From: a virus
Lineage: Duplodnaviria; Caudoviricetes
Length of the DNA stretch: 64,000 bases
Direction: 5' to 3' (one strand)
Virus record (IMG/VR): IMGVR_UViG_3300028048_000055
Location: 32,001 to 96,000 of that record
This document shows, one piece after another, positions 1 through 64,000 of this stretch (the first letter of the stretch is position 1; each line of letters begins with the position of its first letter). A program made the translations under genes and the position numbers. The notes beneath the pieces were generated by a model. It worked only from the letters and a program-made list of their open reading frames with translations, ran no database searches and had not been told where the DNA came from.

Positions 1-5
1 AAAGA

Positions 6-395
6 TTGAAAGGTAATGTAAAAGTAATGACTAAGGCTTTTGAAAATTATCTGGAAAATCAAATCATTGCATTATTGCTGCAGGAACCATCAAATGATGT
101 ATGTTTTTTAAATGACAATTTTTCAAGATTTATTGATGATTTTCGCATGAGACATTCAGATTGCATAATTACAAAAAATAGCATCTGTAAAATGTTAAAT
201 AAATGCCATGAATTAAATAATGGCATGAAATGTTGGTATAATACGCCTAAAATTAATGATAAATGGTATTGGCATTTGGATGCGACTGATATAGATAATA
301 TTAATAATATTAAACTTATGGTTGCATTCAGGGATGTTAAACGCGCTGAAACATTAATTGATGGTCATAATATGATCTATAACTTTCAAGGATAA
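6..395 (+). CDS. hypothetical protein
   Basis: ORF in a tightly packed + strand run; true start may be slightly downstream. Confidence 0.6.
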   Translation: MKGNVKVMTKAFENYLENQIIALLLQEPSNDVCFLNDNFSRFIDDFRMRHSDCIITKNSICKMLNKCHELNNGMKCWYNTPKINDKWYWHLDATDIDNINNIKLMVAFRDVKRAETLIDGHNMIYNFQG

Positions 396-404
396 ATTTG
401 AATT

Positions 405-698
405 ATGTGTAAACGTCATTATTATATTGCTGTAAAAAATAAGTTTAATGCATGGGCTACAATTTATTGTGGAACCAACCTTCCTAAAATGTCAAAAGCT
501 TTCTGTAAATTAGAAAAACAGATGGAAGGCTACGGATTTAAATTTAAGCTTGATATTGATGAAAATTATGATTCAGATTGCGGTGCATTTAAAACTTATG
601 AGCAGGTTTTTGGTGAACCTTCACAAGTAGGACCTACATTAGCATTTGATAATGTACTTTGTGATATTAGAAAAGAATTTGGCGAAGAGGCAGATTGA
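405..698 (+). CDS. hypothetical protein
   Basis: ORF in + strand run. Confidence 0.65.
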   Translation: MCKRHYYIAVKNKFNAWATIYCGTNLPKMSKAFCKLEKQMEGYGFKFKLDIDENYDSDCGAFKTYEQVFGEPSQVGPTLAFDNVLCDIRKEFGEEAD

Positions 699-755
699 TG
701 AAAGATTATATTGTTTTTATTGGTGTTACCGTTATTGTTATAGCTATAGCTATTA

Positions 756-1259
756 TTGGAATTTAATATGCAAAAACTTTATTGCTTTAGTCGAAAAGAC
801 TTTAATACTTATATGGATATATGCGACTGGGATGATAATACTCTTCCTGATAGTGTCACAGTTATCTCTATTTGTTGTACAGAACCGGTTATTAAGAATT
901 ATCATTCCGAACATTATCAAGGAAAACATGATATACATCGTTTTTCGTCCAGAAACAACGTTCTGAACCTCGATTTCGATGACATAGATGAAGAAGTAAG
1001 GGAATGTTCCGGCGGGTTTACAGCAACCAATATAACGAAAGAACAAGCAGATAAAGCTGTAGCTTTTATTGAAGCTCATAAGGATTCTGATTTTTTTATT
1101 CATTGTAATGCTGGAAAATCCAGAAGCCAGGCATTTGTCAAGTATATTAAGGAACAATATCCTTATATTGAATGGGACACGAATCCAAAAAATCCGTGTC
1201 TTTATCCGAATGTCTATGTTTCTAACATGTTAAAAAGATCAGCACGAGAAATCTTATAA
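756..1259 (+). CDS. protein-tyrosine/dual-specificity phosphatase-like protein
   Basis: HCNAGKSRS matches the HCx5R catalytic motif; upstream LDFDD acid loop. Confidence 0.8.
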   Translation: MEFNMQKLYCFSRKDFNTYMDICDWDDNTLPDSVTVISICCTEPVIKNYHSEHYQGKHDIHRFSSRNNVLNLDFDDIDEEVRECSGGFTATNITKEQADKAVAFIEAHKDSDFFIHCNAGKSRSQAFVKYIKEQYPYIEWDTNPKNPCLYPNVYVSNMLKRSAREIL

Positions 1260-1274
1260 TTAATGGAGTAAAAT

Positions 1275-1736
1275 ATGCTTAATGAGTATAAAGAATGCTT
1301 TATAACAATTGGTAAATGGATTGGTAAATTCCTTTATGGTATTTTAATCCTTTTGCCTGCACTTGTATGGATTATACATTGTGTGATAATGAATATACAA
1401 GAACCACCAGTATTAGATGCAATCTGTATGGTTGTACTGAATATTGTATGGGCACTTATTCCGGTATGGTTTACTTGGGGTAAGCAATTTGGTACAAAAA
1501 AAGAATATTGTAAAGAATATTTCTCGTCATTTAGCCTCTGCATTATAGCAGTTGTTTTAATGGTTGGCTGTTTGTTTTATATTGTTCTGCCGGCATCATT
1601 GTATGTTATTTACCTATGTATAAATGGACCTGAACCACCACTACATTGGTATGATGTATTTATTATACCGATAACATTACTGTGGTTTCCGTTTGGAAAA
1701 TGGTCAATAGACAAGTTTTGGGCGTTATTAGATTAA
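1275..1736 (+). CDS. hypothetical membrane protein
   Basis: GGAG SD; about 4 hydrophobic segments. Confidence 0.7.
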   Translation: MLNEYKECFITIGKWIGKFLYGILILLPALVWIIHCVIMNIQEPPVLDAICMVVLNIVWALIPVWFTWGKQFGTKKEYCKEYFSSFSLCIIAVVLMVGCLFYIVLPASLYVIYLCINGPEPPLHWYDVFIIPITLLWFPFGKWSIDKFWALLD

Positions 1737-1788
1737 AATAAAGTAAGAAGGGTTAACAAAACCCTTCTTTTTTACTATATTATTTAAT

Positions 1789-2079
1789 ATGAGTAAAATT
1801 TTAAAGATATTTGGTATATTTAATATAAACACGATATGGAAATCTATATTCTGGATTATCTGGGATATTACATTTGCTTTATATGATTTCATCAATGCAA
1901 AAACATGGACAGTTTATTTGTTTGGTGTTACAATGTGTGTATTTTTAGTATTTCATATTATAATGTATTTAGATCTTAGAAACAAGCAACGGGAAAAAAT
2001 AAATAAATTAGTATCTGATTTTATGAGATGGTTTCCGGAAAATTATAAGAATATTGTAGAATCTAAGACAAATGAATGA
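1789..2079 (+). CDS. hypothetical membrane protein
   Basis: ATG just after a TTAACA/TATATT promoter; hydrophobic segments. Confidence 0.65.
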   Translation: MSKILKIFGIFNINTIWKSIFWIIWDITFALYDFINAKTWTVYLFGVTMCVFLVFHIIMYLDLRNKQREKINKLVSDFMRWFPENYKNIVESKTNE

Positions 2080-2662
2080 GTTTGTTGTATCAAAAGCTGA
2101 ATTAAGGCGTCATACGTTAGATATGCTTGAAACTAAGTTCAAGCTGTTTGAACCGTTTGATGTAAAAGCTGAACCGATTTATTCATGCTGTTTTGACGAT
2201 GATGGTGTTATAGCAAATCAAAAATATAGAATCGGCCATAAAAATATCATGTTTAATAGGGTTATACCTGCTGGAATGAAATTATTTACACTTAGTAATC
2301 CAAATGTTCCAGCTTATGAATGTAAACCTGACCAAGCAATAATTATTGAAAAGTCATTTGTTGATAATTCTGATTTTTTCTATAAAGACGATTTGCTTTT
2401 TACATATAAACTTGTTAAAATGACAGATTTTTGTAGGATGTATAATGAACATGAAAGTTCTAACCCTTTATTGATTAGAGAATACAATGAGTTAAACAAG
2501 TTTACAGATTGGTATTTTAAAACTTATTCATATTTTCCAGATTATAAAGTTTTAAGAAGGGCATATCGTTCTTATTTTGAGAATAGAAAAACTGCATTAT
2601 TTAATTATGATGATTTTATGCAATATTATACTTACTATACAAATAATAGATATTTAGTTTAA
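2072..2662 (+). CDS. hypothetical protein
   Basis: ORF overlapping the upstream stop. Confidence 0.7.
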   Translation: MNEFVVSKAELRRHTLDMLETKFKLFEPFDVKAEPIYSCCFDDDGVIANQKYRIGHKNIMFNRVIPAGMKLFTLSNPNVPAYECKPDQAIIIEKSFVDNSDFFYKDDLLFTYKLVKMTDFCRMYNEHESSNPLLIREYNELNKFTDWYFKTYSYFPDYKVLRRAYRSYFENRKTALFNYDDFMQYYTYYTNNRYLV

Positions 2663-2672
2663 GGAGAAATTA

Positions 2673-3038
2673 ATGTTTTGGGCAGCAGGTTATATTGCAA
2701 TTAGTTGCGTAATTTGTATATTTGTATTTTTAGGCATTTTATGGATTATAACATCAATTAATTCTACCGGTAAAATTGCAGATATTATCGGAGATAGTAG
2801 TATTATACTTTGTATTGTATCATTTATTACATGTGTTGTATTTTTATGTATCTATGATACAGATAAGGCTAAGGTAGAAAGATATCTTCATCAGGTTGAA
2901 ATTCGTGATGCCCTAGTAAATGTATGTCCAATTGAAAATAAGTCCGCACGGTGCGAATATGAGTGGTTAAACTATAGAAATGACAGTCTTAGAGCTTATA
3001 AAGTATATTCTGATGTTATAAAGAGGATGGAGAAGTAA
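2673..3038 (+). CDS. hypothetical membrane protein
   Basis: AGGAG SD; two N-terminal TM segments. Confidence 0.7.
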   Translation: MFWAAGYIAISCVICIFVFLGILWIITSINSTGKIADIIGDSSIILCIVSFITCVVFLCIYDTDKAKVERYLHQVEIRDALVNVCPIENKSARCEYEWLNYRNDSLRAYKVYSDVIKRMEK

Positions 3039-3235
3039 TGATTGACGGAACTGCATATTTCAGCGAATTAAGAATGAAAGAATATAAGAAGTTTCCATAT
3101 AGGCATTTATTTGAAAATGCAAATCGTAACTGTGGAAAAACAACATATTGGTTATGTAAATTTTTATGCTATATGTTAACTGACCCTGATTTTAAAAGAA
3201 AATATGATTATAGGACAAAGTTAATGTATGATTGA
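3038..3235 (+). CDS. hypothetical protein
   Basis: TAATG translational coupling. Confidence 0.55.
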   Translation: MIDGTAYFSELRMKEYKKFPYRHLFENANRNCGKTTYWLCKFLCYMLTDPDFKRKYDYRTKLMYD

Positions 3236-3432
3236 GGGGAAAGGTGTTATTTTGGTTTTTAATCTGCTGCTGGGTCATAATGACTACAGCCATGGTAATA
3301 GGATTATATAAAATTATTAAATTAAAGATGGATATTGTTGAATTATCCACCATTGTCTTACCAATAAGCATATTGTATATTGCCGCAACAATATGTTTCT
3401 ATAAAATTATATTAGAATAAGGAGTTATCTAT

Positions 3433-4314
3433 ATGTGGCCGTTTACTAGACAGAAAGCAATCACTGACCCGAATATACTTGGAAGGGCAAATTTTATTAC
3501 TGATGTAAATAACATTAGTTTTCAACTTGATTTGTTAGACGGATCTGGTCCAATTGATTATAAGTTCTGTGAAATTTTTTATATTACGAAAGATGGTTGC
3601 ATTGCTATAAAGCCTGATGCTAATATTCTTACCGCAGATCCATTTAATTTTACCTACGCTAGTTTGTCTGGGCTTAAAACATATGGTTCAAATACGACAG
3701 TATTAAAACTTTATACTAAAGAATTTCGTTCACTTCATTCAGATTGTAATAAGCTTAGTCATATTTACGGGATTACTTTGAATCCATGGTCTTCAGACCG
3801 TGTTTATCATAATTGTTATGATGATAAAAAAGAATATAGTAAATCATTTGATGCCATTAAGGCTGCAGTTGATAATCAAGTAGATTGTATTCAAAAATAT
3901 GTAAATAAGTTTAAACAAGATTTTAATTGCATTAATACAGATTTAATTACACTAAACTTTAAGGGTTTTGGCTATAATTCTATTGTTATTTCAATTAAAC
4001 CGTGTAATGTAAATAAGTATATTGAATATTTAAAGGCTGTTGGTATAACAGAACATATTGACGGTTATCGTAATTATATTATTGAAGAACTTGCAAATAA
4101 ATCATTATATAGTCGTGAAAAAAATGAAGTAGCAAAAAGAAATATTCAATATGATAAACCTATTGCAGAAATTGATTCATATAATAGTTGGCATAAAATT
4201 TATTTAGCACAGCGTGAACGCATTCGTAAAAATAAAGAAAATGAAGCTATTATTAATGAAATTGACGCAAAACGAGATGAGATTATTAAAGAAAAAAATC
4301 TTAAAGTAGTTTAA
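3433..4314 (+). CDS. hypothetical protein
   Basis: 293-aa ORF with GGAG SD. Confidence 0.75.
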   Translation: MWPFTRQKAITDPNILGRANFITDVNNISFQLDLLDGSGPIDYKFCEIFYITKDGCIAIKPDANILTADPFNFTYASLSGLKTYGSNTTVLKLYTKEFRSLHSDCNKLSHIYGITLNPWSSDRVYHNCYDDKKEYSKSFDAIKAAVDNQVDCIQKYVNKFKQDFNCINTDLITLNFKGFGYNSIVISIKPCNVNKYIEYLKAVGITEHIDGYRNYIIEELANKSLYSREKNEVAKRNIQYDKPIAEIDSYNSWHKIYLAQRERIRKNKENEAIINEIDAKRDEIIKEKNLKVV

Positions 4315-4315
4315 T

Positions 4316-4597
4316 ATGGAAAATTGTACTTGTCCAACATGTAGATTCGTAAAAGGCGAGATTTCTAAAGAAGCATATGCTTGGTATCTTAAGGGTTCTA
4401 TTGAGGCTGCTCATAGAATTCTTAAGACTTATAATGAAAAAGATACTAACATGTCTCCGATTTCATGGAAATCTGCAGCACAATATGAACTCGATAATGA
4501 TATTGTAACATTACAGCAATTAATTGAATCAAACTTTGAAAATCCAGATCCTGCATTAGTGCATCCGGAAGAATATTTAGCAAAGATAGAAAAATGA
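4316..4597 (+). CDS. hypothetical protein
   Basis: coupled ORF. Confidence 0.65.
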   Translation: MENCTCPTCRFVKGEISKEAYAWYLKGSIEAAHRILKTYNEKDTNMSPISWKSAAQYELDNDIVTLQQLIESNFENPDPALVHPEEYLAKIEK

Positions 4598-5499
4598 AAT
4601 ATTTAGTATTATCAGACGTTCATGCTGATTTTAATTTTGAACAGTTTCAACGAAAATTGGGTTTTCCCGTATTAAAAGATGATTGGGAAGATGATGAAGC
4701 TGAAAAAGCATTTCAAGAATGGTATGACGTTTATAAAATTCCATCAGCTGATGGTATAATTATTGCTGGCGATATATCTAATGATTATCGTTCATTTAAG
4801 CAATTTATAAATTTTATTTCTAAGAAATATAAAGAAGTTATACTTACACTTGGAAATCATGATTTAGTTATTAAGGGTGGAACTTGTTCTAAGTCAAATC
4901 AGGAATTTATTAATTCTGAAGGTAAAATCAAGAAGATGATTGAATATTGTTCTAAATTTGACAATGTTCATTTTCTTGAAGGTAATACTTATAAGGATTT
5001 TGCTGGTTGTATGGGCATGTGTGATTTTGAAGCAGATGCAAATCCATTATATAAGCACAATTTACCATTAATGTGGCGTAACAACTGGTTTGACGGTTGT
5101 TATTGGAATTATTTTAATCAGCAACCTGCTGTAATCTGGGATCATTATGAAAAAATGATGATGGATTTGGTTAAAAAACAGCCTAAGGTAATGATTACTC
5201 ATTTCTGCCCTATTGAATTAGGCATTTCTTGGGAATATAGGAATAATGTAATGAATCCTATGTTCTATTTTGTCGGAAAGAAATTTCTTGATGAAATGGC
5301 TGATGGTTCTATCTGGATTTGCGGACATATCCACACAAATGCCACTACAGTTTATACAAATGCTAAAGGAAATAAGATAACTATTATGGCTCGTCCAAAT
5401 GGCTATCCTGGCGAATCACCCAAAGATGGTTATACATGGACAAGCGGAACTTATCTTTCTCAGCATTATACATGGGACGATTATTTTATCGAGGTCTAA
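4594..5499 (+). CDS. calcineurin-like metallophosphoesterase
   Basis: SDVH, AGD, GNHD, THF and GHIH motifs. Confidence 0.9.
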   Translation: MKYLVLSDVHADFNFEQFQRKLGFPVLKDDWEDDEAEKAFQEWYDVYKIPSADGIIIAGDISNDYRSFKQFINFISKKYKEVILTLGNHDLVIKGGTCSKSNQEFINSEGKIKKMIEYCSKFDNVHFLEGNTYKDFAGCMGMCDFEADANPLYKHNLPLMWRNNWFDGCYWNYFNQQPAVIWDHYEKMMMDLVKKQPKVMITHFCPIELGISWEYRNNVMNPMFYFVGKKFLDEMADGSIWICGHIHTNATTVYTNAKGNKITIMARPNGYPGESPKDGYTWTSGTYLSQHYTWDDYFIEV

Positions 5500-6090
5500 A
5501 TGAATAAGGAATGTTTAAATTTACTTGGAAAAATGAATGGCTATGATCAAATCTTGTTTTTACGATTTGTGAAAGTTCTTGGCCAAACTGATCCTGAACA
5601 ATATAATATGGGTCTTGTTTATGGTGGTTTATCAAGTTGTAAGCGTTGGAAAGCAACTAGCGATTCAAATAATGAACTTAATGAGACTATCTGGAACAAG
5701 ATTAAAGAAATTGCAACAGTAAGAGAATTTAAGGCTTCAGATAATCCTAATTATGATGTTTTATTTGCTCATATTTGTGCAGAATGTAATAATATAGCAC
5801 TTAGTTCTCATAGAACTGCTGGTAATGTTTTTGTTTATAATAATCAGTTTGCACCACATCTTGAAAAGTTAGCACCATATTATAATGGTGAAATGAAAGT
5901 TCTTAATGGTGTTATTCCTTGTTATCCTTCTCATATAGATGGAGATAAACCTGAAGCTATTATTGCTTATGTTGGATATGGCAAGGGTGATTTTGGTAAT
6001 GGCTATATTGAACATGAAGATAATAAGTATGAATTTTATTGGGATGTTCCTGGCAATAATAATTACTATAGGTTGATTAGACTTGCGTAA
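5500..6090 (+). CDS. hypothetical protein (weak resemblance to part of a T4 gp23-like capsid protein)
   Basis: CNNIALSSHRTAGNVFV recalls the gp23 IARxTxRGAGNF segment; unverified. Confidence 0.45.
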   Translation: MNKECLNLLGKMNGYDQILFLRFVKVLGQTDPEQYNMGLVYGGLSSCKRWKATSDSNNELNETIWNKIKEIATVREFKASDNPNYDVLFAHICAECNNIALSSHRTAGNVFVYNNQFAPHLEKLAPYYNGEMKVLNGVIPCYPSHIDGDKPEAIIAYVGYGKGDFGNGYIEHEDNKYEFYWDVPGNNNYYRLIRLA

Positions 6091-6139
6091 TTAATCTATT
6101 GCCTTTCATATATAATAAGTATAAACGAACACGACGTTT

Positions 6140-7156
6140 ATGCTTATTTTATTTTCGTGCATAGGAAACTATCATATGGAAGGCAAATTAATGACGTTCG
6201 AAGAATTCGAACGAATGAGTTATTCTTTTAAGAAACAATTATCAAAACAAAAATTACGCTATGAAGCAATCTTAAAAGAAAAAGAAGAAGCAATAAGAAA
6301 TCTATTACAGCAAGTTCAAGGGCCTGGAATAGAACATCGATTAGACGGTTCCATAGTCTATAATCCAAATTCAGTTACAGAAGTTAAATATGGCGATGTA
6401 TCAAATTTCATGAAAATGAAATATGATTTAGGTTTTTTCGCCAGATATATTCTTAAAGAAGTCTATGATTTAGAATTAAGACAATATCAAAAAGGTTGGC
6501 TTGATTTATTTGTCAATAATCATAATTGTGCTATAAATGCATTTAGACAGTCTGGTAAATCTTTAATTTCTGATATCTATGCTGTTTGGTATATAATTTT
6601 TAATTCTAGTAAAATTGTTGCGATGGGTGCAATAAAAAATGATCTTTGTAAAGAGCATAAAAAAGAGCTTACAAAGATTTTAGAATTCCTTGAAAGTAAA
6701 CGTTATATTTCAATTATTAGAAATAATAAAAATGTAATTGAACTAGAAAATGGTTCACAAATTAGATTTGTATCTGGCGAAAATTTAAATACAGCTAGAG
6801 GATTTGGAATAAATCTTTTTATATTTGATGATTATGCATTCTGGAAATGTGGTGAAGAAGTTTTAAAAACAATTTTTCCAACAATGAATAGTGCTAATCC
6901 AAAAGATCATCAAATGATTTTTATTTCTACACCATTTGGGCTAAATCATTTTCATAAAGTCTATACTAATCCAGAAGTTACAAGTATAACTACCACCATA
7001 GAGGGAAGTTTTGAATATTGGTATAATAAAGTACAGCAATTAATTACAAATATTGGTCTAATGGCTGTTAGACAAGAATATTATTGTGAATTTATTGGTC
7101 CTGCTGATAAAGGTATCAAAATACAGTTAGGAAATCATGATTTTTTCTATAAGTAA
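6140..7156 (+). CDS. terminase large subunit-like ATPase (N-terminal domain only, T4 gp17-like)
   Basis: LRQYQ adenine motif, RQSGKS Walker A, FIFDDYAF Walker B, ISTP coupling motif, QEYYCEF; no nuclease domain. Confidence 0.8.
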   Translation: MLILFSCIGNYHMEGKLMTFEEFERMSYSFKKQLSKQKLRYEAILKEKEEAIRNLLQQVQGPGIEHRLDGSIVYNPNSVTEVKYGDVSNFMKMKYDLGFFARYILKEVYDLELRQYQKGWLDLFVNNHNCAINAFRQSGKSLISDIYAVWYIIFNSSKIVAMGAIKNDLCKEHKKELTKILEFLESKRYISIIRNNKNVIELENGSQIRFVSGENLNTARGFGINLFIFDDYAFWKCGEEVLKTIFPTMNSANPKDHQMIFISTPFGLNHFHKVYTNPEVTSITTTIEGSFEYWYNKVQQLITNIGLMAVRQEYYCEFIGPADKGIKIQLGNHDFFYK

Positions 7157-7218
7157 AAAATTCAAATAAAATATAAATCATTAAATATGATTTATATTTT
7201 TCTATATTTTAATATGAG

Positions 7219-7461
7219 GTGATAATTATGACCCCGGAAGAAGAAATAATTCAGAAAGAAGTTAAAAAAATTATGGATAGAACACCAAAACCGACTATTA
7301 GATTGAACTGTTGTAGTTTACCATTACTTGTTGGTATTGTAGGCGCAGTATGCACAAGTTGGTATTTTAACCATTCTGCACTATGGGCTATTTTCCATGG
7401 TTTCTTGAACTGGTTTTATCTGGCATATAAAACAATCTGGTATTTTGTAACACATTTTTAA
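7219..7461 (+). CDS. small membrane protein
   Basis: SWYFNHSALWAIFHG hydrophobic motif. Confidence 0.6.
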   Translation: MIIMTPEEEIIQKEVKKIMDRTPKPTIRLNCCSLPLLVGIVGAVCTSWYFNHSALWAIFHGFLNWFYLAYKTIWYFVTHF

Positions 7462-7462
7462 T

Positions 7463-7663
7463 ATGAAAAAGAACAAATGGAATTCTGTAAATGAAATCTT
7501 ACCCGATAACAACAGGAATGTACTTGTTGTATCTTGTGGTAGAGTATGTATTGGCGATTATGATGGAGTCATTAATCATCAATGGTGGGTTAATGATACT
7601 GAAGGTTATCATAAAACCATGTCTGTCTCACATTGGATGGAATTGCCAGAATTGCCGAAATAA
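7463..7663 (+). CDS. DUF551-like protein
   Basis: WNSVNEILP...VSHWMELPELP signature. Confidence 0.75.
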   Translation: MKKNKWNSVNEILPDNNRNVLVVSCGRVCIGDYDGVINHQWWVNDTEGYHKTMSVSHWMELPELPK

Positions 7664-7678
7664 AAAGAGGAAACTAAA

Positions 7679-7870
7679 ATGGGTTTAATTGAAATTTGGA
7701 CAATCGTCGCTATTATTCTGCATTTTGCAGGTGTAGGTGATTTTGCTACATGGCCGGTAATTGCAAGTCCGTTCTCATGGTCTTGTCTTTGCCTTGAAAT
7801 GTGGGTCTTTATTCTATACATAGCATTTTTTGTGTTTATAATTCTTGGCACAATGTTTGGTAAGAAGTAA
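7679..7870 (+). CDS. small membrane protein
   Basis: GAGG SD; two TM segments. Confidence 0.6.
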   Translation: MGLIEIWTIVAIILHFAGVGDFATWPVIASPFSWSCLCLEMWVFILYIAFFVFIILGTMFGKK

Positions 7871-8108
7871 ACTGGACAAATGTATTTAATTAAAGTAACC
7901 GTTTACAGAACGGTTATTTTTTGTTATATTTGATAGGTAATTATGGGTAAAAAGAAAGAAAAAGAACAAGTCGCTCCAGATTACACAGTTTATATCGAAG
8001 TCTGGGACACTGATAGAAAACCTCATCGATATAAAATTGATAAAGACGGTGAATTTACTATTCGTGGCGGTTCTACAACTGAAACAACTACTCAACAAGG
8101 AGTTTAAT

Positions 8109-8774
8109 ATGTGTACAAAGCTTAATCTTGATGAAAAGGTAGCAAAGTATAATTCAGATAATATTTTCTTCGTAAGTGATTTACATTTTAACCATACAAA
8201 GCTCTGTAATGGTTATGAAGTTCATTTTGACAGAACTCGTAAGTATGCAACTATCGAGGAAATGAATGCAGATATTATTAAACAGTGGAATGATACTGTT
8301 GGCGAAAACGATATTGTAATTTTCCTTGGCGATATGTTCATGGGAACTCCAGGTAGTAAGTTGCTTGAAAATTACAGGCATTATGTTAGCCAGCTTAAGT
8401 TCAAGAGAATGTATTTCCTTCGTGGAAATCATGATTATGATATCTTTAAGAGATTGAATAAGTTTCCGACTTGGGAAGATGAAAGAGTTCTTCGTTTCCC
8501 TGTTGATTATATAACTGCTACTTATAAGGGTAAGAATTATTTTATCCAGCATTATGCAATCGATAAGGATCCGATGTTTGGAATTGTTGATAGTCTTAAT
8601 AAGTGTGTTAATGAAGGCATGAATTTCGATTACATTGTCCATGGTCATACTCATTCTGACGTTAAACTTTCTGAAATTAAGGATGTTGATAATTATAAGA
8701 TTCAGAATAATGTCTGTTGGGATGCTTGGTATCGTCCAGTGAATATTAACGAACTTGTAGCAACTAGGGATTAA
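8109..8774 (+). CDS. metallophosphoesterase
   Basis: SDLHFNH, LGD, GNHD and HGHTH motifs; start at ATG after AAGGAG. Confidence 0.9.
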   Translation: MCTKLNLDEKVAKYNSDNIFFVSDLHFNHTKLCNGYEVHFDRTRKYATIEEMNADIIKQWNDTVGENDIVIFLGDMFMGTPGSKLLENYRHYVSQLKFKRMYFLRGNHDYDIFKRLNKFPTWEDERVLRFPVDYITATYKGKNYFIQHYAIDKDPMFGIVDSLNKCVNEGMNFDYIVHGHTHSDVKLSEIKDVDNYKIQNNVCWDAWYRPVNINELVATRD

Positions 8775-8775
8775 T

Positions 8776-9279
8776 ATGTCAAGGACAAATGGATTATATG
8801 TTGGTTCATTTGACCCGCTTACTGTTGGTCATATGGATATTATCAAAAGAGCTGCAAAGCTATTTGATTCACTTTATGTTGGTATTGCCACCAATTCTAC
8901 AAAGAATTATTTATTTACTGAACCTGAACGTTATAAAATGGTTCAAGAAGCAATAAGATATCAAGGAATAGGCAATGTCTCAATTATTAGCATTCCTGAT
9001 CAAATGACGACAGATGTAATGATTAACTATAATATTCAGACATTGGTTAGAGGAGTTCGTAATTCTAAAGACATGGAAGATGAATATATATTGAATCAAT
9101 ATTATACGAATCTTAAGTATGATATGGAAGAAATTATATTGTTTAGTAGATTTCCAGCTGTTAGTTCTACATTTGTAAAAGAATGTATTAAATACGATAA
9201 ATTTGAACGACTCGGTGAAAAATCGCTATTTGTACCAGCTAATGTGTCAAGTATGATTTTAGATAGATTTAAGAGATAG
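8776..9279 (+). CDS. coaD: phosphopantetheine adenylyltransferase
   Basis: YVGSFDPLTVGHMDII, LVRGVR and VSSTFVKE motifs. Confidence 0.85.
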   Translation: MSRTNGLYVGSFDPLTVGHMDIIKRAAKLFDSLYVGIATNSTKNYLFTEPERYKMVQEAIRYQGIGNVSIISIPDQMTTDVMINYNIQTLVRGVRNSKDMEDEYILNQYYTNLKYDMEEIILFSRFPAVSSTFVKECIKYDKFERLGEKSLFVPANVSSMILDRFKR

Positions 9280-9283
9280 TAAT

Positions 9284-9913
9284 ATGGCAAGAAAGAAAAG
9301 CGAAAATTGTTCAGATGTAATTCAGATTCTAGGCGGTGCTAATCATGATACCGTCCGTGAAGAAGATGATTTTTATGCCACTCCGACAATAGCTGTTCAA
9401 AAACTTATCGATTCTTTTGGTTCTGTATTGAAAATCGGTAATGCAACAATATTTGATCCGTGTGTAGGTAAAGGTCATATCTTAAAGCCGTTCAGGGATC
9501 AAAAATACAATGTTGATGGAACAGATTTAATATCAAGAACTGATTTATGGGATTCACATATTGAATATCAAGGCGGTCAGGATTTTTTGAGCAGAATAGA
9601 ACCTCTTCATGGTTGTAATATCGTAACAAATCCGCCATATAAGATTTGTCTTGATTTCGCTAAGAAAGGCATAGAACTTATTGACGATAATCGTTATATG
9701 TGTATGCTTCTTAAGATTCAGTTCCTTGAAACTAAGGCAAGATATGAATTCTTTAAAGAATATCCACCCAAGTATGTCTATGTATTCGTAAATCGAATCG
9801 GTTGTATTCCTGGTGGAGAAACTGACATCAATAAACCGTCTGCTATTTGCTATGCATGGTATATTTGGCAAAAAGGATATAATGGCGATCCGATGATTAA
9901 ATGGATTGTATAG
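9284..9913 (+). CDS. N6A/N4C DNA methyltransferase
   Basis: DFYATP, DPCVGKG (motif I) and TNPPY (motif IV). Confidence 0.8.
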   Translation: MARKKSENCSDVIQILGGANHDTVREEDDFYATPTIAVQKLIDSFGSVLKIGNATIFDPCVGKGHILKPFRDQKYNVDGTDLISRTDLWDSHIEYQGGQDFLSRIEPLHGCNIVTNPPYKICLDFAKKGIELIDDNRYMCMLLKIQFLETKARYEFFKEYPPKYVYVFVNRIGCIPGGETDINKPSAICYAWYIWQKGYNGDPMIKWIV

Positions 9914-9921
9914 GAGATAAA

Positions 9922-10269
9922 ATGAATTTCAGTTATATTAATGATGATTTTGAATTAGAAGCATCTTTTACAAGTAATGATGCATTAAATGCATTTAATA
10001 AAAAGATTGTAGAATTTGCATATTATAATGATAAAACTCATACTGATTTCCGTGGTAAGCCATATATTAAGTTTGAATATAGTAAAGGTAATGAATTAGT
10101 TCTCTGCGGTAAAGATACTGATCAGCTAATTGAAATTCTTAATATGTTCAATGATGTTATGATTAATTCTAGTGAACTTAATAAGTATAATATTGAAACA
10201 TATAAAGAATATGTACGGAAAGCTGCAAAAGAAGAAAAAGAAAACGGAATAAAAATTATTTCATGGTAA
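9922..10269 (+). CDS. hypothetical protein
   Basis: AGGAG SD before ATG 9922. Confidence 0.65.
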   Translation: MNFSYINDDFELEASFTSNDALNAFNKKIVEFAYYNDKTHTDFRGKPYIKFEYSKGNELVLCGKDTDQLIEILNMFNDVMINSSELNKYNIETYKEYVRKAAKEEKENGIKIISW

Positions 10270-10272
10270 GGG

Positions 10273-10301
10273 TTTACAAAACAAGAAATAATTACTATAT
10301 T
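10273..10301 (+). promoter_or_regulatory. sigma70-like phage promoter
   Basis: TTTACA-N17-TATATT. Confidence 0.7.
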
Positions 10302-10307
10302 ATATGA

Positions 10308-10438
10308 TGTTGATTGTGAATGTCTGATAGACGATCAATAAAATGAAGTAAGAACAGTTGTTAGTGGTTAACCTGCAAATTACCGGTAGGTCTGGTCTTA
10401 CATGAGGGTGACGAATCGGTATTCCTTCAAGACATTCT
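10308..10438 (+). ncRNA. unidentified structured RNA
   Basis: ORF-free segment after a promoter; GAATGTCT/AGACATTC closing stem. Confidence 0.35.
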
Positions 10439-10451
10439 TTAAAAATAGGGG

Positions 10452-10480
10452 TTTACAAAACAAGAAAAAATTTCTATATT
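10452..10480 (+). promoter_or_regulatory. promoter of tRNA block 1
   Basis: TTTACA-N17-TATATT. Confidence 0.75.
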
Positions 10481-10542
10481 AATCAACGTAAAAACGAAAA
10501 ATGAAAAAAAGTTTTTATATATAATATAAAATGAGGATGAAA

Positions 10543-10605
10543 ATGCAATTAGTAATAACAACAAACATGACACCAGTCAATAATCCAAAGGTAACTTTCG
10601 ATTAG
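10543..10605 (+). CDS. attenuator leader peptide 1 (MQLVITTNMTPVNNPKVTFD)
   Basis: GAGGA SD; T/N/V/P/M-rich; followed by a terminator and Asn/Thr/Met/Pro/Val tRNAs. Confidence 0.8.
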   Translation: MQLVITTNMTPVNNPKVTFD

Positions 10606-10631
10606 TTTGTTTCATTACTCGATTTCATTTG

Positions 10632-10666
10632 AATCCTGTATGAGACAAACTCAAACAGGATTTTTT
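10632..10666 (+). terminator. attenuator terminator 1
   Basis: AATCCTGT/ACAGGATT stem plus T tract; competing pairing 10604-10615 with 10640-10651. Confidence 0.8.
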
Positions 10667-10680
10667 AATTTTCCTTTTAT

Positions 10681-10994
10681 TGTTCCATAGCTCAGTTGGT
10701 AGAGCGACGGACTGTTTGAAATAGACACTTATATTGGAAACGATATATGAAAATCATCGCTAAGTCGGTGAAACCTGTAAAATGGCAACGCCGAGCAAGG
10801 ATTAGAAATAATCTATGTGTAGAGACTTTATACGATGAGCCTAAGTCAGTAATGATATGGCTAAGACAAAGTCCAGACTACAAACGAGTGTCCAATTTGC
10901 GCGGTGGGGGGCTTAACACCCATGCGGATGCTTGGTAACGAAAGTTATAGTAGTATGAATCCGTTGGTCCCTGGTTCGAGTCCAGGTGGAACAG
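10681..10994 (+). tRNA. tRNA-Asn(GTT), interrupted by a group I intron
   Basis: exons 10681-10716 and 10958-10994 rebuild the cloverleaf (ACGGA-CTGTTAA-TCCGT; TGTTCCA/TGGAACA). Confidence 0.9.
10717..10957 (+). mobile_element. group I intron (no ORF) in the tRNA-Asn anticodon loop
   Basis: P/Q/R/S-like core (TCGGTGAAAC, GGCAACGCCGAGCAAG, GTAGAGACT, AAGACAAAGTCC); U before the 5' splice site and terminal G. Confidence 0.85.
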
Positions 10995-11135
10995 CTAACA
11001 CTTAGACAGTAATTGTTCATTGTTACAACGTTATTGTTACGCACGATGAAATTCATGCAAGTTTGGAATCGACAATATTTTGTTAATTCTGGGTAAAGTT
11101 TCAATGAATAGCGGGTGATTATTATCTAAGTAGAT

Positions 11136-11208
11136 GCTGATGTAGCACAGCTGGTAGTGCAGCGGCTTTGTAATCCGCAGGTCGGGGGTTCGGATCCCTC
11201 CATCAGCG
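11136..11208 (+). tRNA. tRNA-Thr(TGT)
   Basis: cloverleaf, loop TTTGTAA. Confidence 0.9.
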
Positions 11209-11398
11209 CTAAAAATATTGTTAGGCGTTATTTAGAAGCTGCAGACTCTTTATAATGCTAAGCCGGGTGCAGCAACGGGATGTCAGCTGCGGGAAGAGCT
11301 GGTATAATCAGAGACCTCCAGTAACAATATAATTTTTACATTAGGTGGTAGTCCACTAGGAAGTTGGATCTCCTTTAAACCAACAAAAGAGAATTTAT

Positions 11399-11482
11399 CG
11401 CGGGATAGTCTAATGGTAAGATATTGGGCTCATAACCCAAGGACTGGTAAAGCTTGTCTCGGTTCGACTCCGAGTCCCGCTA
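11399..11482 (+). tRNA. tRNA-Met(CAT), initiator-like, long variable region
   Basis: unpaired 1:72, GGG/CCC anticodon stem, loop CTCATAA. Confidence 0.8.
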
Positions 11483-11521
11483 TAGTTTAGAGCAGTGGTT
11501 AGCTTATATTATAAATATTAT

Positions 11522-12280
11522 ATGGAATTAAAAATAAAACATATATGTAAATTTTGTAATATGGAGTTTACTACTGGGGCACAATTAGGAACACATATTT
11601 CTAAACAATGTCTTAAAAATCCAAATAGAGGAATACAAAAGAATTCTAAAATTTGGAAATGTTCAATTTGTGGTAATGATTTTCTTTCACGAAGAAGATT
11701 ACAACAGCATCGCAAAGATGAACATATTAACGAAATTAAAAGCAAATACTATGGGTATCATCCGATATTGAATATACCTTGTCAATTTTGCGGTTTAATT
11801 TGTAAAAGAGCTCGTGATTTAACAAGACATGAAAAATTTTGCAAAGAAAACCCAAATAAACAAATTTGGCAAGGACATAAAACTTCGGATGAAACTAAAA
11901 AGAAATTATCAGAAGCGGCTATTAAAAATCTTAGTGGTACACATTGTAATTGGTTAAATAAAAAGAAATCTTATGCTGAAGAATATTTTGAAACTATATT
12001 TACAAATGCTGAATCACAATATCAAGTTGGAAGATACGTATTAGATTTTGCATGGACTAAATCAAAAATTTATATTGAAGTTGATGGTGAACAGCATTAT
12101 ACTAAAGAAGGTATCGAACACGATAAGATTAGGACAGAATTTTTAATAGAAAATGGTTGGAGACTTTTAAAAAGAATTAGATGGTCTGAATTTCAAAAAC
12201 TTTCTAAAGCTGAACGTGAAAATGAAATTTATAGATTATTACAGACTATCAAAATTCAAGAAGAAACTAAAACGTTATGA
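11522..12280 (+). CDS. Zn-finger + NUMOD3-like + DUF559/Vsr-like putative homing endonuclease
   Basis: C2H2/CxxC repeats, HKTSDETKKKLS, LDFAW...IEVDGEQHY; TATAAATA-N4-ATG. Confidence 0.8.
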   Translation: MELKIKHICKFCNMEFTTGAQLGTHISKQCLKNPNRGIQKNSKIWKCSICGNDFLSRRRLQQHRKDEHINEIKSKYYGYHPILNIPCQFCGLICKRARDLTRHEKFCKENPNKQIWQGHKTSDETKKKLSEAAIKNLSGTHCNWLNKKKSYAEEYFETIFTNAESQYQVGRYVLDFAWTKSKIYIEVDGEQHYTKEGIEHDKIRTEFLIENGWRLLKRIRWSEFQKLSKAERENEIYRLLQTIKIQEETKTL

Positions 12281-12318
12281 TCGTAGTCGGTCGGTGGTGG
12301 AACCACCTAAAAAACTTG

Positions 12319-12392
12319 CGGAGTGTAGCTCAGCCTGGTAGAGCATCTGCTTTGGGAGCAGAGGGTCGTGAGTTCGAATCTCGCTACTCCGA
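12319..12392 (+). tRNA. tRNA-Pro(TGG)
   Basis: canonical cloverleaf. Confidence 0.92.
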
Positions 12393-12395
12393 TAA

Positions 12396-12458
12396 AAGAC
12401 ATAGGAAGTTCCTATTAATGAATATTTTTTAGGCAAATAAAATTATACTTCCCGTCTT
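12396..12458 (+). ncRNA. UCCUAU scaffold copy 1 (TAG anticodon-like stem-loop cargo)
   Basis: AAGAC-ATA-GGAAGT-TCCTAT...TAC-TTCC-C-GTCTT. Confidence 0.75.
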
Positions 12459-12460
12459 AA

Positions 12461-12535
12461 CTCTCCTTCGCCTAGCTGGTCATGGCACTTGCCTTACAAG
12501 CAAGCAAAACCTTGGTTCAAATCCAAGAGGGGAGA
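12461..12535 (+). tRNA. tRNA-Val(TAC)
   Basis: cloverleaf, loop CTTACAA. Confidence 0.85.
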
Positions 12536-12541
12536 TAAAAA

Positions 12542-12660
12542 TATAGCATAGGTAGTTCCTATTACTAAGCGTATAGCTCAACTGGTGGAGCAGTTACCGA
12601 AAGGTAAAAGGTTGTCGGTTCGAATCCGATTGTGCTTGCCATTCGATACTACCCGCTATA
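12542..12660 (+). ncRNA. UCCUAU scaffold copy 2 carrying an anticodon-less tRNA mimic (GAAA loop, CCA end)
   Basis: TATAGC-ATA-GGTAGT-TCCTAT...TAC-TACC-C-GCTATA enclosing tRNA-like 12567-12641. Confidence 0.8.
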
Positions 12661-12670
12661 AGGGTTTAAC

Positions 12671-12739
12671 GGCATAAGACGTTCCTATTTAGCTCATGTG
12701 AGCGTTTGATTGATATTCAAAAGGTTATTACGTCTCGCC
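12671..12739 (+). ncRNA. UCCUAU scaffold copy 3 (mini D-arm + GAT/Ile anticodon arm)
   Basis: GGC-ATA-AGACGT-TCCTAT...TAC-GTCT-C-GCC; TTTGA-TTGATAT-TCAAA. Confidence 0.8.
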
Positions 12740-12796
12740 AAACTTTTAACAAAAAGAGAACAAACAAAAACATAAATAAACAAAAGAGAAAATAAA

Positions 12797-12862
12797 ATGA
12801 CTTACGTTATGAACACAAATAATACCAACCCTAATAATAACCCTGAGGTTCTACAGGATTAG
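12797..12862 (+). CDS. attenuator leader peptide 2 (MTYVMNTNNTNPNNNPEVLQD)
   Basis: 7 Asn, 3 Thr, 2 Pro; precedes a terminator and Asn/Pro/Thr tRNAs. Confidence 0.85.
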   Translation: MTYVMNTNNTNPNNNPEVLQD

Positions 12863-12894
12863 TTTTGTTTCATAACTTGATGAATTTTTAAACT

Positions 12895-12934
12895 GGATCC
12901 TGTAAGATATTAGAACTTACAGGATTTCTTTTTT
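12895..12934 (+). terminator. attenuator terminator 2
   Basis: ATCCTGTAAG/CTTACAGGAT plus T tract; TACAGGATTAGTTT over the stop codon competes. Confidence 0.85.
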
Positions 12935-12936
12935 AT

Positions 12937-13021
12937 TCTAGTGTACCCGAGTTGGTAGCAGGGGGAGGACTGTTAATCCTTTGGCGAAAGCCCGTCGCAC
13001 GTCCGAGTCGTGCCACTAGAG
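12937..13021 (+). tRNA. tRNA-Asn(GTT) with long variable arm
   Basis: TCTAGTG/CACTAGA acceptor, loop CTGTTAA, GGC-GAAA-GCC extra arm. Confidence 0.8.
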
Positions 13022-13030
13022 CTAAATTAT

Positions 13031-13114
13031 TGGTAGGTACCCGAGTGGTAGCAGGGGGCGGCCTGTTAAGCCGTTGGCGAAAGCCCGTCGTTGGTTCGAA
13101 TCCAACGTGGACAG
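13031..13114 (+). tRNA. tRNA-Asn(GTT), poorly paired acceptor stem (possible pseudo-tRNA)
   Basis: D, anticodon and T arms intact; TGGTAGG/GTGGACA mismatched. Confidence 0.6.
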
Positions 13115-13123
13115 CTAAAATAT

Positions 13124-13203
13124 TGTCTTGTGGCGGAATTGGTAAACGCACTGCACTGTTAATGCAGCACTTCGGTTTGTAGGTTCGATGCCTACCAAGA
13201 CAG
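13124..13203 (+). tRNA. tRNA-Asn(GTT)
   Basis: TGTCTTG/CAAGACA acceptor, loop CTGTTAA. Confidence 0.8.
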
Positions 13204-13213
13204 TTAGATAAAA

Positions 13214-13286
13214 CAGAATGTAGCTCAGATGGCAGAGCGCACCGTTCGGGGCGGTGAGGCCGGAGGATCGTAACCTCTCATTCTGA
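13214..13286 (+). tRNA. tRNA-Pro(CGG)
   Basis: CACCG-TTCGGGG-CGGTG. Confidence 0.8.
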
Positions 13287-13294
13287 TAAAATAA

Positions 13295-13367
13295 CAGGGT
13301 GTAGGCTAGTTGGTTAGTCGCATGGCCTGGGACCATGTTCACGCAAGTTCGAATCTTGCCACCCTGA
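13295..13367 (+). tRNA. tRNA-Pro(TGG) with C33
   Basis: CATGG-CCTGGGA-CCATG. Confidence 0.75.
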
Positions 13368-13403
13368 TACAACCGAGCACTCTGACTGTATTATAAATAT
13401 AAT

Positions 13404-14039
13404 ATGAATGAATATATATGTAAATTTTGCGGTAAGATTTGTAAAAACATAAATTCTTTAAAAAATCATGAAAGATTATGTAAATTAAATCCTAATAGAC
13501 AAATATCGCCATTTGTAAAATATAATGCAGAGCATGAAACAAGTTGGAATAAAGGGCTTACAAAAGAAAATGATGAAAGAGTTAAGCAAATGGCTGAAAC
13601 TATGAGTCAAAAAATAAGAGCAGGCCTAATACATAACTATGATCATCAAAAAGTATGGACAGAAGAACGTAGAAAAGCACAATCTGAAAGGAAAAAGAAA
13701 TTTTATGAAGAACACCCAGAAAAGCATCCTAATAGCTTAGTAGCTGGTGCACTTAATAAAATGACATATCCTGAAAAATTAGTTACTGAATATTTAAAAG
13801 AACATAATATAACAGCAGAACATAATTGGTATTTTAAAACAGAAAAATTTACAAGATATATAGATTTTTATATAGATGAATTAAAATTATTTATTGAAGT
13901 TGATGGAGAATATTGGCACAAAGATAAACAAAAAGATATTGATAAAGATAATGATGCATTAATGTATGGTTATAAAACATTAAGGTTAAAACCAAAAACA
14001 GTTATAACACAATTAAATGAATTTTTTAATATGGCATAG
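13404..14039 (+). CDS. Zn-finger + DUF559/Vsr-like putative homing endonuclease
   Basis: YICKFCGK...HERLC, WNKGLTKE, IDFY...IEVDGEYWH. Confidence 0.8.
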   Translation: MNEYICKFCGKICKNINSLKNHERLCKLNPNRQISPFVKYNAEHETSWNKGLTKENDERVKQMAETMSQKIRAGLIHNYDHQKVWTEERRKAQSERKKKFYEEHPEKHPNSLVAGALNKMTYPEKLVTEYLKEHNITAEHNWYFKTEKFTRYIDFYIDELKLFIEVDGEYWHKDKQKDIDKDNDALMYGYKTLRLKPKTVITQLNEFFNMA

Positions 14040-14098
14040 GAAGTTCCTATTAGCTCAATGAGCATTTGATTGTTAATCAAAAGGTTTTACTTCCCGCC
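14033..14098 (+). ncRNA. UCCUAU scaffold copy 4 (mini D-arm + GTT/Asn anticodon arm)
   Basis: GGC-ATA-GGAAGT-TCCTAT...TAC-TTCC-C-GCC; TTTGA-TTGTTAA-TCAAA. Confidence 0.8.
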
Positions 14099-14109
14099 TA
14101 AATTTTTTA

Positions 14110-14180
14110 GCTTCTATAATTCAATGGTAAAATGCCGGTTTAGTAGTCCGGATTTCTTGGTTCGAGTCCAGGTGGAAGCG
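14110..14180 (+). tRNA. tRNA-Thr(AGT)
   Basis: GCTTCTA/TGGAAGC acceptor; loop TTAGTAG. Confidence 0.7.
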
Positions 14181-14222
14181 TAAAAATCTAAACTTCTGCT
14201 CTACCGAATTTATAAATATAAT

Positions 14223-14882
14223 ATGGAAGAAAATTATATTTGTAAATTTTGTGGGAAACAATGTAAAAATGCTAATTCTTTACGAAATCACGAAAGATTT
14301 TGTAAAGAAAACCCTGAACACCAAGAATCTCCATGGATAAAATTTAATCATGAACGAGGCGCTTGGAATAAAGGATTAACTAAAGATACGGATGAACGTA
14401 TTAAAAAACGTAGCGAAACATTTTCAAAACGCTATAAAGGCACTGAAGAAGGGAAACGAATTTTTAGTCATCCGCAATCTGAAGAACATAAACAAAAAAT
14501 GCGTAAAATTGCAACAGAAAGACATTGGGGCGGTTGGCATACCTCAAAATCTATTGAATTTAATGGTATAAATTTAGATTCTAGTTATGAAGTTGAAGTA
14601 GCAAATCAACTTAATGAAAATAAAATAAAATGGGAAAGACCTACTTATTTTCTATGGGAAGATACTAATGGAGTAAAACATCGTTATTATCCTGATTTTT
14701 ATCTTCCAGAATATAATGTATATCTTGACCCAAAAAATGATTATTTAATAAATAATAAATCTAAAAAATTTGGTATTACTGATGTTGAAAAAATAATGAA
14801 AGTTGAACAACAAAATGGAATACGTATAATTATTTTAGATAAAGATAATTTAACATGGGAAAACATTAAAGAAAAGATTTAA
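14223..14882 (+). CDS. Zn-finger + PD-(D/E)xK putative homing endonuclease
   Basis: same N-terminal Zn finger as 13404; DSSYE...YYPDFYL...DPK. Confidence 0.75.
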   Translation: MEENYICKFCGKQCKNANSLRNHERFCKENPEHQESPWIKFNHERGAWNKGLTKDTDERIKKRSETFSKRYKGTEEGKRIFSHPQSEEHKQKMRKIATERHWGGWHTSKSIEFNGINLDSSYEVEVANQLNENKIKWERPTYFLWEDTNGVKHRYYPDFYLPEYNVYLDPKNDYLINNKSKKFGITDVEKIMKVEQQNGIRIIILDKDNLTWENIKEKI

Positions 14883-14886
14883 GTTA

Positions 14887-14914
14887 GTCGGGAGTTCGAA
14901 TCTCTCACCAGGCG
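14887..14914 (+). pseudogene. orphan 3' half of a tRNA
   Basis: GGGAG-TTCGAAT-CTCTC T arm plus ACCAGGCG; no 5' half nearby. Confidence 0.55.
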
Positions 14915-14981
14915 TATCAATGAGAAAGGGTTGACATTTGTCGACCTTTTTTCTATATTAAAAGAAAAAGGAAATATAATA

Positions 14982-15902
14982 ATGTTTAAGAAAATTATCG
15001 ATAAAATTGAACAAGCAACCATCAATTATACGATTAAGCATAGGAAGCCATTTACTTATTACTTGAATAGACCTGACGGAAAACGTTGTAAAACCCGTCA
15101 TACATCCTTTAATGCACAGTCAAAGTATTTCTATGACGATAAAGGTCGTGAAATTGCATGGATATATTCTAATAACGGGAAAATAACTAGTTGTACTACT
15201 TACGAATATAAAAATAACGAGAGTAATGAACAAAGTAAGCGTTGGAAGCGTGAATTTAAAATTGTTGATAATAAGCGTGTTTTAATCGAAGATTCGTTAG
15301 TTGTTTACAATGATGATGGTACATATACTGTTACAGAAAACGGTATTACGACAACAAAACATATTATTAAGCCTACGGTTATTAAAGATAATAATGGCAA
15401 TATTATTGAAGAAAAATCATTTGACCCTGATGAAAATGAAGATTTTCATGCTGTAATGTCATATGACGAACAAAATAGATTAATTCGTAAAGTAACAACA
15501 TATACAGTCAATAATGTGATTAAAAACAAATATATTGATGAAAATGCATATGATGCTGAAGGCCATATTATAAAACATACATGGTATATGAATACTGATT
15601 ATGGTACTGATGAAAGTACTACTATTGACTATAATGTATATGACAAGAAAAATCGTTTAGTTAAATGCTGTTCACATACATCTTATAATAGAGCTTGTTT
15701 GGGTAAGCATAAGTATATAGATACTACATATTATAAGTATGATGAAAAAAATAATGCTGAAATAACTTTACATGAATATACTAATTGGTTATCTAAGTGT
15801 TATGATAAAACTGTAACATTGCCAAATGGTTATACTGTTGAATCCCATTGGGATCTTCCGGTTTGGCCTGATAAGTTGCGTCGATTCTTTGGAGCATATT
15901 AA
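14982..15902 (+). CDS. YD/RHS-like repeat protein
   Basis: repeated Y-D-x-x-G/N-R motifs. Confidence 0.6.
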   Translation: MFKKIIDKIEQATINYTIKHRKPFTYYLNRPDGKRCKTRHTSFNAQSKYFYDDKGREIAWIYSNNGKITSCTTYEYKNNESNEQSKRWKREFKIVDNKRVLIEDSLVVYNDDGTYTVTENGITTTKHIIKPTVIKDNNGNIIEEKSFDPDENEDFHAVMSYDEQNRLIRKVTTYTVNNVIKNKYIDENAYDAEGHIIKHTWYMNTDYGTDESTTIDYNVYDKKNRLVKCCSHTSYNRACLGKHKYIDTTYYKYDEKNNAEITLHEYTNWLSKCYDKTVTLPNGYTVESHWDLPVWPDKLRRFFGAY

Positions 15903-15904
15903 TC

Positions 15905-16507
15905 ATGACAGAATTACTGATTATCGCAAGTGTAATTACGGTTACAGTAATTCTTAGTTATTATTTCGGTATTCAGCTTTTATATAAGTATAGAAAAGGA
16001 ATAACGAAGATTCTTGGACTTATTACATTTATTTCTGTTATCGGATATGGAATGTATAAAGATTATCAAGACGAAAAAATTCTTGAAAATGTACTTACTG
16101 AAGTAACAACTGAAATTAATAGCACAGATAGAAGTATGTTAACTGATGATGGTTTTCATGAATTTGTGGAACATTTTGTTATGAAGAAAAACGACGTAAA
16201 TTTTAAAGTCGTTCCACAAATTGATACAGCAATTTTGAAAATCAATAAAGTCTACCAGAATGTACTTAATGACCCTGATTATAAGATTCTTATAACGAGC
16301 GCAAATGATTCGAAGTCACATTCGAAAAATTCTGCACATTATCGTGGTGAAGCAGTAGATATTCGTATCAAGAATATTGATCGACATTCGAAGAATGAAA
16401 TTATATCTACAGTTAAAGAAATTCTTGGAGATAGATTTTTCATATTGCATGAAGATCGAGGAAAACCCAATGAACATTTACATATTCAATTAAAAAATAA
16501 GGGTTGA
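15905..16507 (+). CDS. membrane-anchored peptidase M15-like Zn peptidase
   Basis: two N-terminal TM segments; SAHYRGEAVDIR and HLHIQ motifs. Confidence 0.75.
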   Translation: MTELLIIASVITVTVILSYYFGIQLLYKYRKGITKILGLITFISVIGYGMYKDYQDEKILENVLTEVTTEINSTDRSMLTDDGFHEFVEHFVMKKNDVNFKVVPQIDTAILKINKVYQNVLNDPDYKILITSANDSKSHSKNSAHYRGEAVDIRIKNIDRHSKNEIISTVKEILGDRFFILHEDRGKPNEHLHIQLKNKG

Positions 16508-16532
16508 CAAAGAGAATATAATTTACTATATT
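16504..16532 (+). promoter_or_regulatory. promoter of the scaffold/tRNA-mimic unit
   Basis: TTGACA-N17-TATATT. Confidence 0.75.
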
Positions 16533-16539
16533 TAACATC

Positions 16540-16608
16540 GTTAAAGCAAAGAATGTTCCTATTAATATCAAATTATTTTTAGCAGATGACAATACATTCC
16601 GCTTTAAC
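16540..16608 (+). ncRNA. UCCUAU scaffold copy 5
   Basis: GTTAAAGC-AAA-GAATGT-TCCTAT...TAC-ATTC-C-GCTTTAAC. Confidence 0.75.
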
Positions 16609-16612
16609 AATT

Positions 16613-16734
16613 CGACGAGTAGCTCAATTGGTAGAGCACATGTTTTTTATACCAACCGCTACTTGGCAAACTTGGTTCCTATTAATTATGGAATAGGTCC
16701 ATGGGGGTTGTAGGTTCGAGTCCTACCTTCCCGG
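16613..16734 (+). ncRNA. tRNA-like RNA with a circularly permuted UCCUAU scaffold (copy 6) in place of the anticodon loop
   Basis: D arm and T arm flank TACCAAC-C-GCTA-CT-TGGC-AAA-CTTGGT-TCCTAT. Confidence 0.65.
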
Positions 16735-16748
16735 TTATAAAAAATTTA

Positions 16749-16910
16749 TCGCTGAATGCTCTATCGTCTAGTGGTTTAGGACAGCCGGGGGTTAAACCGG
16801 TGAACAGTGGGTTCGAATCCCCTTAGAGGTAACTAAATATTGATTGCAGTCAATATATTCTTCAGCGAGAGGTATACTGATTGACGCCTGCAAACGTTGT
16901 GATGTATACC
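16749..16910 (+). ncRNA. tRNA-like module enclosed in a longer structured RNA
   Basis: TCGCTGAA/TTCAGCGA stem encloses a tRNA-like fold with an 8-nt loop; extra hairpins. Confidence 0.5.
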
Positions 16911-16941
16911 GGCGCTATTAAAAATATTTTAAAAAGAGGGG

Positions 16942-16970
16942 TTGACAAACCAAAAACTTTTTACTATATT
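16942..16970 (+). promoter_or_regulatory. promoter of tRNA block 3
   Basis: TTGACA-N17-TATATT. Confidence 0.75.
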
Positions 16971-17032
16971 TTAATCAAACAAAAAACAAAAACAGGAAAA
17001 AAATTTTTATATATAATATAAAAGGTAACAAA

Positions 17033-17140
17033 ATGAACAAGAACTTTAACATTGAATTCATCGCGATTGCAGCAGAACGTATTGCAGAATTTGCAGAACG
17101 TGTTTTTGCGATTGACAATTCAGTGCACAGGTTCAAGTAA
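17033..17140 (+). CDS. attenuator leader peptide 3 (MNKNFNIEFIAIAAERIAEFAERVFAIDNSVHRFK)
   Basis: 6 Ala, 5 Ile, 5 Phe, 4 Glu; precedes Glu/Ala/Phe/Val/Ile tRNAs. Confidence 0.85.
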   Translation: MNKNFNIEFIAIAAERIAEFAERVFAIDNSVHRFK

Positions 17141-17170
17141 ACGAAATTACTTAAGGTATGAAGAATTTAC

Positions 17171-17205
17171 GGTTCCTGTGTATAACACAGGGACCTTAAT
17201 TTTTT
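17171..17205 (+). terminator. attenuator terminator 3
   Basis: GGTTCCTGTG/CACAGGGACC plus T-rich tract; GTGCACAGG (17123-17131) competes. Confidence 0.85.
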
Positions 17206-17215
17206 ATATAACTTT

Positions 17216-17289
17216 GGGACTTTAGAATACGTTAGCTAGTTCACCGCCCTTTCACGGCGGAGAATCGGGGGCAGCACCCGGAAGTCCTA
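17216..17289 (+). tRNA. tRNA-Glu(TTC)
   Basis: loop CTTTCAC; atypical T loop (GGCAGCA). Confidence 0.75.
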
Positions 17290-17297
17290 CTAATTTT

Positions 17298-17368
17298 GGG
17301 CTTATGATGTAATGGTAGCATAATAGCTTTGCAAGCTATTTGTTAGGTTTCGAATACCTATAGGTCCA
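17298..17368 (+). tRNA. tRNA-Ala(TGC)
   Basis: G3:U70, loop TTTGCAA. Confidence 0.8.
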
Positions 17369-17377
17369 CTATATTAT

Positions 17378-17451
17378 GCCGCTCAATCCGAATCCAGTGA
17401 TCGGACGGGACTGAAAATCCCAGAAGCTCAGGGCAGCACTGAGGGGCGGCA
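17378..17451 (+). tRNA. tRNA-Phe(GAA)
   Basis: loop CTGAAAA; atypical D and T loops. Confidence 0.7.
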
Positions 17452-17463
17452 CGAAAACATTAT

Positions 17464-17537
17464 GGGCCAGTAGCCTAGTAGGAAAGGCACCGCACCTGCA
17501 ATGCGGAGTTCATGGGTTCGATCCCCATCTGTGTCCA
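17464..17537 (+). tRNA. tRNA-Ala(TGC) with C33
   Basis: G3:U70; CCGCA-CCTGCAA-TGCGG. Confidence 0.8.
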
Positions 17538-17547
17538 CTAAATTTTT

Positions 17548-17620
17548 GGGCTCGCATGTACCCTGGAGGCGAGCTGGCCTTGCAAGCCGGCTGAGATGGG
17601 TTCGACACCCACCGGGTCCA
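17548..17620 (+). tRNA. tRNA-Ala(TGC)
   Basis: G3:U70; loop CTTGCAA; degenerate D arm. Confidence 0.75.
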
Positions 17621-17677
17621 TGAAAATAAATTTACATTAAGGAGTTAAAATGGGAACTGATATGTAAAAATAAATAT

Positions 17678-17750
17678 GGGCTTATGGTGTAATTGGTAAC
17701 ATGTCGGCTTTGCAAGCCGAAGAGTCCGGAATCGTCCTCCGGTAGGTCCA
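17678..17750 (+). tRNA. tRNA-Ala(TGC)
   Basis: G3:U70; loop TTTGCAA. Confidence 0.78.
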
Positions 17751-17755
17751 CTAAT

Positions 17756-17830
17756 GGGGGCAAAGGTTACTTTTCGCAACTTTTGCACAAAGAGTTCCTA
17801 ACTATATTGGTTCAATTCCAATAGCCTCCA
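17756..17830 (+). ncRNA. Ala-acceptor tRNA-like RNA resembling a tmRNA tRNA-like domain
   Basis: GGGGGC/GCCTCC-A with G3:U70 and a T arm; no D stem or canonical anticodon arm. Confidence 0.5.
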
Positions 17831-17840
17831 CTAAATTTAT

Positions 17841-17915
17841 GGGGCTGTAGCTCAGTTTTGGTGGAGCGGAAGACTGAAGATCTTCGCGTCGCAGGTTCGA
17901 TTCCTGCCGGGGGCA
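17841..17915 (+). tRNA. tRNA-Phe(GAA), mismatched acceptor stem
   Basis: GAAGA-CTGAAGA-TCTTC; GGGGCTG/CGGGGGC poorly paired. Confidence 0.6.
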
Positions 17916-17922
17916 CTAATAT

Positions 17923-17997
17923 GGTTCTATCGTCTACGGAAGGCTAGGATGTAACCCTCTCAAGGTTATGAATTTGGTTCGACCCCAAATGGAACTA
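17923..17997 (+). tRNA. tRNA-Glu(CTC)
   Basis: TAACC-CTCTCAA-GGTTA. Confidence 0.82.
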
Positions 17998-18007
17998 TTA
18001 AAAATAT

Positions 18008-18081
18008 GGGACTTTAGAATATGCTGGTTAGTTCGCTGCCCTTTCAAGGCGGAAAGTCCGGATCATCGCCGGAAAGTCCTA
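18008..18081 (+). tRNA. tRNA-Glu(TTC)
   Basis: paralog of 17216; loop CTTTCAA. Confidence 0.75.
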
Positions 18082-18090
18082 CTAAAATAT

Positions 18091-18164
18091 ATCCGATTAA
18101 CTCAGTGGTTCAGAGTGACGCTTTGACTAAGCGTAAGTCATAGGTTCGAATCCTTTATTGGGTA
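18091..18164 (+). tRNA. tRNA-Val(GAC)
   Basis: ACGCT-TTGACTA-AGCGT. Confidence 0.75.
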
Positions 18165-18168
18165 CTAT

Positions 18169-18245
18169 CCATAGGCATAACGATTGGTTTTCCGTTTGCC
18201 ACTCTGATAAGGTGGAGACTGTAGGTTCAAATCCTACCCTATGGA
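18169..18245 (+). tRNA. tRNA-Ile(GAT)
   Basis: CCATAGG/CCTATGG acceptor; loop CTGATAA. Confidence 0.72.
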
Positions 18246-18254
18246 CTAAAATAT

Positions 18255-18331
18255 CGGCAACTATCTCCTCGCTCTGATAAGGCGTTGAAAGAGTAATTGG
18301 TTACATGTAGGTTCAATTCCTATGTTGCCGA
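18255..18331 (+). tRNA. rearranged tRNA-Ile(GAT)-like RNA lacking a D arm at the normal position
   Basis: CGGCAAC/GTTGCCG acceptor, CTGATAA loop, T arm; a D-like hairpin follows the anticodon arm. Confidence 0.55.
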
Positions 18332-18352
18332 CTAAATTAAATTTTAATATTT

Positions 18353-18388
18353 AAAAGGATTGACATTAGTCAATCCTTTTTCTATATT
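18353..18388 (+). terminator. fused terminator and promoter
   Basis: AAAAGGATTGAC/GTCAATCCTTTT hairpin contains TTGACA; TATATT 17 nt later. Confidence 0.7.
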
Positions 18389-18395
18389 ATAGTAT

Positions 18396-19247
18396 ATGGG
18401 AAGAATTTTTAATAAAATGTATATTGTGTCTGGTGCGGTTAAACCTACTGATATATTGGACTATTATCGTTTTCAAACAAAGAAGATGTTAGATGATATT
18501 CCTTATGGTTATACTCATCAGTTATTTGATGAAGCCATTGAAGTTGATTCTACTGGAAAGCATATTGAATATGATAAATTCCACTGTGATAATTATTGGA
18601 CCACATCAGATGAAACACAGCTTAAAGATTTAAATTGTCATCGAGTTGCAAAGATTAACGGTGTTTGGATGACACTTGATATTGATCCGTTTGAAGACGA
18701 TGTAGTTGATTACCTTGAAGGAAATGGCTATTATCAGAAACTTGGTGAATATGGTTCAGGCTGGTTTGATAAAAATCATAGACCAGAATTTAAACAAGCA
18801 ATTTTTACGAGAATTCATCAGTCATTAAAATTAGAATGGGATTTTAAACATAATTGTTATGCTGGTATTGTTCCAAATATGAAAAAAGATGAACTTACAA
18901 TTTACGCTGGTGATCGCCCTTACAATTATAAAAAACAAATTGGTAATATTAAGGTTGACGGTAAAAAAGTAATTGTAAAAGTTAATGACGACATTTATGA
19001 ATTTGAAAAAGAAACTGATCAAGGCTTTATTGATTTCGTAAAACTTTGTCTTGATGCAAAAAATAAAGTTGTCTTTGGTCGTGAAACGGGTGAAACTGAA
19101 TGGGATAAGTCAGAATGGTCAGACCGTAGGATTATGACAGAAGCACGAATGAAAGCAAGGAATGTAACTCTCGATGAATTAACTAAAGATGAGATTACAT
19201 GGAAGCAAGAAGATTTTAACAAACTTTTTAATGCATATAATGAATGA
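18396..19247 (+). CDS. hypothetical protein (apparently leaderless)
   Basis: 283-aa ORF; ATG 7 nt after the -10 box. Confidence 0.75.
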   Translation: MGRIFNKMYIVSGAVKPTDILDYYRFQTKKMLDDIPYGYTHQLFDEAIEVDSTGKHIEYDKFHCDNYWTTSDETQLKDLNCHRVAKINGVWMTLDIDPFEDDVVDYLEGNGYYQKLGEYGSGWFDKNHRPEFKQAIFTRIHQSLKLEWDFKHNCYAGIVPNMKKDELTIYAGDRPYNYKKQIGNIKVDGKKVIVKVNDDIYEFEKETDQGFIDFVKLCLDAKNKVVFGRETGETEWDKSEWSDRRIMTEARMKARNVTLDELTKDEITWKQEDFNKLFNAYNE

Positions 19248-19353
19248 GTTATTTCTTGGTGAAATAGACGCCACAGTTTAAGTAAAAGAGATTAAGTAAT
19301 AAAAATAAGGATTGACTAATGTCAATCCTTATTTAAATTTTTATAATAATTTA

Positions 19354-19848
19354 TTAATTTCCTTCTATAGAATTACAAAAGCTATTAACGAAATTTGTTG
19401 CATAATCTTTTACTTTTGCTTCAAATTCTTGACTATCTGTATCTGTTAATAACTCACCGTCTTCATCATATTCTAACAGATCGTCGATTAAACCAGCACC
19501 ATTAAGTTCAAAATTATCTATATTTGCAAGGCGTAATAATGTTACGCGCTCACGTGGACTAAGGGTTTCTTTATTTAATGCTTTTTGCATTATTCGTATA
19601 TCAGCATCCCTATCTAAATAACACAACCCACCATATGTTATATCATCAGGACCATAATTAATAAAACCTATTACTTGTTTAATTAATTCATTTCTGTCTG
19701 ATGTTACCGCCTTGACATATGCCCATTCTGGTCTTTCATGTGCACGATCGCCAGATATTTCATAAAACATATATGTTGGACTATTATTTTCTTTAATCAG
19801 CTTATAGCCAGCAGATTTAAGAGTTTTTATAGCTTCATTTAAATTCAT
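19354..19848 (-). CDS. hypothetical late protein
   Basis: TATAAATA and AGGAG upstream on the minus strand; N-terminal MNLNEAIKTLKSAGY motif. Confidence 0.75.
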   Translation of the reverse strand: MNLNEAIKTLKSAGYKLIKENNSPTYMFYEISGDRAHERPEWAYVKAVTSDRNELIKQVIGFINYGPDDITYGGLCYLDRDADIRIMQKALNKETLSPRERVTLLRLANIDNFELNGAGLIDDLLEYDEDGELLTDTDSQEFEAKVKDYATNFVNSFCNSIEGN

Positions 19849-19901
19849 TTGATGTTCTCCTTAAATTATATATTATTTATAAAAAAAATTATTTTAGGGG
19901 G

Positions 19902-19930
19902 TTTACAAGAGTTAAATAATTTACTATATT
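19902..19930 (+). promoter_or_regulatory. promoter of tRNA block 4
   Basis: TTTACA-N17-TATATT. Confidence 0.75.
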
Positions 19931-19951
19931 TAACAACGTAAATAAAACAAG

Positions 19952-20071
19952 AATAGCAAAAGCGGTTCCTATAACCAGAGGAATAGCTTAGTTGGTTAGA
20001 GCAACGCAGCAATGCGGAGGCCGTCGGTTCGAGTCCGATTTCCCCTACCATCAAGTTTACTGCTCGCTATT
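19952..20071 (+). ncRNA. UCCUAU scaffold copy 7 carrying an anticodon-less tRNA mimic (GCAA loop, ACCA end)
   Basis: AATAGC-AAA-AGCGGT-TCCTAT...TAC-TGCT-C-GCTATT enclosing tRNA-like 19977-20050. Confidence 0.8.
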
Positions 20072-20121
20072 TTTACAAAAACAGGAAAAAATTTTTTATA
20101 TATAATATAAAGGTTAAGAAA

Positions 20122-20223
20122 ATGACAAAGTTTGTAGTTGATATGCATGATGTTGATACTCGCCGCGATGGACGAGGTTTCGGCAAGCATGATAAGGATC
20201 GCTACAGACACAGGGTCATTTGA
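20122..20223 (+). CDS. attenuator leader peptide 4 (MTKFVVDMHDVDTRRDGRGFGKHDKDRYRHRVI)
   Basis: 6 Asp, 6 Arg, 3 Gly, 3 His, 3 Lys; precedes Asp/Arg/Gly/Lys/His tRNAs. Confidence 0.85.
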   Translation: MTKFVVDMHDVDTRRDGRGFGKHDKDRYRHRVI

Positions 20224-20247
20224 TATTAACTATATAAAGAGTTTATA

Positions 20248-20283
20248 AAGATGATTCCTGTGTAAAAACGGGAATCATTTTTT
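20248..20283 (+). terminator. attenuator terminator 4
   Basis: ATGATTCCTGT/ACGGGAATCAT plus T tract; ACACAGGGTCATTT (20208-20221) competes. Confidence 0.85.
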
Positions 20284-20287
20284 ATTT

Positions 20288-20358
20288 GGTCTCATCGTTT
20301 AATGGATGGACACTAGCTTGTCACGCTAGAAGTACGGGATCGTGACCCGTTGAGACCG
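20288..20358 (+). tRNA. tRNA-Asp(GTC)
   Basis: CTAGC-TTGTCAC-GCTAG. Confidence 0.8.
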
Positions 20359-20365
20359 CTAATAA

Positions 20366-20430
20366 AATAGCATAAGAAGTTCCTATTGAAAAATACAGAC
20401 TGCAAATCCGTTAATATACTTCTCGCTATT
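20366..20430 (+). ncRNA. UCCUAU scaffold copy 8 (GCA/Cys anticodon arm)
   Basis: AATAGC-ATA-AGAAGT-TCCTAT...TAC-TTCT-C-GCTATT; ACAGA-CTGCAAA-TCCGT. Confidence 0.8.
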
Positions 20431-20435
20431 AATTT

Positions 20436-20509
20436 GGTACCTTAGTTCAGTTGGTTAGAATGCCAGCCTGTCACGCTGGAGGTCACGAGATCGAAGCTCG
20501 TAGGTATCG
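20436..20509 (+). tRNA. tRNA-Asp(GTC)
   Basis: CCAGC-CTGTCAC-GCTGG. Confidence 0.85.
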
Positions 20510-20566
20510 TTAAGTCTGTTAAATTATTTTTGACAGGTTCGAAGAATAAAGAATTATATATAATAT

Positions 20567-21331
20567 ATGAATTACAGAAACATATATTATAAGATAATTG
20601 AGAAAGCAAAAAACGAGGATAAAAATGGACACAGACAGTTAGGTTATTTTGAAAAACATCATATATTACCTAAGTCATTAGGCGGTAGTAATGATAAAAA
20701 TAATTTAGTTAAACTTACAGCACGTGAACATTTTATTTGTCATTGGCTACTTGTTAAAATGTATGATAAAGGAACTGATGAAAGAAATAAAATGCTATGT
20801 GCTCTTTGGCGAATGCGTTCAAATCCATTACAAAATCATATACGGTATACTAATGCTAGAACATATGAAAATTTAAGAATAGAATATTCAAAAATTATAA
20901 GTAATCAAATGCATATTATACAAATGGGTAAAAACAATTCACAATTTGGAACTAAATGGTATACAAATAGAAATACAGGAGAAAGTAAAAAATTTAAAGA
21001 AAAACCAAAAGAAGAATATTGGATTGAAGGTAGAAATTTGTTTCATGGCGAAAGCAGTGTATTAAAAATAAAATTAATAACATTACGACATACTGAAACT
21101 AAAGTGCCGCAAAAAAATTATTTAAAATCAGTTGATGATGCACATAAATTATGGGATGAGTTTCATTCTGGAACTTATGAAAAATTAGATGACTTTGCTA
21201 AAATACACAATAAAACTAGAAGTGCAATATTTGTAAAATTTAAAAGATATATACCAGCATTTAATACAGATAAAAAACGTAGTTGCAGAAGTTATAAATC
21301 AAATAATATATTAATTGGAAAATATGAATAA
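20567..21331 (+). CDS. HNH homing endonuclease (MobE-like)
   Basis: EKHHILPKSLGGSN...NLVKLTAREHFICHWLL. Confidence 0.85.
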   Translation: MNYRNIYYKIIEKAKNEDKNGHRQLGYFEKHHILPKSLGGSNDKNNLVKLTAREHFICHWLLVKMYDKGTDERNKMLCALWRMRSNPLQNHIRYTNARTYENLRIEYSKIISNQMHIIQMGKNNSQFGTKWYTNRNTGESKKFKEKPKEEYWIEGRNLFHGESSVLKIKLITLRHTETKVPQKNYLKSVDDAHKLWDEFHSGTYEKLDDFAKIHNKTRSAIFVKFKRYIPAFNTDKKRSCRSYKSNNILIGKYE

Positions 21332-21344
21332 TAGTTTTGAATAT

Positions 21345-21419
21345 AGTCTCGTAGGCTAAGTGGATTTAAACCAGAAGACTACGAATCTTCAATTTCCAGT
21401 TCGAATCTGGACGAGACTA
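21345..21419 (+). tRNA. tRNA-Arg(ACG)
   Basis: GAAGA-CTACGAA-TCTTC. Confidence 0.82.
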
Positions 21420-21567
21420 CTAGAGTTGTCAGCTTAACAACTTTAAATAAATGAGTTCCTGGAGTTTGTAGGTAGCTTCTGCACAAAATCAAAAACCTTC
21501 ATTATGCGGTGGGAGTTTTGCTGGCTTCTCGTGTCCGACACCGGGCAGATAAAAAACCAGTATTTAT

Positions 21568-21641
21568 GCGGTAGTAGCTCAACTGGTAGAGCACCGGATT
21601 GCCATTTCGGAGGTTTGTGGGTTCGAGACCCATCTACCGCT
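21568..21641 (+). tRNA. tRNA-Gly(GCC)
   Basis: GCGGTAG/CTACCGC-U73; loop TTGCCAT. Confidence 0.88.
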
Positions 21642-21650
21642 CTAAAATTT

Positions 21651-21722
21651 GGATCTGTAACTCAGAGGAAGAGTACCTGCCTCTTAAGCAGGGAGTCGTG
21701 ATATCGTAATTCACCAGGTCCA
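21651..21722 (+). tRNA. tRNA-Lys(CTT)
   Basis: CCTGC-CTCTTAA-GCAGG; atypical T loop. Confidence 0.78.
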
Positions 21723-21737
21723 TTAAAAAATTTCATC

Positions 21738-21808
21738 CCATGTGTAGTGTAACGGTAGCACGCAAGTTTGTGGCACTTGAAGATTGGATTCGACTTCCAA
21801 CCTATGGA
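21738..21808 (+). tRNA. tRNA-His(GTG), no encoded G-1
   Basis: CAAGT-TTGTGGC-ACTTG; C at -1, A73. Confidence 0.75.
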
Positions 21809-21812
21809 TAAT

Positions 21813-21884
21813 GCGGTTATGGTGTAACTGGCAACATAATAGTCTTCCAAACTGTAGTTTCGGGATCGTACCCCGATAGCCGCT
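21813..21884 (+). tRNA. tRNA-Gly(TCC)
   Basis: GCGGTTA/TAGCCGC-U73; loop CTTCCAA. Confidence 0.82.
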
Positions 21885-21887
21885 CTA

Positions 21888-22607
21888 ATGAATTACTTAG
21901 AATTAAATGATAAAGGTAAGCTCGGAAGTGATGAGCAAAAATTGGCCGACTATTTTGGAGTCGGTCATTATACTACATTTTATAAAAAGCATTTTTTACA
22001 AAATAAAATAAAACTCACTAAGGATGATTTTATTGCAGGCGTAATTCCAGTAATGTTTTGCGCTATGAAAAAACTTAACATTGATTATAAGCATGATGAT
22101 TATCCTGAACAGCTACAAAAATATCTTCATCGTAGAATTTGGGAATCGACTCTTGGTCGTATAAAAACTAGTGTCTTTAATGATTATCTATTTGGACCTG
22201 TTTTTATTAAACCAAAAGATAAATTAAAAAAGTTTACTGGTTTTGTTTTAAATTCAAGAGATGATTGGCTTCTTACTGAAGGCGCAGGCGATAGCACGAA
22301 AATTATCTGTTCAAAACCGGTAAAATGGGTTACAGAATATCGTATTCCTGTAATTAATGGCGTCGCAAGAGATTATTGTCATTATTTTGGAAATCCAGGT
22401 ATATTTGTAGATAAGGCTGTAATTCAAAATATGATAGGTGATTGGAAAGATTCTCCAAAAGCATATTGCTTGGATGTTGGAGTCTTAGATACTGGAGAAA
22501 CTGCATTAATAGAAGTTAATGATGCATTTAGCTGCGGTAGTTACTCAATGAGTGCTGAAACCTATGGTGATTTACTGACAACAAGATGGAATGAGTTAAA
22601 AGGTTGA
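21888..22607 (+). CDS. ATP-grasp domain protein (DUF4343/R2K-like)
   Basis: VFIKP...KKFTG, EYR, LDVG...LIEVND motifs. Confidence 0.8.
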   Translation: MNYLELNDKGKLGSDEQKLADYFGVGHYTTFYKKHFLQNKIKLTKDDFIAGVIPVMFCAMKKLNIDYKHDDYPEQLQKYLHRRIWESTLGRIKTSVFNDYLFGPVFIKPKDKLKKFTGFVLNSRDDWLLTEGAGDSTKIICSKPVKWVTEYRIPVINGVARDYCHYFGNPGIFVDKAVIQNMIGDWKDSPKAYCLDVGVLDTGETALIEVNDAFSCGSYSMSAETYGDLLTTRWNELKG

Positions 22608-22638
22608 CGAAAGTCAACCTTTTTTCTATATTTAAATT

Positions 22639-22953
22639 ATGTTCAAAAAGTTGGTTAAAAAAATATTAAAAGAAAACCTACCAGTAATTGAATTTGTCGA
22701 TTATACTGGTGAATATCCATGTCTTTGTTCAGGGACATTGACTATTAAAGTTAACGGCAAAGAATATGAAATCGACCATTTGCGTTCCGGTGGACATGTT
22801 TGGTTTGATGATGATTGGGGTGATCATGTCGAGACAGGGCCGTGGCGCATTGACGAAGACGATATACCAGAAGAAATTCGGCAGTATAAGGACGAAATAG
22901 AGGATGTTGTCAATAAACACGTGCCGCATGGCTGTTGTGGTGGTTGTGTTTAA
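22639..22953 (+). CDS. hypothetical protein (GCCGGC C-terminus)
   Basis: YTGEYPCLCSG...HGCCGGCV. Confidence 0.7.
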   Translation: MFKKLVKKILKENLPVIEFVDYTGEYPCLCSGTLTIKVNGKEYEIDHLRSGGHVWFDDDWGDHVETGPWRIDEDDIPEEIRQYKDEIEDVVNKHVPHGCCGGCV

Positions 22954-23017
22954 TAGGATAAAGGTTGACGAAAGTCAATCTTTTTTCTATATTATAATAT
23001 GGAATAAAGGATTAATA

Positions 23018-23398
23018 ATGGATATTCTTAAATGTATGGGTTTATTAGCTGCATCGATTATGGTTTTCATAATTGCTGGAGGCGGAGCTGATTTACATAA
23101 GGATAGATCTACTTATGTCGAAAAGACTTATGAAAAGTCAGAACTCATTAATGCTGGTAAAGTGTTAGTGGAAATGCATACAATTATCGATGACGGTATT
23201 ACAAGACGAGTTTTAAAGTCTCAGATTCTTGTTGATTCTATTCAAGAAAGAGATGTAGAATATCTTAATTCTGCTATAAAAAATATGACCTATAATAATA
23301 TTGTTGCCAGACAGCATGAAATTGACAATAAGACGGGTAGTTATAGGGATAATATTATCATAAATCCGACTTTGGAAATGACTCCAGTAAATTATTAA
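23018..23398 (+). CDS. hypothetical exported protein
   Basis: AAGGA SD; N-terminal hydrophobic segment. Confidence 0.6.
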   Translation: MDILKCMGLLAASIMVFIIAGGGADLHKDRSTYVEKTYEKSELINAGKVLVEMHTIIDDGITRRVLKSQILVDSIQERDVEYLNSAIKNMTYNNIVARQHEIDNKTGSYRDNIIINPTLEMTPVNY

Positions 23399-23408
23399 GA
23401 GATTTAAT

Positions 23409-23852
23409 ATGAGAAGACTATTTATTATTAGAAAAGATTTACATCTTACAGGCGGTAAACTAGCCGCCATGATAGGACATTGTGCAGAATGTTATTGGAT
23501 GAACTTAATTAAATCTGCCAATCGACCGTTTAATGACGGTCCAGGTACATTAGTATCTTTTGTCATCGACGATGATGTTATGCAAAATTATATTCAAGGT
23601 ATTTTCACTAAGACCATTTGTGAAGCAAAGAACCTTAATCATTTGATGAAGGTTGTTGATATTGCTAAAAAACTTGGTCTTGTTGAAGGTACTGATTACG
23701 GTTTTATCGATGATGTATGTAAGACAGAACTTACTCCAGAATTTACCGATGAAAATGGTGTTGACCGTTGTCGTGTAGGAATCTGGTTTAAACCGTTGTC
23801 GGATGAAATCAGTCATAAGCTTAGTAAGAAATATCAATTATACAAGGGTTGA
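23409..23852 (+). CDS. peptidyl-tRNA hydrolase, Pth2 family
   Basis: IIRKDLHLTGGKLAAMIGH, IDDVCKTE and VGIWFKP motifs. Confidence 0.8.
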   Translation: MRRLFIIRKDLHLTGGKLAAMIGHCAECYWMNLIKSANRPFNDGPGTLVSFVIDDDVMQNYIQGIFTKTICEAKNLNHLMKVVDIAKKLGLVEGTDYGFIDDVCKTELTPEFTDENGVDRCRVGIWFKPLSDEISHKLSKKYQLYKG

Positions 23853-24328
23853 TTATGAAAAATGAAAGAGTATTTACTAACGGTAATGAAGTATCTAAAG
23901 CATCAATGGTTCTTTTTGACATTAATGCCCATGTAAAAGAAATTGCAAAAAAATATAAAAATTATGCAATGACTGCATTTAATGAGTTTAAAGAAGTCAT
24001 GTATATTGCTAAAACTGATAAACGGTTTAAAGTTACTAAAGGCTTAAAACTAAAGCAGTCTTTTATTGACAAGACAAAGCAGACGCTTGTATTTCATTTT
24101 CAGGATGTAGTTGATAAAGTTAATTGCGAACTTGTCATGCAACCTTATTGTCGGGATTCTGATAGTCCTGAAGCAGAACTTGATTATGGTTATCATCTTT
24201 ATCTTGAAATGGAAAAAAATAAAGAAACAACTACCTTAAGTGATCCAGCACGAGACTTTGAAGAACGATATGAAAAATATAAAAATGAATTATTGGATTC
24301 TTTAAAATACAAGAACAAAAAATCCTAA
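23849..24328 (+). CDS. hypothetical protein
   Basis: coupled ORF. Confidence 0.65.
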   Translation: MIMKNERVFTNGNEVSKASMVLFDINAHVKEIAKKYKNYAMTAFNEFKEVMYIAKTDKRFKVTKGLKLKQSFIDKTKQTLVFHFQDVVDKVNCELVMQPYCRDSDSPEAELDYGYHLYLEMEKNKETTTLSDPARDFEERYEKYKNELLDSLKYKNKKS

Positions 24329-24364
24329 AAAATTAAATTACGAAATATAGGAATTATATTCACG

Positions 24365-24946
24365 ATGTTATACGATGATTTTAAAAAGGTTCTAGATCAG
24401 CAAGGAATCGGTATAGTTGCAGATGGAATAGGAAATGCTGCTATCTATTATATTGTCAAGGCCGGCGATGGCCGTAAGGATATACATATTGATCTTGGTG
24501 GCTATTGCGATATGGAACCGTTCAAGTGGTCTGTTGATTCTGAATGGAATGTAGCGAAAAATACGAAAAACTATCATGGTCAACCGTGGGATATCATTTC
24601 CGTGAAATCTGAATATGTCGATAGCGAATTTGGTGGTGGTTATTATGATATAGATACAAAAACCTATCTTGCAGACGAAGAATATCTGAAGCAAATCATC
24701 GCGGCAAAAGACAAACTATTGTCTATATTACCGGAATTGACGGAAATGAGCAAAGCTGTTTTCGATGATGCAATGAAAGATGTCTTTAGCTTAAGTATCG
24801 AGAAAAACTACATATCAAAGAAATGGGTTGGGCATCTTACTTATAAAGGCATAAGAAAACATACAAAAAGTTGTACTAGTTTCTTCGAAGCCAAAGAAGA
24901 GCTCGATAAGCTCTATACTGAGGCTTATGCTATGGACCATTCCTAA
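24365..24946 (+). CDS. hypothetical protein
   Basis: 193-aa ORF. Confidence 0.65.
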   Translation: MLYDDFKKVLDQQGIGIVADGIGNAAIYYIVKAGDGRKDIHIDLGGYCDMEPFKWSVDSEWNVAKNTKNYHGQPWDIISVKSEYVDSEFGGGYYDIDTKTYLADEEYLKQIIAAKDKLLSILPELTEMSKAVFDDAMKDVFSLSIEKNYISKKWVGHLTYKGIRKHTKSCTSFFEAKEELDKLYTEAYAMDHS

Positions 24947-25041
24947 GTATCAATTAAATAAACCAATATTACTAGTCCAGAATATACAAAATTACGTAAT
25001 TCACCAGAATTCAAGAAATTGATTCATAATGAGGAATAAAT

Positions 25042-25272
25042 ATGGCCAATCCAAAAGAAAAATATTTTAATATTGATACTGATGAAGTTGTATGTCCATA
25101 TTGTGGTGCTGAAGTAATGGATTCATGGGAATTACCTGATTGTGATGATATTGAATGCTGGGAATGTGGAAAGAAATTTCATTATGAAAGAGAAGTAACT
25201 GTAACTTACTGGTCACATAGAATTAAAGACGATGGTAAAGTAGATTATAAAGATGAATTAATTGAACAATAA
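25042..25272 (+). CDS. small Zn-ribbon protein
   Basis: CPYC...CWEC. Confidence 0.7.
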   Translation: MANPKEKYFNIDTDEVVCPYCGAEVMDSWELPDCDDIECWECGKKFHYEREVTVTYWSHRIKDDGKVDYKDELIEQ

Positions 25273-25285
25273 TTTATTTTTAGGG

Positions 25286-25314
25286 TTTACAAACAGAAAA
25301 TAATTTACTATATT
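25286..25314 (+). promoter_or_regulatory. promoter of tRNA block 5
   Basis: TTTACA-N17-TATATT. Confidence 0.75.
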
Positions 25315-25376
25315 TAACAACGTAAAATAACAAAAAAGAAGAAAAAAATTTTATATATAATATAAAGGTTTAAAAA

Positions 25377-25463
25377 ATGAAGACTCTTAGTTTAACACTT
25401 GTCCTACTCAGTAGCCTGCTCCTCAGCTGGTTATTGCGTCGTAATATAGTGGGAACTAAGTAG
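25377..25463 (+). CDS. attenuator leader peptide 5 (MKTLSLTLVLLSSLLLSWLLRRNIVGTK)
   Basis: 10 Leu using all six codons, 4 Ser (all AGY), 1 Trp; precedes Trp/Leu/Ser(GCT) tRNAs. Confidence 0.85.
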   Translation: MKTLSLTLVLLSSLLLSWLLRRNIVGTK

Positions 25464-25491
25464 TTCGGTTTTTTAATCGTATGAATTTATA

Positions 25492-25524
25492 AAGGTTCCC
25501 ATAAGTTGGGGACCTTAATTTTTT
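25492..25524 (+). terminator. attenuator terminator 5
   Basis: AAGGTTCCCA/TGGGGACCTT plus T tract; GTGGGAACT (25449-25457) competes. Confidence 0.85.
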
Positions 25525-25528
25525 ATAT

Positions 25529-25600
25529 AGCTCTATGAGGTAACGGTAGCCTACGAGACTCCAAATCTGCGAAATCCCTGTTCGAATCGGGGTAGGGCTG
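25529..25600 (+). tRNA. tRNA-Trp(CCA)
   Basis: loop CTCCAAA; G73. Confidence 0.78.
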
Positions 25601-25604
25601 TAAA

Positions 25605-25694
25605 CGGTCTGTGATTGGAATTGGTATACAGCATCGGCTTAAACCCGGTGGCCGAGATAAATACGGATTGGGGGTTCGAGTCCCTTCAGGCCGA
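25605..25694 (+). tRNA. tRNA-Leu(TAA)
   Basis: loop CTTAAAC; long variable arm. Confidence 0.82.
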
Positions 25695-25704
25695 TAAAAT
25701 ATAA

Positions 25705-25786
25705 CGGTATGTGATGGAATGTATACATGCGGGCTTGAGAGGTCCGTGCCCAAAAGGGATTGGGAGTGCGAATCTCCCCGTACCGA
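25705..25786 (+). tRNA. tRNA-Leu(GAG)
   Basis: loop TTGAGAG; long variable arm. Confidence 0.8.
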
Positions 25787-25794
25787 TAACATAA

Positions 25795-25878
25795 CGTCAG
25801 GTGGAGTAATTGGTAGCCTCGCAAGAACGAGAGTCTTGTGGTAGAAATACCGTGAGGGTTCGAGTCCCTCTCTGACGA
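25795..25878 (+). tRNA. tRNA-Leu(GAG) with A32/C33
   Basis: CAAGA-ACGAGAG-TCTTG. Confidence 0.75.
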
Positions 25879-25887
25879 TAAATTAAT

Positions 25888-25972
25888 GGAAGCGTAGGCT
25901 AATAGGTAAGCCAGCACTTTGCTAAAGTGCCGTGGAGAAATCTGCTTGAAGGTTCGAGCCCTTCCGCTTCCG
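25888..25972 (+). tRNA. tRNA-Ser(GCT)
   Basis: GCACT-TTGCTAA-AGTGC; G73; long variable arm. Confidence 0.87.
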
Positions 25973-25980
25973 CTACATAT

Positions 25981-26092
25981 TGCTTGGTGGTGAAAATCGT
26001 GTGGCCTAGGCGCATCGTAGGTAAACACGCCCCGCATAGTAGGGGTGTCTACTTAGCTGGTAGACTTGTTGGTTCGAGTCCAACCTAAGCAG
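25981..26092 (+). tRNA. atypical tRNA (Leu-like) with D-loop insertion and 8-nt anticodon loop
   Basis: acceptor, T arm and variable arm present; GCCCC-GCATAGTA-GGGGT. Confidence 0.55.
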
Positions 26093-26100
26093 TTAAATAT

Positions 26101-26174
26101 CCACTGGTGATGGAACTGGCATACATATCGGATTCAAAACCCGAGTTTTGAGGGTTCGACTCCCTCCTGGTGGA
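26101..26174 (+). tRNA. tRNA-Leu(CAA) with short variable loop
   Basis: loop TTCAAAA. Confidence 0.75.
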
Positions 26175-26180
26175 CTAAAT

Positions 26181-26265
26181 GGCCGAGTGATGGAACTGGC
26201 GAGACAACGGTGCCTTAGAAGCATCGGTCCGAAAGGGCGTGTGGGTTCGAATCCCACCTTGGCCA
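26181..26265 (+). tRNA. tRNA-Leu(TAG)
   Basis: GGTGC-CTTAGAA-GCATC; long variable arm. Confidence 0.87.
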
Positions 26266-26267
26266 CT

Positions 26268-26489
26268 ATGACTAACTTTGAAATGTGAAAGGAATCGCTC
26301 ACTGCAGAAGAGTGGGCAAATAAATTTGTAGAACTGGATTATTGTCCAAAATGTCCAGCCTATAGTTTTTGTAGAGATTGTGATATATTGAATCCAACAA
26401 AGTTAGATGGAACAGTCAATACAGAAGAATGTAATAATACTTGTAGAAAGAGATTTCTTACTTGGGCAAATAAAGATGCACAATGTTAA
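26268..26489 (+). pseudogene. small Cys-rich gene with an in-frame TGA at codon 7
   Basis: MTNFEM*KESLTAEEW...CPKCP...C reads through to TAA 26487. Confidence 0.5.
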
Positions 26490-26799
26490 ACATGCATATG
26501 TATATTGTAATGATAAGCTTGCGGGTCATTTGTTAAGAAACCGCAAGCATTATGTTTTTATATACGATAAAGATTATGTTGGTCCATCTATTGCCATAAA
26601 TTTTCCTAAATCAACTAGATACTATTCTAGTCCGTATTTATTTCCGTATTTTTATGGATTGTTGCCAGAAGGTGAAAATAAAGAATTCTATTGCAAAATA
26701 TTTCACCTTAATCCAGATGATAATTTTGAAATCCTGACAAATTTAGCATGGCATGAAACAATTGGTCCTGTTACTGTAAGACCTTTCAAAAACGGTTGA
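26476..26799 (+). CDS. stand-alone HipA N-terminal domain protein (HipS-like)
   Basis: AYVY...AGHL...YVFIYD...LFPYFYGLLPEG...IGPVTV. Confidence 0.8.
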   Translation: MHNVKHAYVYCNDKLAGHLLRNRKHYVFIYDKDYVGPSIAINFPKSTRYYSSPYLFPYFYGLLPEGENKEFYCKIFHLNPDDNFEILTNLAWHETIGPVTVRPFKNG

Positions 26800-26845
26800 C
26801 AAAACATTAATAGTTTTCTATATTAAAATAAAAAAGAGAACCTTA

Positions 26846-27250
26846 ATGTATACATGTAATCCAGATAGAGTTTTTCGTGGACCACGTGAAGCACAAGAAC
26901 ATGATATGGTAGTTGACTTTACTCATGAAGTTGCTAAAAAACTTGAAAAACTTAAATTACCTACATTTGGTAATAATGAAAAATTATTTTCATATATCGA
27001 ACGTGAAAACAGAGATAAGTTATATTTGTCATTTAAATGTGATTATAGAAAAGAATCCATTTTCGTAGAAATTCCTTCAGTTGATTTTGGTATATCTTTA
27101 CACGTAAAAGATTTAAAAAAGATTAAAACTAAACTTAAACCTGATGGTTATCTTATAAAAGCTATTAATGAAGGTGAAGATTTAATAAGGCAAATTCGTA
27201 GTACAATAAAGTCGAAAATTCATACAGCAATTACATTGGATGAAGTATAA
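26846..27250 (+). CDS. hypothetical protein, tandem paralog 1
   Basis: RVFRGPREA...KKLEK...DGYLIKAI. Confidence 0.7.
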   Translation: MYTCNPDRVFRGPREAQEHDMVVDFTHEVAKKLEKLKLPTFGNNEKLFSYIERENRDKLYLSFKCDYRKESIFVEIPSVDFGISLHVKDLKKIKTKLKPDGYLIKAINEGEDLIRQIRSTIKSKIHTAITLDEV

Positions 27251-27702
27251 TGCATGAAATTATAGATGATAGACAATGGCGTGGACCGACTGATGCTGTA
27301 ACATTTAAGAGAACTTGTGAAAATAATCATAGTTTAGCACAAAAACTTGAAAAACAAGGTATTAAGACTAGTGGTATAAATGATGAACTTTATGCTTGTT
27401 TAAAAATTAATAAGCATCCATTATTAATACAACCTAGTTGGCGTTATATTGATTGTTGGGGTTCGCATCCTAGTGGTAAAGATCCATATGATGTTAATAT
27501 TATGATTCCTGCGGTAGGAGTAACAATTCCTGTTAAACTTGCTAAAATTAAAAAGACATTTGAATCTAAAACTTATCTTGTAAAAGCATTGACCGAATAT
27601 AGTGCGGCATTAGCTGCTGCAAAAAGTAAAAAAGCAAAAAAATCTGTAGACTTGGCATATACAAGTATAATTGAATCAGCTCAAGCATTTGATGAGGCAT
27701 AA
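27250..27702 (+). CDS. hypothetical protein, tandem paralog 2
   Basis: RQWRGPTDA...KLEKQGI...DPYDVNI. Confidence 0.75.
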   Translation: MHEIIDDRQWRGPTDAVTFKRTCENNHSLAQKLEKQGIKTSGINDELYACLKINKHPLLIQPSWRYIDCWGSHPSGKDPYDVNIMIPAVGVTIPVKLAKIKKTFESKTYLVKALTEYSAALAAAKSKKAKKSVDLAYTSIIESAQAFDEA

Positions 27703-27704
27703 TT

Positions 27705-28130
27705 ATGCATATAATTGAAAGAGATAGTACATGGCGTGGTCCAAGCGAAGCTGTGGCATTCAATAGAGAGTGTAATGATAAGCATGATCTTGCTGTAAAA
27801 CTTGAAAAACAAGGTATTATAACTGAAGGTGTAAATACTACACTTTATGGTTATATTAACTTAGGAGAAAGATTTTTACGAATAATTCCTTCTTGGCGTT
27901 ATGATGGCTATTGGAGAACTAAAGATGGTAAATCAGATCCATATGATGTCAATATTGAAATTCCATCATTTGATGTAACTATTCCGGCTAAGCTTGATAA
28001 TATTAAGAAAGTATTTAGTTCTGACGGATATCTTATGAAAGCTATTAAAGAATATGAAGCATCTTTGCATACTGCAAAGCTTGTATTCGCAAATACTATT
28101 AAAGCAGCACAAGCATTGGATGAAGTATAA
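27705..28130 (+). CDS. hypothetical protein, tandem paralog 3
   Basis: STWRGPSEA...KLEKQGI...DPYDVNI. Confidence 0.75.
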   Translation: MHIIERDSTWRGPSEAVAFNRECNDKHDLAVKLEKQGIITEGVNTTLYGYINLGERFLRIIPSWRYDGYWRTKDGKSDPYDVNIEIPSFDVTIPAKLDNIKKVFSSDGYLMKAIKEYEASLHTAKLVFANTIKAAQALDEV

Positions 28131-28262
28131 ATGGAAACTTATATTTTATTTGGAATTCCTGCAGTAATTTTTGGTTACATGTTTTTTGGAACCATTGGAA
28201 GTATTCTTAAAACCCGAAAAGAAATTTTAAGATTAAGACATGAAAAAAATTATTTTTATGGG

Positions 28263-28291
28263 TTTACAAACAGAAAATAAATTACTATATT
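28263..28291 (+). promoter_or_regulatory. promoter of tRNA block 6
   Basis: TTTACA-N17-TATATT; near-identical to 25286. Confidence 0.75.
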
Positions 28292-28357
28292 TAACAACGT
28301 AAAATAACGAAAAACAAGAAAAAACTTTTATATATAATAATAAAGGATAAAAGCAAA

Positions 28358-28447
28358 ATGAACTATCAGTTATATACATCATGCACTTCTTCATGCAGAC
28401 AGCAGTCTTCATGTTATTGCATGTATTCCATTAAAACTGATGGGTGA
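28358..28447 (+). CDS. attenuator leader peptide 6 (MNYQLYTSCTSSCRQQSSCYCMYSIKTDG)
   Basis: 6 Ser (all TCN), 4 Tyr, 4 Cys, 3 Gln (all CAG); precedes Tyr/Cys/Met/Ser/Gln tRNAs. Confidence 0.85.
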   Translation: MNYQLYTSCTSSCRQQSSCYCMYSIKTDG

Positions 28448-28477
28448 CATCATTAAAGTTTGTATATAAACTTTTAT

Positions 28478-28508
28478 GGCGTCACGAAAAGTGACGCTTT
28501 TATTTTTT
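28478..28508 (+). terminator. attenuator terminator 6
   Basis: GGCGTCAC/GTGACGCT plus T tract; GTGACATCAT over the stop codon competes. Confidence 0.85.
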
Positions 28509-28516
28509 ATTAATTT

Positions 28517-28601
28517 GGCAGTTTCGGATAGCGGCAATTCCTGGAGGCTGTAACCCTCCCGCCTTAACGGGCTTCCGTAGGTTCGAGTCCTACAGCTGTC
28601 A
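28517..28601 (+). tRNA. tRNA-Tyr(GTA)
   Basis: GGAGG-CTGTAAC-CCTCC. Confidence 0.85.
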
Positions 28602-28621
28602 CTAAAAATTTATGAATTTAT

Positions 28622-28708
28622 GCTAGTTTGGCAGAGTGGCGAATGCGCGTGACTGTAGATCACGTCTCTAACGAGTTAACATCAGGGGTTCGACTCCCTT
28701 AGCTAGCA
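28622..28708 (+). tRNA. tRNA-Tyr(GTA)
   Basis: CGTGA-CTGTAGA-TCACG. Confidence 0.85.
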
Positions 28709-28725
28709 CTAAAATATAGGTAAAA

Positions 28726-29262
28726 ATGTCAATAAGTTTAATTGAAAAATATGGAGAAGATTATATACGTAATGTTTTTAAAACTGCCAAAACAGTTGAT
28801 GAAGCATGTGAAAAATTACAAACAATAACAAAATATTTAAATTATTATGCAAAAGAATTAAATTGTATTGATGATTATAATAGAATAAAAATTAATTCTA
28901 GTCAAATTGTTAAAGAACGTTTAAAAGATTATCCAGATGCATACATAATGAAAAATGTTAATGGTGTAGTTACACGTACTATAAATGATGATGCATGGCT
29001 TAAATTAATTTTTGAAAATAAAATTAGTAGTAAAAAACAAACAATATTACGTATTCTTATTAAAGCAGGATATAAAGAAAATAAATGTGAATGTTGCGGT
29101 ATTAATGAATGGAATAAAAAACCAATAACTTTACAATTACATCACAAAAATGGAAATCCACGTGATAATTGTTTAGAAAATTTAGAAATATTATGTCCAA
29201 ATTGTCATTCACAAACTAATAATTATGGAAGTAAAAATGCGGCATTACATATAAAAGATTAA
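28726..29262 (+). CDS. HNH endonuclease
   Basis: CECCG...LQLHHKNGNPRDN...LCPNCHSQT. Confidence 0.85.
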   Translation: MSISLIEKYGEDYIRNVFKTAKTVDEACEKLQTITKYLNYYAKELNCIDDYNRIKINSSQIVKERLKDYPDAYIMKNVNGVVTRTINDDAWLKLIFENKISSKKQTILRILIKAGYKENKCECCGINEWNKKPITLQLHHKNGNPRDNCLENLEILCPNCHSQTNNYGSKNAALHIKD

Positions 29263-29529
29263 AACACAAACGAGTAGAACCCGTGTTGCATCATTCTTGA
29301 TTTCATGCTAACGGGCTAACCCAGATGGGGAAAACTCTGGGACGAGGAATCTGCTCTTGCGAATTAGATGAATAACAGAATGATGGTCGCAAGAGTGTAG
29401 TATTGGCTCTACTAAAATATGCCACGTGAGGCCACTTGAAATAAGAGTGAGCGGAGAGAAATTCTGGATTAACCACCTGCTGTGCTCCTTAATCAGTCCT
29501 TGCAATTAGGACGCCTGTAAGTTTGTGTT
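29263..29529 (+). ncRNA. unidentified ~265-nt structured RNA
   Basis: AACACAAAC/GTTTGTGTT closing stem, several helices and a crossing pairing. Confidence 0.6.
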
Positions 29530-29535
29530 AATTGT

Positions 29536-29608
29536 GCTGATATAGCCAAGTCTGGTAAGGCTGATGGTTGCAACCCATCGATCGGGAGTTCGAATCTCTC
29601 TATCAGCT
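29536..29608 (+). tRNA. tRNA-Cys(GCA)
   Basis: GATGG-TTGCAAC-CCATC; U73. Confidence 0.87.
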
Positions 29609-29613
29609 CTACA

Positions 29614-29708
29614 TGTAGCATAGGATGTTCCTATTAATGGAAGATAGGCCATCAGGCCTTGATTCGGTTCAAATCCGAAAGCCGAAAGGCAAATTACATC
29701 CCGCTATA
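29614..29708 (+). ncRNA. UCCUAU scaffold copy 9 (T-arm mimic plus two hairpins)
   Basis: TGTAGC-ATA-GGATGT-TCCTAT...TAC-ATCC-C-GCTATA; TTCGG-TTCAAAT-CCGAA. Confidence 0.8.
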
Positions 29709-29719
29709 AGAAATTAAAA

Positions 29720-29792
29720 AATGGCATAAGAAGTTCCTATTTCGCCCGTTAGGGCATCCGACTTGAAATCAGACTAATTACTTCTCGCTATT
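29720..29792 (+). ncRNA. UCCUAU scaffold copy 10 (mini D-arm + TGA/Ser anticodon arm)
   Basis: TGGC-ATA-AGAAGT-TCCTAT...TAC-TTCT-C-GCTA; TCCGA-CTTGAAA-TCAGA. Confidence 0.8.
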
Positions 29793-29796
29793 TAAC

Positions 29797-29868
29797 GGCA
29801 GTATAACACAATGGTTAGTGTAGCGGAATCATAATCCGTTAATATTGGTTCGAATCCAGTTATTGCTA
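29797..29868 (+). tRNA. tRNA-Met(CAT) (elongator, or Ile2)
   Basis: GCGGA-ATCATAA-TCCGT. Confidence 0.8.
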
Positions 29869-29884
29869 TAATAAAAAATTAATT

Positions 29885-30718
29885 ATGAAGTTAAAATACA
29901 TATGTCAATATTGTAATAAAGAATTAACTAGGCCATGTGCATTAGCTATACATCAACGTGTTTGTAAATTAAATCCAAATAGACAACCGTTAATAAATAA
30001 TGGTAATTTAAATATAGCTAAATATCATAAACCTAAGGCTCCATATGGAACATGGAAATGTAAGTGGTGTAATAATGACATTATTTTTGATACTAGAAAA
30101 CAATTAAAAGAACATTTAAAAGAAAAACATCCAGAAAAACGTAATGCATGGAATAAAGGCTTAACAAAAGAAACTGATGAACGTGTTAAACAATTTGGTC
30201 AAACATATTCTAAGCGAATAAAAAATAAAGAAATATCTGCACTTTTTGCAGGCAAAAAACATACAGATGAATGGCGAAAAAATCATTCAGAATTACAAAA
30301 AGAAAGATATAAAGGAATATCGATATATGCAACCGTAAGGGAAAAACGAAAATCTTATCCTGAACAATATTTTGATAAAATATTTAGTGATGCAGAAAAA
30401 CAATATCATGTAGATAGTTATTTTTTAGATTATGCATGGCCATATATTAAATTATATATTGAAGTTGATGGTGAACAACATTATACTGAATCTGGTTTAC
30501 TTCATGATAAAGAAAGAGCAGAAATATTAAGTAAATTAGGTTGGAATTGTATTACGCGTATTAGATGGAAAAATTATATAAAATTAACAACTAATGAAAA
30601 AGAAAATTTTATAAATAATTTATTAAATAAAATTAATATTTTTAAAAATGAAACTATAGGAAGCAAAACAGACTGCCGGCTCCTATATACGGTGTACAAC
30701 GTCGAAGATAAGGTCTAG
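29885..30718 (+). CDS. Zn-finger + DUF559/Vsr-like putative homing endonuclease
   Basis: paralog of 11522: KSYPEQYF...LDYAW...IEVDGEQHY. Confidence 0.8.
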   Translation: MKLKYICQYCNKELTRPCALAIHQRVCKLNPNRQPLINNGNLNIAKYHKPKAPYGTWKCKWCNNDIIFDTRKQLKEHLKEKHPEKRNAWNKGLTKETDERVKQFGQTYSKRIKNKEISALFAGKKHTDEWRKNHSELQKERYKGISIYATVREKRKSYPEQYFDKIFSDAEKQYHVDSYFLDYAWPYIKLYIEVDGEQHYTESGLLHDKERAEILSKLGWNCITRIRWKNYIKLTTNEKENFINNLLNKINIFKNETIGSKTDCRLLYTVYNVEDKV

Positions 30719-30784
30719 GGTTTGTAAGTTTCAGTATTGGAGAAACTTATACGGCAAGGTTCACCGGGAACAATGAACCATTTT

Positions 30785-30870
30785 TGAGGATTAACCCTAA
30801 TTGGTAAGGGCACGGTTTGGAATACCGTCGTGGGTTTACTCACTTGAAAGTTCGAGTCTTTCATCCTCAG
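30785..30870 (+). tRNA. tRNA-Ser(GGA)
   Basis: ACGGT-TTGGAAT-ACCGT. Confidence 0.82.
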
Positions 30871-30972
30871 CTACGTATGGTGTTAGCGTTAAAACGGCAT
30901 AGGTATACATATGCACGGCACTGCACAGATGAACTATGCGTATTACTGTGCAAAATAAAAAATACGCTGTCT

Positions 30973-31056
30973 GGAAGAGCATCAGATTGGCGACTCAAGC
31001 TGTCCTGAAAACAGTAGTTCCGCAAGGGCTTGTGGGTTCAAATCCCTCCTCTTCCT
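30973..31056 (+). tRNA. tRNA-Ser(TGA) with C33
   Basis: GCTGT-CCTGAAA-ACAGT. Confidence 0.75.
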
Positions 31057-31061
31057 CTAAT

Positions 31062-31142
31062 GGAAGATTAGACTAACTGGTAAGTCAGCAATTTCGAACG
31101 TTGCCGCCGAAAGGCTTGGGTGTTCGAGTCACTCATCTTCCG
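31062..31142 (+). tRNA. tRNA-Ser(CGA)
   Basis: GCAAT-TTCGAAC-GTTGC. Confidence 0.82.
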
Positions 31143-31152
31143 TTATATTTTC

Positions 31153-31228
31153 TGTCCGTTAGCCAAGTCTGTTCTAAGGCAGGGGTCTCTGAAGCCTCCA
31201 TTCGGTGGTTAAAATCCATCACGGACAA
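31153..31228 (+). tRNA. tRNA-Gln(CTG)
   Basis: U1-A72; GGGGT-CTCTGAA-GCCTC. Confidence 0.82.
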
Positions 31229-31246
31229 TATTTTCAAATCTTTTTT

Positions 31247-31277
31247 ATAACGGTCATCATTGACCGTTATTTTTTTA
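31247..31277 (+). terminator. terminator ending tRNA block 6
   Basis: ATAACGGTCA/TGACCGTTAT plus T tract. Confidence 0.8.
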
Positions 31278-31313
31278 TATTTGTTTTTATAAAAACAAAA
31301 ATAGGAAACAAAT

Positions 31314-32201
31314 ATGAGTCATTTTACCACATACGTTTTTACAAAAACTAACGATCAAGAAGAACTGGATAGATTAATGCTTCCATATCATGAATATGAA
31401 TGCACAGGCATTACTGACTATTGTATTCATCAGGATATTACAGCAGAATGTCAAAAAGATTTTGATGATACTGATGAAGAAGATTATAATAGACTTGACC
31501 CGACTGCAATCGAACAGTTCCTTGAAGATGATCGTGGAATTACTAATTATTATGAAGAAGAACCTAGAAAAAAGCCATTGAATTCTTATGCTGTTATTAA
31601 GGACGGTAAGTTAATCGCCGCATATGACTTTACTAATCCTAATCATAAGTGGGATTATTATGTTCCATATTCTTGGCAAAAGTCTGAATATGTCGATGTT
31701 GATGATGACGATGAATCAAAGGCAATTCTTAAGTCTAAATTTGATATTGCAAAATATTTGAAGCGTGCTGAAAATAAAGCTAGAGATAAATTTAATCTTG
31801 TAAAGCCTCATATTAAAGAAGGTTATATTACATGGAAGCAAGCTCGCGAGCAGAATGCTGACAATATTGATAAGGCCCGTGAAATTTATAATGGTCAAGC
31901 ATCGCAGGTAAGTTTAAAAAATGCAATAGATAGTCGTACATATTTTGATTTGACTTTTAACTGCAATACGGTTGACGATATTGCCATAATGAATGAAGAA
32001 GATTATGTCAAGCATGTATTAAGAACTGCGGCACCATTCTGGGCTATGGTTAATCCGGAAGGTGAATGGATTGAAGCTGGTCATATGGGCTGGTGGGCTG
32101 TTACTTGGGATGAAGATGAAGATTTCAGCAAGACTTGGCAAGAAGCATGGAAAAAGATTCCTGATGATTGCTATATTTGGGTTTGCGATTGCCATACTTA
32201 A
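31314..32201 (+). CDS. hypothetical phage protein
   Basis: MSHF...NPNHKWDYY...GHMGWW...DCH. Confidence 0.8.
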   Translation: MSHFTTYVFTKTNDQEELDRLMLPYHEYECTGITDYCIHQDITAECQKDFDDTDEEDYNRLDPTAIEQFLEDDRGITNYYEEEPRKKPLNSYAVIKDGKLIAAYDFTNPNHKWDYYVPYSWQKSEYVDVDDDDESKAILKSKFDIAKYLKRAENKARDKFNLVKPHIKEGYITWKQAREQNADNIDKAREIYNGQASQVSLKNAIDSRTYFDLTFNCNTVDDIAIMNEEDYVKHVLRTAAPFWAMVNPEGEWIEAGHMGWWAVTWDEDEDFSKTWQEAWKKIPDDCYIWVCDCHT

Positions 32202-32216
32202 TAAAGGAATAGAATA

Positions 32217-32447
32217 ATGAAGAAAATTGTATTTGCATGTTGTTTACTCGCATCATTTGTTTTTGCAAAGGATCTTAAGATTGATGTTTGCAGAGGCGAT
32301 AATTGTTATACTTATTTAATTTCTGATGCAAAGGATTATCGTTATATCCATGACGCAACTGGTAGAAAGTATCTTCGTATTTTTAAGTATAATAATAAGA
32401 TTCTGGATATCTTTGTTGACGGTATGACTGTAAAGGTTGGTAAGTAA
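32217..32447 (+). CDS. small exported protein
   Basis: signal peptide MKKIVFACCLLASFVFA. Confidence 0.7.
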   Translation: MKKIVFACCLLASFVFAKDLKIDVCRGDNCYTYLISDAKDYRYIHDATGRKYLRIFKYNNKILDIFVDGMTVKVGK

Positions 32448-32806
32448 TGTATTATAATGACCTTGAAGATGAATGTTCTGACATTAGACATCTCATTAAG
32501 CGTAATATGCGAGATGATGAAGATCGTAAAAAGGATATTATTATATTCACCGAAGACGAATGTAAAGAAATTTTAAGAATGATTGAAAAAGTCGAAGATG
32601 AATATACTGATATGGCTAATGAGTTAGATTGTAAAGAAAGTGAGATCAGTGACTTGGAAGACGAAATTGATAGTTTGAAATATCATGAAGATGTTCCTGA
32701 AGAACTTGCAAGATTACTTGACCACAGTGACTTTGATGTTGGTACGGTTCAAATTCTTGAAGAATCAATATCAAATATTTTAAAAGCTAGAGGCTATAAT
32801 GTTTAA
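32447..32806 (+). CDS. acidic coiled-coil hypothetical protein
   Basis: coupled ORF. Confidence 0.7.
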   Translation: MYYNDLEDECSDIRHLIKRNMRDDEDRKKDIIIFTEDECKEILRMIEKVEDEYTDMANELDCKESEISDLEDEIDSLKYHEDVPEELARLLDHSDFDVGTVQILEESISNILKARGYNV

Positions 32807-32866
32807 AGAACATTTGTAAAGACTAAAGGGTTTACAAACCCTTTATTTTTTTATATATTTGACTTT

Positions 32867-33088
32867 ATGGGAAAAGAAGAAGTAAAATTAAAAGAATATT
32901 CATTTGAAATCCAATCAACTGATGATACAAGTGAAACTGTAGGTATTGTTGGTGAAGAATATTCTAGCGTTTATAGTGATGAAAAGTTTTATCGTAAAGA
33001 AGATGTTGATGCTTTACTTGCAGAAAAGGATAAAGAAATTAAGCAGCTAGAATATTTGTTACATATTTCTACAAAGCAGGTACGTTAG
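32867..33088 (+). CDS. hypothetical protein
   Basis: ORF after a promoter. Confidence 0.6.
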   Translation: MGKEEVKLKEYSFEIQSTDDTSETVGIVGEEYSSVYSDEKFYRKEDVDALLAEKDKEIKQLEYLLHISTKQVR

Positions 33089-33089
33089 T

Positions 33090-33497
33090 ATGAAACCGAT
33101 TTTTATTAGTGGAAGTTCAAAAATTCATGAATTGAATGCTGAAATGAAAGATGCATTGAATAATGTAATTAAACGTAATATTCCAGTGCTTGTTGGCGAT
33201 TGTTTCGGCGTTGATTCTCTTGTCCAACGATATTTAAATGAGCAGAATTATACAAATGTAACTGTTTATTGTTCTGGTTCATATCCTCGTTGTTATAACA
33301 ATAAGTTTCAGTTAAAACATTGTGTAGATGAAACAATGTCTAAGTCTGGTCGAGACTTTTATGAAATAAAGGATATTCAAATGACTGAAGATTGTGCTGG
33401 AGCACTTATGTTCTGGGACGGAAAAAGTATTGGAACAAAAAACAATATCGAACGTTGTAGGGCGCTTAATAAAAATTATAAAATAATCAAGGCATAA
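33090..33497 (+). CDS. SLOG-superfamily-like protein
   Basis: FISGS...VGDCFGVD...WDGKSIGT. Confidence 0.65.
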   Translation: MKPIFISGSSKIHELNAEMKDALNNVIKRNIPVLVGDCFGVDSLVQRYLNEQNYTNVTVYCSGSYPRCYNNKFQLKHCVDETMSKSGRDFYEIKDIQMTEDCAGALMFWDGKSIGTKNNIERCRALNKNYKIIKA

Positions 33498-33499
33498 TT

Positions 33500-34318
33500 A
33501 TGGGAAGTATCAAAGAAGAAAATATTAAGATTTTTAATCATACACAAGAAATTATTAAAAAAGATAAGACTTTATTAGCATCTATTGAAAATTCAATTAA
33601 GAATTCTGAATTTTTTCCAGCAAATATGACAGTTGATATTTATTGTGATAATAAAATTCCAGCAAATATCAAGGTTACAAAGAATAGTTCTTTCAATGCA
33701 GCGAGAAATTATACTGGTAAAGTAGCAGTTCTTAATTTTGCATCTGCCACTAATCCTGGTGGCGGTGTAACAAAGGGTTCTAATGCTCAGGAAGAATGTC
33801 TTTGTCGTTGTTCTACTCTTTATAATGTTTTGTCTGATAAAAAGTTTGATGAACTTTTTTATTCGCCTAATAAAAACTACGGTAATGCACTTCATACTGA
33901 TGATTTGATTTATACTCCTGATATTCAAATTATCAAGTCTGATAATTATAATATGTTATATCGACCATTTTCTGTTGATGTAATTACTTGTGCTGCACCT
34001 AATCTTCGTGAAACTCCTGCCAATGCATATAATCATGAACGTGGCGAACATCCGAATATTACAGATGACGAATTAAGACAACTTCATCTTCGTAGAGCAC
34101 TTCATATTCTTGAAATGGCAGCAGCTAAGGGTGATAAAACTATTATTCTTGGTGCATTTGGTTGTGGTGCATTTAAGAATCCACCGGAAATTGTTGCAAC
34201 TGCCTATAAGCAAGCGATTGAAGGTATGAAATATCTATTTAAGAATATTGAATTTGCTGTCTATTGTGGAAAAGATTCTGTAAATTATGATGTATTTAAG
34301 AAAATAATTGAAGGATAA
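33500..34318 (+). CDS. microbial-type PARG / TIGR02452 macrodomain ADP-ribose glycohydrolase
   Basis: LNFASATNPGGG...AQEECLCRCS and LGAFGCGAF motifs. Confidence 0.88.
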   Translation: MGSIKEENIKIFNHTQEIIKKDKTLLASIENSIKNSEFFPANMTVDIYCDNKIPANIKVTKNSSFNAARNYTGKVAVLNFASATNPGGGVTKGSNAQEECLCRCSTLYNVLSDKKFDELFYSPNKNYGNALHTDDLIYTPDIQIIKSDNYNMLYRPFSVDVITCAAPNLRETPANAYNHERGEHPNITDDELRQLHLRRALHILEMAAAKGDKTIILGAFGCGAFKNPPEIVATAYKQAIEGMKYLFKNIEFAVYCGKDSVNYDVFKKIIEG

Positions 34319-34883
34319 TAACGAATTTATTATGAGCCAAGACATAAATAATTACGTAATTAATGCTATACTTAATACAAAGGAAAATTCTCCTGATTAT
34401 TTTATAGCATGTCTTAAACAGCGTCTCGCTGACGGACAAGGAAGTACGACTGATTTTAAAACAGTTGAAGAGCTTGAGAAAGCACTTCTTGCCGCTGATT
34501 GGGAAAAGTTTGAACACCCAAATATAGCAGAAAATTGTTTAGGTTTTATTACCAAGTCTTTCGGTGGTCATATGGGTATGATTCCACTTGAATATTTATC
34601 TAATCAGTTAATTTGTCGACTTGATGATATTAAAGGAACTGGAAAGCTTTCATTGACTTGTTATGCTGATAGTGATAGATATCCAGTTGACTATAATGTC
34701 TTGATTATTGGCGATGACGGATTTGGCCCATGTATGTTTACGTTCCATCCTGGTGAACCACTGAAACCGTCTACTTTATCGTCTGATGGTAATAATGAAT
34801 TCGGATTGAAAGAGGGCGATACTATAAATGTAGCGCAAGCTAAAAAATTCGGGTTCAAATATGTAAAACTTCTCACAATTTAG
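34308..34883 (+). CDS. hypothetical protein
   Basis: ORF with FTFHPGEP motif. Confidence 0.7.
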   Translation: MKDNNEFIMSQDINNYVINAILNTKENSPDYFIACLKQRLADGQGSTTDFKTVEELEKALLAADWEKFEHPNIAENCLGFITKSFGGHMGMIPLEYLSNQLICRLDDIKGTGKLSLTCYADSDRYPVDYNVLIIGDDGFGPCMFTFHPGEPLKPSTLSSDGNNEFGLKEGDTINVAQAKKFGFKYVKLLTI

Positions 34884-34939
34884 GGATTTACAAAAGTAAA
34901 ATCATTTACTATATTTAATTTCACAAAATGAATAAAAAC

Positions 34940-34989
34940 GCATAGAGAGTTCCTATGAAATGGTTCTAGGAAAACTGAATACTCTCCGC
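34940..34989 (+). promoter_or_regulatory. UCCUAU scaffold copy 11 in the 5' UTR of the 650-aa gene
   Basis: GC-ATA-GAGAGT-TCCTAT...TAC-TCTC-C-GC between promoter 34887-34915 and the AAAGGA SD. Confidence 0.75.
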
Positions 34990-35006
34990 TAAAAAGGAAA
35001 CAAAAA

Positions 35007-36959
35007 ATGTCTAAGAACTTTAATGTAAAGCTCATCACCATGTTTAACGTCGCTCCGGTTGTTGAAAAGTCAGAACAGCTGTCTTTCGAGGAAGTCAACC
35101 AGGAAGCATCTAAGTATGGATATATTATCCATCCTGATTGTTGTTCTAAAATCGTGCTTGATTGGATTAAGCAGGAAGCGAAGACTAATTATAACGCTAC
35201 CTTCTACAAGCAGTGGTCTGATATTACATCTAAGACCCGTTTTGAGCTTTTGATTGACCAGATCCGTCATTATGCTACTACTTATGGTACTGATTATACT
35301 GCTGGTCAGGGTTATGTTCCGAATGATACTCCGAATGTAGAAATTCCGTTTGAAAAGTTTAAGGTTATTATGCCGGCAACTATCAAGGAAATCTATGACC
35401 GTGCTGTTGGTATGTTTACCAGTGGTATCGCACTCAATGAAGATACTGTCAATATTTTGACTGACTTCGTTTCCTATCATATCAAGCATTCTAAGTTTGA
35501 ATTCGATGTTGATAAGGTTAAGAATAAGGAAGTTCAGGTCAAGCTTTGTGATGAATTTGGTTTGACTCCGAAGGATCCGTTTGCACTTTTGCGTTACCTT
35601 GTTTACAAGGCAACTGGTAAGCTCATGCTTATTAAGGACCGTAATACTATCAAGGCTTTAAAGGAAAACCATGATAAGTATACTCTTACTAACCTTACTC
35701 AGGAACAGAAGATTGCTCTTGCATCTATCTTCTACCGTTTCAAGCCGTTGTTCCTCGCTATGAAGTCTACTTCTGGTGCTTCTAAGTCTATGACTACTGA
35801 AGCTTTCCGTAAGGCTGCAAAGTCAATCGGTGTTAATGTTGCTAAGTCTGCAACTAATGCAAGTGTTGTCAACGAAATTCGTCGTTTGGCAAAGACTTAT
35901 CATAAGCCGTTTAAGTCTGGTCTTTGGGAAACTGTTCTTTGCGAAAAGAAGGATCTCGAACAGGTAAAGGCTCATCTTGGTGATATTACCAACTTCAAGA
36001 AGATTACTCTTATGCAGGGCATCATGGCTAAGCTCCAGAAGTGCAATGGTAAGATGTATGTTATCCGTAATGGTAAGATGTGGGTTGATGCCGATTACAA
36101 GCCGAAGAGCGATAACACTTCTTATTTGATGTTTCTTTATAACATTCTTGAACAGTCTATCGTTGATTCTATCAAGGGTAAGGCTGGTTACGTTGTTGTT
36201 CCGAAGAATGTTATTTTCGCAGTTCCGACTTCTGAAAAGAACTTTATCGGTAACTATCCATTTGGTACTTCCGTAGAACTTAGCAACACTAACAATGTTG
36301 TTGGTATCTACTGGCGTAATGAATGGAAGACTCGTGACTTTGACCTTCACATGTATGATCTTGCTGGTAATAGCTATGGTTGGAACTCCAGCTATACTAA
36401 CGGTAAGAACACTGTCATCTATTCTGGTGATATGACTAATGCTGAACCGGAAGCTACTGAGATGTTCTACTTCTCTAAGGAAATCGGTTCTGGTAAGATC
36501 AGTGTTAACCAGTTTAATGGTGAAACTAAGTCTCAGTTCAAGCTCTTCGTAGCAACTGAAGATGTTCGTAATAAGCTTAAGGGTGTTGATACTTACCGTC
36601 GTCAGAATGGTTGTGTCATGTGTGACCCGAACAATGTTAAGGCTGAATTCATGATTCCGGTCGATAATGAACGTCAGAAGGAATGTGCATTGATTACCGA
36701 TAACAAGGTATATCTCATGGACCTCACCTCTGGTAATGGTCGTGTTCCGGACCGTAAGTATACCAAGGTTTACCTTGAACAGCTCGAAATCAAGTGCCGT
36801 TCGTTCATTAGCTTGAACGATATCCTTGATAAGGCTGGATTTACTTTGGTCAATGAATTGCCGGAAGTTGCAGAAAATGAAGCTAAGCCGGAAGTAGTGC
36901 TTGATTTGACTAATCCGTCTAAGGATTCTCTTATCAGCCTCTTCAGTGAAGCAAAGTAA
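35007..36959 (+). CDS. 650-aa protein with TerD-like C-terminal domain; candidate RNA-binding partner of the scaffold RNAs
   Basis: GIYW...DFDLH...IYSGDMT...ATE TerD-like motif; strongly biased codon usage. Confidence 0.6.
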   Translation: MSKNFNVKLITMFNVAPVVEKSEQLSFEEVNQEASKYGYIIHPDCCSKIVLDWIKQEAKTNYNATFYKQWSDITSKTRFELLIDQIRHYATTYGTDYTAGQGYVPNDTPNVEIPFEKFKVIMPATIKEIYDRAVGMFTSGIALNEDTVNILTDFVSYHIKHSKFEFDVDKVKNKEVQVKLCDEFGLTPKDPFALLRYLVYKATGKLMLIKDRNTIKALKENHDKYTLTNLTQEQKIALASIFYRFKPLFLAMKSTSGASKSMTTEAFRKAAKSIGVNVAKSATNASVVNEIRRLAKTYHKPFKSGLWETVLCEKKDLEQVKAHLGDITNFKKITLMQGIMAKLQKCNGKMYVIRNGKMWVDADYKPKSDNTSYLMFLYNILEQSIVDSIKGKAGYVVVPKNVIFAVPTSEKNFIGNYPFGTSVELSNTNNVVGIYWRNEWKTRDFDLHMYDLAGNSYGWNSSYTNGKNTVIYSGDMTNAEPEATEMFYFSKEIGSGKISVNQFNGETKSQFKLFVATEDVRNKLKGVDTYRRQNGCVMCDPNNVKAEFMIPVDNERQKECALITDNKVYLMDLTSGNGRVPDRKYTKVYLEQLEIKCRSFISLNDILDKAGFTLVNELPEVAENEAKPEVVLDLTNPSKDSLISLFSEAK

Positions 36960-37262
36960 ACAGAAACTTAAGGGGAATAGTAAAATATTCCCCTTTTATA
37001 ATAAAAAGGAATAAAAATGAAATCTTTACTAACTCTTATTTTACTGCTTATTGTCATTTTCTTCTTGTTTAAGGCATTTGTAGTAGTTGTAGTTCCTGCG
37101 GCCACATTTGTTGGTCTTATTATACTTGCTTTTGTGCTTCTTCGACTTTTGCTGTAAAAAAGCGAAAATGAAAATTCAAAAATCATATATACTATATAAC
37201 ATTTGACAATACGCATGGCTTTTGACCATGCGTATATTTATTTTTAAAATAGTGAGGTATAT

Positions 37263-37634
37263 ATGAGAAATGTTGTTCAAGTAGTAAGATTTTACTTGAT
37301 TTGCAAGACTACTGGTATGAGATCAATAGATAGCTTGCTTGATAATCCTAATTATAATCCACTTCTAAAGAAATGTGTTGATGATATTAAGCGTTATCCA
37401 GATGCAAGCATCCAGGACTGTAAGTATTACAGAGCACAGCTTGATAAGGGCACATTTAAGTTCGATTCTGGAACCTGGGCCATGGATATTCGAGAAGAAG
37501 ACCTTCCTAAAGGCACAACTACTGAATATTTGGATTTAAAGAATGCATTTCAAGCCATTATTGACTGGATTAAGGCAAATCGAGATACATTTACAAAAAG
37601 ACTCCAAATGGAAGAAGAATTACGATATGCTTAA
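37263..37634 (+). CDS. hypothetical protein
   Basis: GAGGT SD. Confidence 0.7.
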   Translation: MRNVVQVVRFYLICKTTGMRSIDSLLDNPNYNPLLKKCVDDIKRYPDASIQDCKYYRAQLDKGTFKFDSGTWAMDIREEDLPKGTTTEYLDLKNAFQAIIDWIKANRDTFTKRLQMEEELRYA

Positions 37635-37698
37635 TATAAAACCTGGTTAATGGCCAGGTTTTTGTTATAAATAATATAAAAGTTTGAGGTTTTTAAAT

Positions 37699-40077
37699 AT
37701 GGAACAGAATTTTAATCAATATTTGAATGAAATGAAGGAAAAGAACCTTTATTCAACAGATATTAAATCTGATTTTTTGAATGAAGCTGATCATTGGTGG
37801 CAGACAAGACTTGACCCATTTAAAACAGATAAGAAATCCAGACCTTGTATTTCAATCGCAATCAGTTTTACTGCTGATAAGTTTATTGATAATGTCGCAG
37901 AACAGATTAAGGACATTTCTGGTGATGAATCTGAAAGTCAGAAGAAAATTACTGATAAAATCAGTGAATATATTTTAAAAATTAATAAGGCATTTAAAGA
38001 AACTTCTGGACATCTTTTTGTCAGAGGTCTTGATAATGGAACATTAAAATATTACTTCAAGATGTATTCTAAGACTGACCCTGAGGGTAATGCCAATGAT
38101 TTTAAGAGCCGTATTGATAAAGACCTTGAATTGTCTTTCGTAAAAAACAATATGACTGTCAAGGATGATACATATACCAAGATTGAACTTATTAATCTTA
38201 AAGATAAGCCAAATGAACTGAATCCTGGTAAAAATGAAAGCGATGATAAAGTTAAAGATCGTTTGAATAATTCTGTATTTGTAAAGAATATTGTTGAAAA
38301 GATTTCTGGAACAATCAAGTCCAGAATTGAAAAGGCAAATAATTTAGCTAAAAATGGTGAACTTAAACAAGTTTATTGTGTTCCATTTAAAATTTCCGAT
38401 ACACTTATTAACTCTGCAAAGGAAAACGCTAAAACAGAAGACCAATTCTGGTTAGATTTAATTACTGAAATTAATGACAATCTTATAAATGCTTTAGAAA
38501 ATATCGGAGATGCTATTAATTCTTATATTGGTATTGTCCCTATTAAGGCATATGGTTTTAACATTTACTTCACTGATAGAGATGCTGCTGAACAGTTTGC
38601 CGAACAGTTCAATCAAGAAGGTGATACAAAGATTTCTGAAAGAAAGAGATATGAAAAGAAGATTGCAAATTATGTTCAAGTCTTACAAGATTCTCCGGAA
38701 ACTGTTAATGGTAAAACACTAGAACCTCGTGAAGTTGGTTCTCTTGGTCCACAGCTTTATTTCCAGAGTACTTTATTTGCTCGTGAAAAAATTGCACCTG
38801 CTATAAAGGATAAATTTGATAATGCTGCATTAATTCAGGTAAATCGTTATACATTTGAAATTACCAAGGAAGTTATTAATACCATTATGCAAGGTAAAGA
38901 TGCTACTGGTAATGTTCAATTAGATCCTGTTCATGTATATGCTTATATCTATCAGAACTTAGTTAGATACTGTGAAGAATCTGATGAATTTATTGGTGCT
39001 GGTTCTACTACTGATGCACAAATTGAATTATACTTCTCAACAAATGCTTCTATTGAATATGTTAAGAATTTAGTTTCTCAACATTTGAGAATAGATAAAG
39101 ATAATAGCATTAAAGTTAAACAAGTTGCATTGACTAGAACTGAAATCGAAAAAGCTAAAGAAATCATGAAGAATGCAAATACTGCAGCTGAAAATTTTGA
39201 ATCTTTTGTCAGTGAACTTAAGAATAACAGTGAACATAATAAACTTGAGTTAGATGCATTAGAGCTTACATTATCTGATAAGACTAAAGAAGTTCTTGTT
39301 CAAGCTAAAAATTTTGGAAGAACTACTAGTTTCAATGGCGCTGTACAAACTATCATTAAGTCTATTGAGAATAAATTTAAATCTGTTAATGGTTATGTCG
39401 GTTTTATTTTTGATGATGAATATAAGGTTACAGTTTACTTCGAAAATGAAAATGGCGTAAACTATACTAAAGAACATTATAAGAGCGATGGCGAATTTAG
39501 TATTGGTGAATCCAAAACCGTTACTGTAAGTAATACTGAATTAGATAGAATTAAAGATTTACACTTAAGCGATGGCTTATATAAGTCTATTGATAAGACT
39601 ATTGCCAATAATAAAGCAGCAGAAGAAACTAAAGAATATAAGTATTCTATTTCTTATAATTTAGTTAATAAAGATTTAAAAATTAGTGAATTTGTAGAAG
39701 TATATAAGAAAATACCTAATACTATTAATGAATCTTTCCATTCTACATTATTTGCTTACTTGATGAATAAAGTTAATCTTAATGAAGCTGAATCTAATTT
39801 TGATAAAGCTAAGAAAATATTAGGTAAACCAGAAAATCAAGATAAAACAATAAGCGATTTCTTTGCAGAAGTTACATTAGTTTTACGTACTAAAATAGCT
39901 AGCTTATGTTCTGTAGCTAAAGAAAATTATGGTGAAAAAATGTTTAATTATAAGTCACTTAATAATGATGAACAATTTATGACTATCACTTGTGTCGGTA
40001 AAATAAAAGACACAATTGAAACTAAATTATTAAAACCATTAAATGATACAAATTTAGTTAAATGTAAAAAGCTTTAG
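37699..40077 (+). CDS. large hypothetical late protein
   Basis: TATAAATA upstream; GAGG SD. Confidence 0.75.
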   Translation: MEQNFNQYLNEMKEKNLYSTDIKSDFLNEADHWWQTRLDPFKTDKKSRPCISIAISFTADKFIDNVAEQIKDISGDESESQKKITDKISEYILKINKAFKETSGHLFVRGLDNGTLKYYFKMYSKTDPEGNANDFKSRIDKDLELSFVKNNMTVKDDTYTKIELINLKDKPNELNPGKNESDDKVKDRLNNSVFVKNIVEKISGTIKSRIEKANNLAKNGELKQVYCVPFKISDTLINSAKENAKTEDQFWLDLITEINDNLINALENIGDAINSYIGIVPIKAYGFNIYFTDRDAAEQFAEQFNQEGDTKISERKRYEKKIANYVQVLQDSPETVNGKTLEPREVGSLGPQLYFQSTLFAREKIAPAIKDKFDNAALIQVNRYTFEITKEVINTIMQGKDATGNVQLDPVHVYAYIYQNLVRYCEESDEFIGAGSTTDAQIELYFSTNASIEYVKNLVSQHLRIDKDNSIKVKQVALTRTEIEKAKEIMKNANTAAENFESFVSELKNNSEHNKLELDALELTLSDKTKEVLVQAKNFGRTTSFNGAVQTIIKSIENKFKSVNGYVGFIFDDEYKVTVYFENENGVNYTKEHYKSDGEFSIGESKTVTVSNTELDRIKDLHLSDGLYKSIDKTIANNKAAEETKEYKYSISYNLVNKDLKISEFVEVYKKIPNTINESFHSTLFAYLMNKVNLNEAESNFDKAKKILGKPENQDKTISDFFAEVTLVLRTKIASLCSVAKENYGEKMFNYKSLNNDEQFMTITCVGKIKDTIETKLLKPLNDTNLVKCKKL

Positions 40078-40137
40078 TATTAAATATTAGTTAATAAAAC
40101 CGGATATCACTATCCGGTTTTTCTTTATAAATAAGAT

Positions 40138-40710
40138 ATGAGTGGAATTACACAACATATTAATGACTTTAGTAATAACAAGTTTGTGGTCCGATTCTCA
40201 AATATTGTCAATATGACAAATTTTGAATTGGATAGTCACATCCTAGATAACTATGTAAAAAATGTCAGCGTCCCTGATCTTTCTATTCCTATGTTGGATA
40301 GTAGATATAAGCATGAACGACAGTTACATCCGAATCCAGTTGGCGCTCGTGAATTACAGACTATGAATATCGAGTTCATTCTTGATGAACATATGTGTAA
40401 TTACTATCTTTTCTATTCATGGATTTACTGGATGCGTTTTGGTGAACCTTGCGGAAAGACTAGCCTTAAAGGTGAAGAGCTTCTTCGTATGGACTGTGTT
40501 GACGCAATCGAATTAGTTTCTTTAAATAATAATAACAAGATTATTTCAAAGATGAAATTCAAACATGCGATTCCTACAACATTGTCTAACTTAAGCCTTC
40601 AATATGGTTCCGCAGACCAAGTAACATTTGTAGTTACATTCGAATATGAACTTATTGACTTGATGCTTGAAAATACAGAAGATATTACTGGTAAAACTGG
40701 TATTCAATAA
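40138..40710 (+). CDS. T4 gp3/gp19-like tail protein
   Basis: NVSVPDLS...EFILDE..NY...W...VTFEY pattern; late promoter. Confidence 0.6.
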   Translation: MSGITQHINDFSNNKFVVRFSNIVNMTNFELDSHILDNYVKNVSVPDLSIPMLDSRYKHERQLHPNPVGARELQTMNIEFILDEHMCNYYLFYSWIYWMRFGEPCGKTSLKGEELLRMDCVDAIELVSLNNNNKIISKMKFKHAIPTTLSNLSLQYGSADQVTFVVTFEYELIDLMLENTEDITGKTGIQ

Positions 40711-40719
40711 GAGGTTAAA

Positions 40720-41307
40720 ATGTATTCTGAAGAATGTCTAAATTATATAAATGAATCTCTTATTGTCGATAAGATTAAAGCTAAGATTAATGATTTAAAA
40801 AATCGAAAAGCTAAATGTAAAAATAAAGCTGAACTTAATAAGGTTCAAAATACTGTTAAAGCATTAGGCAGTAAAGTTAAAAATTCTACTTTAAGTTCTA
40901 ATGTAAAAAAAGCATTGCTTATAAGTATTTTTGGTCTTTTAACAACGGCTAGCCATGCTAATACATTTGCAGAACTCCAATCTCAATATAATTTAAAACC
41001 GACTACTATTGAATATGAAGGTAGTGGTGCATTTGATGAGCCTTTTGAAGAAGATATTATTGAAGATGCAAAATATCTAGCTGTTGCTACAAAGGGTGCA
41101 AATATAAAAGGTATTGAATTAGAAAATACTGATGTCGATGACCCAGACGAAGATGTTACCAGAGTTTATAACTTTACAAATGGTATATCTATTACAGTTA
41201 ATGTTCATGACGCAATATTTGTTTATGATAATGGTATTTTAATCAGACAATATGAAGCACATAATCCAGCAATGGATGCTTTATTAGATGTCGCAAGAAA
41301 TTTTTAG
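40720..41307 (+). CDS. hypothetical protein
   Basis: GAGG SD. Confidence 0.7.
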   Translation: MYSEECLNYINESLIVDKIKAKINDLKNRKAKCKNKAELNKVQNTVKALGSKVKNSTLSSNVKKALLISIFGLLTTASHANTFAELQSQYNLKPTTIEYEGSGAFDEPFEEDIIEDAKYLAVATKGANIKGIELENTDVDDPDEDVTRVYNFTNGISITVNVHDAIFVYDNGILIRQYEAHNPAMDALLDVARNF

Positions 41308-41375
41308 AATAATTCTATTATAATATTAAAAATGGTTTACAAATAACCATTTTTCTTTATATTATAAATATATAA

Positions 41376-41870
41376 ATGTTTGAAGATTCTTTAAGACAAC
41401 AAATTGATTTTTTTGAATGTGAACCGACTAACGAAGTAGTTAACGGTTTTTTCTACATATTAGAATATAAAGCTACACATGAAGTTTCTATAAAAGAAGG
41501 TTATGATAGAAACCCTGTTATATATTGTTTTATGCCTGATGAACGCAATATAAACTGTTTCTGGGGTATAAATTTCCATTGCTTTAATCAACCAGAGCAA
41601 CACCTGATTTTTACAAAGATGTTAAAATATTATAATATTATGGAACATAATAATAAAAGAGTAGTCTTATCTGGAGAACAGCTTAATAGAATCTATACCA
41701 ATATTGGTATTGGTCTTAGATGCTATAGTCGTAAAAATGTTAGAGCAGCATATAAGATACACAATTATTATATTCCAAAGTATTTAAATTTCGAACCTGA
41801 CTTCTATATAAAGAATAAGGAATTGATTAACATTGACTTTAAGCTTGCACCTGGTAATAAAGGATTTTAA
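41376..41870 (+). CDS. T4 gp2-like DNA end protector
   Basis: YDRNPVI...FWGINFH...RCY motif order. Confidence 0.55.
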   Translation: MFEDSLRQQIDFFECEPTNEVVNGFFYILEYKATHEVSIKEGYDRNPVIYCFMPDERNINCFWGINFHCFNQPEQHLIFTKMLKYYNIMEHNNKRVVLSGEQLNRIYTNIGIGLRCYSRKNVRAAYKIHNYYIPKYLNFEPDFYIKNKELINIDFKLAPGNKGF

Positions 41871-42160
41871 TGAACTATAGCAAAATTTATGATATGATTA
41901 TATATAGAGCACAAACAAGAGATAATAATGCATTATTGGAGGTTGAACGACACCATATACTTCCAAGATCAGAAGGTGGTTCTTCTAAAAAGACCAATCT
42001 TGTCGAGCTCACTTTAAAAGAACATTTTATAGCACACATGTTACTCATTAAAATGGGTAAGTGTTTGCGATATTGCTATAGACATTTAAATTCTAGTCGT
42101 GAATACGTAATCGAAAAACGAAAAGAACGTAAAAAGAAAGGCTTGTATTACGAAGAATAG
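41870..42160 (+). CDS. short HNH protein (MobE-like N-terminal domain)
   Basis: ERHHILPRSEGGS...NLVELTLKEHFIAHMLL. Confidence 0.75.
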   Translation: MNYSKIYDMIIYRAQTRDNNALLEVERHHILPRSEGGSSKKTNLVELTLKEHFIAHMLLIKMGKCLRYCYRHLNSSREYVIEKRKERKKKGLYYEE

Positions 42161-42177
42161 AATGTTATAAATAATGT

Positions 42178-44532
42178 ATGATATTACAAGAAGTTTCTAG
42201 CTCAGTTATAAAGAATACTTATAAGGTATTTACAAAGTTATTATTTAATAATGACGCCTCCAAAGGCGAACAGGTTATGACCAGAAATGGTGAACCTGTT
42301 CTTGTTATGGGTGGTGCACAACAGACTGTTAATCAGTTCTGTGAACGTATGTTGGCGGATGCTTTATTTCATAATAATGCAGATAGGCGTTTCGAACCTG
42401 GAGCTGCTAGAATAGCTATTTCTGAATGCAAATGGAATCCACTTCTTGAACAAAACCCTGATTTAGATGCAACAAAATTAGGAATACTTAAAGATATTCT
42501 TAATTATATAACAGAACATCATAATGATCGTGCTATTATTTCAAATGATTTAAATGGTAAAACATATCAAGAATTATACAATAATTTTGGAACTGCAGTA
42601 AAACAAGCTAATGATGCAAAAAATGCAGAATTAGATAATATAAAATTTAAAAAGTCTGATCATGAATATAAAATAATTAGAATTGATACTTTTGAAGAAG
42701 CTAAAAAATATAATGCTTATACTAATCCAAATTCAAGATGGTGTCTTACATATTCTATAGAAAATTATAATTCCTATCTAAATTATGGCAAAAATACAAT
42801 GTATTTTTGTTTACGAGATGATATTAATACCGTAGAATATAAAGTCGGTGAAAATTGTCCGTTAGATGACTATGGCAAATCAATGCTTTGTGTTATAGTC
42901 AATCCAAGCGGTGAGCTTAGTACTTTTACTACACGTTGGAATCATAAAGATGCAAATGGTAAAGCAGTAGCCGCAGATAAAGGTGTTGGCGATAAAAAGA
43001 CAATCAGTGAACTTATTGGCGCAAATTTTAATAAAGTATTTATTCCTGACGAAGAAAAAGTTAAACATGCATTAGAAGTAGTTAAGCGTTATCATTTAGA
43101 TAATATAGATGATTTAAATGAAGATGATTCTTTATTTGTTAATGAAATAAATAGAAATTTAGAAAATCTTAATGATGAATTAGTAGATGAATATAATCCT
43201 GATTCTGATGAAACTGACCCAGATGATATGAGTTGGGCAGATATATTAGACTATATTAATTGGGATCTTACTAGAGCATTTGGCGGAGATGTTGCTGGTT
43301 TCCTAGACGCAGAAAAATGTTCAGCACATGAAAATGTTTTATTAATATGCACTTCTAATAATTACTTTAAATTGATGCACCCAATAATAGGTCACAATCG
43401 TACAATGGAATCTATTACAAATTGGTGTGATGATATTAAACCAATTCGTACTAATAGAAAAAATGGAATATTTGCAGTAAAAGAACATAATGAAACTTAT
43501 TATAAATTAATTACTGTAGATTTAGAATATGGTGAGTTAAAAAAATTACAATTAGATTTTGAAAATAAAATTTTATTTGCACATGTTCCTAATGACCTAG
43601 CTAATAGTAATGAAATTTTTATAACACTCCCAGGTAATAAATTAGGTCTTATTACATTTTCACGCGATTATAAAACAGTATCTTTAAAAGCAAAAGATAT
43701 AGATTTACCTGAATCTTATATTGTTAATAACAATTATGCAGATTTAATTTGTGGTGAACATAAAAATGATAATTTATTATTTAAAATAAAAAATAATGCT
43801 AGTGGAAAATTTAATTTAATATATCAAAAGCATGGATTTAAATTAGAACTTGCTCCTGAAGATGAATTTGAAATAGTTGATAATGATTATGAGCTTAATC
43901 GCTATGTTGAAGAAAATAATATAGATGATATAACAACAATGAATATTCCATTAATTGTTTATGCTAATGATAAACGATATTTGATTGACTTGAAAACATT
44001 TAAATCTCTTTTTGATAAAAAGGGAAACGTTGATTACACCCAAGATGTTAGATTATTCTTCCGTGCTACAGATGAGGAAAAATTCAGTAGTTTTCGTGAT
44101 GAATTAAATAAACATAATCTTGAAATGTATTATTTTAATAAAGATGGTTCTATAGATATTGGTAAAATTGATAATATATATTGTAGTTTATACATGTATT
44201 GCAGTATGGGAGATGAATCAAAATATAAAGGTAAAACAATAATGTTTGGATATACTGATCCCGAATGTACAAAAATTGCAATATTTGATTTTGAAGGCAA
44301 TATGTTATATAAAAGTGAAGAACCAATAGAATATCTTAAAAATATGAAAACAGAAAATAAAAGACATGTTAAATTAACGATTACTTCTTATGGTGATTTA
44401 AAGTTATCTTGTTTTTATGAACGTTCTTCTTATGTTTTACCTAATGATGTTCTACGAGAAATATCTAAAAATATAGCATCTGCAAAAAATGAATCTATCA
44501 TATTAAAATATGCAGCTTATTTATTAGATTAA
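42178..44532 (+). CDS. large late protein, paralog of 50301
   Basis: WCLT...YFC...YGKSMLCVIVN...TRWNH; C-terminal AAYLL. Confidence 0.75.
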   Translation: MILQEVSSSVIKNTYKVFTKLLFNNDASKGEQVMTRNGEPVLVMGGAQQTVNQFCERMLADALFHNNADRRFEPGAARIAISECKWNPLLEQNPDLDATKLGILKDILNYITEHHNDRAIISNDLNGKTYQELYNNFGTAVKQANDAKNAELDNIKFKKSDHEYKIIRIDTFEEAKKYNAYTNPNSRWCLTYSIENYNSYLNYGKNTMYFCLRDDINTVEYKVGENCPLDDYGKSMLCVIVNPSGELSTFTTRWNHKDANGKAVAADKGVGDKKTISELIGANFNKVFIPDEEKVKHALEVVKRYHLDNIDDLNEDDSLFVNEINRNLENLNDELVDEYNPDSDETDPDDMSWADILDYINWDLTRAFGGDVAGFLDAEKCSAHENVLLICTSNNYFKLMHPIIGHNRTMESITNWCDDIKPIRTNRKNGIFAVKEHNETYYKLITVDLEYGELKKLQLDFENKILFAHVPNDLANSNEIFITLPGNKLGLITFSRDYKTVSLKAKDIDLPESYIVNNNYADLICGEHKNDNLLFKIKNNASGKFNLIYQKHGFKLELAPEDEFEIVDNDYELNRYVEENNIDDITTMNIPLIVYANDKRYLIDLKTFKSLFDKKGNVDYTQDVRLFFRATDEEKFSSFRDELNKHNLEMYYFNKDGSIDIGKIDNIYCSLYMYCSMGDESKYKGKTIMFGYTDPECTKIAIFDFEGNMLYKSEEPIEYLKNMKTENKRHVKLTITSYGDLKLSCFYERSSYVLPNDVLREISKNIASAKNESIILKYAAYLLD

Positions 44533-44608
44533 AAAAATTAAATAAATTTTACAAAGTATCGCTTTTGCGATACTTTTTCTATATTTAATGTAAAAATAAG
44601 GAAACATA

Positions 44609-45445
44609 ATGAAGGTTCTAATTTTTGACATATCAAATTTAATGATGAGATGCCTTTTTGCACAGAAAGTAGATCCTGCAGAAAAAAGATTTGATTTATT
44701 CAAACTTACTTTTCTTGGTTCATTTACAAAGGCATTAAAACAACATAAACCAGATAGAGTTATCTGGGTTGAAGATTCTGAAAGCTGGCGAAAAGAAATA
44801 AATCCAGATTATAAGGCAAACCGTGCAGCAAAACGCGAACAGTCTACTGTTAATTTCGATGTATTCTTCCCGGTTGCAACAGAATTTTTCGAAAGCTTAC
44901 ATAAAGCATTTAGAAATATTCCATTTATCCGTGTGCCCAACGCCGAGGCTGACGATTGTATAGCCACGATCGTGAAACATAAGCCGGAATGGAATATTAT
45001 TAACATTTCATCTGATAAAGACTTTTATCAGTTGTTCAAATATCCCAACTATGCCCAATATGACGCTGTTAAGCATGAATTTGTAGAATGCTTGAATCCA
45101 GAACAGGCTTTATTAGTAAAGATTCTTACTGGTGATAAATCTGATAATATTCCTGGTGTTCAGAGAGGTGTAGGTCCAGTAAAAGCATTGAAGATTATCA
45201 ATGAAGATTTGGATAAATGGATAGATGAACAAGGACTGAGAGAAAAGTATGAGCTTAATACAAAATTAATCTCATTTAATTGTATACCTAAGGAAATCGA
45301 ACTCGCAATCTTGAAAGAACTTGATTCTTTTGAGTATCAAGAATTCGATGCTAAAGCATACTTTAAATTTGTTCAGATGAATGGACTTGTAGAACTTATG
45401 GACAATATGTCTGAATTTACTAATTTAATTAAAGGACTCAAATAA
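44609..45445 (+). CDS. rnh: T4-like RNase H / 5'-3' exonuclease
   Basis: YKANR, EADD, SSDKDF and GDKSDNIPGV motifs. Confidence 0.9.
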   Translation: MKVLIFDISNLMMRCLFAQKVDPAEKRFDLFKLTFLGSFTKALKQHKPDRVIWVEDSESWRKEINPDYKANRAAKREQSTVNFDVFFPVATEFFESLHKAFRNIPFIRVPNAEADDCIATIVKHKPEWNIINISSDKDFYQLFKYPNYAQYDAVKHEFVECLNPEQALLVKILTGDKSDNIPGVQRGVGPVKALKIINEDLDKWIDEQGLREKYELNTKLISFNCIPKEIELAILKELDSFEYQEFDAKAYFKFVQMNGLVELMDNMSEFTNLIKGLK

Positions 45446-46059
45446 TGTACACAAAAGAAATATACGAGATTGACGATATTATTAAACTATTTAAAAGCAA
45501 ACTCGATATTGATGAATTGAAAGATAGACTAACAAAAAATCCATTAAACGAAGGCAAAGGTGCATCAAAAACAGGTGAATCGGAGGAACGACAATATATA
45601 AGCACTGTTCCAGAGCTTAATTTTGTCCATGCAAATGATATTATTAGTAATGACCCAAATGTGCATCTTGCATCATATAATCAGTATGAAGGCGATATAA
45701 TTTATTGTGAAGATAAAGAATCACTTACGGATATGGCAACATTGAAGGAAGCAAATACGATTAATTTCGATATTAAGATTTCATCAAGAGCGCCACTAGT
45801 AGAAGAGAATTCACCATATCCTAAATGGTTCGTAGGATGTATAACAAAAGATTCACTTAAAGGATTCGGTGCACCAAATCATTTCTATCTTTCGTTCTCA
45901 AAAAATTGTGATACTTGTGTAATCGGTGATTCATATTTAATTAAAAGAGATATTCAGCATAGTCAACTTCATTATAAATACACAAAGTCAAACGAAGCAT
46001 TTATAACGTTTAACCAGATGACAGAAGGCGTGCACTGGAAATATCTGTATAAGAGGTAA
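45445..46059 (+). CDS. hypothetical protein
   Basis: coupled ORF. Confidence 0.65.
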   Translation: MYTKEIYEIDDIIKLFKSKLDIDELKDRLTKNPLNEGKGASKTGESEERQYISTVPELNFVHANDIISNDPNVHLASYNQYEGDIIYCEDKESLTDMATLKEANTINFDIKISSRAPLVEENSPYPKWFVGCITKDSLKGFGAPNHFYLSFSKNCDTCVIGDSYLIKRDIQHSQLHYKYTKSNEAFITFNQMTEGVHWKYLYKR

Positions 46060-46568
46060 TGATGAGTAATATAAACTATAGTATGATTGTAGCAGTTTCC
46101 GATAACAATGTTATAGGAAAAAATGGTCAACTTCCATGGCATCTTAAAACTGATTTGCAAAGATTTAAAAAATTAACAGAAAATCATGTTATAATCATGG
46201 GTCGTAAGTGCTTCAATTCTATTGGTAGACCTTTACCTAATAGAACAAATATTGTCGTTTCTTCTAATCAAGATTTAGTCATACCTGGATGTGTAGTCAA
46301 ACCTTCTTTACAGTTTGCCGCAGATTATGCGAATTCCAAAAATGACCTTACACCATTTATTATCGGTGGCGGAACTTTATATAGGCAGGCTATAAATCTT
46401 GTTAATTATCTATACCTTACCAAAGTCCATACGACAATCGAGGACGGAGATACTTTCTTCCCTGATATCAATATGGATCAATGGGAAATATTGTCCCAGG
46501 AAGAGTTTAAAGCAGATAAAGACAATGATTTCGATACTACATATATGGTTTTAAAAAGAAAGCGCTAA
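46059..46568 (+). CDS. folA: dihydrofolate reductase
   Basis: IGKNGQLPWHLKTDL, MGRK, RPLPNR, IIGGG and GDTFFP motifs. Confidence 0.95.
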   Translation: MMSNINYSMIVAVSDNNVIGKNGQLPWHLKTDLQRFKKLTENHVIIMGRKCFNSIGRPLPNRTNIVVSSNQDLVIPGCVVKPSLQFAADYANSKNDLTPFIIGGGTLYRQAINLVNYLYLTKVHTTIEDGDTFFPDINMDQWEILSQEEFKADKDNDFDTTYMVLKRKR

Positions 46569-46587
46569 TTTCTATTATAAATAATGT

Positions 46588-46923
46588 ATGATAGTAAATT
46601 TTAAAGAAGTCGATAAGAAAATTGAAAAAATCTTAAACATATTGGTCTCCAAAGGATTCTCGTATGAGATTTTTTCGGAAAAGAGATTTAATATAATAGA
46701 TAACAATGTAAATTTCGCTGAAAAGAGAAATATCGGAGTTATTACTCAGTTCAATGATGGTAAGATTTCAGTTAGAATCTATGGCCATAAGAATCGTCAT
46801 AAGCTGAAAGATATTATGAAAGTCAATGAAGTAGTAATTAAACCGTCTGAAGGTGTATCTGATGCCTCTTCTAAGACAACAAAGTTAGTTAATCATTACA
46901 TTAAATCCGTAAAATCATTATAA
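46588..46923 (+). CDS. hypothetical late protein
   Basis: TATAAATA-N4-ATG. Confidence 0.7.
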   Translation: MIVNFKEVDKKIEKILNILVSKGFSYEIFSEKRFNIIDNNVNFAEKRNIGVITQFNDGKISVRIYGHKNRHKLKDIMKVNEVVIKPSEGVSDASSKTTKLVNHYIKSVKSL

Positions 46924-46954
46924 ATAATATAAAGAAATTAGGAGATTAATTACT

Positions 46955-47341
46955 ATGGACTTTAAACAGCAATTTAAAGAATATTATGAAAAGAAGCTTC
47001 AGGAAGACTTAGCTGTCGCCCAGCAGTCAGCTGCAGAACAGAGTTATCAGACTCAGGCGATGAATAGTTCTCTTGATTCTGTCGTATTGAAATATGTCGG
47101 CAATGGCGACATTAAGGAAGGACTTAAGCAGCTTGCAACAGACCTCGGTACAGCAATTTATAATTATGTTATTTCCGACAAGTATGTTCAGGATGAGCTC
47201 TTCAATGCCCCGGATGACAAGGCTAAGTATGTTAACTTAATGACTCAGAAGATTCAGCAAGGTGCTTGTACAACTCTCGTTGACCTCTTGCGTCATATGG
47301 CCGTTGATATCTCTAACGCCAAGAATACTATTACTAAGTAA
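46955..47341 (+). CDS. hypothetical late protein
   Basis: TATAAATA and AGGAG SD. Confidence 0.75.
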   Translation: MDFKQQFKEYYEKKLQEDLAVAQQSAAEQSYQTQAMNSSLDSVVLKYVGNGDIKEGLKQLATDLGTAIYNYVISDKYVQDELFNAPDDKAKYVNLMTQKIQQGACTTLVDLLRHMAVDISNAKNTITK

Positions 47342-47709
47342 TATTCAAAATAACTTTATAAATAAACGGTGTAAAAACCGTTTATTTTTTCTATATTTGT
47401 GAACAGTGTTTTATAAACAGATGGTGAATCTTTTAAATATTTGCAATTATACAAAACTGTCGCCACTTTTTTATATGAAAAATATAAAATCTAACGAGGT
47501 GACAGGTGATTTTGTATTTGTAGATTTATTAAGGCACAAAATTGATGTTCTATCTATAAAGGATAAATTTTTATGGTTTAAATGTAAACCAAAACTTATC
47601 AAGAAAGAACAACAATTTCTTACACTTTCTGAATTTAAAAGACTCCTGGTTCATAATAAAAAAGTAGAAGAAGAATTTATAGATAAATATATAGACTGGG
47701 AGAATAGAA

Positions 47710-47931
47710 ATGAATCCTTATGAACAATACATGTATAATGGTTCTTTGATAGAAAGTGTAAAAGATACTTTATTAAAATATGGCTATGTTTATGATGAAC
47801 ATCATGGCTGGTATAATGAGAATGAAAAATTCCTATCAGAAGATCAAAAGCGAATTGCTAGAATCGGAATCGAAAAGATGAAGAAAGCAGTCGAAGAAAA
47901 TAATAAGCTTATTAAAGAATTGAAACTTTAA
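47710..47931 (+). CDS. hypothetical protein
   Basis: GGGAG SD. Confidence 0.6.
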   Translation: MNPYEQYMYNGSLIESVKDTLLKYGYVYDEHHGWYNENEKFLSEDQKRIARIGIEKMKKAVEENNKLIKELKL

Positions 47932-47963
47932 ATTAAAAACCCCAGATTATTCTGGGGTATTTT

Positions 47964-48431
47964 TTATGCATTTTTAATTTCAGCTTTCATAAGTCGTTTC
48001 TTGTTATTATCAAGGTCATCAGAACCCCAATGGTCTTTTCCACCGCCAAATATTTCAAGACACTTATCAGCTATTCCAGCCTTAAATCTACTTATACCGC
48101 TACATCTCCAGATGCCTCGAATAAAATCGTCAGCTTCTTCCCTTGAAAATATTCCAAGACCTTTTAATGTATAAAGACAGTCATGAACAATGGCTCCACA
48201 ATTATACTTCATGTTCTTAGAATCCCATTTAGGAAGGAACCAAGTAAAAGCAGACGGAATAGAAGCACCGTCAGTTCTGAAACCTCTATACAAAGATAAA
48301 ACAAGTTTATAAGTCTTGTCCTTTTTTATATATGTAACTATTATATTTGCAGGATTCATGAATGTATAAATTCCATTTTCCTTGCTTGTCATTATTTGTG
48401 AGTAGTTGATACTCTTTACTGTAATCGCCAT
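47964..48431 (-). CDS. DUF1353 family protein
   Basis: GFRTDGASIP...AIVHDCLY...SREEAD. Confidence 0.85.
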   Translation of the reverse strand: MAITVKSINYSQIMTSKENGIYTFMNPANIIVTYIKKDKTYKLVLSLYRGFRTDGASIPSAFTWFLPKWDSKNMKYNCGAIVHDCLYTLKGLGIFSREEADDFIRGIWRCSGISRFKAGIADKCLEIFGGGKDHWGSDDLDNNKKRLMKAEIKNA

Positions 48432-48478
48432 ATTATACCTCCTTTGTGGCCCTCTATATTATTTATTATAAATAAGAT

Positions 48479-49033
48479 ATGTTGAGTTTTACAGAATATA
48501 AGCAGCAATATAGTAGATATTTGAACCTTGTGGTCAAGTATTTACAAACTTACTTGTTGATAACATATCTTGGTAATTATGATATTCTACATGATAAGAA
48601 TGGCCGAAAGAATCCGAAATATCATCAGGCTACAAAGTTCCTTGACTATATGTTCTATGATGCATATAAGGATAGAACTATGGAAAACTTACTTAGCCGA
48701 GAAGGCACAGCAGTAAGGGAAGATGTTCCAGATGAATATCCGTATTATCATTTCTATGACCCAACACATCTTGATCAGATATTCCTTAGTGAGACACTTA
48801 TAAAGAACACATGGTTGCGTTTTAGACAGTTTATAGACCACGATTACTTTAGGGTAATAGAAACTTGTATGTCAGAATATAAGAGTCCAGAAACGTGTTA
48901 TATGGAGATTCTAGGACTATTATGTAGTTCAATCAATTTACCTATGCAAGATGAGTCTAAACCACCTGAAGGGGACGGATTAGATGTAGCTGATGAATAT
49001 AACGAAGAAATTCCTCCTGACGGTAATAAATAA
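48479..49033 (+). CDS. hypothetical late protein
   Basis: TATAAATA-N4-ATG. Confidence 0.7.
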   Translation: MLSFTEYKQQYSRYLNLVVKYLQTYLLITYLGNYDILHDKNGRKNPKYHQATKFLDYMFYDAYKDRTMENLLSREGTAVREDVPDEYPYYHFYDPTHLDQIFLSETLIKNTWLRFRQFIDHDYFRVIETCMSEYKSPETCYMEILGLLCSSINLPMQDESKPPEGDGLDVADEYNEEIPPDGNK

Positions 49034-49051
49034 TATAAAGTAGGAGAATTT

Positions 49052-49366
49052 ATGACAATTAACGAAGCAAAACGAATTCTTAAAGAAAATGGCTACCTTG
49101 TAGAAGATACAAACAAAACAGAGATTGACTGTAGTAATTGGCACTGGGTAAAGTCAATGTCTAGTTATAACAATAATTACTATTACGATACTTTGAGTGA
49201 TGTTGAATTTTATCTTGAAGAATGCGATGAAGATTATGGAGATTATCTTTATTACGCCTGCGATAAATCAGGAAAGAAGCTAAAATACCTAGGATATACA
49301 AATCGTGAAGGTAGTGTTGAAAACTGTGAAGGTAAACTTGTATTAGACCCAAGTATGCCTACATAA
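49052..49366 (+). CDS. hypothetical protein with MxxxEAKxIL..NGY N-terminus
   Basis: AGGAG SD; shared N-terminal motif. Confidence 0.7.
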   Translation: MTINEAKRILKENGYLVEDTNKTEIDCSNWHWVKSMSSYNNNYYYDTLSDVEFYLEECDEDYGDYLYYACDKSGKKLKYLGYTNREGSVENCEGKLVLDPSMPT

Positions 49367-49531
49367 ATAAAGTAGTTTATTATTAGTGAGTGAATTTATG
49401 AAAGAAGAAAAACATTTTTGTGGCACTACTTGTGCGAATCCCGAAGTTAATGGTAATAAGGCAGATGCGGCTTGGAAACAAGTACCGATGTATAAACCTA
49501 GTTTATGGACTAGATTTATTTGGTGGTTAAT

Positions 49532-49831
49532 ATGAAGTTAGAAGAAGCTAAACAAATCCTTAATGATAATGGCTATCAGATTAATGAAATGATTGGTCCA
49601 TTTATGTTACAGGATTATACAGCTACATTTACAAATTCCGATTCTGGCGAAACTGTAGAAAAGAAAGTTAAAGCCTTTAATTTAGTTAACGCTGCTGAAC
49701 TTGCAAATAAGTATAGGCTCAAAGATGAAGATTTATCTTGTCATTATTCATTAACTAAGGTTGAATTAATCCCTGGCACATATAGATCAATGACTAATGA
49801 TGATCTTGAAGGTGATCCGGTAGGCGATTAA
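49532..49831 (+). CDS. hypothetical protein with MxxxEAKxIL..NGY N-terminus
   Basis: shared N-terminal motif. Confidence 0.7.
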   Translation: MKLEEAKQILNDNGYQINEMIGPFMLQDYTATFTNSDSGETVEKKVKAFNLVNAAELANKYRLKDEDLSCHYSLTKVELIPGTYRSMTNDDLEGDPVGD

Positions 49832-49909
49832 TCCTAGTATAAAAAATTCAAATATAAAACGTTAATTAATTTTAACGTTTTATTTTTTATTATATTTGTT
49901 TTTACATTT

Positions 49910-50260
49910 TTGAAGTCTATTTCCTCGGAGCGAAGACCAACTCAATGGAATTGTCGGTAGAGGGATAGCCGTTTCGCATGGAAATAGTCATGCGGGTTAA
50001 AAACTATGCAGTTTTTAATAACGAATCGGCAAATTGTCAAATTGACATGTCACGGTTAACGAAAATCTATTATCGAAGTATAATTATAGCAGAATTATAC
50101 ACTTAGCCGCCCTTGGTAGTATTAGGATGTAGCTGGAATACAGGAGGACCGATCCATAAGCCTAATATATAAATCCCGATGGTCGAAGACGATAGTCGTC
50201 TTCTAGCCTATCTTCCTGGATAGGCTCAAAGTCTCTGACGATAATTTTGACGTATGAGTA
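49910..50260 (+). ncRNA. unidentified ~350-nt structured non-coding region
   Basis: no long ORF, GC above background, many short inverted repeats. Confidence 0.45.
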
Positions 50261-50300
50261 TAAGAAGATATAAATATATAAAATAATTTAAAAGGATTTT

Positions 50301-53294
50301 ATGAACTCAATTCTTGATATTGCTGCACAATTCTTAAGTGAAAATACAAATCCCATAATGGAATCTTTCCATGATGAAAGTGTAGACCAAGCTAAGAAAT
50401 ACATAGAAAATAATTATGACGAATTATATAAGTTTAAGGGTTTTCAAAAGTTTGCACCGATAAAACCCAGTAATTTAAAAGAATTTGCCAATACTAAAGT
50501 TAGAGATATTCAAAGATTGATTATCAGTCCTTTTATCTATGCTCCGAGAAACGAGCTTAAATGGATGAATTCATATGTCTTAGGTCTTACAAGAATTATG
50601 TATAAGGACCTTTTATATGATAAACCGAAATTTAAAAAGAATTTACTTCAAGATTTAAAAAAGATATATTTAACTGCAGTATATGCTAGACAAGACGGTA
50701 TCGCTAATGGTGATAAGTCATTAATGATGGATAAGAACATGAATAATCTTTCATTCAATGAACTGAAAACAAAATTCATGCCATTATTTAATCATTATTA
50801 TGATATCTATAAAAAGAATAAACAAGAATATATTAATATCCATACACGTAATGCTACAACAAATACAAATCTTGTAGCAAATACAGCAATAAAATATGAT
50901 GGTGCAGGTAACGAATTAAACGATACTGAATATGAGGAACCGTATCATGAAAATTCTTTCAAGATAGGAAAATATAATGCATGTTTAATTCCTAACCATA
51001 AAGCTGCAGCTACATGGAACCGCTTTACTAATAAGACAAGTGATTCTAACGGGTGTAACTGGTGTATCACAATACCGTCTACAGATGATCACTGGGAAAG
51101 CTATGAATGCGGTAAAACTAGAACAGTCTATTTCTGTTGGACAGATAATTTCCTTAATTTAAACATAAAAGATTTTAATGACGGTTCTGCCCCGTATAAT
51201 GAATGGGGTAAGAGTCTCATGTGTGTAATGGTTAATGATTCAGATGACATTAATAAATTCGTTTGTCAAGTAACATCTCGATATAACCATTGTAATGGTA
51301 AAGGTGAAAACGCATCATCTTCTTTAGGTTTCGGTGATTATTTCTGTGGTGATCCAGATAGTGAAGGTCTTGCTGCAAATCTCGCACAGATATTAGGCTG
51401 TTCTGCAGAAGATATTCAGGAAAAGTTTTTATTTGACGGGGATATGGATGCGTCCAGTGAAAAAGGAGAACAGATATATGAAGATATAGCAGAAAGAATA
51501 AATTATTATTTAGAGAGACATAATTTTAATAATTTAGAAGTCGATACGATATTACCTGATAATTATGTATTAGCTACTTATTCCGATAAGGATTATACAG
51601 TAAATGTATTATTAAAAAATAATACATTAGTACCTAATTTCATATATACTTATATTTATCCGATTTATATAGGCAAGACTATAGATGATTGTATTTTTGA
51701 AGTAATAGATGCAACTGCTGAATATAGTGATCGTACTAAAAATATAGCATATGGTCCAAATGCAGATACTTATTTTGATCATGACATGGCAGAGATAATT
51801 CCAATTTATAAATTAAATAGAAGTTATTCGTCAGAGTATAATGATGAAAAATATAAAACAAAACATAGAATCGTCGCTTTAGCACCATATCATAATCATG
51901 AATATAATTTGTTTGATCTGGATAAAAAAGAATTCATGTTAAATGATGAATTCTTTATTCAGTCAGTATTTGAAAAAGATGGTCAGTTAAATTTAGCAAT
52001 AACAACCGGTGAAAATAGTGCTGAAAGAAATATCAGCAATGTATGTGTTTATAATATTGACACAAAGAAAACATATTATATAAAGAATGAATATTTAACT
52101 GATTTACAAGCAAGACTTGGTGATAACTATTTAAGATTTAATAATGCATATATGTATGCAAATGAAAGTAATGTTATATTATTTGACTTACTTAATATGA
52201 AACCTATAGAAGGTAATTATACTTATGTTCTTGAATCTCGTATTGCTTTTAAAGATTATTTAATTACACTAGATGAAAGTGCTAAAAATTTTGATTATAC
52301 TATATTTTATAAAGGTAACGTAATAGATACATTCCCAGCAAGAACACATATATATTGTCCAAAGGATAATACAAGAAGTACAGATGTATTCATAATTAAT
52401 TATAATAATGATTCCGAAAGCAGAATCTATTATAAAGGTAAATTAATTTATGCAAGCAATAGTGAAACCGATAATATTAAGACTTCTAGAGGCCCATTTG
52501 TAATCGGAAATGTATTATATGTCCGGCTTAAAGAAGAAAAAAATATAACAAATGATTATTCAGCACAAGCATTTAAGCTTATCGATATTAATACACAAAA
52601 AGTAATTACAGAAGATATTTGCATGGATGGAGAATATGCATTAGAAACAGCTGTTCGAAAAGATATACCTGTACTTGCTTTTAAAGTTAATCCAAAAACA
52701 AATGCTATCGAGTATGTCGTTATAGATAATAATGGAAAAATTAATAATTTAAATAACGAAGAAGATGAATTTATTGATTATAATATATTAAAGAGTGGAG
52801 ATAGCACTGTAATTGCATCGGATTCAGAAATTCGTATTAATGATGGCGATGCTAATATTACGATGCAATATATTAAATTCTATTCAAATGCAAAGATAAA
52901 ATTATATAATCCGGATGGTTCTATTTTCTATAAGCCGAATGATGATGACTTCCAGGGATTAAATTATGTATCATTAGCCCCATTAGGTTATGGATTCTGG
53001 CTGTTAACAAGAAAGATAAAATATTCTCGTATAGGATTACTTGAAATACACGATATAATCGATAAAAATGGTAAGCTTATTATCGGTAATACAGACAGTT
53101 CCCCGGTCAGCATTAATATTATTGATAATTTTAACGAAAATGAAGACCTATTAATAACAGCAACAAAATATGCCAAGGATATTGATTCTCGTGACTATAG
53201 TATTTCTAAAAACGGCGAACTTAAAAAATTGCCATACGGTTGGCAAAGCGCAAATGAAAACTATATTCAGAATCTTGCCGCATATTTATTATAG
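50301..53294 (+). CDS. large late protein, paralog of 42178
   Basis: WCIT...YFC...WGKSLMCVMVN...SRYNH; C-terminal AAYLL. Confidence 0.75.
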   Translation: MNSILDIAAQFLSENTNPIMESFHDESVDQAKKYIENNYDELYKFKGFQKFAPIKPSNLKEFANTKVRDIQRLIISPFIYAPRNELKWMNSYVLGLTRIMYKDLLYDKPKFKKNLLQDLKKIYLTAVYARQDGIANGDKSLMMDKNMNNLSFNELKTKFMPLFNHYYDIYKKNKQEYINIHTRNATTNTNLVANTAIKYDGAGNELNDTEYEEPYHENSFKIGKYNACLIPNHKAAATWNRFTNKTSDSNGCNWCITIPSTDDHWESYECGKTRTVYFCWTDNFLNLNIKDFNDGSAPYNEWGKSLMCVMVNDSDDINKFVCQVTSRYNHCNGKGENASSSLGFGDYFCGDPDSEGLAANLAQILGCSAEDIQEKFLFDGDMDASSEKGEQIYEDIAERINYYLERHNFNNLEVDTILPDNYVLATYSDKDYTVNVLLKNNTLVPNFIYTYIYPIYIGKTIDDCIFEVIDATAEYSDRTKNIAYGPNADTYFDHDMAEIIPIYKLNRSYSSEYNDEKYKTKHRIVALAPYHNHEYNLFDLDKKEFMLNDEFFIQSVFEKDGQLNLAITTGENSAERNISNVCVYNIDTKKTYYIKNEYLTDLQARLGDNYLRFNNAYMYANESNVILFDLLNMKPIEGNYTYVLESRIAFKDYLITLDESAKNFDYTIFYKGNVIDTFPARTHIYCPKDNTRSTDVFIINYNNDSESRIYYKGKLIYASNSETDNIKTSRGPFVIGNVLYVRLKEEKNITNDYSAQAFKLIDINTQKVITEDICMDGEYALETAVRKDIPVLAFKVNPKTNAIEYVVIDNNGKINNLNNEEDEFIDYNILKSGDSTVIASDSEIRINDGDANITMQYIKFYSNAKIKLYNPDGSIFYKPNDDDFQGLNYVSLAPLGYGFWLLTRKIKYSRIGLLEIHDIIDKNGKLIIGNTDSSPVSINIIDNFNENEDLLITATKYAKDIDSRDYSISKNGELKKLPYGWQSANENYIQNLAAYLL

Positions 53295-53350
53295 GGGTTT
53301 ACATTAATCTTTAAATTTACTATATTTAATTATCAAAATAGGTGAAAGTT

Positions 53351-53689
53351 ATGTTTAAAAAATTCTTTAAAAAGATTTTTACAAAAGCTACAGCTAAATT
53401 TAGTGGACGATGTAAGCTTATTGATGCTGAACTTGATACATATTTCTATTATCTTGCAGCAGAAAATATATCGTTAGACGAACTAGATGACTTTTTAGGG
53501 AATTACTTTGATTATGATTTTTATGGAGGTGGTATAGTTATATGGCCAGATCCATATAATAAAGTTTATATTCACAAACCTTATTTCTTCCCGTTTAATA
53601 CATATATTGTTAAATACATATATGAAAATGAAATAATACTAAAATGTTATTCCGTTTCTGAATTTAAAAAAATATACCGGATTGTTTAA
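53351..53689 (+). CDS. hypothetical protein
   Basis: ORF after a TTTACA/TATATT promoter. Confidence 0.6.
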   Translation: MFKKFFKKIFTKATAKFSGRCKLIDAELDTYFYYLAAENISLDELDDFLGNYFDYDFYGGGIVIWPDPYNKVYIHKPYFFPFNTYIVKYIYENEIILKCYSVSEFKKIYRIV

Positions 53690-53934
53690 TCCGGTTTTTT
53701 ATTTTATAATTTTATATTCATTTGTTTTTTATTTAAATTATTTAAAAAATTATTACCGTATTTATTTTTAACATAATTTAAATATTTATCACAATTTAAA
53801 ATTATTTTAATATTATGTTTTTTCATACATTTATATTTTGCTGAGTCTATTCTGCAACATGCTATATTATTTATAAAAAGTTAGACCAGTCCTGCAAGAC
53901 TGGTCAAGTGTAACTGAGGTAACACCTGTCCTTT

Positions 53935-55080
53935 TTATGATTTAGGTCTTACACAAATCATAAAACCTAAAAATCCTAATAAATATAATCCTGCTAAAAT
54001 TAAATATAATGTATTGTCGGTAAATGTATTAGCTAAAATCACTGAAGTAATTCCAGCTAAACCCCAACCAGAAAGAGTCATAGAATGAACTGTTGATAAA
54101 CAACTACTTCCAAATTCTTTAGCTAATAATGAAGGCAATACAGAAAAATTACCACCATAAGAAAATTCACAACATAATATACCGATAACCAAAAGAATAG
54201 GATTTTGTGTATAGCAAAGGAATGCACCAAGTATTCCAAGGCTTGCAACCCAGTGATACGCAGCCTTTCGACCAATATAGTCAGAAGCAGTGCTCATTCC
54301 AAATCTACCGCCGACATTAGCAATAGCAGTCGCAGCCATCAATGTAGCAATCGCAGTATAACCAGCATTAAGGAATAATCCTTTTTCTTGTGAAATCAAT
54401 GCAAGACCACATGTGATATTAATAAAGAACATAAACCATACAGAAATATATTCCTTGGTCAAGAATTTATCTTTTACCAATACCTTATAAGGTATAGCTG
54501 TATATTTAGTAGAAATATAATTTGGATTAGGTTTATAAAGCCATGAACATAATGACATTATAACCAAGAATATTCCAGACAGAATCAAGAATACGTTTGG
54601 TAATGTAAAGTTATTCAATAAGTATTCAATAACTGGAGCAAATACGAATTTACCAGTTCCGAAACCAGTAATAGCCAAACCAGAACAAAGACCAGCATGA
54701 TCCTGGAAGTTTGCCACTAGTTGTTTAATAGGCGCAGTGTAACCTATACCAGTTCCTGTTCCCATGAATATACATGCTATATAATATAATGGTAATATAG
54801 CAAGACTGGTAGCAGCAAATAATGCTAGCATACCGATAGAGAAAAGGACGGTAGAAACAACAGCCATCTTTTTAGGATTCATTTCTACCATTCTACCGAA
54901 TACGGCTGCACCCATTCCAAGGAAGAATATTATAAGCATAAAGCCTATATCGCCTTGGAATTTAGAAATGTCGAATAATTGTTGAATATTTGCCGAATAT
55001 TGTGAAAAATTATATACTGTTCCAAGAGACATCGGCAAAAGAATCCCTGGAAGCAGTATTTGAGTGAATCTATTTGTCAT
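53935..55080 (-). CDS. MFS transporter, oxalate:formate antiporter (OFA) family
   Basis: about 12 TM segments; GLAITGFG, NVGGRF...SDYIGR and YGGNFS motifs. Confidence 0.85.
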   Translation of the reverse strand: MTNRFTQILLPGILLPMSLGTVYNFSQYSANIQQLFDISKFQGDIGFMLIIFFLGMGAAVFGRMVEMNPKKMAVVSTVLFSIGMLALFAATSLAILPLYYIACIFMGTGTGIGYTAPIKQLVANFQDHAGLCSGLAITGFGTGKFVFAPVIEYLLNNFTLPNVFLILSGIFLVIMSLCSWLYKPNPNYISTKYTAIPYKVLVKDKFLTKEYISVWFMFFINITCGLALISQEKGLFLNAGYTAIATLMAATAIANVGGRFGMSTASDYIGRKAAYHWVASLGILGAFLCYTQNPILLVIGILCCEFSYGGNFSVLPSLLAKEFGSSCLSTVHSMTLSGWGLAGITSVILANTFTDNTLYLILAGLYLLGFLGFMICVRPKS

Positions 55081-55239
55081 ACAGTCTATTTATGTTATAA
55101 ATAATTAAAAAGGACTGATATGAAAAATAATAATTATTTCAACGATGACATAACCGACAAGGTATTGGATATTGTCGTAGCAGTTCTTCTGTTAGGCAGT
55201 ATTGCGGGTATAATATTCTTATTTTGTAGGGTTTAATAT

Positions 55240-56142
55240 ATGTTGATAGATCAAATTCGTCATATTATGCAAGAAGACGGGTTAGAAATGACCATTGATG
55301 ATGCTTTATTAAAATTGGCAGAATCTGGATATCTTGTATATGATAAAAATCAGAATCTTTTAAATGAAGGTATTTTAAAGAAAGCATTAGGAGTAGGAGC
55401 TCTTGCAGCTGGTTTAGCATTTGGTAATAGTGGTGTTCAGCAGAAACAAGTTCAAGATGATTCCTTTGGTAAAGGTTCTACCGTTCATGTCCAGCTAAGA
55501 AAAGATTTACCGTCTGATAAATATGGCGTCCCAACCAGTTATAAGGTTAAGGATAAGTCAGTTGTTAAAGGAATGAGTCTTAGAGAAGAAATCGAGTTGA
55601 CTAAGAAGAAAATTCTTGCTACGCCTGATTCGATGTTAAAGAAAGAAGGAAAAGATGATATAGATAGGATAGCAAAGTATATTACAAATACAGCTAATGC
55701 CTATAATGTCGATGTTGATATCTTATTGGCTATTGCAGGAGCAGAATCCAATTATAAACATGGTGGCACTGTAAGTAATAAAGGTGCAAGAGGATTAATG
55801 CAGTTAACAAAAGTTGCTGCTAAAGACACTCATGTAAGATTAAAAGGTAATTCTGAAGAAACGTTTAATTTTGACGATATGTGGGATCTTAAAAAGAATA
55901 TAGATGCTGCAGGTCGAATGATTGCTAACCTTTCACAGAAGCATAAGAATGTTATTGAAATGATGCTTGCTGCTTATAACGGTGGTCAGAAACAAGCTAC
56001 AGCATGGAGAGCATATAAAGCTAATTCAAAATATGACAAAGATGGTAATATTGCTCCAAAGCTTACAAAAGAAAGTCGACAATATGTTGAAAAATGTATG
56101 CGACTATATAAAATATATAAGAAAATTCAAAATAATGCATAG
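55240..56142 (+). CDS. lytic transglycosylase (SLT domain)
   Basis: AES...SNKGARGLMQL...LAAYNGG. Confidence 0.88.
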   Translation: MLIDQIRHIMQEDGLEMTIDDALLKLAESGYLVYDKNQNLLNEGILKKALGVGALAAGLAFGNSGVQQKQVQDDSFGKGSTVHVQLRKDLPSDKYGVPTSYKVKDKSVVKGMSLREEIELTKKKILATPDSMLKKEGKDDIDRIAKYITNTANAYNVDVDILLAIAGAESNYKHGGTVSNKGARGLMQLTKVAAKDTHVRLKGNSEETFNFDDMWDLKKNIDAAGRMIANLSQKHKNVIEMMLAAYNGGQKQATAWRAYKANSKYDKDGNIAPKLTKESRQYVEKCMRLYKIYKKIQNNA

Positions 56143-56202
56143 TTGATACGGGTTTACAAAACCCGTTTTCTTTTCTATATTGTATATGTTATAGAGGATA
56201 TT

Positions 56203-56580
56203 ATGTCGAATTTACAAGAAGAAAATACAATTCTCGTCGGAAGACTTGATGCATTGTCTAAAGACCATACAAGGGTATGTGATGAAAATGTCGAACTTAA
56301 GAATCAGATTAAGGCTCTTAAGTCTGAAATCGCAACCAATACAAAGACTTCGCCAAATATGGTTTTTGTAAAGCGAGAATTTATTGACTTGATTATGCAT
56401 CAAGCACTTACATGGGCTAAACAATTTAATATTAAAATTGATAGTTATAAGACAGAAGGCTCTAAGACAACTTTAGTTCTTGATAGTGGAGAATATCAGA
56501 ATCCAGATTTATTTAATGACATGGTAACTATTCTTCAATCTGAAATTACAAAGGAAATTGATAAACAGGAAGCTAAGTAA
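56203..56580 (+). CDS. hypothetical coiled-coil protein
   Basis: GAGGA SD. Confidence 0.65.
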   Translation: MSNLQEENTILVGRLDALSKDHTRVCDENVELKNQIKALKSEIATNTKTSPNMVFVKREFIDLIMHQALTWAKQFNIKIDSYKTEGSKTTLVLDSGEYQNPDLFNDMVTILQSEITKEIDKQEAK

Positions 56581-56870
56581 TGAACTTAACAGATTTTGCA
56601 ATATGGCGTTTTCGTAATGCAGAAGGCGTTATGGATTATGTAGAATCATGGAACGCTACTGAATGTCGTTTAAATGTAAACGGAAAACATATTAAAATTA
56701 CATATGATATCGAGCATGAAATAGCTACGATTTCTAATCTTGATAATGAGTTTATGTTCGATACAAAAGTATCATTTAAGGATTTTGTTTCTACTTTGAC
56801 TAGCCTTGGCTATTACAAAGAAAGAACAGTTAATCGTCATTCTTTAAGTTATAAGGACAGAAGAGACTAA
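56580..56870 (+). CDS. hypothetical protein
   Basis: TAATG coupling. Confidence 0.65.
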   Translation: MNLTDFAIWRFRNAEGVMDYVESWNATECRLNVNGKHIKITYDIEHEIATISNLDNEFMFDTKVSFKDFVSTLTSLGYYKERTVNRHSLSYKDRRD

Positions 56871-57181
56871 TGAGTAGTTATAAAGTAGAACGATATCATG
56901 ATATTAAGAATGTATTTAACAATATAACAAGTATTGCTGATCCTGCTTTCTGTAATTATGTTGAACTAAAAGAAAATACTGATGCACTTGCATTAAATTT
57001 TATTGTCAAGAGCCCAATGGTTGAAGGCAAGATTGATTATTATTATCAATTTGGTGATTCGCAAGTACATAGGTTTCTTAATGATCAAGATGAACGGGTT
57101 ATGACAATTAATCCGGAAAAACTTCATAATCATGTTATGATGGATATTAATGATTTTGTGAGAGGAAAGGCTATAGCATGA
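56870..57181 (+). CDS. hypothetical protein
   Basis: TAATG coupling. Confidence 0.65.
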   Translation: MSSYKVERYHDIKNVFNNITSIADPAFCNYVELKENTDALALNFIVKSPMVEGKIDYYYQFGDSQVHRFLNDQDERVMTINPEKLHNHVMMDINDFVRGKAIA

Positions 57182-57390
57182 TTGCGGGTGATGAAATTAA
57201 ATATACAACAGAACGACTTAAGTTGATCGTAAATAACAGTGATTCCGAAGTCGAAAGATTTATTGCTGTTCAAGCTATTAATTCTTTAGCACAATTACAA
57301 GCTGGAATAGCTAATTTGGAAAATCATCCAAAGCTTGAAGACATGGCTTCAGAATTTTTTAAAGATGAGGTGAATAATGACAATACTTGA
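57178..57390 (+). CDS. hypothetical protein
   Basis: ATGA coupling. Confidence 0.6.
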   Translation: MIAGDEIKYTTERLKLIVNNSDSEVERFIAVQAINSLAQLQAGIANLENHPKLEDMASEFFKDEVNNDNT

Positions 57391-57637
57391 GTTGTTTAGA
57401 AAGGTGTTTGGTTGTTTTAGTGATGATGATACATATATTGAAATAACCGATGACGATCATGTACTTAAAATCGATAATCTTACTGATGCATATAATAATA
57501 AAGAAAAATCAGAAGTTATCGGTAATATTGTTTCCGCAGTAATTGATGAAAAAGAAAAGTCATTTGTTTCTTATACAGAAGAAGCAATGGATGAAGTTAC
57601 TAACGGAAAGTTCAAGTTTAAGAAGTATAGAAAATAA
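57377..57637 (+). CDS. hypothetical protein
   Basis: GAGGTG SD. Confidence 0.6.
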   Translation: MTILELFRKVFGCFSDDDTYIEITDDDHVLKIDNLTDAYNNKEKSEVIGNIVSAVIDEKEKSFVSYTEEAMDEVTNGKFKFKKYRK

Positions 57638-57693
57638 CAAAAAACTCAGATACCTCGACATAAATACAACAAGATTTTCTAAGGAGAGTTTTT

Positions 57694-57918
57694 ATGGCGA
57701 AGTATTACACAGAACGTTGCGAATTTGATGACGATGTTGATGCTGATGAAATCTATGAATCAATTATTTCAGATATCGAAAGTAATCGAGATGAAAGAGT
57801 TAATTGGCGTCAAGCGAAATCAGTTCTAAAGTATATTAAGGAATCTATTGATGAAGGAGTAAATTCTGATGATATCTATGAAGCTGCTATGCATCAATTA
57901 GATGAATTAGAACTTTAA
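57694..57918 (+). CDS. small acidic protein
   Basis: AAGGAG SD; very D/E-rich. Confidence 0.65.
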   Translation: MAKYYTERCEFDDDVDADEIYESIISDIESNRDERVNWRQAKSVLKYIKESIDEGVNSDDIYEAAMHQLDELEL

Positions 57919-58120
57919 TCTATGGAATTTTTATCAGAAAGTGTTAAATATGGCATTATTCTTAGTTTTATAGAACTTATCATATTAATAATTTCAGCAT
58001 TCTTTTATAATAACGAAACGGACGATCTCATGGAACGAGCTTGTTCGTTTTTAAAATTTATATTAGCTTTTATAGTTTTAAATATAACATTTATTGGAAT
58101 TTTAAATTATAGGTGACAAA

Positions 58121-58891
58121 ATGGACGAAAACAAGACAAGAAATATAGAATTTACCGCAGTCGTTTGTAGTTATAAGGCGAATCGTGCATTTAAGTTGTG
58201 TCTACATCAGTTAGCTAGATATGGATTCAATAAGGATTCATTAATTATTTCTGAAAATAGCCCTACTTATTATACAAGTAATAGGGCTTTGCTTGATAAG
58301 TATAATATTAAGTATATTCAGAATCCGGATGCAAATCTAACTGATGCACTTAATGCTATATTGCCGACCATAAAGACAAAGTATGCTTTGATTATCGATA
58401 CTGATACATTCTGTGTCATTGACCCGATTAAGGTATTCGAAAATGTAAAGAAGCATAAGTTGCAGCTTTTTGGTAATATTACTAATACTCGTGGCGGTTT
58501 TAAGACTCATAAGAGAGTAGAACCTTGTTATTGCTTTATCGATGTAGAATTTATGAACAAAAATAAGATTCTCTTTAATGATATGGCAAGAATCAATGCT
58601 ACAAATTCATTATCAATGGTTGACAGAAACCATTTCATGGATAACAAGAATCTTAATGCAGTTTATTATGACGCTGGTTCTACTATGTTCGAAGATGTTC
58701 AGAAAGCTGGTGGTGTAGTAGGTGATATTGGCGAATTCTTGCCTTATATTCATATCGGTACAGTTAGCTGGCAAGAACTGTTGAATAATAAGGAACTGAT
58801 TGCCAAAAATGATAATTGGATTGACTTGCTTTATGGTAAGCTCCAGTTCGACGAACAATATTTAAGATTGCTTGGTGAAAAGAAGTCATAA
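58121..58891 (+). CDS. glycosyltransferase (GT-A/GT2-like)
   Basis: AVVCSY...ISENS...LIIDTDTF (DxD). Confidence 0.7.
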   Translation: MDENKTRNIEFTAVVCSYKANRAFKLCLHQLARYGFNKDSLIISENSPTYYTSNRALLDKYNIKYIQNPDANLTDALNAILPTIKTKYALIIDTDTFCVIDPIKVFENVKKHKLQLFGNITNTRGGFKTHKRVEPCYCFIDVEFMNKNKILFNDMARINATNSLSMVDRNHFMDNKNLNAVYYDAGSTMFEDVQKAGGVVGDIGEFLPYIHIGTVSWQELLNNKELIAKNDNWIDLLYGKLQFDEQYLRLLGEKKS

Positions 58892-58898
58892 ATAATAC

Positions 58899-59678
58899 AT
58901 GGAATGGTCACTTGTTGATTTAAAAAACCTAGTAGCAGAATATAATAAAACATATTTCAATGATGAAATAGAAAAGCCTATAGTAATTAAATGGGACTAT
59001 AGTTCTTTCAAGAATGTTGAGTGTACATATGCTACTATGCAATATAAGAACAAGACCCATATTCTAAGGGTTAATCCTATTCTACATGATTGTTCCCCAG
59101 AATTAATGAAAAATACATTGGTCCATGAACTTATACATGCATGGCAAGATGAATGGGAAGATCAGTCAGCAAAGGATTATGATCCTCATAAAGGCAAGTT
59201 TATTGAATGGTGTCAATATTTAAATAGTAATTTTAATTTTAAGTTTCCAATAGATGAACTTGCTTCCAAAAAAGAAGGTAAATCCTTAAAAAGAACTATC
59301 TACAGTTTGTATTACGTCTATAAGGATTTTCAAGCCAAAGACGGAAATACCCATACTGTAGGTCTTTTTATAAAAGTTATATCTGCGGCAGATATTGGTA
59401 GATTAAAAGCACATGGCCTTAAAGTAAAACATTATTTACATCCTAAGGGTTCATCAGAATGTGAACGTTCAGAATATATTGGTAAGCCAATTAGAACGTT
59501 TATTGATAAAGAAGGCTATACCCATCCTGTTACTGTTCCATTAGCACCAGTTTTAAAGATGTCAGGCGAATCCGCACAAAAATTCTTACATGATATCCAA
59601 TCTTTAACTAATAAGAATTATATGCCAAGCACTTGGTGGGATTTTGAATTTAATTTCGAAGACGGAATTGAAAAATAG
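58899..59678 (+). CDS. SprT-like metalloprotease
   Basis: YNKTYF...TLVHELIH...H.GKF. Confidence 0.8.
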   Translation: MEWSLVDLKNLVAEYNKTYFNDEIEKPIVIKWDYSSFKNVECTYATMQYKNKTHILRVNPILHDCSPELMKNTLVHELIHAWQDEWEDQSAKDYDPHKGKFIEWCQYLNSNFNFKFPIDELASKKEGKSLKRTIYSLYYVYKDFQAKDGNTHTVGLFIKVISAADIGRLKAHGLKVKHYLHPKGSSECERSEYIGKPIRTFIDKEGYTHPVTVPLAPVLKMSGESAQKFLHDIQSLTNKNYMPSTWWDFEFNFEDGIEK

Positions 59679-59757
59679 TTAAAACTTTAAAAAAGGGGTT
59701 TACAATCCCTTTTTATTTGTTATATTATATTAAGTTTAACTTTTAAGGAGAAACACA

Positions 59758-61542
59758 ATGACAAAACTAAAATCATTAATCTTGTGCTTGTTAATGTGTG
59801 TATCAATGGCTTTTGCAGGTCTTGCAGACAATGCTTCAAAGTTCGTTGGTAATATCACTACTAATGGACAAATTCGTTCTGACTTTGGTCAGTATTGGAA
59901 TCAGATTACAGCAGAAAATGAATGTAAGTGGGCTTCAATTGAAGGCACTCGTGGGCGTTATAACTTCACCGGCTGTAAGAACGCTTACAACTGGGCAAAG
60001 CAGAATAATAGCTACTTTAAGTTCCATGCATTGCTTTGGGGTTCACAATATCCGAACTGGCTTGAAGGATTGAGCGTTGATGACACGAAGACAGCTATTA
60101 TGAACTGGTTTGATGCAGTCAAGAAGGAATTCCCAGACATTGACATGATTGACGTTGTTAATGAAGCTATCCGAACTGGCAATAATCAGTACCATTCCAA
60201 CTACCCGAAGACAAAGATCATTGAAGCAATGGGCGGAGATAATGGCAACTATACATTCATTGTCAATGCGTTTAAGGAAGCAAGAAAGAGATGGCCAAAT
60301 GCAGTCTTGATTTATAATGACTATAATACAGTTCAGTGGCAGAAGAATGAAGGTATTGATTTAATTAATAAGATTAAGCAGGGTGGTGCTCCGGTTGACG
60401 CATATGGTCTTCAGGCTCATGACATGCAAGTTGGCGGTGGTGGAAACAACGGAACTGGTGCTAATGGTTCTTGTTTGCCTCTAAGTCAGTTGAAGTCAGC
60501 GATTGAAGAAATTTGGACTAAGACACAGACACCAATGTTCATTTCAGAGTATGACATTGCGACAACTGATGACAATGACCAGAAGAATTGCTATTCTCAG
60601 CAGATTTCTTACTTCATGGAAAATGAACATATTGCTGGTATTACTATTTGGGGTTATATCTATGGTTCTACTTGGACAAGCGGTGGTAACTCTGGCATTA
60701 TCAGAAATGGTCAAGATAGACCTGCAATGACTTGGCTTAAGGAATATTTGCCTTCTCATCCAGGTAACAATACAACAGGATTGCTTGGAAGTATAGCAGT
60801 TGAGCCTGAACCACAGAAACCGTTTAAGGGTAAGGCATTTGATTTGACCTCTCCTATTGAAGCAGAAGATTTCGATATTCCTGGTAAGGGTAGAAATGAA
60901 GACGGAACAAATAATAATTCCTATTCTGCAAGTGGTTCTTGCGATGATACTTGGAATACAACATATCGTGAAGGAACAACTGTTAGTATTGGCGAAAAGA
61001 ATGGTGGTTTAGTTATTGGTTGTAATCCTACTGGAAACTATTATGAATATACAATTAAGGTTCCAGAAGCTGGTAATTATATCGTATATGTTACTGTAGC
61101 TGCAGATGGTGAAGGCGCAGTTGTCTTCAAGAATGGTGATAAGGTAATTTCTGATACTATTAATTATTCTGGTGATTCTTGGACTAAGTTTGAAACAGCT
61201 AAGGGTCATGTAACATTTGATGCTCCTGGCGAACAGATTTTAACACTTGAAATCGCTAAGGGTTATATCGATGTCGATAAGTTCGAATTTATGGTAACAG
61301 ATTGTGCTCCAGGTGATGTAACTTGCGGTGGTCCGTCTATTGACTGTGATGCACATCCTGATGCTCCAGGTTGTGATATTGTAAGCTTTATGCCGATTAG
61401 ACAAGAACCTGTATTGCAGCATTTTAAGATTTTTGACCTTAATGGTAATTATCTTGGATTGGTAAGCGGCTATAGTAAGACTGGTGCAGCAAATGTAGTT
61501 GCAAATAAGTTACATACTCGTGTAATTTTGATTAAAAAGTAA
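59758..61542 (+). CDS. secreted GH10 endo-1,4-beta-xylanase with CBM6-like module
   Basis: signal peptide; QITAENECKW, FHALLW, DVVNE, YNDYN, GLQAH and ISEYD; IEAEDFD CBM. Confidence 0.9.
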   Translation: MTKLKSLILCLLMCVSMAFAGLADNASKFVGNITTNGQIRSDFGQYWNQITAENECKWASIEGTRGRYNFTGCKNAYNWAKQNNSYFKFHALLWGSQYPNWLEGLSVDDTKTAIMNWFDAVKKEFPDIDMIDVVNEAIRTGNNQYHSNYPKTKIIEAMGGDNGNYTFIVNAFKEARKRWPNAVLIYNDYNTVQWQKNEGIDLINKIKQGGAPVDAYGLQAHDMQVGGGGNNGTGANGSCLPLSQLKSAIEEIWTKTQTPMFISEYDIATTDDNDQKNCYSQQISYFMENEHIAGITIWGYIYGSTWTSGGNSGIIRNGQDRPAMTWLKEYLPSHPGNNTTGLLGSIAVEPEPQKPFKGKAFDLTSPIEAEDFDIPGKGRNEDGTNNNSYSASGSCDDTWNTTYREGTTVSIGEKNGGLVIGCNPTGNYYEYTIKVPEAGNYIVYVTVAADGEGAVVFKNGDKVISDTINYSGDSWTKFETAKGHVTFDAPGEQILTLEIAKGYIDVDKFEFMVTDCAPGDVTCGGPSIDCDAHPDAPGCDIVSFMPIRQEPVLQHFKIFDLNGNYLGLVSGYSKTGAANVVANKLHTRVILIKK

Positions 61543-61870
61543 TTATAGATTATATAAAAAATAAAAAGGCGGATTTTTTAATCCGTCTTTTTTATTAATC
61601 ATTTTTATATCCAATAATTATTTATAAGTCAAATATATTTACAAATTAAACATTTTTTACTATATTTTATTAAAAAGGATTGTTATATATGTTTGGATTT
61701 TTGAAAAAGATTTTTCCGGGTATGCCTGATATAGAAGAATGTGTACCACATCTTGTTAAACAGTCGGAAAAATATGATATCAAGAATATTCCATCAAAGG
61801 AAGAAATTGAAAAGTTTGTCGAATGCTTAGAACAAGATTCTAAGACAGGAGAAGTAGAAGAGGAATAAAA

Positions 61871-62143
61871 ATGAAAAAGTTAGCTATTATTTTAGTACTT
61901 ATGGCAAGTTTTGTATTTGCCGATGTCAAGTCTGATTTCACTTATGAAGTTGAAAATCGCGGTTGTCAACTTACAACTTGGATTGAAAACGATTTCGAGA
62001 GTGGAGTCGAATGGAAGTATTATGCAAAGTTTACTTGCACCGGTAAAGTAAAGCTTCCAGCAAAGATTTATGAACTTCAGTTCCTTGATGTTTCATATAA
62101 TCTTAAGGGCGAGCAAGTATTTACTTATGGAGTTGAAAAGTGA
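61871..62143 (+). CDS. small exported protein
   Basis: signal peptide MKKLAIILVLMASFVFA. Confidence 0.7.
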   Translation: MKKLAIILVLMASFVFADVKSDFTYEVENRGCQLTTWIENDFESGVEWKYYAKFTCTGKVKLPAKIYELQFLDVSYNLKGEQVFTYGVEK

Positions 62144-62464
62144 GTTTAAATAAATGTCTTAAATTTTTTGTCGCTGGTGCTTTAGGTGCTTTAACTGGTG
62201 TACTAGGAATGCCTCTTTGGACTGCATTCTTAGTTGGTATTATGGTTGGTATTTTATGGCCGGAAGGTTAATAGGAAAGCAAGATCCAGAAACTTGTGAG
62301 TTCTGTCATTTTGAAGGTTCAGAAGGTCCTAATATCGATTATGATGGTCTTGCCACTGACAGGTTTCATTTATATAATGCTGCACCTGGAAGATGGTTTA
62401 TAGAATGTTATGCTGACCAGAGTTCTAGGATTTTTTGCTGTCCTATGTGCGGGAGAGATTTACC

Positions 62465-62734
62465 ATGATACTTTATTATCTTGAAAATAAAGCGAAAACA
62501 AAATATGATAAGTATTATCGTAATGGTGCCGATTGTGGTGGCGAGCATTATGATGGAACACCTGATTTAATTTATGCACGTTTCTTTCTTGACGAAGAAA
62601 CTGCGAAGAAGCATATTAAGCGTGCTAATAACTAGTGGACTAAATATGACTTTGAAGTAAAGTCTATTGAGTTTGAAGATTTAATTAAACAAGAGAAGAA
62701 ATTAAAAACATTTTTTATAGATATTGAGGGCTAA
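62465..62734 (+). pseudogene. small gene with an in-frame TAG
   Basis: frame continues past TAG 62633 to TAA 62732, abutting the thg1 start. Confidence 0.4.
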
Positions 62735-62735
62735 A

Positions 62736-63542
62736 ATGATTGATAAAATGGGTGATAGACTTAAGTATTTAGAGGGTATAGAAGCAGGACGTGTTTTAAT
62801 TCCCCATTTGCCTATCTGTGTCCGTGTTGACGGTCGAGCCTTCCATACATTCACCCGAGGAATGAAACGACCATATGACATAGATATGAGCAATTCTATG
62901 ATAGAAACAATGAAGTATTTGGTCGAGAAGACAAATGCATGTATTGGTTATGTCCAATCAGATGAAATTTCATTGATTCTTTCTGATACTAAAGACCCTA
63001 TGTTTGGCGGTCGTGTTCAGAAACTTACTTCTGTTATTGCTTCTATGGCTACAGCTAAGTTTAATCAGGAAATTCATAAGTATTATCCTAATAAGCCACT
63101 TGCAGAATTCGATTGCCGTGTTTGGGTAGTTCCTAATAGAACTGAAGCAGCTAATACTATTCTTTGGAGAGAATATGATGCTATAAAGAACAGTATCTCT
63201 ATGGCAGCACGTGCATATTATTCTGATAAGCAATGCCTTGGTAAGAACAGTGACCAAAAGAAAGAAATGCTTAAGGAAAAAGATGTTGATTGGGATGCTT
63301 ATCCTGGATTCTTCAAGAGAGGAACTTATGCTCGTAGGATTACTACTCAACGTAAGTTGACCGTTGAAGAGATTAGTAAACTTCCGGAGCGTCATAATGC
63401 TAGACAGAATCCTGACTTGCTTGTAACTAGGTCAGAAATTAAGGTTATTGATAATATGCCTTATTTTGAATATATTACAAACAGAGAAGCATTTATTTTT
63501 GACAATGCGGAACCAGAATTACCGGAATTTATTTTGGAATAA
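62736..63542 (+). CDS. thg1: tRNA(His) guanylyltransferase / Thg1-like protein
   Basis: VRVDGRAFHTFT, YVQSDEISL, FGGRVQKL, FDCR and KRG motifs. Confidence 0.92.
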   Translation: MIDKMGDRLKYLEGIEAGRVLIPHLPICVRVDGRAFHTFTRGMKRPYDIDMSNSMIETMKYLVEKTNACIGYVQSDEISLILSDTKDPMFGGRVQKLTSVIASMATAKFNQEIHKYYPNKPLAEFDCRVWVVPNRTEAANTILWREYDAIKNSISMAARAYYSDKQCLGKNSDQKKEMLKEKDVDWDAYPGFFKRGTYARRITTQRKLTVEEISKLPERHNARQNPDLLVTRSEIKVIDNMPYFEYITNREAFIFDNAEPELPEFILE

Positions 63543-63546
63543 TATA

Positions 63547-63852
63547 ATGAATAATATGATACCATCTGAAGCATTAGCTGATGTCTTTGATTTTGTTGCT
63601 TTATTTGCTAGACATGAGTTTTTTACAAAAGAACTTTATAAGCAAGTAGAGTGTGACGTAGATACAAGAGATAAAGCAGAAGTATTTATTGCATTTTTAT
63701 GTAATATGCTTTATGCTAGAGGAATTTATGTTACACCGTGTGGCAGTGCATGGTTCCATGTTTGGGACGACAGTAAAATGTGTGAAACTTATCGTGAAAT
63801 GTGGATGCCTGTTTATCAAGCATATACTGATTGGCAACTTAAACAGAGGTAG
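63547..63852 (+). CDS. hypothetical protein
   Basis: ORF downstream of thg1. Confidence 0.6.
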   Translation: MNNMIPSEALADVFDFVALFARHEFFTKELYKQVECDVDTRDKAEVFIAFLCNMLYARGIYVTPCGSAWFHVWDDSKMCETYREMWMPVYQAYTDWQLKQR

Positions 63853-64000
63853 TAATGGAATTGCTAGAAGTTATTGGGGATTTTGTAGTTAGCTTTTTTG
63901 AAGCATTTTTCTTATTTACAGACCCTGATATTAAGGATAAAAAGAAAAATATTAAAAATGTCAGTAATGAAAAGGAGTCTGAATAATGGTTAGAATTAAA

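Follow-up and report, generated by a model that had tools for sequence, protein, structure and literature searches.

A putative attenuator in a giant phage whose leader codons match the tRNA genes behind its terminator

The leader at positions 25377-25524 of the window (the whole 64,000-nt stretch of DNA that was analysed, AT-rich with 32% GC and part of a 165-kb contig from an uncultured giant phage) is probably a trp/ilv-style attenuator whose output tRNAs read its own test codons and thereby exert negative feedback; we put the probability of this reading at roughly three in four. An earlier note on this DNA had proposed an attenuator here, and sequence analysis supports the proposal with a predicted promoter, a Shine-Dalgarno sequence, a short ORF rich in cognate codons, alternative helices and a terminator, all of which are kept in relatives. 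The reading is also supported because the match between leader codons and downstream tRNAs recurs both within the window, where four sister units show it, and in a second phage, LR756511.1. There is a decades-old debate on why phages have tRNA genes and what use they make of them: it has been proposed that the tRNAs serve for codon compensation, replace host tRNAs that have been degraded, or help the phage to evade defences that cleave tRNAs (PMC10264068, PMC11555353). Defences of the latter kind aside from cleavage are included when tRNA-targeting defences are documented as a pressure on phage tRNAs (PMC10264068, PMC11555353). We found nothing published on the codon-specific regulation of phage tRNA genes and, in the literature searched, no description of leader-peptide control of tRNA genes; an eLife paper on phage tRNAs makes no mention of attenuators, leaders, terminators or promoters.

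Direct reading and a scripted re-derivation from the sequence agree on a plus-strand ORF of 28 codons that begins with the ATG at 25377 and closes with TAG at 25461-25463 (Table 1). An earlier start is impossible because an in-frame TAA lies two codons upstream. The ten Leu codons that the earlier note had counted (CTT, TTA, CTT, CTA, CTC, CTG, CTC, CTC, TTA and TTG, in this order) do comprise all six kinds, the four Ser codons (AGT, AGT, AGC and AGC) are all of the AGY type, and Trp is represented by a single TGG. All 15 of these cognate codons fall within codons 4-20, and the eight tail codons contain none. Both promoter hexamers are retained in 10 of 10 aligned relatives, and the 5' UTR element is invariant across all relatives and common to sister units B-E. 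Downstream, an intrinsic terminator is predicted with a stem of 10 pairs (25492-25516) and a run of six T residues, and tRNA-Trp(CCA) begins 4 nt past the end of that run. The genes that the earlier note had listed behind it, for Trp(CCA), Leu(TAA), Leu(GAG) twice, Ser(GCT), Leu(CAA) and Leu(TAG), are all called by ARAGORN, which finds 38 tRNA genes in the window, all on the plus strand and in blocks spanning 11.1-31.2 kb.

Table 1. Positions of the putative attenuator, the tRNA genes behind it, the sister leaders and the LR756511.1 unit. Positions are those of the window except for LR756511.1.
Feature	Position	Strand	Basis or remark
Sigma-70-like promoter (TTTACA, 17 nt, TATATT)	25286..25314	+	Predicted; consensus scan, 10/12 match
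Conserved A/T-rich 5' UTR element	25349..25368	+	Ends in Shine-Dalgarno AAAGG (25364-25368); 8 nt to ATG
Leader ORF (unit D), 28 codons + TAG	25377..25463	+	Frame and length retained in 11/11 variants
Region 1, 5' strand of 1:2	25382..25402	+	MFE; consensus fold, 96.5% of helix 1 cells paired
Regulatory codon tract, codons 4-20	25386..25436	+	15/17 codons are Leu, Ser(AGY) or Trp
Apical hairpin within ORF, codons 10-21	25406..25439	+	99.4% of cells paired
Region 2 (core 25449-25457)	25444..25465	+	Pairs with region 1 or region 3; includes last four codons and stop
U6 run just 3' of the 1:2 hairpin	25469..25474	+	Sequence; interrupted in the L023 group of relatives
Region 3, terminator 5' arm and antiterminator 3' strand	25492..25502	+	Predicted pairing
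Terminator region 4 (3' arm 25507-25516) and T-tract (25519-25524)	25507..25524	+	Changes in relatives' 3' arm stay paired via G.U
Putative regulated tRNA block, seven tRNA genes and a tRNA-like RNA	25528..26266	+	ARAGORN, Rfam, fold
tRNA-Trp(CCA)	25528-25601	+	ARAGORN
tRNA-Leu(TAA)	25605-25694	+	ARAGORN
tRNA-Leu(GAG), two copies	25705-25786, 25795-25878	+	ARAGORN
tRNA-Ser(GCT)	25888-25973	+	ARAGORN
tRNA-Leu(CAA)	26101-26175	+	ARAGORN
tRNA-Leu(TAG)	26181-26266	+	ARAGORN
Unit A leader	12797		Codons follow own block: Asn/Pro/Thr
Unit B leader	17033		Codons follow own block: Ala/Glu/Val
Unit C leader	20122		Codons follow own block: Asp/Arg/Gly/Lys-AAG/His
Unit E leader (unit 6)	28358		Codons follow own block: Tyr/Cys/Met/Ser-TCN/Gln-CAG
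LR756511.1 unit	L050:1322-4712		Promoter-like site, ORF, terminator, tRNA block
LR756511.1 leader ORF	L050:1408-1491		27 codons, GTG start, good Shine-Dalgarno sequence
LR756511.1 terminator	1515-1552		17 pairs
LR756511.1 tRNA block			Ser(GCT, GGA, CGA, TGA), Leu x5, Tyr x2; no Trp tRNA

The codon content of the leader is unusual for this genome. The earlier note had suggested a comparison with genome-wide codon usage; with the 155 long ORFs of the 165-kb contig as background, the leader proves enriched for the nine codon kinds that its block reads, which make up 15 of its 27 codons as against a background fraction of 0.106 (10.6%; P=2e-8). The two strands of the contig contain 1215 ATG-initiated ORFs with a length of 15-45 codons, and the leader ORF ranks first among them for the codon set of this block. 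Obtaining all six Leu kinds within ten draws has P=0.018, and since AGY accounts for 33% of Ser codons, four of four in the leader corresponds to about 0.33^4 = 0.012. The codons CTA, CTC and CTG, together 12% of Leu codons genome-wide, supply five of the ten in the leader (P=0.004). The earlier note had taken such GC-rich Leu codons in an AT-rich genome as a sign of selection on codon identity. Their over-representation stands; the argument built on it is weaker because they lie largely in the apical and 1:2 stems, where RNA pairing could equally explain them. For the unit at 25377 taken alone, the conservation of cognate codons is thus confounded with pairing in the apical hairpin and in 1:2, and codon-level selection is better shown by the split of Ser codons into AGY and TCN between units, described below.

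The leader RNA is predicted to fold more stably than its shuffles (z=-5.45 for the whole leader), and the MFE structure is one long interrupted hairpin across the whole ORF followed by the terminator. In the 1:2 helix, 25368-25402 pairs with 25444-25478. The further pairing that the earlier note had drawn between the leader and the terminator exists as well: 25449-25457 can pair with 25494-25502 over nine pairs, two of them G.U. The antiterminator therefore shares a strand (region 3) with the terminator, and 1:2 shares another (region 2) with the antiterminator. The predicted energies are -33.6 kcal/mol for 1:2, -15.2 kcal/mol for the 2:3 segment and -16.0 kcal/mol for the 3:4 terminator. When the complete terminator is present, equilibrium folding lets it win in every ribosome state, so the switch must be kinetic. 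Since the equilibrium fold always means termination, we replaced it by folding the RNA as it stands prior to the synthesis of region 4, in 10 variants and with a ribosome masking the stretch from -15 to +14 around its A-site. In this model P(2:3) is about 0.97 for a ribosome with its A-site at codons 2-20 and 0.67-0.85 at codon 21; at codon 22 and all later ones, the stop included, it is about 0. Without a ribosome it is 0-0.03 in nine of the 10 variants, in which 1:2 holds region 2; the exception is the relative L004, which favours 2:3. By the geometry of the model, region 2 is exposed when the ribosome stalls at the regulatory codons and covered when it stands at the stop, which makes such a switch thermodynamically feasible. 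Relatives have cognate codons further on as well, at positions 23-24, although a stall so late in the ORF would be expected to bring no benefit. The U6 run downstream of the 1:2 hairpin is a candidate pause site that may synchronise ribosome and RNA polymerase, in the manner of the pause hairpins of the trp and his systems.

These features suggest how the element might work. Transcription would begin at the predicted promoter, and a ribosome would load on the leader and translate it. Under rapid decoding of the Leu, Ser(AGY) and Trp codons, the ribosome would reach the last codons or the stop and cover the core of region 2, whereupon the terminator would form and transcription would stop at the T-run, short of tRNA-Trp. 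A ribosome that lingers at any of the 15 cognate codons would instead cover or cut off region 1 and leave region 2 free; the latter could pair with the 5' arm of the terminator once this is made, so that transcription would continue into the genes for tRNA-Trp, tRNA-Leu and tRNA-Ser(GCT). If no ribosome loads, 1:2 and then the terminator would form, resulting in superattenuation. Since the products would be the very tRNAs that read the test codons, the circuit would amount to a negative feedback loop that supplies tRNAs on demand, and it would act on the supply of charged Trp, Leu and Ser(GCU) tRNAs, host plus phage. In nature, decoding might be slowed by a mismatch between phage and host codons, by a host tRNA pool that decays in a long infection, or by tRNA-targeting defences.

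Relatives of the locus are found through its parts. Megablast of positions 24300-27300 against 50,697 phage records gave no match and the distant mode only single tRNA matches, while searches for related loci via three neighbouring proteins and for the exact terminator pattern in viral contigs found nothing. The productive route combined homologues of the upstream 193-aa gene with a 19-mer of region 2. The former led to three contigs, at 57% amino acid identity, with the same leader, terminator and Trp/Leu/Ser(GCT) block, and the latter to 9 metagenome and 11 viral contigs of up to 411 and 424 kb; a degenerate pattern of the core peptide added one further variant (L046). This pattern was also tried as a route to members that use other synonymous codons, and it returned the same codons only, the other matches being unrelated Phe-containing frames. 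From about 25 contigs we obtained 11 distinct leader variants, each of 28 codons, of which 14-18 of 27 are cognate. All six Leu codon kinds occur in 10 of the 11, and Ser is encoded by AGY throughout except for one TCT. Every contig that extends far enough downstream has Trp, followed by three to seven Leu tRNAs and Ser(GCT) in varying order and copy number. The presence of Leu(CAG) or Leu(CAA) varies among relatives, Leu(CAA) being absent in L004, and the leader does not follow such finer changes in Leu anticodons. None of 185,579 prokaryote genomes contains the 19-mer, which therefore offers no clue to the host. The sample labels of the relatives (XIEF21, TONG22) and a Fib_succ_major match at one relative's locus look like ruminant-gut studies, and the window itself encodes a phage glycosyl hydrolase of family 10 (xylanase-like) at 59758-61542 (E=1e-51).

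What these relatives retain bears on whether the ORF matters for its product or for its codons. Between the window and L004, the stretch from promoter to tRNA is 82% identical, as compared with 64% (nucleotides) and 57% (amino acids) for the neighbouring gene. Several tRNAs of the block (25605-26266 against L004:10924-11283) are only 50-64% identical, which suggests that tRNA genes have been turned over or replaced while the control region in front of them was conserved. At conserved residues with degenerate codons, the leader has kept the same codon in 15 of 18 cases and the neighbouring gene in 54 of 102. Replacements among the variants affect seven of eight non-cognate codons and three of 15 cognate ones (Fisher P=0.006 with L046 included); if L046 is left out, as it was found through the core peptide, the counts are 6/8 and 3/15. 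It is possible that the ORF encodes a functional small hydrophobic peptide, akin to a membrane or signal peptide, that has a promoter and a terminator of its own and lies before tRNA genes by accident. Indeed, the 28-residue product resembles a single transmembrane helix with a Lys at its N-terminal end and RR behind, and its hydrophobic sequence is well conserved in relatives. The earlier note had named a conserved peptide of this type, with homologues free of synonymous constraint, as evidence that would speak against an attenuator, and the codon counts (15/18 as against 54/102) point the other way: synonymous sites are constrained, while the flanking charges are radically replaced (K2T and R21D). 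Moreover, in 2.9 million viral contigs the core pattern finds true family members only before tRNA-Trp, the 19-mer is missing from the prokaryote genomes mentioned above, and sister leaders are not hydrophobic, each of them tracking its own tRNA set. No PHROG family is matched at E up to 0.01, a search in which a query of 28 residues has little power, and no promoter-like site that could serve the tRNAs separately is among the matches listed (at least 9/12) on the plus strand between the terminator and 26796. We therefore regard a peptide function with an incidental position as very improbable, the least credible of the alternatives considered here, and return to the attenuator.

The structure of the attenuator is also maintained in relatives. 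In the terminated-state structure 97.9% of cells are paired, as against 28-52% in slid controls. Twelve pairs vary one-sidedly and one two-sidedly; the latter, the sole compensatory pair, is a change from CG to UA in the apical hairpin that arises in L004 from L11S together with R21D. Overall, covariation is weak and the structural support that the alignment lends is modest. For the antiterminator no covariation was found among the variants: the 9-pair helix 2:3 is 100% paired in 10 of them, with one site varying between G-C and G.U, an invariance that is partly due to the fact that nine of the 10 aligned variants were found through the 19-mer inside region 2. These data could be taken to mean that the terminator is constitutively leaky, or is controlled by a phage or host factor such as an antiterminator protein or a processing signal, and sets a fixed or timed level of tRNA without the ORF acting as a sensor. 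In favour of this, the structure is strongly conserved and highly stable, the terminator always prevails at equilibrium, and the antiterminator lacks covariation. However, a terminator of this kind leaves unexplained why the ORF heads the ranking of 1215 small ORFs for the codon set of its own block, why four sister units and LR756511.1 are built alike from quite different sequences, and why frame, length and Shine-Dalgarno sequence are retained in 11 of 11 variants. We consider it unlikely and continue with the attenuator as the preferred explanation.

The arrangement is not confined to one block. A search upstream of the tRNA blocks of the window found small ORFs before four others (units A, B, C and E; the leader at 25377 is unit D). 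Cross-tabulation of leader codons and block anticodons yields a diagonal 5x5 matrix; of the 120 permutations of leaders over blocks, the true one scores best. Ranked among the 1215 small ORFs for the codons of their own blocks, the leaders of units A, C, D and E come first and that of unit B second. The division of Ser codons is the clearest case of this match at the level of codons: those of the leader at 25377 are AGY in 4/4 cases, with Ser(GCT) in the block, whereas those at 28358 are TCN in 6/6 cases, with Ser(GGA/TGA/CGA) in the block, where Ser(GGA) and Ser(CGA) are accompanied by a tRNA at 30973 that Rfam alone detects and that is taken as Ser(TGA). A further instance comes from leader 6 of L004 (13198-13340), which has four Ile codons before a block (13577-14559) that includes tRNA-Ile(GAT) twice. 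Its counterpart in the window contains a single Ile codon, and ARAGORN detects no tRNA-Ile(GAT) anywhere in the window. Units A-E differ from one another in the sequence of the ORF, in that of the terminator and in the tRNA set. Units B-E nevertheless have in common a promoter/UTR cassette that extends to the start codon (16925-17036, 20010-20125, 25270-25380 and 28250-28361) and consists of a TTKACA...TATATT promoter, an A-rich stretch, a TTTTATATATAATA motif and the Shine-Dalgarno sequence; in unit C a tRNA takes the place of the promoter, and units D and E are near-identical across the cassette. Since the cassette is shared, the ORFs have diverged on a common chassis. The TATATATAATA motif of the cassette may be a second, phage-specific promoter.

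It might be argued that the element senses the general status of translation, such as ribosome availability, coupling or a (p)ppGpp-like slowdown, rather than the decoding of Leu, Ser and Trp codons, and that the codon bias contributes little. According to the mask model, antitermination follows from a stall anywhere in codons 2-20 regardless of codon identity, and the three-state logic reacts to ribosome loading itself. A general sensor, however, has no need of a codon match that holds block by block, down to Ser AGY as opposed to TCN, Lys AAG and Gln CAG, and we deem it quite unlikely, more so than a leaky or factor-controlled terminator. The alternatives fail mainly because this match holds block by block across unrelated sequences. 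A bolder scenario extends the attenuator to the entire phage tRNA complement, which would be split into at least five autonomous, attenuator-gated homeostat modules with a shared cassette, each reading how fast its own codon set is decoded, and would act in concert as an inducible counter-measure. We offer this as a tentative proposal that falls short of an even chance. If it holds, the collapse of one tRNA family in the host, caused by anticodon nucleases or other tRNA-targeting defences, by host shut-off or by codon mismatch, would switch on the matching phage tRNA block alone, and with all six Leu codons sampled, the block described here would be triggered even if just one Leu isoacceptor, whichever it is, were lost.

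An independent case is provided by LR756511.1, a published 595-kb uncultured phage for which tRNA-Leu is the sole sequence shared with the window. Its leader contains eight Ser codons (all six kinds), five Leu and two Tyr codons, that is 15 of 26 codons, located within codons 5-21, and no Trp codon. Nothing usable emerged when the rest of LR756511.1 was searched for a homologue of tRNA-Trp. The tRNAs of this phage are partitioned differently from those of the window and the leader codons still match them; the leader thus follows the partition.

The tRNA block and its surroundings show several other features. Between Ser(GCT) and Leu(CAA), at 25979-26093, lies a tRNA-like RNA of about 115 nt that is called neither by ARAGORN nor by the Rfam tRNA model. 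It folds (z=-3.4) with a 9-pair acceptor stem, a T arm, a long hairpin resembling a variable arm and an extra hairpin, and relaxed ARAGORN settings return an unreliable Thr(agt) with a 29-nt intron. It is possible that this is a Leu-like tRNA with UAG in an 8-nt loop, as the earlier note's mention of an atypical Leu-like tRNA would have it. A different uncalled tRNA-like sequence, with CAG at the position of the anticodon loop, occupies a comparable place after Ser(GCT) in the L018 group of relatives. A small Cys-rich ORF (26268-26489) starts 2 nt past the last tRNA and comprises an ATG with five codons, an in-frame TGA and then 66 codons without a canonical start; two diverged relatives (L016 and L027) retain this layout including the in-frame TGA. 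Genome-wide recoding of TGA can be dismissed, as 12 of 155 long ORFs terminate with TGA; local read-through or reinitiation is a possibility. Directly behind the block, and possibly co-transcribed with it, the window encodes a protein that consists of a HipA N-terminal domain only (26476-26799; PF13657, E=4e-15). We considered this gene as part of a co-regulated module, a notion that is unsupported, since it has no counterpart at the relatives' loci.

If phage tRNA genes lie behind an attenuator with test codons for their own products, the phage would gauge the speed of decoding for each codon family and top up shortages only. Leader-peptide attenuation would then extend from amino-acid metabolism to the tRNA pool itself, and the element would offer a natural, compact and codon-specific sensor. 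The underlying signature, leader codons that match downstream anticodons, can be used for annotating tRNA operons in huge phages.

Comparison with known systems helps to define what is familiar and what is new in this element. The ilvGMEDA leader contains Leu, Val and Ile codons, thrL Thr and Ile codons, and leuL four Leu codons including the rare CUA. With these the phage element would share a translated short leader that contains several kinds of regulatory codons, rare ones among them, as well as mutually exclusive 1:2, 2:3 and 3:4 helices, a terminator placed before the regulated genes and read-through in response to a stall. It differs in that the targets there are biosynthetic enzymes, whereas here they would be tRNA genes, the product of which is the molecule sensed as short. 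Moreover, the phage leader covers Trp, a single Ser box and the full set of six Leu codons, and thus matches anticodons rather than a pathway, and it is a viral element without sequence similarity to the classical leaders, one of at least five cassettes that share a promoter/UTR. In the trp system the terminator is at least as stable as the antiterminator, so that control is kinetic. The phage element resembles trpL in its predicted superattenuation without translation, termination with the ribosome at the stop and antitermination upon a stall, with a U-rich stretch as a possible pause; trpL relies on two adjacent Trp codons, in contrast to 15 cognate codons over 17 positions here, and the apical hairpin inside the phage ORF has no trp counterpart.

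Like the pheST leader (pheM) and T-boxes, which control genes for aminoacyl-tRNA synthetases, the phage element would make the expression of a part of the translation machinery depend on the condition of the cognate tRNA. However, the pheST leader controls a synthetase where the phage element would control tRNAs, and a T-box binds uncharged tRNA directly and does not need an ORF. A covariance model search of positions 9000-33000 (cmscan, E up to 0.1) returned tRNA-clan matches only, with neither a T-box nor another Rfam family at 25280-25527. A possible leader-like precedent at the tRNA-Phe genes of E. coli was not supported by the K-12 sequence: no Phe-rich ORF or attenuator can be seen upstream of pheV, and only about 106 nt separate dicD and pheU. 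The unit of LR756511.1 has the same architecture as the one described here, with leader codons equal to the tRNAs behind them, and differs in covering Ser (all boxes), Leu and Tyr, without Trp. Unlike those of all classical members, the putatively regulated genes of the phage unit are not genes for biosynthesis, transport or synthetases. The novelty thus concerns the target, tRNA genes, rather than the mechanism, and extends to the viral host, the modular repetition and the matching at the level of codons.

Follow-up and report, generated by a model that had tools for sequence, protein, structure and literature searches.

A short module in the genome of an uncultured phage (~420 kb) is, in our reading, a ribosome-mediated (leader-peptide) transcription attenuator that controls the phage tRNA block behind it; from the sequence evidence we put the probability of this reading at about 0.8. 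The module lies in a 64,000-nt stretch, here called the window, which corresponds to bases 32001-96000 of a 165-kb IMG/VR virus record (32% G+C, 40% complete according to CheckV). A first-pass annotation had proposed an attenuator at this site and the proposal is supported: the parts are statistically significant, the leader codons change with the tRNA content of the block in related phages, and the alternative helices covary. The comparative support for this predicted switch is unusually strong.

We suggest the following mechanism. A transcript from one of two promoters, P1 or P2, would carry a leader of 29 codons, mostly Tyr, Cys, Ser-TCN, Gln-CAG and Met. A ribosome that reaches the TGA stop would cover the antiterminator 5' strand (28444-28453), so that the terminator (28478-28498) could form and transcription would stop 9 nt before tRNA-Tyr. 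When a charged cognate tRNA is scarce, the ribosome would stall on the leader, leaving the 5' strand free to pair with the 5' arm of the terminator. With the antiterminator formed, the polymerase would read into a 2.7-kb block that comprises eight tRNAs, spacers and a pair of inserted endonuclease genes. The block's products would speed up the decoding of the leader, giving a negative feedback on decoding capacity. This circuit would be multivalent, because a shortage of any one tRNA of the set would open the whole block. The features of the module and its block are collected in Table 1.

Table 1. Features of the Tyr-block module and of the tRNA block behind it (positions in the window).
Feature	Position	Strand	Remarks
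P1, sigma-70-like promoter	28263-28291	+	TTTACA, 17 nt, TATATT
P2 box (putative promoter), 24 nt	28322-28345	+	runs into the SD; one-to-few-mismatch variant of an enriched promoter-like motif
Leader ORF	28358-28447	+	ATG to TGA, 29 codons
Small hairpin in last leader codons	28428-28443	+	kept in all lineages with different sequence
Antiterminator hairpin	28444-28485	+	minimum-energy fold
Intrinsic terminator and T tract	28478-28508	+	stem 28478-28498, 8 bp, 5 G-C, loop 5 (terminator scan)
tRNA-Tyr(GTA)	28517-28602	+	
tRNA-Tyr(GTA)	28622-28709	+	
HNH-type homing endonuclease ORF, 178 aa	28726-29262	+	weak HNH_3 match
Transcribed spacer, G+C-richer	29263-29535	+	weakly structured, z -2.2
tRNA-Cys(GCA)	29536-29609	+	
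Spacer, clearly structured	29610-29796	+	z -4.6; two copies of GTTCCTAT-type tRNA-like scaffold
tRNA with CAT anticodon	29797-29868	+	
Endonuclease ORF, 277 aa	29885-30718	+	DUF559/Vsr-like nuclease and zinc fingers
tRNA-Ser(GGA)	30785-30871	+	
tRNA-Ser(TGA)	30973-31057	+	Rfam 29.1 bits; ARAGORN at lowered threshold only
tRNA-Ser(CGA)	31061-31143	+	
tRNA-Gln(CTG)	31153-31228	+	
Block-closing terminator	31247-31280	+	strong; 31247-31270 in the terminator scan

The leader and the tRNA block behind it

The leader ORF, which is probably translated, has a Shine-Dalgarno sequence (SD) AAGGA at 28343-28347, 11 nt upstream. Its codons agree with the composition given in the first-pass annotation: TAT four times, TGC or TGT four times, six Ser codons (TCA, TCT or TCC), CAG three times and one internal ATG. 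The annotation had also matched this leader to the tRNAs of the block, i.e., two Tyr, Cys, Met, three Ser and Gln(CTG), and the match is highly significant, as 18 of the 28 codons after the start can be read by the block's own tRNAs under wobble rules. In the phage's long ORFs, 14% of the codons are of this kind (binomial P 1.7e-9). The corresponding P values of the other modules in the window are similar.

The match goes down to the anticodon. Serine is encoded only by TCN in the Tyr-block leader, and the serine tRNAs of the block are GGA, TGA and CGA; in the Leu/Trp leader (25377) all Ser codons are AGY, in keeping with Ser(GCT) in its block. Gln is CAG every time in the Tyr-block leader, ahead of Gln(CTG). 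Lys is AAG every time in the leader at 20122, ahead of Lys(CTT), while Ala is GCA or GCG every time in the leader at 17033, ahead of Ala(TGC). About one third of the Tyr-block leader codons are non-cognate, most of them within the structure-forming tail of the RNA. The cognate codons stop 17 nt upstream of the antiterminator 5' strand, and the last five codons together with the stop form RNA structure. Indels between lineages inside this ORF are multiples of three and keep the frame.

These codon choices bear on what the leader would sense. Classical attenuators sense tRNA charging, and a ribosome stalls in the same way on a missing and on an uncharged tRNA. With unchanged parts and the same architecture, the sensed variable could thus be amino-acid supply instead of tRNA abundance; the phage would then read host starvation for Tyr, Cys, Ser, Gln or Met and shift its tRNA output within a wider starvation response. 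However, extra tRNA does not relieve amino-acid starvation, and the leader codons follow the anticodon and not just the amino acid (AGY vs TCN, CAG vs CAA, AAG vs AAA). They also move with individual tRNA genes, see below, which fits a sensor of the encoded tRNAs. We therefore consider amino-acid supply an improbable input, and prefer tRNA abundance.

The terminator unit ends 9 nt ahead of the first tRNA-Tyr (28517). The extent first assigned to the controlled unit, about 2.7 kb up to a terminator at 31247, agrees with the list of tRNAs and with the terminator found at the end of the block (31247-31270). Two endonuclease genes had been placed in the unit, and both are recognizable: one ORF is of the HNH_3 type, by a weak match, and the other carries DUF559 and zinc-finger domains. 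At the position of the HNH ORF (28726-29262) there is no ORF-sized gap in the related genomes G006 or G001, and the second ORF (29885-30718) occupies the site of two tRNA-Ile(GAT) genes in G001 and G006. The several non-coding RNAs ascribed to the unit are only partly borne out. The spacer at 29610-29796 is structured and the one at 29263-29535 weakly so, but two other spacers are unstructured. The tRNA with the CAT anticodon is taken as elongator Met, an Ile2 identity being possible. Some tRNA identities come from low-threshold calls or were assigned by eye; Ser(TGA) here and the Ile-like genes of G006 are of this kind.

All tRNA genes detected in the record lie on the + strand between 10.7 and 31.2 kb of the window. 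ARAGORN finds 38 of them at default settings and several further ones were found by Rfam or at lowered thresholds; homing-endonuclease ORFs break up the array. Directly upstream of the Tyr-block module, window positions 26407-28130 are taken up by an ORF with a HipA N-terminal domain (26407-26799), followed by three tandem paralogous ORFs of 134-150 aa without Pfam match.

RNA structures and promoters of the module

Terminator-like sites are frequent in the region, 19 in the scan vs 5.5 expected. The first-pass annotation described the antiterminator as one long hairpin (28444-28485) that starts on the TGA and sequesters the terminator 5' arm. This hairpin is indeed the minimum-energy fold. 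Its 5' strand begins one base ahead of the TGA and overlaps the stop codon, and its 3' strand is the 5' arm of the terminator. The nascent RNA up to this arm has a folding energy of -20.0 vs -9.7 +/- 2.6 in shuffled sequences, 0.3% of which reach -20.0, and for the whole 151-nt unit z = -5.3 against shuffles. In fold predictions, masking the first 13 nt past the stop, which mimics a terminating ribosome, makes the terminator form in place of the antiterminator. Tested as a simple duplex, the 8-nt terminator arm and the stop-codon window show no significant pairing for the Tyr-block module (P 0.064), because the antiterminator is a longer composite hairpin. The small hairpin in the last leader codons (28428-28443) may be a pause hairpin.

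In the trp attenuator a protector or pause helix (1:2) would occupy the antiterminator 5' strand. None was found upstream in the folds of the leader; the only helices there (28428-28443, and 28363-28371 with 28435-28443) adjoin the antiterminator strand without competing for it. Without a protector helix, an untranslated leader is predicted to read through by default. That no segment guards against antiterminator formation, and that the leader stop lies only 31 nt ahead of the terminator stem, would also suit the opposite logic, in which efficient translation of the leader promotes read-through, e.g., by coupling of ribosome and polymerase through the terminator, so that the block would be switched on only when its codons are decoded well, in a feed-forward loop. 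However, the strand needed for antitermination sits under the stop-codon ribosome in six modules and in five lineages, and the cognate codons end at least 17 nt upstream of it. A stalled ribosome would leave the strand free and a ribosome on the stop codon would cover it, so that the geometry matches read-through induced by stalling. A positive loop would, moreover, need no block-wise codon matching. We regard such a reversed switch as very improbable, and retain stalling as the probable trigger of read-through.

A search of 10000-32000 with the Rfam leader families (His, Leu, Thr and Trp) and the T-box gave no match at the gathering score or at E up to 1; over 28447-28539 there were only sub-threshold chance matches.

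P1 and P2 both lie upstream of the leader. A conserved promoter box occurs five times in the genome, and P1 is one of these copies. The parent motif of the P2 box has 15 matches in the window vs 1.75 expected, and it precedes ordinary genes, 9-21 nt from their start codons. We read the 24-nt box as a second, phage-type promoter. The box is found directly upstream of the SD in five units (five matches, none expected), while a sixth unit, at 12797, is without a promoter of its own.

The first-pass annotation took internal promoters that drive the tRNAs independently of the leader as evidence against the attenuator. In this genome, neither phage promoter motif has a copy inside 28517-31247, and generic sigma-70 matches in this interval do not exceed those of shuffled sequences in quality, so that the objection does not apply here. 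TATAAATA alone is not enriched, and a copy of it at 30610, inside the second endonuclease gene, was rejected as a promoter since the longer promoter motif is not matched. A different arrangement is seen in the G002 lineage (contigs L033 and L043-L049): the region upstream of the leader has no P1-type promoter, but one is found after the Tyr-block terminator, ahead of tRNA-Tyr. As this promoter is downstream of the attenuator, the tRNA block there can be made without passing it. The Tyr-block leader of G002 still tracks the content of the block despite the bypassing promoter.

A further type of element recurs in the window. At 18353-18388, 22598-22632 and 22960-22993, as well as at 14931 and 16504, there are hairpins with TTGAC in the stem, followed by a T run and TATATT. 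By their sequence they look like a terminator and a sigma-70-type promoter combined in one element. Such hairpins close tRNA blocks in relatives too.

Modules and lineages compared

The window contains six leader-attenuator modules with equal layout, and in all six the antiterminator 5' strand is placed at or just ahead of the leader stop codon. Among all 720 permutations of these six leaders and blocks, the assignment of each leader to its own block gives the most cognate codons, although the first two modules have similar tRNA sets and swapping them scores almost as well. The own-block assignment is also the best in G001 (5040 permutations) and in G002 and G006 (720 each).

Searches by megablast and blastn against GenBank phages gave no close relative, the matches being tRNA and HNH fragments only. 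Relatives are present in IMG/VR and in metagenomes, many of them as fragments. G001 (424 kb) and G002 (416 kb) are complete and have terminal repeats, and G006 is a 411-kb record. We compared the Tyr-block module in five lineages, represented by G000 (this window), G001, G006, G002 and L009, see Table 2.

Table 2. tRNA content of the Tyr block and codons of its leader in five lineages.
Lineage	tRNAs of the block	Leader codons
G000	Tyr x2, Cys, Met, Ser x3, Gln(CTG)	4 Cys, 3 CAG, 1 Met, 1 Ile
G001 type	as G000 plus two Ile(GAT)	3 Cys, 3 CAG, 4 Ile
G006 type	Cys and two Ile-like genes, no Gln(CTG)	3 Cys, 4 Ile, 1 Gln
G002 type	Tyr, two Met, Ser(AGA), Ser(TGA) only	0 Cys, 0 CAG, 3 Met
L009 type	Tyr, two Met, Ser(AGA), Ser(TGA) only	1 Cys (structural tail), 0 Gln, 3 Met

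Leader and block vary together. Tyr blocks with tRNA-Cys have leaders with 3-4 Cys codons, those without it 0-1. Where the block has two tRNA-Met, the leader has three internal ATG codons vs one, and where it has two tRNA-Ile(GAT) (G001, G006), there are four Ile codons vs 0-1.

Codons also appear where a tRNA gene has gone. In G002, Gln(CTG) and Cys are located in the Trp/Leu block, whose leader has Gln and Cys codons, two of each. L009 has Cys alone of these genes in the Trp/Leu block, and the leader there has two Cys codons and no Gln. In lineages with neither Cys nor Gln(CTG) in this block, the Trp/Leu leader has no Cys or Gln codons. In G006 and L067, Gln(CTG) is found in the Arg/Lys block, whose leader has two CAG beside its CAA codons. 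The Ala/Glu leader has one Ile codon in G001 and G006, which carry Ile(GAT) in the Tyr block; G000 and G002 carry it in the Ala/Glu block, and their Ala/Glu leaders have 4-5 Ile codons. Cys, Gln(CTG) and Ile(GAT) were relocated in separate events, and each of these moves agrees with the attenuation model. Over 27 modules, almost every tRNA species shows a difference in cognate codon counts between modules that have the tRNA and modules that do not (Mann-Whitney), e.g., 2-4 Cys codons with tRNA-Cys vs 0-1 without; the modules come from related lineages, so the P values are descriptive and not independent tests.

The two alternative helices can be followed in the same way. An antiterminator over the stop codon is predicted in 5/5 lineages, and in each the terminator forms once the 5' strand is masked. 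The helix strands were compared from the folds of each lineage, as a MAFFT alignment had the helices of three sequence types out of register. A five-base core common to both helices reads GUCAC in G000, G001 and G006 but GUCGC in the other two lineages (G002, L009). Opposite this core, GUGAC is replaced by GCGGC or GCGAC in the antiterminator and by GCGAC or GCGGC in the terminator. Thus, one substitution in the middle strand has its counterpart on either alternative partner, which is what two helices that are both in use would show.

It could still be held that no regulation takes place here, i.e., that the ORF is a small protein gene or is not translated, that the terminator is a plain leaky terminator of an upstream operon, and that the codon match has no regulatory meaning. 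Translation and termination are indeed predicted from sequence here. However, this explanation is strongly disfavoured, and we give it almost no weight, given a P value of 1.7e-9 with similar values in the other modules, an own-block assignment that is the best of all permutations in four genomes, codons that migrate together with tRNA genes, and covariation of all three helix strands.

Codon 9 of the leader is an in-frame TAA in the G006 lineage (L039:4197-4292, also L040 and L041), where the siblings L065 and L078 have TCA. On sequence this is a natural point nonsense variant of the sensor, present in three contigs, and it indicates that the sensor can be lost or bypassed; under the proposed mechanism the variant would be constitutively open. 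A reading of this TAA by a suppressor tRNA was rejected, as the 'Stop(tta)' call comes from the intron mode of ARAGORN only and the siblings have TCA. By eye, the gene behind the call is a Lys(TTT)-type tRNA with an insert in the D-loop.

Every relative has a conserved element of ~80 nt between the Tyr-block terminator and the first tRNA-Tyr (L031:12925-13010, L039:4350-4434, L033, L009), with a core CCCTTGAG...TGTATAGGA followed by a GGTGAAAG hairpin. It is absent from this window, where the tRNA comes directly after the terminator.

A seventh module, placed in a second tRNA cluster, is seen in relatives (G001 L032, G002 L035, G006 L051, L067), outside this incomplete record. Codons AGA, AAA, CAA and ATA make up its leader, which stands ahead of Arg(TCT), Lys(TTT), Gln(TTG), Met and Ile(TAT).

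Several unusual tRNA-like RNAs were found among the modules of the window. Right after the Ala/Glu module terminator lies a tRNA-shaped RNA (17216-17293) with a Glu (TTC) anticodon loop and a non-canonical T loop, which both Rfam and ARAGORN miss. Two tRNA-shaped genes with an encoded 3' CCA (12567-12641 and 19977-20050) have no usable anticodon; in place of the anticodon loop a GNRA tetraloop (GAAA, GCAA) closes an over-paired stem. The one at 19977-20050 is driven directly by a leaderless P1 promoter. A tRNA with a GTT (Asn) anticodon (10681-10995) has its anticodon loop interrupted by an insert of ~240 nt, for which Rfam gives no group I intron match. Three further tRNAs with the Asn anticodon GTT (12937-13022, 13038-13106 and 13123-13204) are 80-86 nt long, as if they had a long variable arm, which is unusual for tRNA-Asn.

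Relation to known systems and possible role

Multivalent leader attenuators are well known from enterobacteria: ilvGMEDA senses Leu, Val and Ile, thrL senses Thr and Ile, and trpL, hisL, leuL and pheL belong to the same group. Like these amino-acid operon attenuators, the phage element has a short SD-led ORF that abounds in regulatory codons. An intrinsic terminator stands directly ahead of the regulated genes, and an antiterminator that excludes it is built on the terminator 5' arm; the position of the ribosome would decide between the two, and several amino acids are read by one leader. As predicted from its sequence, the element has four of the structural hallmarks of leader-peptide attenuators. 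It differs from the trp design in having no protector helix of the 1:2 type, with read-through as the predicted default without translation. It also differs from the amino-acid operon attenuators in controlling tRNAs and not biosynthetic enzymes, so that the product itself decodes the sensor, and in matching by anticodon and codon and not by amino acid alone. Finally, it is viral, and its six to seven paralogous copies jointly cover the code.

The pheM leader of the pheST (phenylalanyl-tRNA synthetase) operon is an example of leader-peptide attenuation of a component of the translation machinery. It resembles the phage element in acting on this machinery and not on biosynthesis. However, pheM controls a synthetase and senses one amino acid, while the phage leader would control tRNA genes and sense five. 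As a further precedent with a Phe leader, E. coli pheU/pheV was considered and dropped, no such ORF being found upstream. T-box riboswitches also use antitermination to report the state of a specific tRNA through codon-anticodon reading, but they bind the uncharged tRNA directly, without a ribosome, and control synthetase and amino-acid genes. The phage element, which has no T-box match, would need a translated ORF. Full-text literature searches, covering phages and cells, found no paper on leader-peptide control of tRNA genes.

With the tRNA-rich region of T5 and with Serratia phage BF the present phage shares many clustered tRNA genes and interruptions by homing endonucleases. Phage BF, which gives the best tRNA-Tyr match, was rejected as a block-bearing relative: according to its annotation, the only source used, the tRNAs are scattered among annotated protein genes. 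In T5, tRNA-Tyr expressed from a strong promoter rescues against retron-Eco7, which targets tRNA-Tyr (PMC11555353). This strong promoter sets the T5 gene apart from the phage block described here, which is fronted by a probable attenuator. The link to defence nucleases suggested in the first-pass annotation is plausible in the light of these findings on tRNA-Tyr.

Current views on the tRNA sets of large phages include codon compensation and evasion of tRNA-targeting defences (PMC10264068, PMC11555353). It can be speculated, tentatively, that each leader serves as a codon-resolved sensor which detects when the tRNA pool is attacked: a host anticodon nuclease or host shut-off would deplete certain tRNAs, e.g., tRNA-Tyr, ribosomes would stall on the leader that matches, and the phage would replace exactly that set. 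If this is true, one ORF and two hairpins would provide both a self-tuning counter-defence and a tRNA homeostat, and selection would keep the sensor in register with its cargo at each move of a tRNA gene between blocks.

The attenuator model bears on two questions, how phage tRNA genes are regulated and why large phages carry near-complete tRNA sets. If the leader measures decoding speed on just those codons that its cargo reads, such phages would dose their tRNA supply on demand, in a closed loop and with the resolution of single isoacceptors. Classical attenuation would then apply to RNA products as well. Besides being compact and portable, the element is easy to re-programme as a sensor of tRNA availability. 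The cases in which tRNA genes moved and the codons followed are natural experiments, which give direct predictions for reporter tests.

Elsewhere in the window, at 50072-50181, there is an Rfam match to the cow-rumen-2 RNA (88 bits), which suggests that the phage comes from the rumen.
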